DNA of 62,684 nt, counting the filler, from Stramenopiles sp. TOSAG23-2 (Eukaryota), in the NCBI GenBank assembly GCA_900128395.1. It is 24 parts of 24 records of this genome, joined end to end, with 100 filler letters (N's around TTAATTAATTAA, not from the genome) between each part and the next. Parts side by side here need not be neighbours in the genome. Positions count along the whole stretch, not along the records: positions 23,697 to 26,217 come from LT651677.1; 23 more parts are not named here. One strand, written 5' to 3'. This document shows, one piece after another, positions 1-62,684 of this stretch; position 1 is the first letter of the stretch, and each line of letters starts with the position of its first letter. The position numbers and the translations under genes are program-made. A model generated the notes under the pieces. It did not search any database. It worked only from the letters and a program-made list of their open reading frames with translations, and had not been told where the DNA came from.

Positions 1-615
1 TAATTTTGGTCAATTTTAGTACAGATGAGAATTTGATGAAATTAAGGCGTGGACTTCCGGAAAATTACTTTACAGTAATCGTGATTCATTTTACATGTAA
101 GTAGCATAACCCCATTTTTGTCACGTTCTCCACGTAACTCTACTTGTACCTCCCTCCAACGTCTGGCAAAAATCCAAATTTTAACAAATCGAAAACGGTA
201 TATTTAACACTATTCATAATGCAAACAATATTCATCATTTGTTTCTACATTTTCGGATATTTGTTATTTTTTACAAATATATGAAAATAAAATATTGGTA
301 TTTTAGAAAACGATATATTTTATATTTTCGCCATAGTGAATAGTGTTAATTGTTTTGAAAGACAAGCGAACTGTTCCAAAAATATCAAAACTCCTAATAA
401 TAATTTATACGTCCAACCGGTTGTGTAACATTATTAATACATCGAAATATATATATTTAATATATTTTACATATTATATATGTAAAAAAACAAGGTAGAC
501 AATAACAAGAAACAATTTAATAGTATTATTATTATTATTATTATTCAGTTACATATACACATACATACACACATATATTTAATAACCACTTATTTTGTGA
601 CACAACGAAAACAAA

Positions 616-1929
616 ATGAGTATACCATTAAAAAATTCATTAGCACCACGCATGCCAAAATCTGTCGAGTCTATCATACAATATGAATACAACGACTTAG
701 ATCCTGGTATGGAAAATATATTGCAATGGATGCGAGATCAAAAAACATTCAATCAATTTGCACATGGGCGTGATCCATTCATCGTCCATTTACGTGGCAC
801 TTGGGAAGTATTAAGGAATTGGGATCAACCATACCACGTTGCTAGGTGTGGTTTATTTCATAGCTCCTATTCAAAATTAGGTTTTAACTTTCGTTATTTT
901 GACATTAACAAAAAAGACGATAGGAAAATGTTAGCTAGTGTTATTGGCGACGATGCAGAGCATTTGGTCTGGCAATACTGTCACCATGCATACATATGGG
1001 ATGTACGCGAATCATTTGGTCCAAAAGAAATATGGAAGTCCTTACCTGGTAATTTAGGGAAAATGGAAATCAATCCAAATTATCCAATACTTGGTGAACC
1101 TTTAAATCCAAACGGGTATGATATTCCATCAATTGTAAATCCTTCAGAAACTATCCATTTCACACCTGAGGAAATTGCAAATTATTTCGTCGTATTTGCT
1201 GCTGATGTTATCGATCAATTCACGGATGTTACCAGTTATAGTCAAATTTATACACCTGGACTGTCTGTAAATGGAAAAGCAACTAGAATTTGGCCTGGTA
1301 CAGGTAAACCAGGGATGATGTCGAACAGTCTTGGATTCGCTTTTTTCAGTCGTATGTTGTATACAGCACGTGATTATTTAAAAGTTGTACCTCCAGTATT
1401 TAATAATTGTACAGTGATTTTAGATCAAAAGGACGAGAAAGAAGCACGTGATTTATATTGGGATGCACGACGATTTGAACATGAAAAATCCGATGAAGAA
1501 TTGGAGGCTATGTACAGAAAATCTGCAGAGCTTAACCCATGGGTTGCAGAGACTCATATCATGTTGTCTCAATTATTATATAAGCGAGAAGCGTGGAGTG
1601 AAGCAGCAGAAGAAGGTGTCAAAGCAATCAAATTATTATATGATTGGGGTACACATTGGGATAAACAAATTTCATATGCACAATGGGTTGGCTTTGCAAG
1701 AATGTGTCATATGCGTGCAAAACGTCGCGAAGCTGGTTTAAAAGCATTGCCTAGTCAAGCAATTTCCCCAGAAGCAAGGAAAGACGCACAAGAAGTTACA
1801 TACCTTCAAGACATCATGGCAGAATTTGAAAAGTACACTGTACCAGAAAGTTTAGCAGAAAAAAATGGTATCAAACAAAAGAAAAAATTAGTTAGTTCTT
1901 TGGTTAGTGGCAATTCTAGTAAATTGTAA
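616..1929 (+). CDS. DUF6817 (HD-like) domain protein with TPR-like C-terminal part and PTS1 (SKL)
   Basis: 437-aa ORF. N-terminal H-G-x-x-x-F-x-x-H-L-x-G-T...W...CGLFHSSYS pattern, a WPGTGKPG motif, a helical LNPWVAETHIMLSQL repeat, and the end -SSKL. Confidence 0.75.
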   Translation: MSIPLKNSLAPRMPKSVESIIQYEYNDLDPGMENILQWMRDQKTFNQFAHGRDPFIVHLRGTWEVLRNWDQPYHVARCGLFHSSYSKLGFNFRYFDINKKDDRKMLASVIGDDAEHLVWQYCHHAYIWDVRESFGPKEIWKSLPGNLGKMEINPNYPILGEPLNPNGYDIPSIVNPSETIHFTPEEIANYFVVFAADVIDQFTDVTSYSQIYTPGLSVNGKATRIWPGTGKPGMMSNSLGFAFFSRMLYTARDYLKVVPPVFNNCTVILDQKDEKEARDLYWDARRFEHEKSDEELEAMYRKSAELNPWVAETHIMLSQLLYKREAWSEAAEEGVKAIKLLYDWGTHWDKQISYAQWVGFARMCHMRAKRREAGLKALPSQAISPEARKDAQEVTYLQDIMAEFEKYTVPESLAEKNGIKQKKKLVSSLVSGNSSKL

Positions 1930-2539
1930 ATAGATGTATTATCATACGTATAAAGTTTGAACGGCAGTACATGTTATTGTATCATACCCTGTGTAATAAA
2001 ATAAAAAAGAGCTAGGATAATATTAAAAATAAATAAAAGATGGTGGACCAGTGGACACTTTTTTTGAAAAAATCAAAACTCAAAATGTGTGTGGCACCAA
2101 CAAATAAATCGTTCTCGCCAGAGTTTTTTTCGTATATTTTTTTAAAAAGATCTCTAAAAGAGAGTGTTACGAACGCGCGTACGGCTTACGGCTTATTTTA
2201 TTTTACGAAACTCGTATTATTTTTATTTTTACACTTCTTATCTCAGTACTCAGTACTTTTTATATTTTGTATGTATAATGACATATGTATGTTGTTCGTT
2301 GTGAAGATTTGGTATATAAAAATATATATAATATTAATTATTATGGTGAATATCCTCATCCTAATCCATTTCACTTGTTAACTTGTTGATTATTGTCGTG
2401 CGTTATCCTGGTTATAATATATCGCAATAATAGAGTCAGTCGTCGTCTTCTTCTGGCAATACCAGGTATAATAAATTATTATTAGAAATTGCTTGACTAG
2501 GCAATGCTTTTAAACCAGCTTCGCGACGTTTTGCACGCA

Positions 2540-2639
2540 NNNNNNNNNNNNNNNNNNNNNNNNNNNNNNNNNNNNNNNNNNNNTTAATTAATTAANNNNN
2601 NNNNNNNNNNNNNNNNNNNNNNNNNNNNNNNNNNNNNNN
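2540..2639. other. Artificial contig linker (N44-TTAATTAATTAA-N44); first of 23 such linkers in the window
   Basis: The same 100-bp N-padded, all-frame-stop spacer recurs every ~2.6 kb, and contig lengths fall steadily (2539, 2538, 2538, 2537 ... 2496, 2495). Confidence 0.99.
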
Positions 2640-3480
2640 TGTTATTATTAATATGGCTTTGTCGATTCTCTAAAGGCTTTCGAGTTGCTTCAATATTTAA
2701 TTCTACAAATTGATTATTGTAAGGGTTCTTACTACTACTCCTTTGCAATGGTATGATGGAAGTAGTAGGACGAGGTGATTGTCTTTCTTGCCATTCAGAA
2801 AAAATCTTATGAGCTGTAATGTTTCTTCGTGTATTTGTTCTCAATTTGATATTTACATGAGACGGCACAGACGCAGTTAAGGAATATACATTATTAGACG
2901 TATTGCTTAACTCTAAAATATCATTTTGATTATATATTGATGAAAATGACATATATTGACTTTGTTTTCCCATGTTCTTTCTCATATTAATATTCTTGTT
3001 ACTATCTATTATTTGTCGTGTGCCCTCACTTTTTTCCAACCATTTGTTTTCATTTTCTAAAATTGATATTAATGTATCAAAATATGGAATGACCTTTTTC
3101 GATTCCATATTTTTAGCTAAACTCAGCCAACTATTGTAAAAGTCTTCATATCCAACATATCGATTATTATTCGTTGTTGGTATATCATTATTTATATTAC
3201 TACTACTACTACGATCATTCATTAATTTCATTAAATCACGCCATTCAAGTTCATGTGAATGTAAACTATGTAATTCATCTGAATTATTATTATTGCCTTT
3301 GCTACTATATCCATTGTTATTATTTGTATTGTAATTCATAATTTTATCTAACATTTTTAACTGGTAAATATAATATTGTTCATCAATTACTCCTTTATTT
3401 TGTGGATCCAGTAATTTCCATATCATATTAATGGATTTATGTAATATATCATCATCATTATTATGATATGTTTCATCCAT
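2640..3480 (-). CDS. Hypothetical protein with an N-terminal EF-hand-like loop (3' truncated by contig end)
   Basis: Open frame running to the contig edge. IWKLLDPQNKGVIDEQYY resembles an EF-hand loop. Asn-rich low complexity. Confidence 0.5.
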
Positions 3481-3958
3481 ATTCTGTTTTCTTTTCTTTT
3501 TTTCTTATAAATCGTATATAATATTAATCTGTTTTTAAAACACGATCTTTACTTTTAATGTAGAAATTATTTGATACTAGTTGCAGTAAATGCTATCGCG
3601 AAAGTCCTCTTGTATGAACATGTATATATATTTCTGATGGTAAAATGTGTGTGTTCATGTGTGAAAAATGTAAAACGCATCAGTATATAGAATAAATGTG
3701 ACAAAAGTTAGACCGTTTATACTTATTACTATATGCCTTGGGTATGGAAATTAGCCTATGACCAAAAAAATACTCATCACGTCATCTGACATCTGTGATT
3801 TCCTTAATAAATTCATATTTTCCGGGATTGTTGGTTTCCAAAACAATGCGATATACTGTACAGTACAGTATATTTTACGTTCACATGAAAATGTTCATAT
3901 ATATATATATAAAAAATTCTCTTATTTTATATATATATATAAATATTTAGAATTTTAA

Positions 3959-4837
3959 TTACAATTTCGAATCTCTATCTTTCAATGTTGGCGCATTTTC
4001 AAATACAGGTTTTTTCTTTTCAAAAAATGCTTGTCCAGCAATTGCCATATCTTTTGTTTGTGCCATACCAGTATTCCATGTTAAACCAAATCTCAATGAA
4101 TCTTCAACATTATGATCCCTGGAATAATTCAACATGGTTTTCACTCCCATCACAGCAATAGGACTTTTTTCTGCTATCATTGTTGCCATTTCCAAACCTT
4201 GTTGCATCAATTGAGTCTGATCTTTGCAAATTTTCGATACAAGTCCAAATTGCAATGCCTCTTCACTTGTAAATCTTCGTCCACTAAATTGCAATTCACG
4301 TACAAGACTATCGTTCCCTATGATTTTTGGAAACAATTGATTGCCACCAAGATCAGCAGCAATACCTAAATCAACTTCAGGAGCTTGAAATATACAATCT
4401 TGAGTGCAATATCTAATATCAGCAAAACACACCATTTCCAATGCAGCCCCAAAACAACCTCTTTGCATACATGCAATGACAGGTTTAGTGCATAAATTAA
4501 TTGCTTTCCACGCATTTTGCCATGCCCCACCAGATTTTAAAGTGGTAACAGCTCTTTGTGCACCGTCAAGACGTTTTCCTCCATGGCCACCACCAAACGT
4601 ATTTGCACCTGCAAGTTCAATACCTGCACTGAAAACTTTCCCAGCACCAGTCAATATAACGCACCTGCAATCTGCTTCTGCTGGTACTATTTCACTGAAT
4701 ACATGTCCAATTTCTTGCCATACACGTGGTGACATTGCATTTCTTTTTTCCGGCCTGTTCATTCTTACTTCTAATACATGTGGCCTTATGTAAAAGGCCA
4801 TAATATATTGGTAATTGGAAGGTGTAATATCTGCCAT
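3959..4837 (-). CDS. ECH1: Delta(3,5)-Delta(2,4)-dienoyl-CoA isomerase (crotonase family), peroxisomal
   Basis: MNRPEKRNAM, GAGKVFSAGI, KPVIA, DIRYCTQD, EVDLGIAADLG and KSPIAVMGVK...NYSRDHNVEDSL; C-terminal SKL. Start placed at the ATG at 4837 (MADITPS) rather than the upstream GTG. Confidence 0.9.
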   Translation of the reverse strand: MADITPSNYQYIMAFYIRPHVLEVRMNRPEKRNAMSPRVWQEIGHVFSEIVPAEADCRCVILTGAGKVFSAGIELAGANTFGGGHGGKRLDGAQRAVTTLKSGGAWQNAWKAINLCTKPVIACMQRGCFGAALEMVCFADIRYCTQDCIFQAPEVDLGIAADLGGNQLFPKIIGNDSLVRELQFSGRRFTSEEALQFGLVSKICKDQTQLMQQGLEMATMIAEKSPIAVMGVKTMLNYSRDHNVEDSLRFGLTWNTGMAQTKDMAIAGQAFFEKKKPVFENAPTLKDRDSKL

Positions 4838-5279
4838 CAAGCTAAAATTTGTTGTTTCCCCCCCTCTTTTTACAAAAAAATAGTCAAAGTGTTTAATGCG
4901 TACCACTGGTGGTATATATGTTATATATGATACAACTTTATGTTTTTAACTCACCACAATCGTTATTATATTATGTTCTACTTGTATACATCATATCCGT
5001 TTGTGTTCTGTATTGTATATGTAGGTAGGTATTGCTTATTGTACATAAATTATTTATTCTTTAAAAAATAATAATAATAATAAAAAAAAAGTGTGTGAGA
5101 CTGACATCAGACGACATCAGACGTGCGCAGACCACCAGACCTACTCTGGACACCAGAGATTTTCCTTGCCAGTATCCNNNNNNNNNNNNNNNNNNNNNNN
5201 NNNNNNNNNNNNNNNNNNNNNTTAATTAATTAANNNNNNNNNNNNNNNNNNNNNNNNNNNNNNNNNNNNNNNNNNNNAT

Positions 5280-7559
5280 TCCAATCCGAGCTTAAAACAG
5301 AAGGGTCGTTTGTATGTTTGTGACTTAGCCGGAACAGAACCAGCTGGAGATGTTTACTTTGCAAATTATAAGAAAGAGTGGTACGAAGAGAATGGGGAGA
5401 AAAAATTTGAATACAAATTGATAGGTCCAAATAAAGATAAAAATAAAACGAAGCAATTGCAAGATCAAGGTAAAAAAATTAATTTATCACTAACAGAGAT
5501 GGCACAATTCTTTATGAAAATGGCTCAAGCCATTAAAAAGAAAAAGTTGAAACCAGGCAAATCTATTCCTGGCTGCAACAGTTATTTCTTGTGCAAATAT
5601 TTAAAAGATACGATGATGCAAGCTAGGACTTATTTATTTTGTGCTATTCGACCAGAATGTAAATACCATCCTTACACATTTAGTACATTAAATTTCGCAA
5701 AAAATGCTAGTGTAATTAAATTATCGCCGAAGAAAGCTACCGTAGCAGCAAGTCCAGCTGAACGCAAAATGATGGCAGAATTGCAAAAAATGCAAGATAT
5801 GATGAATGCGATGAAAGCTGAGAACGAGAAATTAAAATCTGGTGGCGGTGGTGGTGGTGGCGGCGGCGATGTCGCAGCGTTGCAGAAGATGTTGGAAGAC
5901 AAGCAAAAAGCGTTACAGGACGCATTGAATGCAGAGGGTGCTGGTGGCGCTGCCAATGATGCCCAAGCACAGTTGCAACGACAAAAAGAAGAATACGAAC
6001 GGCGTGGTATTACATTAAAAGATTTCGCTGGCGATAATCAATGCCCTTATTTTATTAATTTGGACGAGGATGGCTTTAGAGATCAACGTATGTTATTTAT
6101 TTTCGACAAAGAAACTACTTCCATTGGGCCTGGGTGTGATATTAAACCAATGAGTTATTCTATTGTGAAAAACCATGCAATTATCAAAGTTGGCGATGAA
6201 GTTACGCTTACAAATGGAGCAGGTGCTACATATATCAATGGGAGTCCCGTACAGGGAAACGAGACCGTAACGTTGAAACCGCTTGACAAAATTGCACTTG
6301 CGAATGAATTGTTTTTATTCCGCTATCCAGGCAAAGATCCGGAGGGCGACCAAGTACATATTCCAACCGCAGATGAGGCAGCTGAGGAGTATCGTGCAGC
6401 TTTACGAGCTAAAAATGCTTCTCAAGATGACGAGTTTCAAGCCAAATTAAGAGCATTTGAAGAAGAGAAAAAGAAATTCTCTGAACAAAGAGCTTCCGTT
6501 ACAGGTGGCGCCATGACACAAGGCACGGAAGCAAAACTTGCCCAAGCAAAAGCAGCTATACACCAGGAGTTATTAGATTTAGTGCCAAAGATCAAAGATA
6601 CGCATACAATTTTAACAAAATTGAATCGCGAATACATAAAATGTGAAGCAACTATGCAAGATTCATTAGCTACCGATTATATGGGAGTTCCAATTGTGAA
6701 AGTTAAAATCACCAATACAACAAGCGGTGAAACAATTGTGCTGGATCCATTTGAATTTGTGAAAGCACATGCAGTTTTAAATGATGAAGTTTCGTTTTTA
6801 ACTGGTGCTTTAAATGCCGGCAATGATTATTACGCACCCGAATTCCACGAACCTGTAACTTTGTTTTTCGATCATAGTTTCCAACTCGGAACAGCAATAT
6901 TTTTCATTGAATACTTAATTTACATGTTTCCAAGTGAAGATGGTGATATTGAAGTTAACATATCAAATGTCGTTTCCCCCCACCAAGATGTTGGTAAACT
7001 GGAAGTTATATGGACCCCAATGGCCGATGAAGACGATGATGAATGCGAGGGAGAAATAATGGAAATTGGTGACCCAAGCGAATTAATTGGAAAACCATGG
7101 ACATACAGAATTCAGATTAAACACGCGACAGATTTGATTCAAATGTCAGGTTCTGCTTATTGTCAATACGATTTCAATGGCGAGACATTTACAACAGAAT
7201 GCATTGAGGACCACACAATGTCACCTACATTCGACTATTCATATACCCATCATGTTGATTCTGTTGATCAAGCGTTCTTGGACTACCTAGCCAAGCCATT
7301 TCATGTTAATGTTTTCATTACACCATATGTTGCAAATCCGCCAAGAGACAAAGTTTCTACGAATAATGATGTTATTGTTGGCAATATTACTGGTAAAAAA
7401 GTGACGCTACAAAGCATACGAAAAGAGAATGAAGAGTTGAAAAAAGAAAATGCAGCACTTATAGCAGAAGTTAATAAATATCGCGCTGAAAAAGGCCAAG
7501 GAAAGTATGTGTCAAAATTGGAAAATGCAAAAGCAACTGATAAAAGTATTAATGGCTAG
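5280..7559 (+). CDS. Kinesin (kinesin-3/KIF28-like architecture: end of motor, coiled coil, FHA, C2-like); 5' partial
   Basis: DLAGTE switch II, KINLSL, TFSTLNFAKNA; PYFINLDED before an FHA-like segment (TYINGSPV...LKPLDKIAL); C2-like end (SAYCQYDF...TMSPTFDYS). Confidence 0.85.
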   Translation, partial: SNPSLKQKGRLYVCDLAGTEPAGDVYFANYKKEWYEENGEKKFEYKLIGPNKDKNKTKQLQDQGKKINLSLTEMAQFFMKMAQAIKKKKLKPGKSIPGCNSYFLCKYLKDTMMQARTYLFCAIRPECKYHPYTFSTLNFAKNASVIKLSPKKATVAASPAERKMMAELQKMQDMMNAMKAENEKLKSGGGGGGGGGDVAALQKMLEDKQKALQDALNAEGAGGAANDAQAQLQRQKEEYERRGITLKDFAGDNQCPYFINLDEDGFRDQRMLFIFDKETTSIGPGCDIKPMSYSIVKNHAIIKVGDEVTLTNGAGATYINGSPVQGNETVTLKPLDKIALANELFLFRYPGKDPEGDQVHIPTADEAAEEYRAALRAKNASQDDEFQAKLRAFEEEKKKFSEQRASVTGGAMTQGTEAKLAQAKAAIHQELLDLVPKIKDTHTILTKLNREYIKCEATMQDSLATDYMGVPIVKVKITNTTSGETIVLDPFEFVKAHAVLNDEVSFLTGALNAGNDYYAPEFHEPVTLFFDHSFQLGTAIFFIEYLIYMFPSEDGDIEVNISNVVSPHQDVGKLEVIWTPMADEDDDECEGEIMEIGDPSELIGKPWTYRIQIKHATDLIQMSGSAYCQYDFNGETFTTECIEDHTMSPTFDYSYTHHVDSVDQAFLDYLAKPFHVNVFITPYVANPPRDKVSTNNDVIVGNITGKKVTLQSIRKENEELKKENAALIAEVNKYRAEKGQGKYVSKLENAKATDKSING

Positions 7560-7734
7560 TTTTAAAAGTACGACTCGTACGTACATTATAAATATATATG
7601 CATAATGATATGGTATGATAATACGTATGATGGTTATGGTATGATAATATATATTAATCATTATGATTTGTTGATATAATTATAATATAAAAAATTCTCT
7701 TACTTATAAATATATATATATATATTTAAAATAT

Positions 7735-7815
7735 TGGTTAAAATCTAAGTTATAATAATTTTACACTTCTCGTGTTAAAGTAATATGCTCAATACTCAAT
7801 CGCAAGAATAATATG
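7735..7815 (-). repeat. Repeat family A copy at contig end
   Basis: Identical to 12546-12626. Confidence 0.9.
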
Positions 7816-7915
7816 NNNNNNNNNNNNNNNNNNNNNNNNNNNNNNNNNNNNNNNNNNNNTTAATTAATTAANNNNNNNNNNNNNNNNNNNNNNNNNNNNN
7901 NNNNNNNNNNNNNNN

Positions 7916-8916
7916 GGTGGCTCTGGGTAAGGACCATCCTCCTCTTCATCCCACCAATCTGGTTGAGGAACGTATTCTTCGTCTTCTACTAACGCTGGTG
8001 ATGATAATGGTTCACTACCTGATGTAGTAGTACTACTAGTAGTAAAAGTAGATTTATCAATGGTCCCTCCTCCTCCTTTTGCCATATCCGATGCGCTAAA
8101 TCGATCTTGCACTAATACAGAAATAAAAACACCAATAAGTAAAACAAACCATATTTCATTGAATAAATTATAGGTTGATTTATATAATTTAATAACATGT
8201 CTTTTGTATTTTTTATTGATGATGGCACTATTATTATTATCATCATCATCATCATCATTATCACCATGATCCATTTCATTAGCATTATTAGCGTTATCGC
8301 TTGTGGTTGTTGAACTATTAGTTTCATAAGAATAATCATTTTTTTCATCATCATCCTCACTTCTTGATTTAACTGTTGGTTTATTAGGTTGTTGCAAATC
8401 AGTTTTCATAGTAGTAATAGCAGTTGTTCTGCCATCAGTTGTTCTGCCTACTGCAACACCAGCACCGATTGATAAAATAATCGCTCCCGCTAATCGAAAA
8501 AATGCAGTTTCACCTCCTAACATTCCATATGTAATAGCAGCAGAGTCAAGTCCAGCTGATTGTGCAGCAGTCAAAAATGAAACAACAGCAGCTGGCGATG
8601 CGCCAGCAGAAGATAATCCAATTGATAAGGGAATTGCACCACAGGAACATAATGGAGTTGCTAATCCAAGTAACGATGCCATCAAACATAAAGATAAAAG
8701 TTCAAAAAAAGTTGGATCTTTAGAATTAAATGTCAAAAATCGTCGAACATTTACAGTAGGCAACTTCACTTGCTGCAAAATTACGGTGATTACTAACCCA
8801 ACCGTGAGCCAAGGAAGACTCTCATTGAATTTCGTTCCGGTTAATATGATTATTTCAGACCACGTGCTTGACATACCATCACTACTGGAGTTGCTATTAC
8901 AACATGATGGCGACAT
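7916..8916 (-). CDS. ArsP/DUF318 (UPF0718)-family permease; 3' truncated
   Basis: Signature GLATPLCSCGAIP...GASPAAVVSFLTAA with several hydrophobic helices and an N-terminal Cys pair. Confidence 0.8.
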
Positions 8917-9663
8917 AAAGTGCTTGACATACCATTACTACTGGAATTGCTATTACAACATGATGGCGACATAAATTATAATGATGAATGTGTGTATACT
9001 TTTAAATTCTGTTTTTATTATATTTAAATATTATTAAAATTATTACTATTATTAAACAGTGTATAACAATATATTAATGATTTAAATGATTATTCTTCAG
9101 AAATACATAATTATTACTGTGTACCTATTCTTCTTCGAATTTTGAATATATTATATATTCTTCTGTGTGAGTGGGGCCCAGTGCGTGAAGAATGCCTGGA
9201 ATGCGAGAGGAGAAGACGAGGAGGAGCATTTTCCATTTTCCATCATCCAAGGTTAAGGGTTGCCTCCTCCTGAATAAGGGATAAGGGAAAATCGATGAAT
9301 GATTTTTCTATATTCTAATTTCCCTTCCAAGTATAAATTATGGTAAGGATTTGCACATTTGATAGGTGGAAATGGGATTTTTAATTTTTTTCGACGAAGA
9401 ACGAAAAAAAAATAAAAAAGTGAGGAAGAAAAACAACAACACGAAAGGCGAATCATAAAGTAAAAATGAATTGATTGTGGGATAAGTGTGTAGTAACATG
9501 TTTTATACTTACATGTATTTATCTTTTACTCTGTCTTTCTGTACATATATATAGATAGATAGGATATTTAACAAGAGATTATTGTTTATACTATAATTAT
9601 TAATTTTGAACTTGTCTTTAATTTTTTTTTGAACAAAAAAAAATATAAATTAAATAGATATAA

Positions 9664-10291
9664 ATGCATTTTTCTTCATTTGACCGCCGTTATACATTTT
9701 TCATTACGATATTATTACAGTGTTACTTATTGGAACTGGTAATATGTCATAATAATAATAATAATGATATATATAGTTATAATAATAATAGATTAAGGCG
9801 GGTAAATAAACTGTTTTATAAGAATAAACAGGATATGGGAAATTATAATCAAATATAATAATAATAGATTAAGGCGGGTAAATAAACTGTTTTATAAGAA
9901 TAAACAGGATATGAGAAATTATAATCATATATCACCTCAACAAAAAGAACAAAAATATGTACATAAAGGAGAATTTAGTTTATTAGAAACACATGTTGCG
10001 CCTGCAACAATAAATACACGGGATGACCCAGACGCAATGCAGTTGCCACTGAAAAAATATACCTGTGGTTGTTACTTATCAAAATCACGTATTGAAGTTA
10101 CAAGTTTTTTCGAATCATTTGAATATATAGAAGAATACGAGGAGCAAGGCAATGGCAATATGGCGATGAACAAATTAAAAGATGATCCACCACCACTTCC
10201 AAATGTTAAACCGGATTATTTAGAGTGTAATTGTCATCATATCGATCCTCATATTGCTAAGAAATTGCAAGGTCAAGGTGAGGATGCATAA
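9664..10291 (+). CDS. Probable single secreted protein (~183 aa) split by a 76-bp tandem duplication
   Basis: ORF 9664 has a signal-peptide-like start. Removing one copy of the 76-bp repeat (9781-9926) puts ORF 9911-10291 in frame with it. Contains SLLET and CxC motifs. Confidence 0.6.
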
Positions 10292-10552
10292 TAATAAAAA
10301 ATGTGGTGTATGTGTGTATATTGTTACGAATACTCGACTTCATAATAAAAATAAAAAAATACAAGGAGAGAGATGGGGGAATTTTGGAACGTAAAATAAC
10401 ACTCTCCTGTTGCTCCGCGTGTGTCGTGTGTATTAATATAAAAATACTTTTTNNNNNNNNNNNNNNNNNNNNNNNNNNNNNNNNNNNNNNNNNNNNTTAA
10501 TTAATTAANNNNNNNNNNNNNNNNNNNNNNNNNNNNNNNNNNNNNNNNNNNN

Positions 10553-11363
10553 ATTAAACCATTTGCTTTTTGTTTCACTTCGTTGGATTTTGCATTGGAT
10601 AATGCAAGGCTTTTGATGATACCACCTTGTTGTGCACTTAATGATTGTACGTTTTGTAACATATTGGCGATATCATAACATCGTGTTGAGTTAGGTGGGG
10701 ATACTTGAGAACTAGAGCATTTTTTGCATGGCGAAACTCCATCGGTTGTGTAGGTGTTGGCTATGCATGCTGTACATTTTGCCTGTCCTTTTGTGGAAAC
10801 CATGCCGGGATCACATTTAGTACATGCTTCATTTTCTGATGTTTTACCTTCACCAAGTCCACGTTTTCCTGCATCACAGTTTTTACAAGGACCGGTAGAA
10901 CCTGTTTCGTCTTGATATGTACCGGAAGGACAGTTGATACATGTTTTTGTTTTGCATATACATTTCATACTATCACTACATTGTTTTGTTGATTTTGTGT
11001 TGTAATTCCAATAATAATATTTATTACTACCACTATAATAAAAACATCCAGGTGGCCAACCCGACTCACTCTCTCGGCCATGATATCCAGATATCCTTCA
11101 TTTTTATCAATATTATTCTTCCTATTATATTCAGCTGCTAATTCACATTCTGCTTCTGTTGTTATTTTAGATATACCACTACATTGTGAACCAGATGTAT
11201 GTGTATCTGTTGGACCGACAAGTCCATAGAAACCTTCACCAACTTTACAAGTAACGTCGCCATTTACAGCAGATATAAATACACATTGCAATACTACAAA
11301 CAATATCACTTTTATATGTAGTAATATTTTCGTGTTCATCATATGTAACATTATTTTCACCAA
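10553..11363 (-). CDS. Secreted Cys-rich repeat (GCC2/GCC3/TNFR-like) protein, frameshifted at ~11090; 3' truncated
   Basis: Signal peptide, C-x-x-C-P-x-G-T-Y-Q repeats and an ITTEAEC...WPPGC...CIC module. The two ORFs join if an 8-bp duplication at 11082-11097 is removed. Confidence 0.7.
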
Positions 11364-12152
11364 ATTATTTAATTATATTAGTTTTAAAAAACTGGATTAT
11401 AATTTGTAACTCTTTGTTGAAAATATTATATATATATACACTCTTGAATAGAAATTCCACACACTACAGTATGTTTTTTTCTTTTAGAGCACGATGATTT
11501 CAATTAAAAATATTCTTTAGAGACTTTTCTAATTAAATTCTCATATATGAAAAGAATCTTCCACATCATTTCAACTTGTTTCATCTATACATCTATATTA
11601 TTTATAAAATATAATTTTTTTAAGAAAGAAGGAATTTTTGGGCCAATTTATTTTTTTCTAATAAATAAGTAGTGCTGTGTTCCTGTTATTTTAAATTTAT
11701 GATCTTTCGTAGGTAAAAATATTACGGAAGTATTAACCTAGATATATTAAAATTATTGCGAGGATTCTATCTCATCAAGCTAGTAATGCTAATATATTAT
11801 ATTTATTTTTTACTTCTTTTTTTTGTGTTGAATTAAGTATCATCATCACCACCACCATTCTCATCGTTCCGTTTTACTCTATTGGATAAAAAAATAACTT
11901 CAGTTGAAACACGTTCTTTTTCTTTCATTGCTAATTCTTGAAATTCCTCTGCCATTGTATGTATGATTTCTTCTATTTGCAACAATCTTGCTTGCATATG
12001 TATTGTTTTATAATACAAATGCATATATATTGGAAACACGTCGTATTAGTCATGAAACATCATCATCCAAAACATTATCACCAAAATCATTTATTTCCAA
12101 ATTAAGTAGTAAAAACATTTCACAGAAAAACAATACTATCACTCGGAATAAG

Positions 12153-12383
12153 ATGGATAATAATGATAATGCAGTAGTTAAAAAATCAGCTATTAAAAAA
12201 AGTAAGGAAAAGCGATATAAAAAAATTATGAAGTTAAATATCCAGTTAGATAAAATTAACAAAAATATTCAAATAGTAGAAAACAAACTACATAGCATGA
12301 AACAAAATAAAAACAAAATTGAATTACAATTACATGAAGCTTTGGTAAATGACCAAAACATATCTGTGTTAGAAGATCATTGA
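12153..12383 (+). CDS. Short basic coiled-coil hypothetical protein
   Basis: Open frame with heptad-like LNIQLDKINKNIQIVENKL. No family recognised. Confidence 0.25.
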   Translation: MDNNDNAVVKKSAIKKSKEKRYKKIMKLNIQLDKINKNIQIVENKLHSMKQNKNKIELQLHEALVNDQNISVLEDH

Positions 12384-12544
12384 ATTTATCCCACCTTCGA
12401 CTGCAAGGATTTAAAAACAAGAGGTTATATTAAATGTATAACACTTTCGTAAATTAAGATTTTAAAGAATTTTAGATCGAGTATTGAGCGTCATACGCAC
12501 GTAGAGTATTTGGCATTTTATCAATACACCGTGTATAATAAAAT

Positions 12545-12880
12545 ATGGTTAAAATCTAAGTTATAATAATTTTACACTTCTCGTGTTAAAGTAATATGCT
12601 CAATACTCAATCGCAAGAATAATATGCTATCCTACTATAATAAAGCTCTCCTGACGTCGTCGCAAGCTCTCATGCGCCACCGCAAGCTAATACTCCATAA
12701 GCACAAGTAGGTCTGAATCCAGTATAATACACTCGATGAAAGTGGTGTGAATAGTCCATAGGTTTTCCAAAGTTTGGTGGTTTTGAATTCCCCAGGGGTG
12801 GATTCATAGCAACCATTGTCTTGGATGACAATAGGTTGTGGTTGCAATGCACAAAATTATCACCGTGTATAATACATATC
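12545..12880 (-). mobile_element. Dispersed repeat family A, longest copy (probable retroelement 3' end)
   Basis: Shares TGGTTAAAATCTAAGTTATAATAATTTTACACTTCTCGTG...CTCAATACTCAATCGCAAGAATAATATG with copies at 7735, 18443, 26318, 26510 and 41996. Confidence 0.7.
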
Positions 12881-13185
12881 ATGTATAATTGATATGTAAG
12901 AGATTTTAATAAACAAAAAATATACGTACATATATTTTTATTTTTTACTCGTATTTTTTTTATATTTTACACGCACTTACTTTTTTATACGTACGTGCGT
13001 ACGACGTATATCTCATTAAAAGCAAAATGATGTGTTTTTTTAAAAGTGTATACATTTACACATTATTGTACACACCTAGATATTANNNNNNNNNNNNNNN
13101 NNNNNNNNNNNNNNNNNNNNNNNNNNNNNTTAATTAATTAANNNNNNNNNNNNNNNNNNNNNNNNNNNNNNNNNNNNNNNNNNNN

Positions 13186-13321
13186 TATCCAACTTAACTT
13201 TCAATTTTTCATCCTTACGTGAGGTCGCCTCAATAACTGTCCCTCTACTTCCTTGTTTAAATGTTGCATTACTTGTTGTATAGTCCTTCGTTAATTGTAT
13301 TATGCGCCCGACAATGCTCAT
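13186..13321 (-). CDS. N-terminal fragment of a hypothetical protein (SH3/MIB-HERC2-like beta pattern)
   Basis: VGRIIQL...FKQGSRGTVIE...LKVKLD; runs off the contig. Confidence 0.35.
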
Positions 13322-14030
13322 TTCATCCTGAGTCTCTTCAATATTATATTAAATTATAAAATAATTCTCTTAATTTATATGCATAATTTAAAGATTTTAT
13401 TTACTCATAATGTTATATTTCACTATATATATATATGAGTAAGAGAACATTTTATATATGTGTAATTACCAGAAATAATATAAATTGAAAGATATAACTA
13501 AACCGGAAAGACCTGTGAAAGAATTATTCATGATATATCATATATAATATATTTTTTAAAAAATAAAAGCAAATAATATTAAAATTATGATATTAGAAAA
13601 TATATATATTAAAATTTAATATGATATGATTATTTAAAAAAAATTCTCTTATATTTATTATGATACTGCATTTAATTTATTTTTTAGTGTGTTTAAAGTT
13701 TTACTCAAATGATAATTCCTACTCTACAAAAGAATACAATAACTGAGACAATTAATACCGTACATCTTTATTATAAAATATACAGTATGCACTATTTATG
13801 TATCATTACGTATCATATGATACTTGATAACATTTTTTATTAAAAATTATATTTATAAAAAGATAATTTTTAATACCGTATTTCTATCTCAGCTACACTA
13901 GTGTGTGTTGATATTCTGATAATATAGAGAATGCCAATGAAGATAAATTAGATGGTATCAACTCGCATTTGATGAAAAACGGACATCATAGGAAGGCGGC
14001 GAACGTTATCATCCTCCTGTTATTGCATAT

Positions 14031-15428
14031 TTATAAATCAACGTCTTCTTTAATCAACGGATTATCTTTGGAATTACCATTCGAGCTTTCAGCGTCTAAT
14101 AAATTATGATATCTTGAAGGAATAAATTCTTTTAATTTTTCGCTTGGCATATCATATTCCAAAGATTTCAGTTTTTCTGGATGTTCTGTGTTCATAAACT
14201 CAACCCATTTCCATTCTTTGCAAACATCATTTATTCGTAAAAGATACGCCTTAATTAAATTTCTTCCTTCTTCACTAACTCCTTTTTTATCTTTGAAACT
14301 ATTTTCCACGACACCAAAATAGGTAATGATAACCATAACAGACAGTTCTCGTAAATAACAGTGCAACACTTCTTTCCATGTTAAGTCATCGACTTTTAAC
14401 TCTTTCATTGCATTGTAATATGTTTCCAAATATTCTCGTTCGTATTTTAAACGATTTTCACGCGTTGTAGATGAAACAATGCAATATGAAACATCCTGCA
14501 TACCATTTCCTTCTTTGAGCAACTGAAAATCGTATACTAAGAAACGATCGGAGTTCTCACTTGGAAAAACCATGTTAGCAGCGCGATAATCGCCGTGTGT
14601 TAGTGTATTTGGATATCCCCCTTTTCTTAAACGTCTAAAATCATTCATCAGTATAGGAGCAGATTCCGCATAATTGAATTTTAGCCACATTGCACATTCA
14701 TGGGATAATTTATAATCATCTGGTGAATCAAACTCATAACTGGCATATGCTTCCTCTAATCCAACCATTTTCTTTGCATATTCTTTTCCAACCAAATCAA
14801 AATAATCTTTATCACTGCGTCTTAAAATCCAATCCTTAGTTTTTCCATCAGTTGTAACTTTCCCCCTATATTTTGCATGCATTTTTGCTAGTTCTGTTAA
14901 TGCCATTTTACCTTGCTCAAGATTAAAACCTACTTTAAACTGGTCAACAGGTTTTGCCGGTGCAAAGTCTTCCATTAGTATACAGGCGCGTCCATACTCG
15001 CCTAGGTCTGAGTGGTAGCAAGTTATTGTATTCATTCCACATTCCGGTCCTAAGTTGCGGTGATAAAATAAATGTTCGGCTTTGAACAAGGAAAGCAAGG
15101 AACCGGTAATCCTGTAGAGAAGATTTGTTGGTGTCAGTTTTAACACCAAGCTTTTTGGTAGTTTTTCTGCATTTGCAGAATTATATGTTGGGGTGATTCT
15201 GTGCATAAGAGAAAGCAAACCTTCACCAATTGCAAACGTTTCTACTTTTATATCTACAATACTTTCATCCGCATTTAAAACTGCAGGTTGTCCCATATGT
15301 TTTGAGTCTCTCAGTACTTGATTTAACCATTCTACTGTAATATGTTTTGTTTGAAATGGAATATTGGTAGGTGCGCAACCTAATGGTTCGCAACATACAA
15401 TGGCACAAAAATGAGCAGGTATCGACAT
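14031..15428 (-). CDS. Ecdysteroid kinase-like / choline kinase / APH-superfamily phosphotransferase
   Basis: PKSLVLK, E-x-x-FY, ILMEDF, Brenner motif THGDYRAANM and VYDFQ...DVSY. Confidence 0.88.
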   Translation of the reverse strand: MSIPAHFCAIVCCEPLGCAPTNIPFQTKHITVEWLNQVLRDSKHMGQPAVLNADESIVDIKVETFAIGEGLLSLMHRITPTYNSANAEKLPKSLVLKLTPTNLLYRITGSLLSLFKAEHLFYHRNLGPECGMNTITCYHSDLGEYGRACILMEDFAPAKPVDQFKVGFNLEQGKMALTELAKMHAKYRGKVTTDGKTKDWILRRSDKDYFDLVGKEYAKKMVGLEEAYASYEFDSPDDYKLSHECAMWLKFNYAESAPILMNDFRRLRKGGYPNTLTHGDYRAANMVFPSENSDRFLVYDFQLLKEGNGMQDVSYCIVSSTTRENRLKYEREYLETYYNAMKELKVDDLTWKEVLHCYLRELSVMVIITYFGVVENSFKDKKGVSEEGRNLIKAYLLRINDVCKEWKWVEFMNTEHPEKLKSLEYDMPSEKLKEFIPSRYHNLLDAESSNGNSKDNPLIKEDVDL

Positions 15429-16557
15429 TTTTCGTCACAATGTAATAAACGTAACCAACTTATAATAAATATAATCAAATATAGGTAAGAATGAAATGAA
15501 CTAATAGAGTGCTAGAAGCAGAAATGTGTATAATTTTAATTTTAAAATATTTATTTTACGACTTGTATCCTCATCCTCCTCTCTGCTGGCCCAGCTGGCT
15601 CTCGTCGTGGGAAATATTTATAACCTGCGTGTAGGCCAGTAGGCGCAGTTAAGGACCATATAGGAATAGCATTATTCTAATGCTGTATAAATAGTCTTCA
15701 ACTACATAGACACANNNNNNNNNNNNNNNNNNNNNNNNNNNNNNNNNNNNNNNNNNNNTTAATTAATTAANNNNNNNNNNNNNNNNNNNNNNNNNNNNNN
15801 NNNNNNNNNNNNNNAATACTTTAACAGTATTATTATTTATACTAGAAACAATTTAAACCACTTTATGTTAATAATCCTTAAAATGAGGACCCTGTGACGT
15901 AACAACTAATGTAGGGGATAAAGCTTTTTTTCGCACCATTTTTCCAAACGCACAAACTAAGGTGCTAAGGTGATTTTAATTTTGGTATAAAATAATCTAA
16001 GAGTTTTATTTTAATTTTTTTTGGAGTATTCTATTTTGTTGCTATTGCCCTTTCAAGTATAAATTATTATGTGTCATTGGTCGTATACAATTGCACTTAA
16101 TTTTCAAGTATACATTTAGACTATGTGTCATTTGATAGGAAGGAACAGAACTCCTTTTACACAAAAGTCGTTGCTTTTTCTTCTCGTCATTTTCTATTAT
16201 TTATTATTTATTGAATTTATTTATTCTATTTATTATTGTTATTATTTAAAAATGACAAGTATATATATCACAACTGTCGTCTACCAATCAATGACAATCT
16301 TCTTCAAATGTATATATATATATATATGTATGTATGTATGCGTTAAAATGACAAGTATATATCACAACTGTCGTCTACCAATCAATGACAATCTTCTTCA
16401 AATGTATATATATATATATATGTATGTATGTATGCGTTAAGATTCGGAACAGAGTGAAGAAATAACGATATATCATATATAGATATCATCGTTTCAGAAA
16501 AAAAAATAATATCAAGTATACGTTAAGATCATACATATATATATTTTCTTTCAAAAA

Positions 16558-17652
16558 ATGAGTCAATTAGTTTCTAATATAAATGATGATAATAATAATA
16601 ACGAAAAACAAGAAGTGTCGTCTGAACTTGGAAGTAGTAAAGTAGAATCTTCATCGTCATCATCATCCTCCTCCTCCTCAAAGAAGAACAATATGAAAGG
16701 GAAATTTGGTGGTTTGAAACCAAAACGCTTACAACATTTAGGACCAACTGACGTAAAACGCTTTAATTCAACTTCTACTATGTTTGTTGATAATACTATC
16801 AGTGTACCAGATAATCAATTAATGATGAAAGCAGTTGCAAACAAAATATTGGAATTATTATTAATAGGTGAGGAAAAATTAAAAATGAATGTGAAAATGT
16901 CTACTAAATTTAATACACCAGAACGATTTTCAGTCAATACATTGCCAGGGAAAAGCTTAATATATGAAACGATTAAATTTATATTTAAAACGGGACAATT
17001 ATCTATTGATTGTACCATTATCGCACTTGTTTATATCGACCGTATATTAAAAGTTAAAGTTTTTGAAAAAGATGCGATGGTACCAATTTATTTAAATAAA
17101 ATTAATTGGCAACCATTGGTTGGCGTGACATTTATGTTAGCATCAAAAGTATGGGATGATCTTAGTATGATCAATCAAGATTTTTCAACGTTTTTACCAT
17201 ATGAATTATCGGAATTAAATGAATGGGAAAGAAGATATTTAAATGCTACTGGTTTTAATGTTCGTGTTGGCGCATCTGTTTATGCAGAATATTATTTTAA
17301 TTTAAGACAAGAAATACAACAAAAAAGTAGTAAAAATGAAAGTAGTGTAGGAAAATTACCATTAATGAAAGAATCGGAACAAAAACCATTAGATAAGAAA
17401 AAGGCTGCACGTTTAGAGGCTTTGACGCAAGATGCACAACATCGATTTATTCAATATTATGGGGAAGATACAAATGATTTGGATGGTTTAGAAGGCACTG
17501 TAATTGGTTTAAATGCTTGTAATTTAAAACCACCTGTAATCAATCAACGTAGGACGAAATCAGTTGGTGATTTAGATTTAGATGATACATCGCGTGACAC
17601 TGATAATGATGATACATTTACATCAGAGGGTGGTTTTGCTGTATTGTCGTAG
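16558..17652 (+). CDS. Cyclin Y-like cyclin
   Basis: STSTMFVDNTISVPD, IIALVYIDRI, MLASKVWDDLSMINQDF and ER-x-x-L...FNVRVGASVYAEYYFNLR. Confidence 0.9.
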   Translation: MSQLVSNINDDNNNNEKQEVSSELGSSKVESSSSSSSSSSSKKNNMKGKFGGLKPKRLQHLGPTDVKRFNSTSTMFVDNTISVPDNQLMMKAVANKILELLLIGEEKLKMNVKMSTKFNTPERFSVNTLPGKSLIYETIKFIFKTGQLSIDCTIIALVYIDRILKVKVFEKDAMVPIYLNKINWQPLVGVTFMLASKVWDDLSMINQDFSTFLPYELSELNEWERRYLNATGFNVRVGASVYAEYYFNLRQEIQQKSSKNESSVGKLPLMKESEQKPLDKKKAARLEALTQDAQHRFIQYYGEDTNDLDGLEGTVIGLNACNLKPPVINQRRTKSVGDLDLDDTSRDTDNDDTFTSEGGFAVLS

Positions 17653-17906
17653 GAGCATTATACTGGGGAATGCTAATTATACTTGCTGAGAACATCTAAA
17701 AAACATATATGTGTAGAGAGAGACGAAAAGAGAGAGAGAGAGAATGATATCCTAAATATTTAAAAAAATATTTAAAAAAAAAAATATAAAATGACTTCAA
17801 AGAAATCGTCAAGATATAATCCAAATTTGAGTGTGTTGTTTTAATAATTTTACTCCGCTGCCTGCCCCCTCCCGGCCCCATTGTACGGTCTGGCTGCCTT
17901 CATCTA

Positions 17907-18236
17907 TCACTTCTTTCTCGTCCGCTTCCGTTCCCCCTGGTAGCTTCGGGTGCTTGAGCGTTTCTTTTTGTTCCCGCTGCCACCATTCTTTTTTGCTACT
18001 TGTTTTGGCGGCCCTTTCTCCTTCTTGGTATACCACAATTTTTTCTCATCGACGTAGGCAATTCCCATATTCTGCAATTGTTGCGCAATCTCATCTGCCT
18101 TCTTGTAATCTTTTGACAGCTTTGCAGTGCTACGATCCTCTAACAGTTGCTCCACGTTGGCCTCGTCAACTTTGTCATTGGTTGCCCGGAACATGATCTT
18201 GGACGACGCCCTTGACCAGCCAGCGGTGGCGGACAT
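17907..18236 (-). CDS. Small protein consisting of a cysteinyl-tRNA synthetase anticodon-binding-like domain plus a basic tail
   Basis: VEQLLEDRSTAKLSKDYKKADEIAQQLQNMGIAYVD matches the CysRS C-terminal pattern R-x-x-A-(R/K)-x-x-K-D-(Y/F)-x-x-A-D-x-I-R-x-x-L-x-x-x-G-I. Confidence 0.7.
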   Translation of the reverse strand: MSATAGWSRASSKIMFRATNDKVDEANVEQLLEDRSTAKLSKDYKKADEIAQQLQNMGIAYVDEKKLWYTKKEKGPPKQVAKKNGGSGNKKKRSSTRSYQGERKRTRKK

Positions 18237-18442
18237 AATGCAGGAAGGAGAACGACTATCTTATATATATATATATGTATGTATGTATCACAGTGTTTAC
18301 ACACATGCAAATACTCAGCACTGGTTCACCTAAACTGTATGANNNNNNNNNNNNNNNNNNNNNNNNNNNNNNNNNNNNNNNNNNNNTTAATTAATTAANN
18401 NNNNNNNNNNNNNNNNNNNNNNNNNNNNNNNNNNNNNNNNNN

Positions 18443-18493
18443 TATTACTTAACACGAGAAGTGTAAAATTATTATAACTTAGATTTTAACCAT
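18443..18493 (+). repeat. Repeat family A copy at contig start
   Basis: Reverse complement of 12545-~12596 with a 1-nt indel. Confidence 0.85.
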
Positions 18494-18594
18494 CAAATTT
18501 ATTATGATATCATATAATAAAAGATCTAAAGGCTAAACACCATCAATATGCATGGTCATACACTCTTCCACACCATAAAAAAAATATTTTTTCT

Positions 18595-20969
18595 TTACCA
18601 TTTATTGCCATTTACATTATTAAATCCAGGTGGCGGTTTCTTTTTGTCCTTTTTTCGGACATCGCCAGATAGATTATTGCTGATATTATTGCTGGTATTA
18701 TTGCTGTTATTTCCGTTATCACCACCTAAGCTACCACTGCCAAAACCACCAAAAGATGAATTTCCAAACGATGGATTACTAGCCATTAATAAAATTTCTT
18801 CATCATCATCATCCACTGCAAGCTGATTAGATACACCACGATTGTTCCCAGTTCCAAGTGCATTTACATTTGGTAAATCCATTGAGAATGCAGAATTATT
18901 TGGAGAGAGATAAGATGTGTCACCAAAACCGCCACCGAAAGCATTGCTGGACGTAGATATAGAACCAACAGCATTATCAAACAACGAAGTCCCACCAAAA
19001 GCATTGTATGTAGTATTAGTACTACTACTGGAGTTTCCATTAAGATTGAAATTAAGTTGATTAATATTATCATTGCTTTTTGAGGGGATTGAAGGGGATG
19101 GGCGTCCAATAGCACCATTATTGCCTGAACCACTACGACTTCTTACTTTTTGGTTATTATTCAAATCCATGCCAAAGTTCAATGTATTATTGTTCATATT
19201 CATGTTGCCATTATCAAATGTATCGGCAACGTTTAGGTTGTTCACATTATTGCCAACAGGATTCATGAAAGAATAATCATTTGCTCCAAGTCCGCCGCCA
19301 TTAAAATTTAACGAGGAATTTGCATTATTGATTTGGGTATTCAAGATTGGATCATTTTCAGGCACAAATCCAGGTGGCGGACGAACAGTTTTTCCACGTT
19401 GCAATGACCCTGGCTTCAAAAGCTTGTCATCTCCCCCTACACTCACTGGGTTGTTTACATTGGCAGCTTTCACTTCTATAGCAGCTTTCTTTTCTGCAGC
19501 AGCTTTCTTTTCTGCAGCAGCTTTGGCCTTTGCAGCAGCTTTTTCCGCCTTTTCCGTTTTTTTCTTCAAACGCTTTTGTTCTAATCGCTCTTTCTTCTTT
19601 TTAGCTTTCTCTGCCGCCCTTGCTTTGTTTTCTTCTGCCCTCCTTTTCCGTAGTTCTAATTCAGCTTCTTCATTCTTTTTCCTAAGTAAAGCTGCTTCTT
19701 CTCGTAACTTGCGAACTTCATCTTTCAATGTTTGATCATCGGATCCAGCAGCTTTTACTGCAGCTTGTACCTTCACCTTCTCTTTGTTATCCTTCGTAAC
19801 CTCAAGTTTTTCATTGGTCTTTTTCACTGCCTCAGATTTAGTTTCAGTTTTCTCAGCTCTTTTCATACCAACACTTGGAGTTTTCGGTTTTTTATTCTCT
19901 TTTCTGTTTGCAAAGAAAGACCCAGTTTTCTTAATGTTCGTTGTTTTCTCCTCTTTTATAATTACAGCTGTTGGTTTCACCGTATCTATTTCACTTTTGC
20001 TAGGTACTTCTTCTTTCACTTTTTTCAATGTTGTCGAATTTTTTTCTTTGACAGGATTTGTTTTAATAGCTTCAACCTCTTTTACTGGCAACGCGTTGGT
20101 TGTTTCAACAGTTGGTGCTAAAGTTTTGCTACTAACAACATCAGGTTTTTGCACAGATGTTTCTTTCGTTACAGGTGTAACTACTGTTTCTTCTACTTCA
20201 TGCTGGATTTTTGCTGGTTTCTTTATCTCTGGAATTGTGATTAATGGTTGTGACACCTTTTTAAATCGATTTAATGCTAGGAACAGAACATAACCGAGCC
20301 AAGCTAATGTAAATATTAGTATCCCTTGTATAAAAAGGGATGGCGGGCCATACGCAAAAGCTACATATGCATTCGCACAATGTGGCAAAAGCGAAGAAGA
20401 AACTGATGCTTTTATTGGCATTTTCATCGTATGACGTTTCTTCTTCAATTTATTTCCTAGTATGGCTTCGACGTACAAATAATCAGATGAAAACGATGCT
20501 GCACAATCACTTGTAAATGATAAATCAAAGCTATGGTACTCATATGGTTTCAAAAGAAACGGTTTTTGCTTAACACCATTCTTGCAGCCGCTCAACATGA
20601 AACCATTGCCGCTACATCCGTTCCCTAGCCTGTAACTCATTACATTAATTGGTATTTCCCCAATGTTTACAATTAACATCTCTTTGTTAATACCAGGTAC
20701 TGAGCGGCTTCCATTGTTGCGGCGTTTATATTCTTCTTCCTGACTTATATCATATTCATACTGAAAAGACAATTCCTTAGGCTCTGAAATTATTGGGCGG
20801 CTTTTCTTCTTACTATCTTTTGATGATCGTGTGGAAGACAAAGAGGCTGATTCTTCATCCCATTTTTTCGATTTAACAAACTTTCTTACAAGCTTAGAAT
20901 CATATTCCTGCTTTAATCCATCTGGCTCTTGGCCGGGTAAATCAGAAGATGCAATAAATGCTAATCGAC
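18595..20969 (-). CDS. TMEM131-like protein, C-terminal part; 5' partial
   Basis: NIGEIPINV...GCSGNGF-x-L-x-x-C...LKP-x-E...LSFTSDC...ASVSSSLLPHCA, then one TM helix and a long Lys-rich and Asn/Gly-rich tail. The frame is open to the contig edge. Confidence 0.75.
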
Positions 20970-21721
20970 NNNNNNNNNNNNNNNNNNNNNNNNNNNNNNN
21001 NNNNNNNNNNNNNTTAATTAATTAANNNNNNNNNNNNNNNNNNNNNNNNNNNNNNNNNNNNNNNNNNNNGATGTGACGTGGACAAAACAAGACGGTTATT
21101 CGATATTATCTTTAACATATATTAATAATGTGTTGTTTCAAAAAAAATTAAAAAAAAAAACTATAATATGTTTTGATATTTCTGAAAATTCTTCTTTCCC
21201 AAAACTGAATTAATATTTCCATATGAACGTGTTATTAATAAATACGATAATTGTATAATTTTGTCTCACACCCACACAGACACACTGCAGACACACAGAC
21301 TTATCCAATATATGTTAAAGATAATATCGAATAACCGTCTTGTTTTGTCCACGTCACATCATTTGTTGAAGGAATCCGGTGGTTCCGAATTTACATATTT
21401 AAGGAAAAGTAAAAATATACAGAGAAGGAAAGTATTATATAATATTATATAACATAAAATTGAATATAGCATTTTTTTCACGTCCTTAAACGGGGGTTTG
21501 TAGCAATATTTGTATGTTGACTGTATGCTGTTTTTAGCTTGGCCTGGATTTCGATATTTAAGATCTGGAAATGATAATATAAATATTATCATCTTTTGCT
21601 ATTTATATTTTGTGCTTTTTCAATAGTTCTAATAGTGAATAGCAATAGTGTTATATTATTGAGAATTATTCGTGTATAAAAACATCTGATGAGACATGAG
21701 ACATGAGACATGAGACATATT

Positions 21722-22629
21722 AGTCGGCCGTCTAACGTGAATGTTCTTATGTGTAGTGTTATTTTTGGATATAATTTAAGGTAAAATGTCTTTTTCAAGG
21801 CCTGTGTAGTGCTAATTGCATTTTTTTGTTGATAAGGACAATTTTTTTGCTGATGAAGAAGAAATGTGTTTTTTGTTGGGAATATAGATTGTTCATTTAA
21901 CTATGCATTTATATTTAATACATTAAATGGAAAAAGATATTATCATAAACTAAAAAATTAAAAGTAAAAATAAATTTTATATTACCTAAAATTTTAAATA
22001 TATTATCTAAACATGTATTCAAAACATCTCCCACACCAAACATATCATTGTTATAAAAAATACATATGATTTCATAACAATATATTTACGCTTGTGTGCG
22101 TGGTTATTTTGTCATACAAATGAAGAATATAACAATACACACTATTGGTTTTTAAAAAAGTAAATTTGAATTTCAACCATTTAAATGATCAAAAGTTCGT
22201 TTTGAATAAGTTGAAACTGAGGGGAGTTAACAGGTACCTCAATAGCTTGTCTGATGGATGTAACCCTCACTTAAATGTTCCAATTCTGAGGTCCCTGTTA
22301 ACTATTCCCAGTTTCAAATTATCTCCAATTTAGTATCTACCTTTTCTCCCATTGGTCTTGCAAGTGATGTATCTTTTGCATGTATTTAGCATGTATTAAA
22401 TATTTTAACATTTGCATTAAAAAATTTGTAAGTACAAAACCTACCATTAGAATAGCATTAGAGCTTTTAAAAATAAAGTGTATTACTATTGATAAATATA
22501 TGGACCAATTTGTTGTAAATATTAATTTCATCGAGTTAGCACTACACAGGCCTTGAAAAAGACGGTTTACCTTAAAATATTCCCCAAAATAACACTACAC
22601 ATAAGAAGATACACGTTAGGCATCCGACG
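21722..22629. mobile_element. Imperfect ~93-bp inverted repeats (21722-21814 / 22536-22629) in a gene-free contig; probable non-autonomous DNA transposon ends
   Basis: The arms align base for base, with an exact inner end (CAAGGCCTGTGTAGTGCTAA / TTAGCACTACACAGGCCTTG) and scattered substitutions outward. Confidence 0.6.
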
Positions 22630-24247
22630 CTCTCCTGAGCCCTGAGCGTCGTGTGTTCCGACTAGAGACATATCAAATATCAAAAAAAAATGGAGTTGAC
22701 ATCACTTTACCTTCTATGTATTCATTATTCCCATTTTGATATATAATGTTTTATATATATATATCCGAACAAGTTCCAAATATGATATTTTTCTGTATGA
22801 TCTGGGGAGGTGTGAAATCTGAAAATGGAAATCCAATATCAAAAATTAAAAATATTTGTGATGAAATCAATGCTATAATATTTCAGTTCCTAAATGAATG
22901 GTGAAATGCTATCATAATTTATTCCCTAATATTATAATACCATTATTCCATTTTAGTATACATTGTTTTATATATATCCGAACATATTTCAAATGATATT
23001 TTTGTTGTAAATTTTGTTGATCATCCACAACAAAATAACAACATAATAACACTATTCACTATTGAAAAGAAGAAGGAAGAATAGATCTAATAAAAAAATG
23101 TAATAACAAAGTTAAGAGACCCCGGAATTATATTTGGCATTTAATTATAATCATAGTGTGATTTCTGCACTGCTTTGAAGCATAAAATTGTTGGTGATGA
23201 AGGAGAAATGAGAGAGCCCCTACTCGGATATATATATATATTTGTATTGTAGTAAAGCAGGGAAGAGATGATCCATTTCCAATTAGGAAATAGAATCATT
23301 CGTTCATTCATTCGTTATATATTCATACATTTTAATAACAATACACTTCAAAAGATTGGTATTATTATTATTATTAGTTGTATTATTTTTTATTTGTTGT
23401 TGTTTTTTTAATTTTATTATATATTATTATTATTTTTTTAGATATATAATTTTAATAATACATTTATTCAATAATATATTTTGGATATAAGATATTTTAC
23501 ACATTTTGTGTGAAAAAAAAAGAAAAACAAAAAGAATTATTATTATTATTATTATATAATAAATATATAAAAATTTAGAAACAGAAATACATACCGNNNN
23601 NNNNNNNNNNNNNNNNNNNNNNNNNNNNNNNNNNNNNNNNTTAATTAATTAANNNNNNNNNNNNNNNNNNNNNNNNNNNNNNNNNNNNNNNNNNNNTACT
23701 ACCAACTACAATATCCCTATATAAGATAATAACAGTAGATAGTATCTTAGTAATTATGTGTGTTAGTAATTTTTTAATTACCATAGTAGTACCTTAATCT
23801 AGGTCCTAGACTTTTCATAGTAGTACCTGGTAGGACAAAACTCATTCCAAAAAAACCACCAGCAGCACAAACGCACAAACATAAACAACAAAAACCATCC
23901 ATCCAAATCGAATAATACTATTTTATTGTCGACCATATATTATCCGATACATGTAGTGTGGAAAGAAATCATAGAAAAGATAAAAATAAAGAGATATTTC
24001 TTTTCCATACGATATAACAAATATTATTATTATTGCTGTTGATAGAATACATCACCAATATTGGCGCTTGTATAGTTTATTTTGATTTTCTTATCGTTGT
24101 TGGTGATTATTATTATTATTTAATTATTATTAATTTATAGTCTAATAATTTAGAAAATTTATAAAACGAATAACCAAGTTCGTTGTTATTATTATTATAT
24201 ACACAATATATTGATCATTTTTTGTTAAATAAAAACTTTTGTCCATC

Positions 24248-25873
24248 ATGGCATTAATGCGACCAAGACAAACGAAATTTCGTAAATGGAAGAAATATTA
24301 TATTAAATCATTTGAATACAAAGCAAATAAAGTACGTTTCGGTGCATATGGAATGGTAGCATTAGAAGGTGCACATATAACAGCAAAACAAATCGAAGCT
24401 ACTAGACGTATTTTAACAAGACAATTAAAAAGAGTTGGTCGGGTATGGATACGTATATTTCCACATATACCAGTTACTAGTAAACCAGTTGAGGTGCGTA
24501 TGGGTAAAGGAAAAGGTGCGGTTAGCCATTACATTGCACCAGTAAAACCTGGAACGATTATGTTTGAAATTGATGGTGCATCCGATATCATATCAAAAGA
24601 AGCTTTATTAAAGGCTGGTAAGAAATTACCTATTAAAGTTGGTTTTGTTGATCGATCAAAAGTTGGTGATATTACTATGAATCAAAAGTTTGTGAAATCA
24701 TTAAAAGGTACAGGTGCGGCAAGGAAACTGCAACAAAATAATGGAAAATTAGGGAGTCAAAAACGTGGATTTACATCATCATCTGCTGCGGTAGTACAGC
24801 AAGTATTTAATCGTCAACATAAAATGTTACAACGAGATGCAGCTGCAAATGCTCGATTTGATTTTAATGAAGAAGAAGATGATGGACTATTATCGGATCC
24901 ACCATCAGCAGCAGAACAAAGAGATTTTGAATATTTAAGAGATGAAGTAGCAGATAGATTAATATCTCGTCTTGATTATGTAAATCGAGATTTTCCAAAT
25001 GTACTTGATGTTGGCTCAGCTACGGGTAGCATATACCGTGCATTTCAAGCAAACAATATGTGTAATATTAAAAAAATTACACAAAGTGATATGTCGCTTG
25101 AAATGTTAAGAAAAGGTGAAATAGTTCATAATAATAATAGTAACAATAATGATGATATGATAGAAACAGAATTTGTACAATTCGATGAAGAGATAAAATT
25201 GCCATTTGAAGATAATTCATTTGATTTAATTACATCATCGTTAAGTTTGCATTGGGTGAATAATTTACCTGGTGTTATGAAGGAATTTAATCGATGCTTA
25301 AAACCAGATGGTGCATTTATTGGTGCAATGCTTGGTGGAGAAACATTGAAAGAATTACGTAGTTCATTATTATTAGCAGAACAAGAACGTGAAGGTGGCG
25401 TATCAAGTCATGTCTCCCCAATGGCACATGTTGGTGATATTGGTCAATTGATGCAAAGTGCTGGATTTGCCATACCGACTATTGATACCGATGTATTAAA
25501 AATTGAATATCCAAATGCATTTTCTTTAATGGAGCATTTACAAGGTATGGGTGAAAACAATGCCTCCATCTCACGACGCTTAAATGTCAGTCGTGACACA
25601 TTTTTGGCAGCTGCTGCTGCATACCAAGCTCTTTATGGTGATGATGAAGATGTATTAGATGGAGGTGTACCAGCAACATTTCAAATTATATATATGATAG
25701 GTTGGGCACCGGATCCATCGCAACCACAAGCAAAAGCACGTGGTTCCGCTAAATTAAGTTTGAAAGATATTGATGGTGCAAAAGCTGCAAGTGTGAAAGG
25801 GGAGGAGAAAGAACAAAATCCGATGACTACATATACACGTACTACATTGACGAAAGATGATGGTGATGATTAG
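24248..25873 (+). CDS. rpl16-NDUFAF5: In-frame fusion of organelle-type ribosomal protein uL16 (24248-~24655) and complex I assembly factor NDUFAF5 (~24800-25873)
   Basis: uL16: PRQTKFRK, FGAYG, QIEATRR, VWIRIFPHIPVTSKPVEVRMGKGKG, KLPIK. NDUFAF5: DFEYLRDEVADRL, LDVGS, SSLSLHWVNNLPG, ETLKELRSSLLLAEQEREGGVS, LQGMGE, VPATFQIIYMIGW. No stop, gap or N lies between them. Confidence 0.93.
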   Translation: MALMRPRQTKFRKWKKYYIKSFEYKANKVRFGAYGMVALEGAHITAKQIEATRRILTRQLKRVGRVWIRIFPHIPVTSKPVEVRMGKGKGAVSHYIAPVKPGTIMFEIDGASDIISKEALLKAGKKLPIKVGFVDRSKVGDITMNQKFVKSLKGTGAARKLQQNNGKLGSQKRGFTSSSAAVVQQVFNRQHKMLQRDAAANARFDFNEEEDDGLLSDPPSAAEQRDFEYLRDEVADRLISRLDYVNRDFPNVLDVGSATGSIYRAFQANNMCNIKKITQSDMSLEMLRKGEIVHNNNSNNNDDMIETEFVQFDEEIKLPFEDNSFDLITSSLSLHWVNNLPGVMKEFNRCLKPDGAFIGAMLGGETLKELRSSLLLAEQEREGGVSSHVSPMAHVGDIGQLMQSAGFAIPTIDTDVLKIEYPNAFSLMEHLQGMGENNASISRRLNVSRDTFLAAAAAYQALYGDDEDVLDGGVPATFQIIYMIGWAPDPSQPQAKARGSAKLSLKDIDGAKAASVKGEEKEQNPMTTYTRTTLTKDDGDD

Positions 25874-26317
25874 AAGTGAAAGGAGAGAGAGTGTGTGTCG
25901 CAGAGAAGAGAGCCTGGTTGGGAGAGGTGCAAATATTATTGTTGCTCTCTCTCTCTAATATTTACGTACGTAAAAGAATATTTTTACAATAAACATGTAC
26001 TCTGTGAAAATAATCATGGTGCCAAATATATTTCCTATATTTTTTCTTAATCGTATTAAAAACTGTCGCTCTTAGTCCTGCTTGATGTCATATCGTGACC
26101 GAATCTGACGATTTCTGTAATGCTGTGTACCTGTTATTTGGCCCTTAGCAGTGAAATAACACAACGAAATTAGCAGGTACATAGCATTAAAATTGCAAAA
26201 AAACGCTCAAAGTCCTTNNNNNNNNNNNNNNNNNNNNNNNNNNNNNNNNNNNNNNNNNNNNTTAATTAATTAANNNNNNNNNNNNNNNNNNNNNNNNNNN
26301 NNNNNNNNNNNNNNNNN

Positions 26318-26402
26318 ATAGCATATTATTCTTGCGATTGAGTATTGAGCATATTACTTAACACGAGAAGTGCAAAAATATTATAACTTAGATTTTAACC
26401 AT
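26318..26402 (+). repeat. Repeat family A copy at contig start
   Basis: Near-identical reverse complement of 12545-12630. Confidence 0.9.
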
Positions 26403-26509
26403 CAATTTTAATAAAAATTTATATAATAATGCATGTGTACCCTTTTGTTCCTTGATTTATATGGTCATATTATTTTTTATTATACTGATAAATAAAAATA
26501 CACATATTC

Positions 26510-26671
26510 GTATAATAATTTTACTTCCCGTGGTACTTCGTAAATAATATGATGCGTAATACTCAATCTCAAGAATAATATTCTATCCTATATGCATATA
26601 CTATAATAGTGAAGCTATAAAAATGCACGTCTGCAAACTAATTACGAAGTACGAACTCCACAAGCACGAGT
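26510..26671 (-). repeat. Diverged repeat family A copy
   Basis: ATAATAATTTTACTTCCCGT...AATACTCAATCTCAAGAATAATATTCTATCCTA...TGCACGTCTGCAAAC...CTCCACAAGCACGAGT aligns with the 41996-42327 copy. Confidence 0.7.
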
Positions 26672-26760
26672 GATTTCCAAAATGATGATTTTCAAAAATT
26701 TATATTTTTTATATATATCACATATGTATGTGAAAGAAAACACACACATACTTTTCCTAC

Positions 26761-28035
26761 TTAACCTAAACGGTTACCGTCACCTTTCAACATACTATCA
26801 AGTGGTTTTAGCAAGCCAAGTATTGGCAGTAATAGCAGCGGAATTAATAACATCGCATAAAATGTTATAGATGTTTTTGGTGCTTCCGCTTTTTTCCTAC
26901 TTTTCGTATTATCAGCACCTCCGTCTTCGATGGGGTCATCACCAGTTTTCTTTTCATCATCTTTAGGTTCGTCTTTTGGTGCTTCCGCTTTTTTCCTACT
27001 TTTCGTATTATCAGCACCTCCGTCTTCGATGGGGTCATCACCAGTTTTCTTTTCATCATCTTTAGGTTCGTCCTTTGGTACAGGGAAATTCCTATATGCA
27101 TGTGCGCTAATTAATGTAATAGAACCACCAACAACAAATGCAGCTGTTAACTCGTTGCCTAGCAGTAAAATGGATAATACCGTGTTGAATACGGATCCAG
27201 CAGCAACCGCTATACCACGTACGACGTTATCTAAATATTTCATAATAAAGCCCATCGCCAATCCTTGAAAAGCACCTATTAAAATTAACGTGACATGAAC
27301 AAATCCAAAACCCGTAAAAGATTTATTTGGTTCTAAAATAAATGCAATTAAATTGAAAAAGATCCCAAATACGTATAATTTGACATTCTGCAAATGGATA
27401 TTGTCCATTGTCGGATCGCCAGCTTTAGCTTTGTAAAGTTTCTCACAAAACACACCTGCAATTGCACTTATAAAGGCAGTTGCAATTGAGTATATTATGG
27501 TAAGCATTAATTTATCACTCTTTTCCGACTCGGTTTCCTCTCCTTCATTTTCTTTTTTGCCAGGATTATCCATTGTTATCACTAATCCAACAACCACTAG
27601 CACCAGTGATAGCCATTGAAGCATGCTAAACTTTTGCTTTAAAAAGATACTAGCCAAACCCGCGGAGACTAGCAATTTAAAGTTTGCTAACAAGGCTACT
27701 AAATGACTGGATAAATATTTCAACGCTATTAACGCCAAATTATTTCCTAGAAAATATAATCCACCTGGTATTGCAAAATAGATGGAAGCCCACCAAAATT
27801 TCATCGTAAGTAAACGCCCAAACTTTGCATCAAGTTTCGCATCATTCATTTCTTTCCGATAAAAATGCGACGATACACATAGTTTTATCATTTCTGTCAA
27901 ACATGCTATAAATGGAGCAGAAATATTTCCGACACGCCAAGCATATTCACCAATTAAATTGGAAGCAACCATAAACGTTAACGCTGCGACAACTAGCATA
28001 AGTTGAGCTGGACCAGTTGAGAAATACGCATCCAT
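26761..28035 (-). CDS. Nucleotide-sugar transporter (SLC35A, CMP-sialic acid/UDP-galactose type)
   Basis: TEMIKL, FAIPGGLYFLGNNL, NFKLLVSA, QWLSL, AGVFCEKLYK, IHLQNVKLY and IMKYLDNVVR. Contains a 99-bp (33-aa) tandem duplication at ~26875-27079. Confidence 0.9.
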   Translation of the reverse strand: MDAYFSTGPAQLMLVVAALTFMVASNLIGEYAWRVGNISAPFIACLTEMIKLCVSSHFYRKEMNDAKLDAKFGRLLTMKFWWASIYFAIPGGLYFLGNNLALIALKYLSSHLVALLANFKLLVSAGLASIFLKQKFSMLQWLSLVLVVVGLVITMDNPGKKENEGEETESEKSDKLMLTIIYSIATAFISAIAGVFCEKLYKAKAGDPTMDNIHLQNVKLYVFGIFFNLIAFILEPNKSFTGFGFVHVTLILIGAFQGLAMGFIMKYLDNVVRGIAVAAGSVFNTVLSILLLGNELTAAFVVGGSITLISAHAYRNFPVPKDEPKDDEKKTGDDPIEDGGADNTKSRKKAEAPKDEPKDDEKKTGDDPIEDGGADNTKSRKKAEAPKTSITFYAMLLIPLLLLPILGLLKPLDSMLKGDGNRLG

Positions 28036-28151
28036 TTTGTTCCTACTTTTTCTTCTTTGTTCTCTATCTTGTACTGTTGTTGTATTAACATTAACTAATT
28101 TATTTTTTTAGTTAAGCGTGTGATTCTACTGAAATGAGATAGATAGAGATA

Positions 28152-28471
28152 ATTGTCAATTATGTGATGGATGTATATGCTACTATTTCGCACTTTACAG
28201 TTATATTATATTATTATATTCAAATTATATAATCTTTTATTCAATTTGTAATTATTATTTATTATTTATTACCTGAAAGGCCCGAGGAGGCTGGAACCCC
28301 TGTCCAGAAATATTGTCAATTATGTGATGGATGTATATGCTACTATTTCGCACTTTACAGTTATATTATATTATTATATTCAAATTATATAATCTTTTAT
28401 TCAATTTGTAATTATTATTTATTATTTATTACCTGAAAGGCCCGAGGAGGCTGGAACCCCTGTCCAGAAAT
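28152..28471. repeat. Exact 160-bp tandem duplication upstream of the transporter
   Basis: 28152-28311 is repeated at 28312-28471. Confidence 0.95.
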
Positions 28472-28935
28472 CAATTTAAGGACAGAAACAGAGAATTTTC
28501 ACAAAATATTCTGGAGTATGCAATTGGTAGAGTTAAATAAAAGTACCTATCAATATGGCTTTATCGACATAAAATCCGAGGAGAAAGGCAAAATATTTTG
28601 TTTCGAAATTCTGACGGCAACAAAAATTAAAATATATTTAAGGTAAAATACCGAAAAAAAACTAGCTTTTGTTCTTCGGAATCGAAATGATGATGTTTTA
28701 ATACTCTATTTGTTGGTACTGATATTGTCATGTTATCATATTTTAGCAGGTAATTACAATAATAATGCTATTTCATCGTAAAAGTCGTTTAATTTAATGG
28801 TAACTCTATGTTAGCAATGGTATCCACCTGCAATTNNNNNNNNNNNNNNNNNNNNNNNNNNNNNNNNNNNNNNNNNNNNTTAATTAATTAANNNNNNNNN
28901 NNNNNNNNNNNNNNNNNNNNNNNNNNNNNNNNNNN

Positions 28936-29893
28936 TCGATATATAACCAATTTTTACAATATGTTGGATCTTTTCATTTATAGTCTCATAGTTGTTAATA
29001 TCATTACGCCTAAGGAAAGCGAGAACAGGCAAAATAAGATCATGGAAATCGCAGAAGCATCCATTAAAAATGGCCACGATTTAGATAAAGTGCCTTTAGA
29101 CAAGCTTTTTGTCTTAGATGACATGCTTTTTTGGGAGGAATTCATGCTGGGTGTAGCTTTTTTTCTTTGTTTTTTACGTTTTTTAGGATACATGAAAATT
29201 TTCCCACATGTGATGAAAACGATGCATTTGGTTTTTTTAATGATGTCTAAAATTGTTATTTACATCATTTTTCTCATTATCTTTGTATTCGGTTTTGCAG
29301 CATTTTATTGGATAGCAATTGGTACAGATTTAAATGGTTCACATGGACTTCTATGGATTCTAATAAGTCAATTTTCGCAATCCCTTGGTGGTCAGGATTA
29401 TGGCGCAGTTGATGATATGGTAACGAGTGAATTTAAGCTCATATTCATCTTTGGCATGATTTTTTTCTCTGTATTCACCGTCATCACAGTGATCAACTTA
29501 GTTATTGCTGTGGTTACAACGGCATATGAGGATGGTGTTGAGGAGTCTGCATCTTATTGGGCATATACACAGTTAAATAATATCCATGAAGATGACTTTA
29601 TTGAAGAAGATAAAAACCCATTTACTAGAATACGTAAAAGAATCTGTAACTGCACCTTGAAGAAATCAGAAGGGGATGAATCGGATGATTATTCCAAAAA
29701 GCAAATTAAACAAGAGAAGCGCGACAGAGAAATTTTGTTGAATAGCTCAACCGCACGTATTCAAATCAAAAAAGGCGTAACTCCAAAACATAAAGATCAA
29801 AAAGATTTTAAGATGACTAAAAGCTCATATGTACAACAAGACGTAGAAGTTGGAAATGTTGATGTAAAAGAACAAAAAGAAATGGACATGTGA
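28936..29893 (+). CDS. TRP/polycystin-2-like cation channel, S3-S6 region and C-terminus; 5' partial
   Basis: FLRFLGYMKIF (S4), IFLIIFVFGFA (S5), a pore helix, and INLVIAVVTTAYE (end of S6). Confidence 0.8.
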
Positions 29894-30358
29894 ATAGAAT
29901 CAATGTGTCATATTTGCTTTTTAGATATGTGGGATGCATGATTATATATCATACGTCGTAAATTATATACTCGTATATATGTATGTAAAATACGTGTACA
30001 AAAGTCGTATAATAAAAAAAAATTAAATCACGTCGTATTTATCAATATCATCGTGCTATTACTATACCACTACTGTAGTATACTACTACATATTCTTCTA
30101 CCTAATTATTGGCCATCCAGCCATATAATATGGCACAAATGTGGCCCAATAATACGCACCTATACTATAACACAGCAGTATGTTCCCGAGTGCTAATATA
30201 TAATAAAACCATATATTATTCCTTCATAATATTTTATATCATTTTATTTGAACATAGTATAAAAATGCAACACACTATTTGATACTACCGACGAATTCTC
30301 TATTCAACAAGGCAAGAAAGTAGCGTAATTATTATTATCTGTTGACAAAACAAAAACA

Positions 30359-31452
30359 ATGCCTGCACACCCTGAAACGATGATCACCCAATTGATTGGA
30401 AACCAGCAAATTAGTAAGGTGACGGAAAAAGAATTACCATATAATCAAAGCATTTATATGAAAATGAGAGCGTCTTGGTCAATAAATAAAACCCTTCAAG
30501 ACGTAATTTTCATTTCTGCATGTATTATGTGCGTTTTGATGCCATTTCATGGGAAAATATTAAGCGATTTATTTGGAGTAAGCGTTTTTGGATATAAAGA
30601 TAGTAACTGGGATGCCTCAAATAATATTATGGAATTTTCAAGTGATATCATGTTTGAAAACTTTCCTATTAATTTCTATTGGTTTGGTCACTTTACATTT
30701 CAAGCGGTGGAACATGCAGTATTGCCAAAAGAAAGTAACAATAACGTGACTGCGGAGGAATTTTCTTTTTCATCAGATTTTAAAATGGCATTCTATATGA
30801 CTATATCTCTATTTCTAATTTTAGTATGCATTGATTCGTTCGATATGGTATCATGGCCAAAAGCTTGGTTAAAAGAAGGTGTACAAAAAGCAATAACTTT
30901 TGAAGAATTGGTAGCCACAACAACAACAACAATAACAGCAGCAGGAGGAGGAGCGGAAGAGAAGAAAGTAGAAGAAAAAGAAAAAACGAAAAACAATGAT
31001 GGAAAAAGTCCAAAGAGTGATAAAAAGTTAAAGAAACGCTCTCGAACACCAGGAAAGAAGAGGAAAAATAACAACGTCATCGAAAAGACAAATAAAGACT
31101 TAAACAAAGTTTTAGTAGATGCAGCAATTTCCCCATTTGAAACGATTACTACACATTGCTATGAAGAGATGTTTAGTGAACCAATGCGAATTGTTCATTT
31201 TGAAAGAAATGGCAAAAATGCTTTGAAACCAGCATTGTTCTCACGCACCGGTAATGTGTACAGCAATTTTATTTATATTTTTGCATCTATTTATGTCATA
31301 CTTGTAAATGGTAAATTAGAAAATTTTGCACCATTTCAAATCCCTGATTTGATATTTGGAATAATGTTATTTATTCTTGCGATTCTCTCCATCGTCTGGC
31401 ATGGATCACATTATAATAAAATACACGTATACGATTTAGCATCTTTGTCTTT
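30359..31452 (+). CDS. Multi-pass membrane protein with CREST-superfamily (ceramidase-like) motifs; 3' truncated
   Basis: CYEE...RTGNVYSNFIY, then S-x-x-x-H (SIVWHGS) followed by D (YDLAS). Confidence 0.55.
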
Positions 31453-31552
31453 NNNNNNNNNNNNNNNNNNNNNNNNNNNNNNNNNNNNNNNNNNNNTTAA
31501 TTAATTAANNNNNNNNNNNNNNNNNNNNNNNNNNNNNNNNNNNNNNNNNNNN

Positions 31553-31697
31553 AAGTGCCAAATGATTTTGGTGAGACATATTGATAAATAAAGCAACCAC
31601 CAACAATTGCACCAGTAATGAAATATTTATTTTGTATTACAGACATTAATTTTGATATTGTTAATGTGGTTATTTCTGTTAATGTTTGTTGTTCCAT
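31553..31697 (-). CDS. N-terminal fragment with a membrane anchor
   Basis: ATG-initiated, with hydrophobic YFITGAIVGGCFIYQY; runs off the contig. Confidence 0.4.
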
Positions 31698-32205
31698 GGT
31701 TTATTTGAATGGGTTGAATTTGTAATTATTATTGTTATTGTTGTTGTTTCGTTCTGTATTTTTACATTACATTATGTTGAAGCTTCGTTTCCATTTGTAC
31801 TTGTACTTACCACAAATTTTATTAAAAAATGCAACTGCAAATGGTTGACCTGAGATGATGTGGTGTTTCTTTGTTGATTTTGTACTTGAAATGTTGTTGA
31901 AATAGTATACTTTTGATAGCCTTGTTTTCGTTTTTCAATGGAAATCGCTGCCTGCTGTGTACGTACATAACATTGGATTGGTCACAAACCCTATAGAATA
32001 TTTTATATATTTTTATATATATCGATCTTTTGAAATGTATAATAGATGGAAGAGTAAAGCATATAAAGAACATTTAGACATATCAACCATCATTATTTTA
32101 CCTGCCACTTAAAATAAAGGATTTAAAACACTACATTTTTAAATAATTGTATCAACTTATTACCAGTCTGTATCTAAATTAATAATAATAATTAACAACA
32201 ATACC

Positions 32206-32769
32206 ATGCCAAGAAGAAGAAAATCATCACCCTCACGTGCAGTAAAATCATTAGAAGACGACGAAGAATTACATCATGAAATTGTAAACCATGATGTTTA
32301 TACCCATACCGTATCGTCAATTGAAGAAGATGTGGCATTTCGCCACAGTACTGTGGAACAGGATGTCAGAAGATGGCATCACGAACATGAATTGCCAGTA
32401 AGACGTAGCAGTAGCAGAAAGAAAAAAAATACGAGTCGTCGTAAATCTGTCTCACCAAAAGCTAGTAGTGTCAAAACAAACAAAAAAGTTGTTAGTAAAA
32501 AATCTAATGCTAGTACTACTTCTTCAAACAACAATGAAGGGTCTCAAATTTTCAAATTATTAATGGAACATTTCAGTGATCCTATTTTTCAAGCATATCT
32601 TATATTATTGATTCCAGCTTTATTATTTGCGCTTGTTAATATGTATTTCCCTGGAGTAATAACGCCACAAACTGGTAGCACTAGGAGTGAAACATATTTA
32701 CCAAGTAGTAGTAATAGTGAAACAACAGTAAATGCTGGTGGTAATGATATGATGATGGGAGGTGAATAA
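32206..32769 (+). CDS. Hypothetical single-TM protein with a basic Ser/Arg-rich N-terminus
   Basis: 187-aa ORF with TM segment AYLILLIPALLFALVNMYF; coding-like composition between AT-rich flanks. Confidence 0.6.
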   Translation: MPRRRKSSPSRAVKSLEDDEELHHEIVNHDVYTHTVSSIEEDVAFRHSTVEQDVRRWHHEHELPVRRSSSRKKKNTSRRKSVSPKASSVKTNKKVVSKKSNASTTSSNNNEGSQIFKLLMEHFSDPIFQAYLILLIPALLFALVNMYFPGVITPQTGSTRSETYLPSSSNSETTVNAGGNDMMMGGE

Positions 32770-33315
32770 ATATACTTATATGGTATTTACAGAGAGATAC
32801 ATATATATATATATATACACACACACATATATATATAGTATGGATGAAGAGTTGCTCTATATAAGAAAGTTTTTAAAATAAAAAAAGATATTATTTTAAT
32901 TCATTCTTCAATTTTTTTGTATGTTGTGATTTTTCTCTTCCTTTTTTATATAAAATCCCCCCAAGTACACTCCTCTTCCTATCTTATTGTAGTCTAACAT
33001 CATTTCAAACACCAATCAACAACAACACCAAAAAACAACAAATTGAAAATTAAAATTTAAAGCACACCTGGCACATGTGACATGATGCATTTCAAAATGT
33101 AAATACGTAACTCTATAGGACCCCTGGTAGTAGAAAAACAAAACGAACACCTTCTAGCTTCGTTATCTTTTTCTGCAAATGGAAACTAAAAATAGTAAAT
33201 ATAAATTAACAAACGACAAATAATAGTAGAATATAAATAGACGAGTGGTAATAATACATATAGTAGATTTACATAGAATTTTAGAATAGATTATAAATAT
33301 ATATATATATATAAT

Positions 33316-34068
33316 ATGAATTTAAAAACATCAATAGATGATGGAATATATAATACGGAACAAGAAGATAGTTTCAATAGATTTGCACCATCAGTTACCA
33401 TGTCGTACCCAACATATTCTCCAAGATTACATACACCACCATTGTTATTTAAAAAATTCAAAGTTGTATTATGTATATATACTGGAGGTACCATTGGGAT
33501 GAAAATGACATCAAAAGGCTATTCACCAGATCCTGGATATTTAACAAAATATGTACGCACGTTGCCAATGTTTCATGATCAATCTGCTGAACATATTATA
33601 CCAGCTTCTGCTAGAAAACATTACCCAGGTATGTCAGCACCTTTCATTACTCCCATTACGGAATATGGTGAACGTGTCGTCATGCGTATATTAGAATACA
33701 ATCCATTATTAGATTCATCAAATGTTACATATAAAGAATGGAGCAAAATTGCAAATGACATAGTAAAATATTACGATGAATTTGATTCATTTGTTGTATT
33801 GCATGGTACGGATACAATGGCATTTACAGCATCAGCATTATCGTTTATGTTAGAAAATTTAGGTAAAACGGTTTGTATTACTGGATCCCAAATACCATTA
33901 TGTCGACCTAGAAATGATGGAATTATGAACTTTCTAAGTGCAATAAGCATTGCTGGACAATTTGACATACCAGAAGTTGTTTTATATTTTGGATTTCAGT
34001 TATATCGTGGAAATCGTACATCGAAAATGGATGCAAATGGATTATCCGCATTTGATTCTCCTAATTTA
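33316..34068 (+). CDS. Type I L-asparaginase (ASPG/lysophospholipase-like); 3' truncated
   Basis: YTGGTIGM, PLLDSSN, LHGTDTMAFTASALSF, TGSQIP and RGNRTSK...AFDSPN. Confidence 0.93.
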
Positions 34069-34168
34069 NNNNNNNNNNNNNNNNNNNNNNNNNNNNNNNN
34101 NNNNNNNNNNNNTTAATTAATTAANNNNNNNNNNNNNNNNNNNNNNNNNNNNNNNNNNNNNNNNNNNN

Positions 34169-36680
34169 TTTGCTTCTATCTATAGATTCAAAAAATATAT
34201 AGCGAGATACTCCACTATTAAAAGAGCAAGCTTGCCAATTACGTTGGTTTTTATCATAATTTAAAGTAAGCGTTTCGTTGATATATTCGTTGTGCCTAGA
34301 CCACGTGCTGGATAATTGCTTCATCTGCTTTTCAATCGTGCCGTCTTTGTTTGATCTTGCTTGTACCTCCCACGCCCCAACAAATCCTACAACAGTAAAA
34401 GGGCATTGCTTCCCCATACGAGCCATGATAGGCCCCAATACTTGTGCAACAGCTTTTGCCAACGAGCAATCGTTTACTCCTGCACATAAAATTAATGCTC
34501 CGGTTTGCATTGCAACTGGCAAAATACAGTGCTTGATAAATAGAACCAAACGAGCTTCTGTCGCATTTATATCGTCTTTGGTAATTTCAGGGGGTGATTT
34601 CATTTCTCTTGCAATATGCCCTTCTTGTTCTGTGTGCGATCTTAAGTTAGCCAACCCACCAGTAGAACCAGTCAAACGGATCACAAAGTGCGCGTCTGGC
34701 AACTCTAGTGCTTCAAAGACGGACTTCATATTTGATGAATCAAACGATAATGCTTGCTTGTTTGTTAAATAAAGGAATTTCTTATTTACAGCACCTAATT
34801 GTTTGTCTTGGATATTTAAATCTTCTACCATTTTATACATTGTTTTGATTTTTATTGTATCTAGCTCTTCTTGTTGTTCATCTTCTTTGGTTTTTTCCAT
34901 TTTCGCCATTATTCGATTTCGTATAACTACTGTATCAATGGAAGATTCATCTCCGCTATCAGCATCCGCGTTGGTTTGTCGTGGACTTCTCTGACGTTGA
35001 TTTTTTGTTCTTGATGGAGCTCGATAATTTTGGTTGTGTTTTTCTAAACTTCCTGCACGCAACTGATTTTGATTATTTTGCTCTTCTGGAATATAAAATT
35101 GATCCTGTCCTTCCTCAGTATGGTCCCAGTTGGAATATTCTTCGAATTCTGTATAATGCATTGCTGAAACGGTAAATACAAGTTGCTGTAAAATGCTTGC
35201 AAGTTTAATACACCCAACACATAAGATGCTAATATGACTTTATGGACAATGACTATTTGTTCTTGGTTGTTAATATGATTATATGTTATGATTGTTATGG
35301 TTTTTGATCAACTACTATCTTAATCTGCAAGCTGTAATTAAATTAATAACTGATAAATGCAGCATGCAATAATTATTTATTATTAGTGCAACAAAGAAGT
35401 GCAGAAAGTGCAACTAGCTGGCTATAGCCAGCTAGTTGCACTTTCTGCACTTCTTTGTTGCACTAATAATAAATAATTATTGCATGCTGCATTTATCAGT
35501 TATTAATTTAATTACAGCTTGCAGATTAAGATAGTAGTTGATCAAAAACCATAACAATCATAACATATAATCATATTAACAACCAAGAACAAATAGTCAT
35601 TGTCCATAAAGTCATATTAGCATCTTATGTGTTGGGTGTATTAAACTTGCAAGCATTTTACAGCAACTTGTATTTACCGTTTCAGCAATGCATCATACAG
35701 AATTCGAAGAATATTCCAACTGGGACCATACTGAGGAAGGACAGGATCAATTTTATATTCCAGAAGAGCAAAATAATCAAAATCAGTTGCGTGCAGGAAG
35801 TTTAGAAAAACACAACCAAAATTATCGAGCTCCATCAAGAACAAAAAATCAACGTCAGAGAAGTCCACGACAAACCAACGCGGATGCTGATAGCGGAGAT
35901 GAATCTTCCATTGATACAGTAGTTATACGAAATCGAATAATGGCGAAAATGGAAAAAACCAAAGAAGATGAACAACAAGAAGAGCTAGATACAATAAAAA
36001 TCAAAACAATGTATAAAATGGTAGAAGATTTAAATATCCAAGACAAACAATTAGGTGCTGTAAATAAGAAATTCCTTTATTTAACAAACAAGCAAGCATT
36101 ATCGTTTGATTCATCAAATATGAAGTCCGTCTTTGAAGCACTAGAGTTGCCAGACGCGCACTTTGTGATCCGTTTGACTGGTTCTACTGGTGGGTTGGCT
36201 AACTTAAGATCGCACACAGAACAAGAAGGGCATATTGCAAGAGAAATGAAATCACCCCCTGAAATTACCAAAGACGATATAAATGCGACAGAAGCTCGTT
36301 TGGTTCTATTTATCAAGCACTGTATTTTGCCAGTTGCAATGCAAACCGGAGCATTAATTTTATGTGCAGGAGTAAACGATTGCTCGTTGGCAAAAGCTGT
36401 TGCACAAGTATTGGGGCCTATCATGGCTCGTATGGGGAAGCAATGCCCTTTTACTGTTGTAGGATTTGTTGGGGCGTGGGAGGTACAAGCAAGATCAAAC
36501 AAAGACGGCACGATTGAAAAGCAGATGAAGCAATTATCCAGCACGTGGTCTAGGCACAACGAATATATCAACGAAACGCTTACTTTAAATTATGATAAAA
36601 ACCAACGTAATTGGCAAGCTTGCTCTTTTAATAGTGGAGTATCTCGCTATATATTTTTTGAATCTATAGATAGAAGCAAA
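34169..36680. repeat. Whole-contig palindrome (2 x 1256 bp, no spacer)
   Basis: Axis between 35424 and 35425 (CTAGCTGGCTA|TAGCCAGCTAG). The contig ends are equidistant from it. One mismatch seen (35155/35694). Confidence 0.97.
35688..36680 (+). CDS. Protein with a TRPM-type SLOG (LSDAT-like) domain; 3' truncated (mirror copy at 34169-35161 on the minus strand)
   Basis: LELPDAHFVIRLTGS...ILPVAMQTGALILCAGVNDCSLAKAVAQV...VVGF resembles the TRPM N-terminal SLOG pattern. Confidence 0.55.
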
Positions 36681-36951
36681 NNNNNNNNNNNNNNNNNNNN
36701 NNNNNNNNNNNNNNNNNNNNNNNNTTAATTAATTAANNNNNNNNNNNNNNNNNNNNNNNNNNNNNNNNNNNNNNNNNNNNCAAGAAAAGTAATCCATTTT
36801 TTGAGTGCCTTTTTTGACTGTTTCCTTAAAAAATACGTATCGATTTATAATAATAATAAAAATAAAATAATATTTTTTAAGGAAACAGTCAAAAAAGGCA
36901 CTCAAAAAATGGATTACTTTTCTTGCTCTACACACTACACACCACATCGCA

Positions 36952-37145
36952 CTGGAAAGCTGGAAAGCTGGAAAGCTGGAAAGCTGGAAAGCCTGGAAAG
37001 CCAGAGGAAAGCCTGGAAAGCCAGGAAAGCCAGAAAGCCAGGAAAGCTGGAAAGCTGGAAAGCCTGGAAAGCCAGAAAGCTGGAAAGCTGGAAAGCCTGG
37101 AAAGTTGGAAAGCTGGAAAGCCTGGAAAGCCAGGAAAGCCTACCA
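36952..37145. repeat. Minisatellite of 8-9-bp units (GGAAAGCT / GGAAAGCCT / GGAAAGCCA)
   Basis: More than 20 tandem variant units, with further units at 37241-37265. Confidence 0.95.
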
Positions 37146-37558
37146 GGCCTACAGTATACGTCGCTACGGTCCTTGCTCCATTTTTAAAAGGAGTGTAGCG
37201 TTAGTATAGGCGAATAGCATAGCGGTGGTTTCCTGAGTAAGGAAAGCCTGGAAAGCCAGAAAGCTTTATACATATATACGTATAATACATAAAAATACCG
37301 GAATAATATTTTAATATGATGAACCGCACAACCGTTATTATATTATTTCGAATTAGCTACATACAGCTACATAGATATACAAATAATAAAATTATTATGT
37401 TTAATTTATACATCAGAATTTATAATTTAACATTGATAATCAAGGAACATACACGACAAATCAAGCATACACTACAATACACATAATATATATATATATA
37501 TACATATATGTATAAATGTTGTTAAAACAGGGGGACTATCCCTACACATAATACAAGC

Positions 37559-38527
37559 ATGTCCAATTTTAATTATGCAGGCATTACAACCGGTTCGCCG
37601 TTTTCAAAAACAATGTGGGGAGACGAAAGCCCAGAAAAAGGAAAAGAACGTCTAGTTGAAAATGGGGTATCAAAAAATGGGGTAGAAGAAATGACCTTGC
37701 CTTGGTATCACGAGCAAATGTTGCCTGAAAATGAGAACCAAGAAGCTGCGGGTAACGCTTCCGATATGATTCACACCGAAGCAATTATTGAACGTCAACA
37801 GAAGCGAATTGAGTCTTTGCCAAAACGTGATGCGTTGAAATATGTCATTAGAAGCGATGTGCAGACAGAAAATGAAGAGCGATTTGTCGATTTTAATTAT
37901 TGGCACGAACGCTCTATATCGATTGACATAGACAGCCGTAAAATGTTGGAAAATATAGGAGAACAAATAGAAAAAGAGGTGGAGGAAAGAATCAGCAGAA
38001 AAGATTACTTAAAACACCATATAGTGGAACAAAAACATGGAATCCGAGACACACAGCGACAAAATAGAATATTAGATAAGAAAGTAGATATTTTGAAAAA
38101 GAAATTTTTCGATGCGCGAAAGGAGACGGAAAAGCAAAAACAAATAAAAAAAATGTGGACCAGCAAATGCCAGGAAGAACGTAAGAATACTAGAAAAGAA
38201 ATTTATCGATCTTGCGTAGCTGAAGTGCAATTGTATCGCGAACGTGCAAATACTTTGTCGAGGCCAATATTTGAAAGTTCTTGTATTGAATGTTGTTGTG
38301 ACGGTACTAGATGCAAAGATGAAAACGATTGTTGTTATAAATGTTTTGTTCGAAATGAAGTACATACGGAAAATATAAGATTTAAAACGCATAATATTTA
38401 TTGTTGTTGGAAATGTAAAATACTTTATGAATATAAGAAACCACCTTGGATATCTTATACAAATGATCCATATATATTGTTTCGCGCTAGAACAGGTTTT
38501 GGAAAAGCATCTGATATATCTGATTGA
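37559..38527 (+). CDS. Hypothetical protein: coiled coil plus Cys-rich C-terminal cluster
   Basis: 322-aa ORF with SCIECCCDGTRC...CCYKC...YCCWKC. No family recognised. Confidence 0.6.
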   Translation: MSNFNYAGITTGSPFSKTMWGDESPEKGKERLVENGVSKNGVEEMTLPWYHEQMLPENENQEAAGNASDMIHTEAIIERQQKRIESLPKRDALKYVIRSDVQTENEERFVDFNYWHERSISIDIDSRKMLENIGEQIEKEVEERISRKDYLKHHIVEQKHGIRDTQRQNRILDKKVDILKKKFFDARKETEKQKQIKKMWTSKCQEERKNTRKEIYRSCVAEVQLYRERANTLSRPIFESSCIECCCDGTRCKDENDCCYKCFVRNEVHTENIRFKTHNIYCCWKCKILYEYKKPPWISYTNDPYILFRARTGFGKASDISD

Positions 38528-39031
38528 TTTCACATAGATATCATACGGTTCGTACATTAATTATGATACATATCATATATTATATAATTATATTATATAT
38601 GACCCCGTTTATCTGAGAGGGGACTTTTCTGTCCCTATGGCCTATGGATGGATTGTCAAATAACATATTATATAGGTAAATATTTCTGAGTATGTATGGA
38701 TAAAACTACTCTGTACTTAGAAAGAAAACCAGAGATTTCAACCAATATTTGAGGGGAAAAAATACATAATTATATATATATATATATATGTGTTTTTCTC
38801 TTACTCATATGTTATATAAATTTCTTTTACTCCCGTTAATTAACCTCTCCCGTATATATTTTCTCTTACTCATATGTTATATAAATTTCTTTTACTCCCG
38901 TTAATTAACCTCTCCCGTATATATATGATATTTACTTCGTATGATATAATATTTTTAAAGATTTTATTTACTCATAATGTTATCATATATTCACTATATA
39001 TGTGTAATTACCAGAAAATTATATATATAGA

Positions 39032-39289
39032 GTGTCAGCATCCTATGTTCGCGATAATTATCTTTACCGGGCGACCTCTTTACACAAATGCAGGCTTTAT
39101 GCCAAGGCTAGGAAAGAAAATTACGACAACGGAGATCGTTCACCAACACCAACTATATATCCATTCGGGATGAACACGCAGGGAGGGTTTTGTGATTTAG
39201 CAATTTTATCTTTGAAACAAATGGCCAACAGAAAGTTTACACTTTCTTCTGCCACGAAACAAAAATTAAATTGGCTTAAAGCACAATGG
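39032..39289 (+). mobile_element. Fragment resembling the C-terminal restriction-like endonuclease region of CRE/R2-type non-LTR retrotransposons
   Basis: SASYV...YAKARKENY...IYPFGMNTQGGFCDLAILSLKQMA parallels the A-x-S-Y...K-x-x-K-Y...P-F-x-x-E-T-x-G-G...A-x-x-x-L-x-x-L-A pattern. It begins abruptly after (TA)n with no ATG. Confidence 0.45.
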
Positions 39290-39390
39290 NNNNNNNNNNN
39301 NNNNNNNNNNNNNNNNNNNNNNNNNNNNNNNNNTTAATTAATTAANNNNNNNNNNNNNNNNNNNNNNNNNNNNNNNNNNNNNNNNNNNNA

Positions 39391-39587
39391 CTCTCGAAAC
39401 ATCTCGGACTGTTCCCACTTTCTTATACTTGTTAGTATAAGAACAGCACTACTAACAAATATAAAATTTGGTGAAGGCTGGTCACAGCCTTCGGCTGTCT
39501 TTTCTTTGCTATGTCTATAGTAAAGATAAGACTACAGAAAGTTACACTTAACTTTCATAGGCGAAATGGCCCGAGATGTTTCGAGAG
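39391..39587. mobile_element. MITE-like 197-bp element with 17-bp terminal inverted repeats
   Basis: CTCTCGAAACATCTCGG (39391-39407) / CCGAGATGTTTCGAGAG (39571-39587), with an internal hairpin GAAGGCTG-GTCA-CAGCCTTC. Confidence 0.45.
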
Positions 39588-39822
39588 CCTGGTATATCAT
39601 AAATACGGGAAAAGATTTTTAAAATAGGATGAAAAACATATTTAAAAAAGAAGAGAGACAGAGAGATGGGATTTATAGATATATATATCACAACTGTATA
39701 TAATATTTTATATTTATTTAATACATTAATATATATATATAGATAGATAGATATATAGATATAGATAGATAGATAGCATTATCATTTGCATTTATAATAT
39801 ATATATTAATAATTAGTTAAAT

Positions 39823-40713
39823 ATGGCTATGGAACAAATAAAAGCATTTATTGCTGGTGGTGCTGGTGGTGCAGCATGTGTTTCTGTCGGTTTTCCATTC
39901 GATACGTTAAAAGTGCGTATGCAAAGTGCAGAAGTAGGCGTATACACTGGATTTATGGATGTAGCAAAGAAAAGCATTAAACGAGATGGGATTGCTGCCT
40001 TATATAAAGGTTTAGCTGCACCATTGATTGCACAACCACCCATGTTTGCATTTTATTTTTGGGGATTTAATATTGGTAATCAAATATCGTCAGTCGTACC
40101 TGGTTTACACCGTGCAGATGGAACCACTGATTTTTATACACCAGCAGTTCTATTTTCAGGTGCATTCTCTGCAATTCCGGGGACATTGGCAATGGTCCCT
40201 GGGGAAAGGATTAAGATTGCAATGCAAATGCAAGTGGAAGAAGTTGCCGCAGGAGGTGTTGCAAAATATTCCAGTTCCATGGATTGTTTCAAACAAATTG
40301 TAGCTGAGGAGGGTTTAATAGGTGGAATGTATAAAGGTACGATGGCAACGCTTGCACGAGATATGCCAGGAACAATGGGTTGGTACGGTGCATATTATTT
40401 ATTTAAGAATTTTTCGAAGCGAGATGATGGAACGTATAGCACGCTTGGATTATTAAATGCTGGTGGATTTGCAGGTATAGCTATGTGGATCATTGGTGTA
40501 CCACCTGATGTGATTAAAACTAGAATACAAAATTCTAAACCAGGACAATATCCAGGTGGAATGAGTCAAGTTGTTAAAGAATTAATAGCAAAAGAAGGTA
40601 TAAGTGGTATGTACAGAGGTATAGGACCAGCATTAATACGTGCATATCCTGCAAATGCTGCATGTTTTTTCACAGTGGAGATTGTTACGAAGTTATTAAA
40701 TGGTAGTGAATAG
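39823..40713 (+). CDS. Mitochondrial carrier (SLC25), carnitine/acylcarnitine or basic amino acid carrier-like
   Basis: Three P-x-[DE]-x-x-K-x-[RK]-type motifs (PFDTLKVR, PGERIKIA, PPDVIKTR), plus RDMPG and RAYPANAACF. Confidence 0.92.
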   Translation: MAMEQIKAFIAGGAGGAACVSVGFPFDTLKVRMQSAEVGVYTGFMDVAKKSIKRDGIAALYKGLAAPLIAQPPMFAFYFWGFNIGNQISSVVPGLHRADGTTDFYTPAVLFSGAFSAIPGTLAMVPGERIKIAMQMQVEEVAAGGVAKYSSSMDCFKQIVAEEGLIGGMYKGTMATLARDMPGTMGWYGAYYLFKNFSKRDDGTYSTLGLLNAGGFAGIAMWIIGVPPDVIKTRIQNSKPGQYPGGMSQVVKELIAKEGISGMYRGIGPALIRAYPANAACFFTVEIVTKLLNGSE

Positions 40714-41338
40714 GCAGACGTTGCTATTATACTATGATCTATATATCATTATTGATGGAAACTTGATAATATATATATAAAAAGTAAAAATTTTGTTTTT
40801 TGTTTTATTATTTAAATTTTTTTTTTAATCTATTAGTTAGAACTATACATCATTAGTTGCTATATTCATATTCATGCCAAGACTAATTCTAGTTTCTTTA
40901 ATTGAGTCATGGCACGAAATTAGTATTGCTATTTTCAGCTAGTAGCATAACAACTATTAATAAATTAATGTGATGCGTATTTTATTTGAGTATTCTAATT
41001 TCCTATTCAAGTATAAATTATGTGTCATTTGATAGAGGATAGAGGATATCAAAGGTGGCATTCTTAATCCATATAATCATAGATTAAGATATCAAAATGG
41101 ATACCGCGGGTACATGTAAAATAAATGAGTGTAAAAATATATATCCTAACACCGTGTCTCGTACTTTAATACCGAGCCCGTAAAATTATCTTTTTCAGAG
41201 TACTTTTTCTATATGTGTGTACATATTATAAAAGAGCTTTTCTAAATTTATATTTTACACCCCGACGCATACAAAGCACGAGAGCATAATTTATAAAACC
41301 ACCCTTTCTCCTGTTGCGGACACTATGAAATCTAACTC

Positions 41339-41895
41339 TTATGACAAGTCTTCAAGTGCTTCAGTTGCATCTGCAAATCCTTGTTCTGCTGCTTTTGTAT
41401 ACCATTCAACAGCTTTCGCTTTATCCATTGTAACACCATCACCATTTTCATACATTGCACCAAGATTATATTGACCACGTGCATGTCCTTGTTTTGCTGC
41501 TTTCGTATACCATTCAACTGCTTTTGCTTCATCCATTGTAACACCATGACCATATTCATACATATAACCAAGATTAAATTGACCCTGTGCATATCCTTGT
41601 TCTGCTGCTTTCGTATACCATTCAACAGCTTTTGCTTTATCCATTGTAACACCATAACCATCTTCATACATTACACCAAGATTACATTGACCACCTGCAT
41701 ATCCTTGTTCTGCTGCTTTTGCATGCCATTCAACTGCTTTTTTGTAATCCTTTGTAACACCATCACCATTATCATACATTACGCCAAGACTACATTGACC
41801 ATCTGCATATCCTTGTTCTGCTGATTTTGTATACCATTCAAATGCTTTTTTGTAATCCTTTGTGATGCCATATCCATGACGATATGTATAACCTA
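41339..41895 (-). CDS. Sel1-like repeat protein; 5' partial
   Basis: Tandem 36-aa units GQxNLGxMYExGxGVTMDxAKAVEWYTKAAEQG (108-nt period). The frame is open to the contig edge. Confidence 0.95.
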
Positions 41896-41995
41896 NNNNN
41901 NNNNNNNNNNNNNNNNNNNNNNNNNNNNNNNNNNNNNNNTTAATTAATTAANNNNNNNNNNNNNNNNNNNNNNNNNNNNNNNNNNNNNNNNNNNN

Positions 41996-42327
41996 GCTAA
42001 GGTGATCAAATCCGCGGCTTTTTGCCACAATCGTGCACTTCGAGATCTTTATCCGGGTAATTACCGGTTGTTGTTCACAGTAAGATCTTTCACTTCGACA
42101 GCCTCACCGTTTTTGAATGAACCCAACGTCCAGCGCGTTCAACGAGTGTGCACGGAAGGATAGAAACCTACTCGTGCTTATGGAGTATGAGTTTGCAGAC
42201 GTGCATTAGAGCTTCACTATAGTAGGATAGAAAATATCATTCTTGAGATTGAGTATTGAGCATATTATTTATTACGGGAAAGTAAAATTATTCTAACTAC
42301 GAACTAACTTGTATAGATTTTAACCAT
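41996..42327 (+). mobile_element. Repeat family A copy with a remnant reading frame
   Basis: The frame AKVIKSAAFCHNRAL...QRVCTEG*KPTRAYGV precedes the shared tail ending GATTTTAACCAT. Confidence 0.65.
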
Positions 42328-42896
42328 CATACGGCGTATGATTTATTTAAATATATCGTACTGGTATATTTATAAATACGAGTATTATATACGTATTAAT
42401 ATATCAACCAAGTCTAATACGTTTCGTATGATACGAACTCCCAAGTATGGATCAGGGCACGATACTCCATTTTAAGTTGTGGATTATGATACAGTATATC
42501 CTCTCCTCTTATATTTTTAATTTTAAAAATGCATTAATTTACGAAAAATATATATTTATTTTTATCATACTTTTCACACTCATGTGGATAATTCTTACGA
42601 AACTTCGTACTCTTCAAAATAATACAATATATAACCTAGAGGCAATAATCTATCTCACTAAACTGAAAGATGGACATTGAATCATAGCATTGCGATAGAG
42701 TTCATCGTAATCCACTAATGTATACAAGTCGTACGTATAATATATTTTAATATGCATAGCACTTTTGCATCATAAAAACAAAACCCTTTTTACTGTATTA
42801 TCAAAATATAAAATCTTCGCATATAAAACAATGTATGAACGAAGAGCAATATATAACATTTATCGTTAGATACAATATATCATCTAAAATCTAATT

Positions 42897-44138
42897 TCAA
42901 AGCTCTTTTCCTTGGCGATTAATAAGATCATCTTTCGATTCTACTTCTTTCCTTCTCTCCCGTAACTTGAACATTTTTTTGTTCAAAACATATATAAAAT
43001 CAAAACATGAACCTCGCGTAATAAAACCGTGATGCAATTTCATACCTTCATCCACATGTAAACCTTCTAAATACTTCATATGTTCAGTTTGCTCCTTCAA
43101 AATCTCTTGTTCCTGTTTATTAATTCTACAATCAACGCACATACCAACATCTGGATTTAAAACCAATGCTATAAAGTCTACTAAATCCACCGGTCGCATT
43201 GTTTCATCCTTATGGCGATCTGCCATTTTATAATATGCAACATCCATGTCAGATAACATTGCTCTTTTTGATCTAATGTGAAAGGCAGGTCGTGGTGGTC
43301 TTGGATATACACGTACTGTAATCAATATTTCCTCGCTTATAAATGTATTATCGGAAATTGCTTTTACTCGAACTGTATGCAATCCTTTATCAGATATGAT
43401 GATCTCATCGTTTGTATAATGCGAGTCCAGCGATGGTTCAACACTTGTCTCACCTTTTTTAGAAGTAGTGAAATAATATTTTGCGCCAGGTGTCTCCGAT
43501 TCAAAACTCAATTTAACACCTTCTTGATACCTGCCAAGGTAAGTAGCAGTGGCATCGCTAGTATTAAATGGCTGTTCATCTAACGGGAATGCCTTTATGC
43601 GCGGTACACTCGCAGTCGTTTGAATTAGATAGACAAACTCAATAATGGAACTGTCACGATAATTTTCAGCAGAACATCTAGCGCGTACTGTATATTCACC
43701 CACTTCTTCAAAGACATGTGGACTTTCAAAAATATCAGTAAGGTTAGATGGTGTAGAGCCGTCAAAAGTTACATGTACTTTTGCACCATTTTGCAACGTA
43801 AATATATTTAATTCTTGCCCTACAGGGTATTTCCCCCCACCAGGTCCAAATACTGGCGAACCAGCTGGATCTAAAGTCATAACATCAAACTCTTCTTCTA
43901 CTTCTTCCTCTTCTGGTTCCTTGTATTCTTCTAGTATTTCTGGTTCCTTATATTCTTTTAGTATTTCCGGTTCCGTAACTTCTTCTTGCATGTCGGACTC
44001 TAACTCTTTGATTTTTTTCACTTCCAGTATAGCATCAGATGTTTCAAGAACATCTGTCTCCTCTTGGGCAAGCGTTACCGTTGGGCATATTATCAACAAC
44101 ATAATATATATTGTTGTTATCTTCATAGTGTTTTTCAT
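42897..44138 (-). CDS. Secreted/ER protein with two CHB_HEX_C_1 (Fn3-associated) domains
   Basis: Signal peptide and acidic repeats, then SPVFGPGGGKY...AKVHVTFDGSTPS and a second unit LSFESETPGAKYYFTT...VRVKA. Ends in -GKEL. Confidence 0.8.
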   Translation of the reverse strand: MKNTMKITTIYIMLLIICPTVTLAQEETDVLETSDAILEVKKIKELESDMQEEVTEPEILKEYKEPEILEEYKEPEEEEVEEEFDVMTLDPAGSPVFGPGGGKYPVGQELNIFTLQNGAKVHVTFDGSTPSNLTDIFESPHVFEEVGEYTVRARCSAENYRDSSIIEFVYLIQTTASVPRIKAFPLDEQPFNTSDATATYLGRYQEGVKLSFESETPGAKYYFTTSKKGETSVEPSLDSHYTNDEIIISDKGLHTVRVKAISDNTFISEEILITVRVYPRPPRPAFHIRSKRAMLSDMDVAYYKMADRHKDETMRPVDLVDFIALVLNPDVGMCVDCRINKQEQEILKEQTEHMKYLEGLHVDEGMKLHHGFITRGSCFDFIYVLNKKMFKLRERRKEVESKDDLINRQGKEL

Positions 44139-44214
44139 CGCGCGCGCGTGTGTGTATATCTATCTTTATACGAAAAAACAAACCAACAAATAAATATATA
44201 TTCCAATAAACAAA

Positions 44215-44496
44215 TTAAATTTGTATTTTTTTTTTTTTAGATGCTGAAGGATTTAATAGTGTACCTTTTTTCTTTATATTTGATATATGTAACTGCGGTA
44301 TATCCAAATGTCCTAAAAATTCACGTGCAAATTTTTCTTGTTCATCATGTGTTAGATGTCCTTGATTTGGAAAAATCAATACACCATATTTTATATATGC
44401 ATTGTATAATTGTGTTTTTTCACTAGTAGTTACTTTTAATACGTTGAAGTCGTGGACAATTGCACCAAATAATTTATTTGTTAATGGTCCTTTTAT
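44215..44496 (-). pseudogene. N-terminal fragment of a TauD/TfdA-family 2OG-Fe(II) dioxygenase (not in the ORF track)
   Basis: Manual translation gives PLTNKLFGAIVHDF...LYNAYIKYGVLIFPNQGHLTHDEQEKFAREF...ISNIKKKGTLL. It stops just after an A13 run, before any H-x-D motif. Confidence 0.7.
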
Positions 44497-44598
44497 ATNN
44501 NNNNNNNNNNNNNNNNNNNNNNNNNNNNNNNNNNNNNNNNNNTTAATTAATTAANNNNNNNNNNNNNNNNNNNNNNNNNNNNNNNNNNNNNNNNNNNN

Positions 44599-45688
44599 GA
44601 TAGATACATATACCGGTAGAAGATTTAAAATGGAAGGTGCACTTTTCGTTGCATTATTAGCTATTGCAAGAATGCGGCGTAGAGTTAGGAAGAAAAAAAA
44701 TAAGGGACTGAAAGCAAAGCAAAGGACATGGAAGAGATGGCGTGGTGTTATTGAATTACAGAAATTGAAAAAAAAATTAAATCAAAGTATAACATATCAA
44801 AAATATGTTCATGGAACAACATCGGTGAAGTACATTGACATTTACATAAATACCCTGAAAACGCGACATGATGTTTTAGCAATATTTTATAATGCACATT
44901 TGTATTTTGGTAGAAAAGAATTATTATCAATATTATTTATACGTGCATTGTTAAAAGTAGTTGTAATCTCGTTGTTATTTGAATTTAAGATGAACTACAC
45001 TACAACAAAGGTAGTTCAAGGATCTCCAGATTTACTACTTTTTAAGATTTTAACAGTATTATCTAGTTTTGTTACAAATAAAATTGTCGGCACAATTATA
45101 AAAGCATTTTTTCTAAAATATGTAAATGCAAAGAAAAATTATCATTTAGGATATTATAAACTGAAAATGAAAGAACAAGACTATAAAAGTATGAAAGTAC
45201 GTAAGAAAAAAAACAACGACAACAAAAATGACGCAAGATCAAGACGAAGGAAGAAAAAAAGAGCATCTTTAATAGCACGAAGCAAAATTGTCAAACGAGA
45301 TTCTCGATATGTAAGTGCAATGAGATTCATTGTTTGGACCTTTTCCATACTCATTGTTCTTGCCGCGTTGCTTTTTATGTGGATCTTTGCCTTTACTGTA
45401 CATTCAGAATTTTTATTAGATTCATGGTTGGAAACATGTGGTATATCATTATGTTGCTGGCTTTTTGTAATACGTCCATTACAAATAGCATTACAAGCAA
45501 GAGGTGGATGGAAGAAAAAGAAGAAACGTTATAATAAACATATGCAATTGATAGATAATAAGATGATGAATGAAATCATATTGAATTTTAATGGTGGACA
45601 GGATAACGACAATAGTCGTAAAATTATTAATGATCGTGATTCTGGTGTAGGGATCGAAATGAAAGCTGTTGCCATAGCGATAAAGTAA
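44599..45688 (+). CDS. Polycystin-1/REJ-like membrane region, C-terminal part; probably 5' partial
   Basis: LKTRHDVLAIF...FGRKELL, a basic loop, and WLETCGISL-x-x-WLFVIRPLQIAL resemble PKD1-like TM segments. Confidence 0.5.
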
Positions 45689-45736
45689 AAAAATAAAAAA
45701 GGAGAGTAAAAATCTATATATACACTGCATATATAT

Positions 45737-47099
45737 TCATATCTTTTCAAATCGTTTCCATTCGCAATGTTTCCTTTTCCTAACTTTATTTTGAACTTGT
45801 GCTTCGCTATGATGAGACCGTTCACCAAATGCTTTTGTTAATATTTCCCGTTGCTTCAATGTTAAATCTGGATGCCACGTATCCACTAGTAAAACAATAC
45901 GAGGAACATTATTTGCTAATCGTTCATCAAAGTATACTTCATGTTCAAATCCATCTCCAAATGCAGATATTTTTCCATGTTGCCATGCAGCTTTGCCATC
46001 CCCATATTCTGAATGATGAAATCCTCGTGGAGTTATTTGTTTCGCAGCACTTGCTTTCTTCGTTCCAGGACTTGATCTACTGATATTACCAACTCGAAAT
46101 GTTGCCCCTGGTGGCAAATCTAATCCTAAATGCATACGAACACGATGGTTTGTAGGACCACAATGTTCTATTACATGTACACCTGGGACTAGCATGGATA
46201 TATAAACATCCCCCATTGGCATTAAAATATCTTGTTTCAATGTCTCTAATATTCTCATCGTCTTTGGTAAATCATTCTTACGATTATTAAACATATGACC
46301 TTGAGATATTAAATACATCACATGCCAAGAATTGAACTCGCTCGTATCCACTTTAGAACGTGGAAATTTCTTAGTGTGTTGAACTTCTAATTCTTTCGTC
46401 GCCCATTCTGCCAATTTTGTACGTGTCCATCCAATTTTACCAGCATTTGCTACTGCTTTTACTTCATCACGAATNNNNNNNNNNNNNNNNNNNNNNNNNN
46501 NNNNNNNNNNNNNNNNNNNNNNNNNNNNNNNNNNNNNNNNNNNNNNNNNNTTCATCACGAATATCTTTCCAATTTGATTCTAATATATCAATCATATTTT
46601 TCAAATGACCTTTTGCTAAATCTGCGGATGAATCACTCCACCAATCTATTGAGCGTAGACCTGGAATTAATATTCTAGGCGGTCTTTCTTTTGGGTGTTG
46701 AAATGTATGATCTTTTAAAGCTAAAAAGCAACATATATCAGCAGGAAGTTGTTCATTTTGCCATTTATTTATTCCATGTCGTTTCTTCCATTTGTTTTCA
46801 CATTGTTCAACTGCTTCTTGTTCTATTTCATCAATTGATTTTTCAAAATTACATTTACAACGTTTTTCACTATGTGCATATGCGCTATCTAATCTATTTG
46901 GCTCTCTATATCGATCATGTTCACAGTCACATGCATCTAATGCAATGCCAACTTTACAATCAGAACTTACAACCAAGACACGTGGTGGCGGGACTAACAT
47001 GATATAATGCATAAACGATGGAAGTGCAAATTTACCAACATCTTGATTTATTGATTTATCACAATGATTATGGTTTAGATGGTATTTATTTTGACATGA
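45737..47099 (-). CDS. Aspartyl/asparaginyl beta-hydroxylase domain protein; 5' partial, spans an internal N gap (46475-46550)
   Basis: PGLRSIDWW...LESNWKDIRDE, SMLVPG-x-x-x-x-x-HCGPTNHRVRMHLGL, WQHGK...FEHEV and RIVLLVDTWHPDL. TTCATCACGAAT overlaps on both sides of the gap. Confidence 0.9.
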
Positions 47100-47221
47100 N
47101 NNNNNNNNNNNNNNNNNNNNNNNNNNNNNNNNNNNNNNNNNNNTTAATTAATTAANNNNNNNNNNNNNNNNNNNNNNNNNNNNNNNNNNNNNNNNNNNNC
47201 AAGGATCGTTGATCATTCGAC

Positions 47222-49156
47222 ATGGTCCATATAATACGCAATCGTGGCCATGCTATCCCATTATTACGAATTGCCAAAGAGTTTATATCACAAAATCCAA
47301 ATGTTAAAGTAAGTTTTGCAACGCATCATCGTGCTCGGGAATGGGTAAAATCAACAGGAGCAAATTTTTTATCGCTTGGTAGATTTCCAATCAGTCCAAG
47401 TGAACTTCGTGCAACATTAAAAAAAATCAGTGCCGATCCTTCCATGTTTCGTGGTTTGTTGACATTATTTAATGATGTATATTTACCATTGTTTCAACCA
47501 ATGTATAACGAGGTATTAAATATTATCGCAAGAGAAGCGCCGACACTCGTAGTTGTAGATATTGCATCTCTCGGTGCTATAGATGCTGTGCAAAAATATA
47601 AAATACCTTTGGTATTAAACAGCCCTACGTTTCCATTTAGTTTAGATGTTTCTTCGCATCCATGGTTGCCTAATTGGGGTACAGGTTTTTCCATACAAAG
47701 GTCATTGTGGGATCGTTGTATGAATATTTTGTTTCCAAGATTATTAGCAGTTGCTTTGACTCCTGCATTTATACATATAAACAAATTGCGATATGGTAAT
47801 ACAATGGAACGATATAAATCACAACATGATGTATTTTATGGCATAAAAATTTTAGTCAATACGGCAATAGGCTTTGATCATCCAAAACCTTTACCACCAT
47901 GGATAGAAATGGTTGGTTCAATATTACCAACAGATGAAAATGAAAATGCAACACCATTGTCAAATTCATTAATGGAATGGTTAGAGTTACAAGATGTACC
48001 AACGTCTGGAATGGTTGCCTCTTCTGGTACTGCTACTGCTACTGCTACCAATAACAAAAATAAACGTAACAGTGGTGCGGAAGTTCGAAATAAACAAAAA
48101 CGTCGTGGAAAAAACAATAAAAATCATGTTGATGAAGATGAATCAATGACAAATGAGGAATTTAGTGATGATGAAAGGGATCATTTTAATAGATACCAGA
48201 ATAATGATTTATCCGATGTAACATCTACATCATCTATTGTCTATGTTAATTTTGGTTGGATGTCGCGGATAGAAAAAAAACATATCGATGCACTTTTAAA
48301 TGGTTTAACTGATCCACGATTGCGTATTATATGGACCATGTCGAATGATCAACGATCCTTGCTACCGAAAAATATTCCACCTTCGTTTAAGATATTAAAT
48401 AAATTAGGTCAATCTACCATGCATTTACTGCGAAGGCAGGAAGTGAAAATTGTAGTAAGCCATTGTGGCATGGGAGTAGCGCAAGAAGCATTGATGTTTG
48501 GCAAGCCATTGCTATGTTTGCCACTCTTTGGAGATCAAATCGATGTTGCTGCAAGAGTTTTAGACCGTGGAGTTGGGCGTGTCCTCGACAAAGTACGTAT
48601 CACGAGCTCGGACGTAAGACGTGCAATTTTAGAAATTGTACGTTCATACGATCTAATATCCAAAAGAGCAAGAAAAATTGCTGCATCACTGAAGCTTGCT
48701 GGTGGTATAAATCGAGCTGTTAATGTATTGAGACATTATCATGAGGAACATTTGATAGTGGACACTTTTACAAAGCAAATTGAAAATGGAGAAGAAACAA
48801 TATCTATAATAAGTAATCGAACATATTTAAGATTAGTTAGTGACACACCATCTCAAATTTCATGGTTTGAACGATATTATCTAGATGTCTATTTAGTATT
48901 TATAGCAATTTTATGCATCCTTACTATATTTGTCCATATGACATTTCGCTTTACGTTCTATGTTAGCGTTCAATTTTTACATTACATGTTTAAACATAAT
49001 AGTAATAATAATAATTATAATAATGATGATAAGATTTCGAAAGATGATGTATCTCAGAGCAATAATAATGATGATGGTGATACTATGCGTAATGACAATA
49101 ACGATAATATTAACAAAACAAATGATGAAACATCTGGTGTCGATGGACCAGATTAA
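47222..49156 (+). CDS. UDP-glycosyltransferase (GT1/UGT family) with a C-terminal TM helix
   Basis: RGHAIP, IVYVNFG and the UGT signature VSHCGMGVAQEALMFGKPLLCLPLFGDQIDVA; LDVYLVF TM segment. Confidence 0.92.
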   Translation: MVHIIRNRGHAIPLLRIAKEFISQNPNVKVSFATHHRAREWVKSTGANFLSLGRFPISPSELRATLKKISADPSMFRGLLTLFNDVYLPLFQPMYNEVLNIIAREAPTLVVVDIASLGAIDAVQKYKIPLVLNSPTFPFSLDVSSHPWLPNWGTGFSIQRSLWDRCMNILFPRLLAVALTPAFIHINKLRYGNTMERYKSQHDVFYGIKILVNTAIGFDHPKPLPPWIEMVGSILPTDENENATPLSNSLMEWLELQDVPTSGMVASSGTATATATNNKNKRNSGAEVRNKQKRRGKNNKNHVDEDESMTNEEFSDDERDHFNRYQNNDLSDVTSTSSIVYVNFGWMSRIEKKHIDALLNGLTDPRLRIIWTMSNDQRSLLPKNIPPSFKILNKLGQSTMHLLRRQEVKIVVSHCGMGVAQEALMFGKPLLCLPLFGDQIDVAARVLDRGVGRVLDKVRITSSDVRRAILEIVRSYDLISKRARKIAASLKLAGGINRAVNVLRHYHEEHLIVDTFTKQIENGEETISIISNRTYLRLVSDTPSQISWFERYYLDVYLVFIAILCILTIFVHMTFRFTFYVSVQFLHYMFKHNSNNNNYNNDDKISKDDVSQSNNNDDGDTMRNDNNDNINKTNDETSGVDGPD

Positions 49157-49565
49157 AAAGGAAGAGAGAGAGAGGGTAAAAAATGAAAAATTGTACGAGT
49201 TCGTACGACGTTTGTAAATTGTGTGGGTCCGTGTGTGTATTAATATAGTAAAAAAAAAAACGTTATATATTTTCACGTCACCACTTTACAAATTTACAAA
49301 TTTCAACAAATATAAATAACACTATGTACTATGGAGAAAATGATTACAAAAAAAAAGTCAAAACATATATATATCAAAATATATATATATATAATCTCTA
49401 TACCAGTATTCAAAACAAAATTTTCACCTTTTTATCATTGTTTAAACAGTGTTTACTAACGTAGATATATTGAAAAGTCATTCGTTTCTCTCCTCTATTT
49501 ATATTCTTTATTCTTCAGTTTTATTTTATTTTTTGTTATATATCATTCATTCTTCATTCATCACT

Positions 49566-49699
49566 ATGGCATCGATCATAAATGATAACAACGTTGATAA
49601 GAAAACAAAAAAAACAAAAGAAAATGAAAAACCAACTAGTAGTCGTAGTAATACGGTATCTAAGAAAAAAACAATGAAAAGTAAACGTAATGCACTTAT
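49566..49699 (+). CDS. N-terminal fragment of a hypothetical protein
   Basis: The ATG (MASIINDNN...) follows an AT-rich leader; runs off the contig. Confidence 0.35.
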
Positions 49700-49799
49700 N
49701 NNNNNNNNNNNNNNNNNNNNNNNNNNNNNNNNNNNNNNNNNNNTTAATTAATTAANNNNNNNNNNNNNNNNNNNNNNNNNNNNNNNNNNNNNNNNNNNN

Positions 49800-51039
49800 T
49801 CTGGCTTGGATATGTTAAGTCAACCAGATACTATTTCAGAAATTATAGCTCTTAGTGGGAAGGAAAAGCCAAATGTATTATATATTGGAACAGCAACATA
49901 CGATGCAGAAGAAGAAATGAATATACAAACAAAAGCATTTACAGCACGTGGATGTGAAGTAACAGCATTAAAAATTACACATGGAGACCCTGGCATCAAT
50001 TCAATGTGCCGTTCAGTAGAAAATGCTGATATACTGCTTGTAAGTGGAGGAAATACATTATTTGCCGTAGATCGTATGGTAACAGTAGGATTAGATCAAA
50101 TTATTAAAGGCGCTGGTAACGCAGGCAAAGTTTTATGCGGTGGTTCTGCAGGCGGTATTGTTTGGTTTGAAAATGGACATTCTGATTCCGGTGATCCCGT
50201 TTCCTTTTTAAATCCAAATGGCCCATTATTCAAAAATAATTTAACTAAAAAACAATTAGGATCTGCTTGGAATTATGTAAAAGTTCCTGGATTGAATATA
50301 TTACCAGGTTTATTTGTTCCACATTTTGATAAAATTGAATCAAATGGACAACGAAGAAATGTATCGGCAAAACAGTTATTGAGGTAAGTTTAAGATATAT
50401 ATATATATATATATGTATATACAGAAAGGTTTGAAAATGGACATTCTGATTCCGGTGATCCCGTTTCCTTTTTAAATCCAAATGGTCCATTATTCAAAAA
50501 TAATTTAACTCAAAAACAATTAGGATCTGCTTGGAATTATGTAAAAGTTCCTGGATTGAATATATTACCAGGTTTATTTGTTCCACATTTTGATAAAATT
50601 GAATCAAATGGACAACGAAGAAATGTATCGGCAAAACAGTTATTGAGGTAAGTTTAAGATATATATATATATATATATGTATGTACAGAAATATTTTACA
50701 TACTTATACATTCTAACATTATATTGTGATTGTGGTACTACCTATATAATATGTTCCAGGCATAATCCCGGCGAATATATGACAGCTATTGATAATTGGT
50801 CAGCATTACAAATTGAAGGTGATATGTATACATTTATAGCTAGGGAAGGTAAATCAGGATCATGTAATGGAAAGCCATGTGGATTTGTTTTAAAAGTAGA
50901 TCCAGAAAGTGGAGAAGTTGAGCAAACGGAAATACCAAGCAAAGGTTTAGTAAATGATATTATTATCGAGGCTAGATATACAACTGAAAGTTTAATGTTG
51001 CCGGTTTTACGAGCAATGAATCCAGATCCTAATATGTAG
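49800..51039 (+). CDS. Peptidase S51 (dipeptidase E-like), two exons (..50383 and 50760..51039); 5' partial
   Basis: YIGTA, LVSGGNTL, nucleophile elbow GGSAGG and PHFD. Donor AG|GTAAGT, branch point CTAAC at ~50713 and acceptor TTCCAG|G give LLR-HNPGEYMTAIDN in frame. Confidence 0.88.
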
Positions 51040-51455
51040 AGAGCGTGTGTGTATCTTTAATATCTCTACGTAAAAAAACTGTGTACGTCTCGTACATTTT
51101 ATATTTCAATACGACATATAAATAAAAAAAATACGTATAATAAAAAGTAAGATATGTTACTCTCTGACATAATATCAAAACACATACGACGTACGAATAT
51201 GTACACGGGGCCTAGACTTGACATATGTACACATATTATATTCCTACACGTATCATTATACTTAAATATAGTATCATATCATACACGTCAACCATAAAAA
51301 TTGTATGACACACACTCACAAAGATAAAATGTATTTTTACAACTTACTAATCATCATGTCATCATCATCTTTATTATATTTACTACCATACCCATTACTA
51401 CTCATTTTACCACCTAAATAAAAAAACATTGATAAATCAATTGATGATTTTATTT

Positions 51456-52256
51456 TTACAACTTACTAATCATCATGTCATCATCATCTTTATTATATTT
51501 ACTACCATACCCATTACTACTCATTTTACCACCTAAATAAAAAAACATTGATAAATCAATTGATGATTTGTCTACTTTACCACCTAAATAATGAAAATAT
51601 GTTAAATCTACTGGTATGCCTTTTAACCCTAATAAATATTCTTTTTCTTCCTCCGTTGATAATCGACCTAATATTTCATTACGTGTCGGTTTTCGACCAA
51701 ATTTTTCAATTACAGCTCTACTTTTCAATTGCGATTCAAGGGTACTTAATAAAATCTTATCACTTGGTCTTCTTCGTAAAAACGACTTCATTATTTGAAT
51801 GCCTTTGTCGTGATCCCGTATATCTTCGCTATGCTCGAATGGCAATAATATAAAATTTGCCTCTGCGGAGGTAAATGTTTCAATACCATAATGTTGGACA
51901 ATTCTTTTTGCTGCTGTTAAAGCTATTGGACCAAATGCAAATGAAGCTTCATGGCCACGATATATATGTCTTGGAAATTGATCTGTTAAAATGATAAATG
52001 CCAACGTTCCCATTTTTGTCCTTAACCATCTGGATAAATAACCTTCCACAACGGCTTCTAATGTATCGCCAAAAATTTCTTCAATCTCATCATCATATAA
52101 TTTACCATTTTTAAACCATTTATCTTCCGCATTATCTCTCCCTCGATTATCTTTAAACCAATAATGTAAAACTTCTTCTGGTGTTTTGATATCCCATTCC
52201 TCTTCCTCCTCTTCCTCTTCCTGTTGTTGCGTATTATTTGTCGCTGCACTTGCCAT
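51456..52256 (-). CDS. DUF924 family protein with PTS1 (SKL)
   Basis: VLHYWF...KWF...DDEI, IILTDQFPRHIYRG, LPFEHSED and IEKFGRKPTRNEILGRLSTEEE. Ends in -SKL. Confidence 0.92.
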   Translation of the reverse strand: MASAATNNTQQQEEEEEEEEWDIKTPEEVLHYWFKDNRGRDNAEDKWFKNGKLYDDEIEEIFGDTLEAVVEGYLSRWLRTKMGTLAFIILTDQFPRHIYRGHEASFAFGPIALTAAKRIVQHYGIETFTSAEANFILLPFEHSEDIRDHDKGIQIMKSFLRRRPSDKILLSTLESQLKSRAVIEKFGRKPTRNEILGRLSTEEEKEYLLGLKGIPVDLTYFHYLGGKVDKSSIDLSMFFYLGGKMSSNGYGSKYNKDDDDMMISKL

Positions 52257-52398
52257 CTTGTGACTTTTTTATATGTGTTTAAATGTATATATATATATNN
52301 NNNNNNNNNNNNNNNNNNNNNNNNNNNNNNNNNNNNNNNNNNTTAATTAATTAANNNNNNNNNNNNNNNNNNNNNNNNNNNNNNNNNNNNNNNNNNNN

Positions 52399-52554
52399 AT
52401 AGTCATAAACAATAACATGCGTATATGGACTACCATGTGCTTCTCTGCAATCTTGACAGTGGCAGTTTACTGCCATTAAATGTTTACCGGTAATTTTATA
52501 TTGTACATTGCCACAGTTACAACTACCTTTTACAATTGTTTGTACGGAACTCAT
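52399..52554 (-). CDS. GFA/CENP-V family protein; 3' truncated
   Basis: GSCNCGNVQY...CHCQDCR zinc motif. Confidence 0.88.
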
Positions 52555-53442
52555 GGTATATGATATATGTATATAAATAAATAAATTAAATCGATAAATC
52601 GACGTTGTTGATTAAATAAATAAATTAAAAATTAAATAAATGGATTATTCTTTGTATTGTATCTATCTATCTATCTTGTTGTTTTTTTATAGTTATTTGA
52701 AGTTGTAATTACCTGGTATAACTGCTGTGGGTGCCGTCATTTTTGAATATTTATGCTAATTCCCTTATAATCATAACCCATTATATAATGTATATGAGCT
52801 TAACTAATTTATTTTTAAGGAATACAATAATATATTTTATCAACAATAACATGTGCAGATGATCATTTCCTAAGGGTTAGACGAATATTATTTTAAGGCA
52901 TAAGGCCTTTATTTGGAATTTATTTAGAATACCAGTAATCTTAAATAAAAGCCTTAAGAAGATAAATCGAAAACGGGATTTTATGCAGATTTCAAATATT
53001 ATTTTAAGGCATAAAGAATATAAAAACGAAATATGAAATCGGCCCATGTGCCGTTTTCAAACCTTAAGAAGATTTAATACTATTCCCATGCTAATTTGCT
53101 GGAAATCGTACATTTTTAGCCTAACTTGCATGACTTTAAATCGCGATTAAGAAATTTACTACTTTTTTTAGTATGAACACAGGATTTGTTATCATAATTT
53201 TTTCATTAATTTTAAACAAAATTTCCATTATTGCAACTGCTATTTGTCTAATTTGTAAAAAACAAAATGTATCAAATAATACCCAGGTAGGACGACTAAA
53301 TATAGAGATGAAAAAATATACATGTATATATATATATTAATATACAATATTAATAATATTATAGTATATGCAATCATTAAAAGATACAGGAATTATACTA
53401 TACCATTCATACGAATAAAAATTTAATTATTTATAAAACAAA

Positions 53443-54678
53443 ATGGCATCGATTTGCAATATAACAGACGAAGATGCATTACATTTTGATTTCTGCTGTT
53501 GCAAACTAATCACACAATCACAAGAAGATTTAATAACGCAAGATTTAAATAAACATCAAAATATACGTCGTATGAAACATTTTATATCGCATTTAGCAGC
53601 TGCAAAGGGGAGTTTAACTGCTAAAAATGCAGGTAAAAAATATGCCTTTGGTATAAAACGAGCATCAACCGCTGGTATTGCAGCTGATGATGGTGGAATT
53701 TTAATCAATACTGTATTAGGTCAAGTATCGTCAAAAACATTAGGATTGACACATTCCCATGAACATATCTATGTGTCAAGTGCTGGATTGTCGCAAATTT
53801 ACCCTGAACGGGTACCAAAGGATTATGTCATAAAAGAAGCAGTTGATGCATTTATTGAATTTAAAAATAGTGGTGGTGGAACTGTTATTGATTGTACAAC
53901 TCATGATCTAGGGCGTGATATAAATTTGATGAAAGAAGTTTCAGAAAAAACAGGTATCAATATTATTGCATCTACAGGTTGTTGGATGGATCCGCCACGT
54001 TCCTTTCAAGCATTAAATCCAGAGGAATTAGCAGCATTATATATTCGTGAATGTACAGTAGGTATTGAAGGAACAAATATTAAAGCTGGGATTATTAAAT
54101 GTGCCCACGAAACTGGTGTTACATGGAAAAAAGGAGAAGGATTTACACGTGTTGGTGAATTAACTGCTAGGGCATGTGCACTTGCTGCAAAAGAAACAGG
54201 GTTACCAATCACAACACATACGGAATGCAAAGAAAGAGTTGGCCTAGCACAAATTGAAATATTCAAAGAAGTAGGAGTGGATTTGAATCGAGTGTATATT
54301 GGCCATTGTAATGATGCGTGGGATATGTCTTATTTAACCGATATGCTTGAACAAGGTGTTTGGATTGGACTTGATCGAACAGGACCAGATTCTCGACGAC
54401 ATGATGGTAGGCCAAGACTTGAAGATCGTATAAATACAATTAAATATTTAATTGATCATAATTGGGCACATCGTATTATGTTATCGCATGATTGGATGGT
54501 ATATATGGGATTTTTAAATCACGATATGGCAGTCAGACGACGAAAACAAAATCCTGATAGTTATTGTTTTATTTTGCGTCAAGTTGTACCAAAATTAATG
54601 GAAATGGGTGTGACTAAAGAGATAATACATCAAATATTAGTTGAAAATCCAAGGAATTTTTTTGAAAATGCAAAGTAG
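53443..54678 (+). CDS. Phosphotriesterase-family amidohydrolase
   Basis: INTVLG, THSHEH, LGRD, ASTG, GIIKCA, ITTHT, IGHC, IMLSHD and ENPRNFF: the full binuclear metal ligand set. Confidence 0.92.
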   Translation: MASICNITDEDALHFDFCCCKLITQSQEDLITQDLNKHQNIRRMKHFISHLAAAKGSLTAKNAGKKYAFGIKRASTAGIAADDGGILINTVLGQVSSKTLGLTHSHEHIYVSSAGLSQIYPERVPKDYVIKEAVDAFIEFKNSGGGTVIDCTTHDLGRDINLMKEVSEKTGINIIASTGCWMDPPRSFQALNPEELAALYIRECTVGIEGTNIKAGIIKCAHETGVTWKKGEGFTRVGELTARACALAAKETGLPITTHTECKERVGLAQIEIFKEVGVDLNRVYIGHCNDAWDMSYLTDMLEQGVWIGLDRTGPDSRRHDGRPRLEDRINTIKYLIDHNWAHRIMLSHDWMVYMGFLNHDMAVRRRKQNPDSYCFILRQVVPKLMEMGVTKEIIHQILVENPRNFFENAK

Positions 54679-54998
54679 AATATTTATTTTGTACGTATAC
54701 AGCAGGAGGTATTTTGATATTTCGAAGTATTGTAATAGTGCATATAATTCGTACGAAGTATTATATATATATGCAAAGTAAAATCTACGAAAAATATACC
54801 TTCGTATATTTTTTTACATTTTTACACACTCTACCACAGCAGGGTAACTACCCTATCACAAACTCAGCACTAGTCCCACCACATGCATTCTATATTNNNN
54901 NNNNNNNNNNNNNNNNNNNNNNNNNNNNNNNNNNNNNNNNTTAATTAATTAANNNNNNNNNNNNNNNNNNNNNNNNNNNNNNNNNNNNNNNNNNNNAT

Positions 54999-55190
54999 AA
55001 TAATAATATTACTGATGTACAAAGTATTATTGATGGAGTAAAACCAAACAATACATTAAAGACATTGACCCTATATAATAATCAACTGAGTGATAATATG
55101 AAATCACAATTTGATGCTATAGAACAATATAAAGAAGATGGATCAAACGGGTATCAACAAGTGGAAGGGATGATTATATCCACATACTAA
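54999..55190 (+). CDS. C-terminal fragment of an RNI-like leucine-rich-repeat protein (not in the ORF track)
   Basis: Manual translation gives NNITDVQSIIDGVKPNNTLKTLTLYNNQLSD...*, an LxxLxLxxNxL pattern. Confidence 0.7.
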   Translation, partial: NNNITDVQSIIDGVKPNNTLKTLTLYNNQLSDNMKSQFDAIEQYKEDGSNGYQQVEGMIISTY

Positions 55191-55670
55191 TTAATAATAT
55201 ATTACGTAGTACTAGTTCTACTAGTAGATGTTGCAGATCACGAGGCAGTATAATATACTTGTAGCATTGCTGTACTGTAGATGTTCACTTTTTTGGATTC
55301 ACGAGAGGCAGAGTAAAGGGATATAAAATATTTCAGCGTTGTTTTGTGCTTTTGATTTTTTATGTCTATGAAGGATCTCGCTTTTCTTTGATGCTATTGC
55401 ATGCTAATGTCACGTTTTGATTTTTGATTAGACTATAATTCTTTTTTTCCATTTTTATTATTTGTTGTTTTTTTGTCGTAGTTGTACAGTACATAGTAGT
55501 ACATGTAGTCTTCTGAAATTACTATATATACTAAAATTAAAATACAAAGAACAAAGACAACCAAGTTTTATATAATACATCATATACATCATTTTATAAT
55601 ATCCATTTTCCATTTTATATTACAATCGTATTCCAACACATGTTCACTATTAATCAAACACACAAAAAAA

Positions 55671-56363
55671 ATGAACAAATTAAGCATGATACCAAAATCA
55701 ATCTACATCACCATCATCCTCCTACTATCCACACAAATTTCCACCATTCACGCATTCAAATCTCAAAAGAAAGCAATCACTATCAATATTAAAAATCATT
55801 ATGAAGCTGCCGTTTCAGCGCAATCGAAGTGCATCTTGAATAAAAACAGCTCAACGATCGTAGGTGGTGAAGTGCTGTTGAGTGTAATGGAACCTTTCCC
55901 GACTGCAGCGCTTGCAGTCAGCATTTGCTGCGATATCGCAAACGGCAATTTTTGGACGAACGTCGATTATGGACCGTCGAAAAAATACAAGGATCAGCGT
56001 GATTACATTTGCACAGTATACGCATCATCAGGCGACTTGTCGGCGCCGAAGATAGTTCCCGGTAACTCGAGCACGAGCGCAGGTAGTTCCTACCGGCCAC
56101 CCCCGCCAGACCCAAAGTGTACACAGAAGGAGACGAAAGTAGATTGTCTCGGTCCCAAAGGCAACGCGGCGTGTGCGTGGACGGGGGACAAATGTGCTTA
56201 CACGCCGCCACTGCACTGTGGCAACTTCGACCCGAATAAACCTCTTGGGCCCTTCTGCGTAGGAATCGATCTTGCTGCTGAACCATTTCCGTCCGGTGCG
56301 GCTGGCCGAAAGCTACGTGCGTTTAACTGGACGGCCGGTACTGTATATAATGAATCAATGTAG
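55671..56363 (+). CDS. Secreted Cys-containing hypothetical protein with a GC-rich body; 3' end probably chimeric
   Basis: Signal peptide, a Cys-spaced domain and a poly-Pro linker. The 3' end overlaps a convergent ORF. Confidence 0.6.
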   Translation: MNKLSMIPKSIYITIILLLSTQISTIHAFKSQKKAITINIKNHYEAAVSAQSKCILNKNSSTIVGGEVLLSVMEPFPTAALAVSICCDIANGNFWTNVDYGPSKKYKDQRDYICTVYASSGDLSAPKIVPGNSSTSAGSSYRPPPPDPKCTQKETKVDCLGPKGNAACAWTGDKCAYTPPLHCGNFDPNKPLGPFCVGIDLAAEPFPSGAAGRKLRAFNWTAGTVYNESM

Positions 56364-57042
56364 CATGTTTGTCATAAAATAAATCTTCACGCTGCTGCAA
56401 TGCAAGGGTTGCACCTTTCAATTTAGCTTCTTTTTCAGCAAATTTACGGGAACGGCTTTCCAACTTCATAACTATCATTTCTTTTTGATGCAATCTCTGC
56501 TCACGATCATCTAATTTCCTTTGCAAATTTGTAGTTTCTAGCAGCTTGTGCTTCAAATGGTATTCTTGTATAACAGCCTTATCCAATTTATCTTGCATCA
56601 TTGTTTTGTCAACCTCAAATTGCTTTTGCGATTCCACAAATTCAATGTTTTGATGTTCCAATTGCTTCTTTCTTGCCTCAATTGATTCTAATTGTGCTTC
56701 AATGGCTTTCTGCGTTAATTGTAAATGCTCTTGTCTGGTTCGAAAGTCATTATCTCTTATGGTTCGATCCTCTTTTAATTTCAATGCTTCCTCCAATTGA
56801 TGCTGAACCTCGCTTTTTAAATAATTGATTTCCTGTTCTCGTTGGGAAAAAACTTTTTCCATTTCTGCGACAGAACTTTCTCTAATTGTTATTTCTCGTT
56901 CTCGCAAGGCTGATTTATTTTTTGCATCTTCATGCAATTTCTTGTACCTTTTATATTTTTCCATTCGTTTCTGTAAATCATTTTCTTTTCTTTCTAATTT
57001 TGCTTCTGTTCCTAATAATTTTTTCTCCCATTGTAGATGATT
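56323..57042 (-). CDS. Long coiled-coil protein fragment (frameshift near 56990; 3' end probably truncated)
   Basis: Continuous E/K/R/Q heptads. The upstream LQWEKKLLGTEAKLEK is in another frame and follows a (TA)n-AG acceptor-like site. Confidence 0.6.
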   Translation of the reverse strand, partial: NHLQWEKKLLGTEAKLERKENDLQKRMEKYKRYKKLHEDAKNKSALREREITIRESSVAEMEKVFSQREQEINYLKSEVQHQLEEALKLKEDRTIRDNDFRTRQEHLQLTQKAIEAQLESIEARKKQLEHQNIEFVESQKQFEVDKTMMQDKLDKAVIQEYHLKHKLLETTNLQRKLDDREQRLHQKEMIVMKLESRSRKFAEKEAKLKGATLALQQREDLFYDKHATLIHYIQYRPSS

Positions 57043-57648
57043 CTATATATATATATATATATATATATGCTATTTTATATATCGTAAACAATAATACTAA
57101 TATTTGTTTTATTGTTCTTTTTCAAATAACAACAGAAAAAAAGAAAGTTTATTTGTGATTGATAACAACATATTAACAAGCAAATCCAGACATATCGATA
57201 TTATAATAGCCGATCAGATGTATACAGTATATTTATTAAATACATAAAAAACATGCAATTTGCACATTTTAATTTATTTTTTTTTTGTTTATTTTTTTTT
57301 GTTTGTACCTGGTATTACCTGGTAATAATAATACAGATTAAGGTAATTTTTAAAAAAATGTGTACCGGCCAGCTTTGCAATTTATCACATGAAATCTAGG
57401 CACGTTTTTTTTTGTTGTGTTTTTGAGAAAGAAGAAGGAAGATTCTTCGGAAAATGTAAGATCAAACAATAGGGTTTGAGAATAAAAAGTCCANNNNNNN
57501 NNNNNNNNNNNNNNNNNNNNNNNNNNNNNNNNNNNNNTTAATTAATTAANNNNNNNNNNNNNNNNNNNNNNNNNNNNNNNNNNNNNNNNNNNNAACATAA
57601 TTATTGGTTGAAAATGCTTTCACAGACAAAATTTACATTCTATTTGTT

Positions 57649-59566
57649 TTGCATATTGCTGGGTTTTCTCGCCGGAGCAAGAGGCATATCATTACAGAGA
57701 ACAGAAAACAAAAATGGTTTATTAACAGCAGGTACGAAACGAATACAACAGCACTTAGAAGCATCTAGAGATTCAATTGCTTCAAAAGACGCTTCGAATA
57801 TGTTTGCTGAGAATACTGTTGCCAAACGAAAGGAGCATGAATGTCTATTGGCAAAAGCAAAAACAATCGTGCCCCTTGCGAATGATCTTATTGAACAGTT
57901 AAAGCCTAGGCTAATTGGTGCGTTAAAAGCAAGAAGTTTCAACATCCCTTTAAAAATGAAAGGCTTGTCTATTCAACCCGTTAAAATTGAACATGTCAAC
58001 TTCAAAAGTGTGAAGATAGAACACAGGGGTAACCGTCTTAAATTGAAGATTAAAGGCCTGTCGTTGCGTATCAAGAAAGTTGGTATTAGACTTAATAGAA
58101 AGTTATTTGGTTTGTTTCTAATGCAAATTAGTGAAAAAGCTAAACATCGAAGGCTGTTTTTGAGAAACAAAAATTCAGCTAGGCTTCGAAAGGGAGGAAA
58201 AAAAAAGAAGAAAGGTGGTATTTTGAAAAAGGTTGGGAAAGCTGTGGGAGGAGCTGCGAAAAAAGTCGGAAAGGGTATAAAAAAGATCGGAAAGGGTATA
58301 AAAAACGTAGGGAAAACGATATTTCATGGTGCAAAGAGTCTGATCACAAATAGGATCAAGTGCAGTGGTTCAGTATGGGGCTCTCTAGGAGACACGGACT
58401 TCGAAACAGATATTTACTTCACAAAGGGCCCGAAAATGGCCTTTAAAGGCACAAGTATATCACTTAGAAAATTGCATATCGACTGGAAGGTCAATGGTAT
58501 TTGTGGGGCTCTTTCTTCTCTGTTTAAAAAAAAAATAGTCGGCATGGTGAAAAGCAAGGTACGCAGCACATTGAATACACAGATCGTAAAGTTAGAAAGT
58601 ATGCTTGCTCAAAAAGTAAATGCACATCCAGCAATAAAGGGTGTCTTGGGAGTTTGCGATCCTGATAAACTTAGTATTTTGCTTGGGGGGCTGTTTAATA
58701 GTCGTGTAATTGGCAACAAATTTGACGTAAAACCATTTGTTCCACAAAAAATACCATCAGTAGATGATAAAGAAGCAAAGTGTTTGATGAAGACGCTCAC
58801 ATCTTTGACTGCGATTGCAAATGTATTTGTGCCACCGCTGAAACCCAAGCTCCTGCAAATTATAAAATCCCAATCTTTTCAACTACCTATTATCTCTGGG
58901 CTGAGTTTGGGCAAGATAAGTTTTAAGAAATTTTATTTCAAATCATTGCAATTTGTCGATAAAGGCAGCCATGTTGATCTTGATTTGAATGCGCTTTCAG
59001 TGAGCATTGACCGCATTAAGGTTCAGGTACGTAAAACCATCAACAAATTTGGCGCATCCTTTAAAATTAACTGTGATGGTTGGGTAGAAGGCGGTGTAAG
59101 TTCCTCAGATATAAATAGTCATTTGTATTTCGGAAAAGGTCCCTTGGTTAAGATAGACAATTCAAATTTAAAATTGGGTGATCTACATTTAAATTTCCGA
59201 ATGAATGGAATTTGTAGCCTCGCAAATGGTATGCTCAGTAGATCCCTTGTCTCGACCAAGCTGAAAGGTTTTGCACAATCCTTTCTGAATTCACAAGTTG
59301 CAAAGATGGAAGATGTAATATCCGATAAAATCAATGACATCCCAAAAATAAAGGCCATACTAGGTCAATGCTCGGCAGTTATGGATGTAATTGAGGAGAT
59401 GACTGTAGGAGAGGTGGAAAAAGAAGATTCTGAGAAGGTAGAAAAGGCTCGTGAAGAGGCGCGCAAAAAGAAACAGGCAGCCGAGAGCCGTGTAAAATTA
59501 GAAGAAAGAAAGAAAGAGGAAGCTGATAAATTAGCAGAACAAATAGAATGTAAATTTTGTCTGTGA
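57649..59566 (+). CDS. Secreted protein with two tandem BPI/LBP (TULIP)-like domains and a cationic amphipathic insert; true start lost
   Basis: Internal duplication (ECLLAKAKTIVPLANDLIEQLKPRL...KCSGSVWG...VNGICG vs KCLMKTLTSLTAIANVFVPPLKPKL...NCDGWVEG...MNGICS), each unit a helix-long beta strands-helix pattern. The first 55 bp of the contig are an inverted copy of 59538-59592. Confidence 0.6.
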
Positions 59567-60191
59567 AAGCATTTTCAACCAATAATTATGTTAATATAGA
59601 AGTGATATGGTTCTACACACATAAACGTCTTTCTTCTTCTTTCTCTCTCTCTCTCTCTCTCTCCTATATGCAATTTTGGCAATTGTATAAGTTTAAGAAG
59701 ACACCAGTAAAATAATATAGTATAATATATATAAGAAAGTTTTAGCTGGTTAGACTACTGGACTATCCCCCCCCCCTTTATTTTACTACGCTCGGACGCT
59801 CGGCACCTCGAATATAATAAAATAGTGTGAACACTCTCCTCTAAAAGTGAGTTTTTTTTTTTTCTACGAACTATCAAACACTACAACTATTTTGTACTTA
59901 TTAATATTTGGATTTGAAAAACAGCGAAAGCTGGAAAGCACACACCTGGCACCGCCTGGCCAGCTGGTGGCACACAGAAAGTAAAAAAAAAAAAGGAAAA
60001 AAAGTGGTGAGAGAAAATCGTACAGTTAAAAAAAACTGGTAAATATGTAAAAGAGAATGAAAAGAAAATGAAAAGAAAGAACAAAAAATNNNNNNNNNNN
60101 NNNNNNNNNNNNNNNNNNNNNNNNNNNNNNNNNTTAATTAATTAANNNNNNNNNNNNNNNNNNNNNNNNNNNNNNNNNNNNNNNNNNNNCA

Positions 60192-60995
60192 GGGAGCAAA
60201 TCACAATTTGAATCAGATCGATTTACACCAACTCCTAAATTATGTATGGAATTTAATGCATGGAAATCTTTAATTGATTCTTCCAATGCAATATCCGAAA
60301 TGTATCATAACAAAACTGGCAGTACATTAACATTAGAACCATTTCGATACGATTTGATCAATTTAGGACAAGAATTATTATCCCAAGTAGCTACACCTAT
60401 GAGTATGAATTTTAGCGATGCGATGAAAGATAGTAAACTTGATGAGACTAAATTGACGGAATATGGTAATTTATATATTGAATTATTAAATGATGTCGAT
60501 AAATTATTAAGTGCAGATCCAGCATTTATGATAGGACCATGGTTAGAAATGGCAAAAAACTTTGCAGATGATGATGATGAACATAATGGAAATAATGATG
60601 ATGATTGTGTTGCAGAAGGATATCCAAAAGTAATTGGTTGCCAACATTTCTATGAATGGAATGCGCGAGTACAATTGACTACTTGGAATCCAACCAATGC
60701 GACGACTAGTAAGATACCAAGTGGTCCAATTGATTATGCAAGTAAACATTGGTCAGGTCTTGTAAAAGATTATTATAGTGAACGAGCAACATTATTATTA
60801 AATCAAGCCTTATCAAATGCAAAAGATAATAAACCATTTACAAAGGAAGAAATGGATTTAGTAAGGGCAAGGTTTGCACATGAATGGACAATTAGTACCA
60901 ATCCATATCCAACAGAACCGTTAGTAAATTATATAGATGTATCAAAAGAAATGCATGGAAAATATGAGAAATATTTCAGTAGTTGTGTAGGTTAG
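60192..60995 (+). CDS. NAGLU: Alpha-N-acetylglucosaminidase (GH89) C-terminal domain; 5' partial
   Basis: FRYDLINLGQELL, FMIGPWLEMAK, YEWNARVQLTTW and DYASKHWSGLVKDYYSER. Confidence 0.92.
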   Translation, partial: GSKSQFESDRFTPTPKLCMEFNAWKSLIDSSNAISEMYHNKTGSTLTLEPFRYDLINLGQELLSQVATPMSMNFSDAMKDSKLDETKLTEYGNLYIELLNDVDKLLSADPAFMIGPWLEMAKNFADDDDEHNGNNDDDCVAEGYPKVIGCQHFYEWNARVQLTTWNPTNATTSKIPSGPIDYASKHWSGLVKDYYSERATLLLNQALSNAKDNKPFTKEEMDLVRARFAHEWTISTNPYPTEPLVNYIDVSKEMHGKYEKYFSSCVG

Positions 60996-61152
60996 TATTT
61001 TGATACGTATAATGTGATATATTATCATTATGATTAAAGTAATGGTCTTGTAAAAAAATGATTTTTCAAGTTAAAGTGGTACGCTTCGTATTTTTTATTA
61101 AAATGTATTATTACCTAACCTCTATTTCGTAAAAAACGCATTTTAAAATATA

Positions 61153-61920
61153 TCATGAAAAATCTAAATTTCCTTTTACAATGATATCAGTACCTTTCAT
61201 TTCCATTGTCATATTTATTAATCTTGGAAAACAATATTCACCTACTTTTACATTTTCAGTATTATCTTTATTACTACTTGTATCAATATATGGTAATAAG
61301 GATTGTACCGACTTGACACCACCAACAAATGTTGGTGCAATTGTTATTATAACTTGTCCAATCGAAAAACCAATATTTTGATCACAATGTAGACGCATGA
61401 AATTTGTAATGACTTGGCCGCCACCTTCTACCATCAATGTATTTATATCATGTGGTTTCTTTTTAATTAGTTTTAATCCATCATCTAAATCAACATGACC
61501 ATCACGACTCTTGGATTTTATACATATACAACCTAATTGAGTTAATTGATTTAATTTTTTATTATTTTCATCATTATTTTCTGCATCGCAACAATATAAT
61601 ATTATTGGTTTAATGCATTTTTCATTTGTTAATAATTTACATGTTGTTGGTATTCTTAGATTTGAATCCAATATGACGGGCTGCGGGCTATTTCCAGGAC
61701 ACATTCGTACAGTTAACGATGGATTATCGGCTAGTAACGTATTGACACCGATTAATATAGCGTTATTTAACGCACGCAATTCATGTGTATATTTCATACT
61801 TTCCATGCCACTTAAACGTAAACGTTTCCCTGCAATACCTGCAATAGAGCCATCAATCGATTGCGCATATGTTAACGTTACATTTGGATATTCATTAATA
61901 TTTGATGATGTCGATGCCAT
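61153..61920 (-). CDS. RibD C-terminal / RIB7-type pyrimidine reductase (riboflavin synthesis)
   Basis: PNVTLTYAQSIDGSIA, THELRA...AILIGVNTLLADNPSLTVR, PVILDS, LMVEGG and IAPTFVGG. Confidence 0.92.
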   Translation of the reverse strand: MASTSSNINEYPNVTLTYAQSIDGSIAGIAGKRLRLSGMESMKYTHELRALNNAILIGVNTLLADNPSLTVRMCPGNSPQPVILDSNLRIPTTCKLLTNEKCIKPIILYCCDAENNDENNKKLNQLTQLGCICIKSKSRDGHVDLDDGLKLIKKKPHDINTLMVEGGGQVITNFMRLHCDQNIGFSIGQVIITIAPTFVGGVKSVQSLLPYIDTSSNKDNTENVKVGEYCFPRLINMTMEMKGTDIIVKGNLDFS

Positions 61921-62031
61921 AATATTTTTTGGTAGTCTCGTCGTTGTTCTTTTTGTTCATGGGTAGATATCTTTGATTTCATTTCGGTGTTTACTCAATC
62001 AATTCTATTTTTCTTGTATGAAAAATCTATG

Positions 62032-62065
<34 letters not shown>

Positions 62066-62684
62066 TAAGGTAAAAAAAACAAACAATANNNNNNNNNNNN
62101 NNNNNNNNNNNNNNNNTTCGGTGTTTACTCAATTAATTCTATTTTTCTTGGTAGAAAAATCTATATTTTTTTATGTGTTGTTTTTTTTTTTATTTTTTAT
62201 TTATTAATTTTAATTAAGGATAAAAAGATTAAAAAATTTAAATCGATTAAATACAGTATATAGGTATAACAATGTACTTTTTATTACAATATGTACATAT
62301 TTTAATTTATACATCATCTTGTTTAATTTTTTTATACTCTTCAAAGGCTTGATCACGTAAAATTTCAGAGGTTTGAGACATGTCATTTAATGAATCATCA
62401 TGGTTGTTGTCGTTTTTCATATTCTTGTTGTTGGTACTGCTGCTGTTATTGTTATTGGTATTATTCACAATTTTGCTAACGTATAGATCCATTTCATTTT
62501 GTTTTGATTTGTTGTTAATATATATAATCGTCTAAATATTATCAAAAATATATATGTGATGTTATTTAAATCACACAACAATTTGTTAAAAAATGGATAT
62601 ATATATATATTTCTATCACATTTATACATGTTACAAAAAAGCTCAACACTCGCAAGTTTGTCCATGTATTAGATCAATAACAAT

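Follow-up and report, generated by a model that had tools for sequence, protein, structure and literature searches.

A uL16-NDUFAF5 fusion gene of Stramenopiles sp. TOSAG23-2: a candidate composite mitochondrial precursor that may stem from organelle-to-nucleus gene transfer

The mitochondrial processing peptidase (MPP) has been reported to cleave composite precursors internally, at sites that resemble presequences, and a mitoribosomal partner is present in many of them (PMC8734313; PMC5063612). In yeast, the single nuclear ORF of Atp25 encodes a mitoribosome-binding protein together with an unrelated mitochondrial protein, the halves being joined by a presequence-like stretch that contains MPP motifs (PMC5063612). 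In fungi, MPP cuts the tandem precursor Arg5,6 at an internal site of the R-2 type, Icp55 trims the product, and the junction motif is conserved across species (PMC8734313). S. pombe Rsm22-Cox11 and rice SDHB-RPS14 likewise place a mitoribosomal protein and a protein of respiratory-chain biogenesis or a respiratory-chain subunit in one gene (PMC8734313). The window analysed here, a stretch of 62,684 nucleotides (filler included) from assembly GCA_900128395.1 of Stramenopiles sp. TOSAG23-2, carries a gene which resembles Atp25 in pairing a mitoribosomal protein with an unrelated mitochondrial protein, may resemble it in the stretch between the halves, and resembles Arg5,6 in the conservation of the junction motif. 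The earlier note on this DNA had described a single 541-codon ORF encoding a complete uL16, a basic linker and a full NDUFAF5, and this architecture, with a linker of about 40 residues, was confirmed by Pfam, NCBIfam and named database matches (Table 1). Two complete and otherwise independent mitochondrial proteins are encoded in one ORF and one mRNA.

Table 1. Features of the uL16-NDUFAF5 fusion gene, in positions of the window
Feature	Position	Strand	Details or basis
uL16-NDUFAF5 fusion CDS, complete	24248..25873	+	541 codons plus stop; ATG 24248, TAG 25871-25873
Minimum 5' UTR	24220..24247	+	RNA contig X17 record 9, collinear with the DNA over 24220-24443
uL16 domain, residues 1-138	24248..24661	+	PF00252, TIGR01164, alignments
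Five-codon bridge V-G-D-I-T, from the end of uL16 homology to Met144	24662..24676	+	Alignment to the 137-residue group
Presequence-like basic linker, Met144 to Phe175	24677..24772	+	Composition, low pLDDT, low identity
Predicted MPP/Icp55-type processing motif R173-G174-F175-T176	24764..24775	+	Motif pattern and alignment
NDUFAF5 part, residues 176-541	24773..25870	+	Pfam, named homologues, pLDDT
Minimum 3' UTR	25874..25956	+	X15 and X16 RNA contigs reach 25956

The DNA- and RNA-run contigs were aligned over 23700-26200, and contigs of both kinds crossed the junction, which shows that the fusion is real in the DNA and present in RNA libraries. A metagenome DNA contig (X4 record 13) spanned 24136-25710 unbroken with one mismatch, and a fraction of at least 0.80 of the sampled words was present in 14 DNA runs from at least 10 studies. 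The exact fusion protein was recorded from 17 contigs and its cluster had 20 members, while full-length members (540-541 residues) were recorded from dozens of contigs. The uL16/linker junction was bridged by RNA contigs in two of the three RNA runs (X17, 24543-24749; X15, 24623-25048), and these contigs came from two metatranscriptome studies. No joints were found in the RNA contigs of the three runs aligned. RNA cover was limited to 24220-25967; beyond about 25967 none of the three RNA runs gave any RNA, and the DNA run X4 continued. The same fusion was found in relatives, as three further protein clusters 83-85% identical to this one and of identical architecture. We conclude that the uL16-NDUFAF5 fusion is not a chimera. 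Six of the nine population variants in the ORF were synonymous, a count too small to test selection. The neighbouring gene encodes a mitochondrial carrier, the first named match of which was from the labyrinthulomycete Hondaea (48%).

The N-terminal part is a full-length member of the uL16 family, of the bacterial/organellar type. Pfam Ribosomal_L16 (PF00252) matched residues 6-134 over profile positions 1-132 of 132 (E 9e-42; 142.6 bits, cut-off 27.9), NCBIfam rplP_bact (TIGR01164) scored 150.6 bits against a cut-off of 76.85, and the domain was also full length relative to stand-alone relatives of 137 residues. The rRNA-binding loop V-R-M-G-K-G-K-G is kept, its arginine being R84, and R84 to G90 are among the 48 invariant columns across 20 sequences, the window domain included. 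Among the fused orthologues the uL16 part was 93-98% identical. The best PDB match was a bacterial L16 (E 2.7e-40), and the named database matches were alpha- and gammaproteobacterial at 54-58%. The fusion protein begins two residues ahead of the native uL16 N-terminus and has no cleavable N-terminal presequence. An in-frame TAA at 24230-24232, upstream of the ATG, rules out an N-terminal extension of the ORF, and this stop is covered by the X17 RNA contig, whose collinearity with the DNA starts at 24220, so the view that uL16 starts without a presequence holds at the RNA level as well.

The linker peptide quoted in the earlier note was correct, and its first residue, the in-frame Met at 24677, is codon 144. 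The basic and acid-free character ascribed to the linker holds for this protein, in which residues 142-196 form the longest acid-free stretch (55 residues, 11 K/R), but not for the orthologues, since P0003 has three Glu and P0004 and P0005 have one Asp. Met144 is kept in P0003 only, and P0004 and P0005 have a Met five residues before R-G-Y. The linker was 59-69% identical among the fused orthologues (90% in the closest pair), its pLDDT was below 50 at residues 150-180, and a crude scan gave a modest helical hydrophobic moment of 0.19-0.30. Its end, R-G-F-T-S-S, had been read as an MPP-type cleavage pattern, and this reading gained ground. R-x-F/Y-T is invariant in the fused proteins and could be aligned with the putative presequence ends of oomycete and ochrophyte NDUFAF5. 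The motif R-x-[FY]-T sits 13 residues before a V-F-N-R anchor in all five fused sequences (5/5), and 48 of 100 unfused homologues have R-x-[FYL]-[STA] no more than 25 residues upstream of this anchor. By pattern matching, the junction is predicted to carry a recognition motif for MPP, either R-2 or R-3 with Icp55. That the linker is the old presequence of NDUFAF5 was borne out in part: the alignment to the presequence ends of distant homologues agrees with it, while the database models of the nearest unfused relatives, P0006 and P0007, have no presequence. Because these models have only 7 residues ahead of the conserved core, the presumed old presequence is reconstructed from the more distant homologues.

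The C-terminal part is orthologous to NDUFAF5 over the whole methyltransferase-fold domain. Methyltransf_11 (Pfam) matched residues 253-358, the methyltransferase families together covered residues 231-409, and the SAM-methyltransferase-fold core extends over about residues 225-500; in the structure model the pLDDT of this part was mostly above 80. The best named C-terminal matches were NDUFAF5 or unnamed orthologues (E 1e-88 to 1e-73), the named ones being from stramenopiles, and the core was 80-91% identical among the fused orthologues. In the tree the fused proteins grouped with NDUFAF5 as a clade (100) sister to P0006 and P0007 (SH-aLRT 94), and the wider placement of this clade was not resolved. 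P0006 and P0007 are orthologous methyltransferase-fold proteins, 60-63% identical and the nearest found, and share with the fusion the C-terminal tail Y-T-x-T-T-L-T, but like human NDUFAF5 they lack the uL16 domain. No other two-domain uL16-NDUFAF5 protein was present in the best 150 of the representatives search, which excludes distant fusions only, because the fused family is hidden in a 50%-identity cluster. The sole match that spanned the junction in this search, P0465, is fragmentary and belongs to the P0004 lineage. A scan of viral contigs found no relative.

A uL16 phylogeny had been proposed to separate a mitochondrial from a bacterial origin. The fused clade (100/100) fell inside a clade of eight rows with four stand-alone proteins of 137 residues (P0167, P0169, P0170 and P0172, from marine assemblies; 100/100), where it was sister to P0167 and P0169 (99/78), and a wider clade of 13 rows was separated from 50 bacterial-like rows at 100/100. 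The 137-residue group is 69-71% identical to the fused uL16 part, shares with it the N-terminal motif K-W-R/K-K-Y, and has its C-terminus within one residue of the fused uL16 length, ending in N-K-P, S-E-P or N-R-P. Unlike the fusion, its members are unfused and probably lie on mtDNA downstream of rps3. Members were recorded from as many as 254 contigs, of which the longest measured 30.7-43.3 kb, with one of 70.9 kb. In the member P0313, the same ORF holds an S3_C domain immediately upstream, which is hardly recognisable (35.0 bits, cut-off 34.1). A scan of 185,579 prokaryote genomes for the N-terminal motif of the group gave 10 pattern matches, none of them in an L16-like protein. The contig sizes, the adjacent divergent rps3 and the absence of the motif from prokaryote L16 make this group look mitochondrial, and we regard it as probably mitochondrion-encoded. 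A scan of metagenome contigs with the uL16 alignment gave at least 80 loci of bacterial rplP at no more than 57% identity, and neither fused loci nor the 137-residue group were among the matches listed. The fused copy of uL16 sits, with strong support, among putative mitochondrion-encoded homologues. The topology also fits the same organisms keeping a mitochondrial rpl16 (P0167/P0169). Since uL16 is nested in the stand-alone group and NDUFAF5 is sister to unfused proteins, the fusion is derived and confined to one clade. GC3 was nearly equal in the two parts (uL16 0.167, NDUFAF5 0.168), which makes composition uninformative on origin.

Based on these data, we consider it reasonably probable that the product of the gene is a composite mitochondrial precursor of the kind known from Arg5,6 and Atp25, and that the gene arose when rpl16 was transferred from the organelle to the nucleus. 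The fusion would be a nuclear gene, and its host, an uncultured protist of marine origin, is probably a heterotrophic stramenopile. The rpl16 gene (uL16m) would have moved from the mtDNA to the nucleus and landed in frame directly ahead of a resident NDUFAF5, and one mRNA, translated from the first AUG, would give one composite precursor of 541 residues. Targeting to the mitochondrion could be provided by the native, very basic N-terminus of uL16, by the internal presequence-like linker, or by both; the mitochondrion-encoded Rpl16 of several protist groups already bears predicted targeting signals (PMC10809612). MPP would then cut after R173-G174 and Icp55 may trim F175, which would yield mature NDUFAF5 and a uL16m extended at its C-terminus by about 36 residues. 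We infer that the precursor is imported and cleaved and has replaced the mitochondrial copy. The transfer reading of the earlier note is upheld in part, by the conservation of the fusion, the nesting of uL16 and the terminal motif, and is weakened by the missing N-terminal presequence, by the modest hydrophobic moment of the linker and by nearest NDUFAF5 relatives whose models have no presequence. In yeast Arg5,6 the internal cleavage by MPP needed a strong N-terminal presequence (PMC8734313), whereas the fusion begins without one, and this counts against a composite precursor of the proposed kind.

An assembly or gene-calling artefact has a negligible probability. The source organism is uncultured and several database relatives are plainly chimeric or merged models (P0135, P0174, P0176 and P0177), but an independent DNA contig and RNA contigs cross the junction here, most of the stretch is present in the 14 DNA runs, and four clusters have this architecture in common, so that this reading is refuted. 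It is also highly improbable that the uL16 part was acquired horizontally from a bacterium or a plastid and not from the mitochondrial genome. By the scores of its PDB and named matches this part does resemble bacterial L16, and the mitochondrial location of the 137-residue group is deduced from features other than its own DNA; against this stand the nesting in that group and the well-supported split from the bacterial-like rows, a motif foreign to prokaryote L16, the very divergent uS3 upstream in P0313, which is unlike the well-conserved rps3 of bacteria or plastids, and the lack of cyanobacteria among the named bacterial neighbours.

The remaining alternatives accept the fusion and concern its products. 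The protein may never be cut, in which case NDUFAF5 would stay attached and ride the large mitoribosomal subunit, or the uL16 domain would be left out of the ribosome. The conservation in four clusters is compatible with this, and the cleavage is a prediction from motifs. Moreover, the yeast mitoribosome uL16m chain 5mrc_K, to which residues 24-138 of the query aligned at 27-146 of 195, continues for about 49 residues beyond the homologous C-terminus, so the C-terminal end of uL16m tolerates extensions. Even so we hold an uncut protein to be unlikely: a linker that is the least conserved part and yet ends in four invariant residues matching a presequence-cleavage motif agrees better with processing than with a structural tether, uL16 would have to carry a large folded domain (about 365 residues) beside the tRNA-binding region, and each of the described mitochondrial tandem proteins that PMC8734313 discusses undergoes cleavage. 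The two parts might otherwise be supplied by two transcripts, a long mRNA giving uL16 with NDUFAF5 as a passenger and a shorter one with an internal start giving NDUFAF5 with its own presequence. An in-frame Met is present in the linker of all fused orthologues (Met144 in P0001 and P0003, before R-G-Y in P0004 and P0005), the product started at Met144 would resemble an ordinary NDUFAF5 precursor, and contigs, which cannot reveal transcript starts, are compatible with an additional shorter transcript. We regard this as distinctly unlikely, because the position of the linker Met is not conserved, RNA contigs of two studies cross the junction, no break in RNA cover at the junction is common to all three runs, and the reading frame across the linker is kept in four clusters, which would be needless were the long form a by-product. 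Separate production of NDUFAF5 by scanning of the fusion mRNA is unlikely as well, since nine ATGs precede the Met144 codon and the first ATG has A at -3 and G at +4.

A speculative functional link between the partners would involve arginine hydroxylation. NDUFAF5 is an arginine hydroxylase, which in human cells hydroxylates an arginine of NDUFS7 and is needed for complex I assembly (PMC4938201). Bacterial L16 is among the very few known hydroxyarginine proteins, and in E. coli it is hydroxylated at Arg-81, on a flexible loop locking into the 23S rRNA (PMC4938201; PMC4295552). The offset of the structural alignment is compatible with R84 of the fusion being the same invariant loop arginine. 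The fusion could then be a Rosetta-stone link and not an accident of insertion: NDUFAF5 would also hydroxylate uL16m, in this lineage and maybe in other mitochondria too, or would stay tethered to the mitoribosome and physically link mitochondrial translation with complex I assembly. We think this very unlikely, but an arginine hydroxylase paired with a protein whose bacterial orthologue is arginine-hydroxylated makes a cheaply testable hypothesis. A complex prediction between the uL16 and NDUFAF5 domains scored 0.00 without controls, which counts neither for nor against binding.

Composite mitochondrial precursors are already known, and the uL16-NDUFAF5 pair appears to be a new one among them; no description of it was found in the literature, supplementary files aside. 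As compared to the fusion, Atp25 has a cleavable N-terminal presequence and a cleavage shown by experiment, where the fusion has no presequence and a predicted cleavage, and the partners differ (PMC5063612). The partners of Arg5,6 belong to one pathway, its internal cut depends on the leading presequence, and it is an ancient fusion (PMC8734313), unlike the recent organelle-to-nucleus transfer proposed for this gene. The fusion would allow a direct test of the ideas that mitoribosomal proteins were pre-adapted for import (PMC10809612) and that their embedding in composite precursors shields translation in the cytosol (PMC5063612). It may also serve as a natural substrate to find out if MPP makes internal cuts when no presequence leads the protein. 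The locus has the look of a mitochondrial ribosomal gene that moved to the nucleus not long ago and has persisted in natural populations, and close relatives apparently still have a stand-alone uL16 gene and an unfused NDUFAF5. The rice rps14 is a transferred mitochondrial ribosomal gene that exploits a resident gene. In rice SDHB-RPS14 the transferred gene lies downstream and borrows the presequence of its host, whereas in the fusion it would lie upstream of the host gene, whose presequence would now be internal, and would therefore have gained a promoter but not an N-terminal presequence.

The earlier note had described one uninterrupted ORF encoding a complete uL16, a linker and NDUFAF5, and this was borne out by the reading of the ORF, by Pfam and NCBIfam and by the homologues. 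The frame is closed on the 5' side by an in-frame TAA at 24230, and the ORF contains no N run. The Ribosomal_L16 domain is complete at residues 6-134 (Pfam, profile positions 1-132 of 132, E 9e-42), the bacterial rplP equivalog of NCBIfam scores 150.6 bits for the fusion vs a cut-off of 76.85, SAM-methyltransferase families match residues 231-409 (Pfam), and the database matches of the C-terminal two thirds are NDUFAF5 proteins.

Window coordinates and extents of the features, with identities among the four fused proteins
Feature	Position	Strand	Size	Remarks
uL16-NDUFAF5 fusion ORF	ATG 24248 to TAG 25871-25873	+	541 codons	
Fused orthologue P0003			536 residues	on 20.6-kb contig
Fused orthologue P0004			531 residues	
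Fused orthologue P0005			537 residues	
uL16 domain, four fused proteins				identity 93-98%
NDUFAF5 core, four fused proteins				identity 80-91%
Linker, four fused proteins				identity 59-69%, closest pair 90%
Nucleotide-sugar transporter (PF04142)	26761-28035	-		C-terminal tail with an exact tandem duplication, unit ~33 residues, K/D/E-rich
Carnitine/acylcarnitine-type mitochondrial carrier	39823-40713	+		~18 environmental clusters at 67-80% identity, then drop to ~50%
Aspartyl/asparaginyl beta-hydroxylase family ORF	45737-46555	-		PF05118, E 2e-30
ORFs of families best known from bacteria	616-1929, 7864-8916, 51456-52256, 53443-54678			DUF6817, ArsP_1 permease, DUF924, phosphotriesterase

The window is AT-rich (GC 25-37% in 2-kb windows) and its genes are closely packed (28 ORFs with 200 codons or more in 62.7 kb); its gene content is eukaryotic and nuclear, including a cyclin, a nucleotide-sugar transporter, a mitochondrial carrier and an enoyl-CoA hydratase. 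The identity gap below the clusters of the carrier places the organism in an uncultured marine clade with many species. The bacterial-type families may have been acquired horizontally by the protist. The beta-hydroxylase-family ORF is a second protein hydroxylase in the window, and nothing evident links it to the fusion. Short N runs, regularly spaced at ~2.6 kb and mostly in pairs of 44, occur throughout the window and break several ORFs; they look like masking rather than biology.

Our results showed that the fusion is real and expressed. A share of 0.80 or more of the sampled words of 24100-26000 was present in each of 14 metagenome runs of marine or seawater origin, which come from 10 or more studies, and one contig from one of these runs spans 24136-25710 with one mismatch. 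The exact fusion protein is recorded on 17 contigs, and near-identical full-length members are present in further assemblies from several sources. In six RNA runs the word share of the same region was 0.41-0.60. Contigs were aligned from three RNA runs of three studies, two of the runs being poly(A)- or oligo-dT-selected; the aligned RNA pieces were all at least 99% alike, no splice joints were seen in the aligned contigs, and there were no indels within the ORF. The uL16/linker junction is crossed by the DNA contig and by RNA contigs of two runs, one (X17, 24543-24749) starting within uL16 and ending in the linker and the other (X15, 24623-25048) starting 13 codons before the end of uL16 and continuing across the linker to NDUFAF5, while a contig of the third run (X16, 24433-24667) was not counted as bridging because it ends only 6 bases beyond the junction. 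In each of the three runs RNA cover starts at 24220 and stops at ~25956-25967, whereas the DNA run extends past both ends; this is a weak hint that the RNA contigs come from a transcript of ~1.75 kb rather than from contaminating DNA. Since contigs do not show transcript starts, there may be an additional start inside the gene.

The fusion is conserved. The two-domain architecture was also found in three other 90%-identity clusters, P0003, P0004 and P0005, which share 83-85% identity with the protein of the window. Identity is highest in the uL16 domain, so the strongest constraint lies on the ribosomal part, and this speaks against a decaying passenger. When 1.84 billion representatives were searched exhaustively with HMMER, the best 150 matches included no further protein matching both domains, and the sole junction-spanning match was a fragment of the P0004 lineage; as far as these searches reach, the fusion is limited to one clade. 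Other database relatives (P0174, P0176, P0177, P0182 and P0135) include L16 sequences that are mosaic or duplicated in tandem and a merged gene model of 1238 residues containing the fusion; they probably arose through errors of assembly or annotation.

The uL16 half is best read as being of mitochondrial-genome origin, on the evidence of its place in the tree, the sizes of the contigs that carry its relatives, a uS3-uL16 ORF among them, and the absence of their motif from prokaryote L16. The nearest stand-alone uL16 proteins form a 137-residue group (P0167, P0169, P0170, P0172; identity 69-71%), which shares with the fusion the N-terminal motif T-K-F/Y-R-K-W-R/K-K-Y, absent from the bacterial sequences compared. 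A maximum-likelihood tree was built from 63 rows: 4 fused, 6 from the 137-residue group or next to it, and every other one of 105 further full-length matches. In it the fused clade (100/100) lies inside that group as sister to P0167 and P0169 (99/78), within an 8-row clade of 100/100, and the split between a wider clade of 13 rows and the 50 bacterial-like rows likewise has 100/100. The 137-residue group is common in marine assemblies, occurring on up to 254 contigs; the longest measure 30.7, 35.0, 38.4 and 43.3 kb, and a single one reaches 70.9 kb. On a 35-kb contig, the 220-residue ORF P0313, a member of the P0169 cluster, runs from a uS3 C-terminal domain straight into uL16 with no stop between; this domain is very divergent and barely recognisable (35.0 bits vs a cut-off of 34.1). 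The arrangement looks like the mitochondrial rps3-rpl16 pair, and there may be an overlap or a fusion between these genes in what is probably mtDNA. A degenerate pattern for the motif had 10 matches in 185,579 prokaryote genomes, none of them L16. A recent organelle-to-nucleus transfer is probably behind the fusion.

In the NDUFAF5 tree the fused clade (100) is sister to the unfused clusters P0006 and P0007 (SH-aLRT 94), so the fusion is derived; the unusual C-terminal tail Y-T-x-T-T-L-T is common to all of them. The database models of the two unfused clusters have just 7 residues ahead of the V-F-N-R core, without a presequence. Either the presequence was lost and NDUFAF5 is imported without one, or the gene models are short or lack first exons.

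Homology to uL16 ends at residue 138, within one residue of the end of the stand-alone proteins, and is followed by V-G-D-I-T, Met144, from which a 32-residue stretch ends in K-R-G-F, then T-S-S-S-A-A-V-V-Q-Q and V-F-N-R, the conserved beginning of the NDUFAF5 core. The internal Met placed at 24677 in the earlier note is indeed codon 144, and the linker peptide quoted there is also right; its description of the linker as basic, acid-free and with an MPP-type pattern holds for the window's protein, but the orthologue linkers do have acidic residues, and Met144 is kept in P0003 only. The protein's longest run without an acidic residue is 142-196 (55 residues, 11 K/R), the hydrophobic moment of the linker is modest, and pLDDT is <50 at residues 150-180, between two confidently folded domains (AlphaFold2). 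R-x-[FY]-T lies 13 residues ahead of the V-F-N-R anchor in all five fused sequences. Among 100 unfused homologues with a recognisable anchor (median N-terminal extension 30 residues), 48 have R-x-[FYL]-[STA] at most 25 residues upstream of it, and the motif of oomycete and brown-algal NDUFAF5 aligns with that of the linker. MPP cuts by the R-2 rule, after which Icp55 removes an aromatic residue, and the linker motif fits this scheme. Such a cut with Icp55 trimming is given for Arg5,6 in a passage of PMC8734313.

From its sequence the fusion is plausibly a composite precursor. The first ATG is flanked by A at -3 and G at +4, and there are nine ATGs ahead of codon 144, so a scanning ribosome on the mRNA seen should yield the whole 541-residue protein. 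Import of the precursor would be driven by the native N-terminus of uL16, by the presequence-like internal linker, or by both. That N-terminus differs little from those of the stand-alone relatives; its first 20 residues have a net charge of +8, and its first 22 lack acidic residues. In several protist groups the Rpl16 still encoded in the mitochondrion already scores as having targeting signals, as a section of PMC10809612 describes; on these grounds import and cleavage are proposed. MPP would cut after G174 and release mature NDUFAF5 and a uL16m with a ~36-residue tail; yeast uL16m has ~49 extra C-terminal residues in solved structures. Against this weighs the statement in part of PMC8734313 that internal cleavage in yeast requires a strong leading presequence.

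Excerpts of PMC4938201 establish NDUFAF5 as an arginine hydroxylase and place E. coli L16 Arg-81 among only three other known protein arginine hydroxylations, and PMC4295552, in the portion concerned, locates Arg-81 on a flexible loop locking into rRNA. This loop is invariant in an alignment of 20 sequences that includes the uL16 domain of the fusion (the arginine is R84), with low AlphaFold2 confidence at residues 75-91. These points raise a functional link between the hydroxylase and uL16 as the reason for the fusion, which we consider very improbable; the pairing could equally be coincidence.

In a full-text literature search no description of a uL16/NDUFAF5 fusion was found; papers naming both MRPL16 and NDUFAF5 were, by their listings, gene-list papers. 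Established MPP-cut composite mitochondrial precursors include Arg5,6, Atp25, Etp1, Rsm22-Cox11 and rice RPS14, as listed in a passage of PMC8734313; an extract of PMC5063612 on Atp25 remarks that one partner is often a mitoribosomal protein and suggests the benefit of no interference with cytosolic ribosomes. Unlike these, uL16-NDUFAF5 has no leading presequence and carries the probably transferred gene upstream of the host gene, so that the host's presequence would now be internal. Composite precursors are a kind already known, to which uL16-NDUFAF5 would add a pair.
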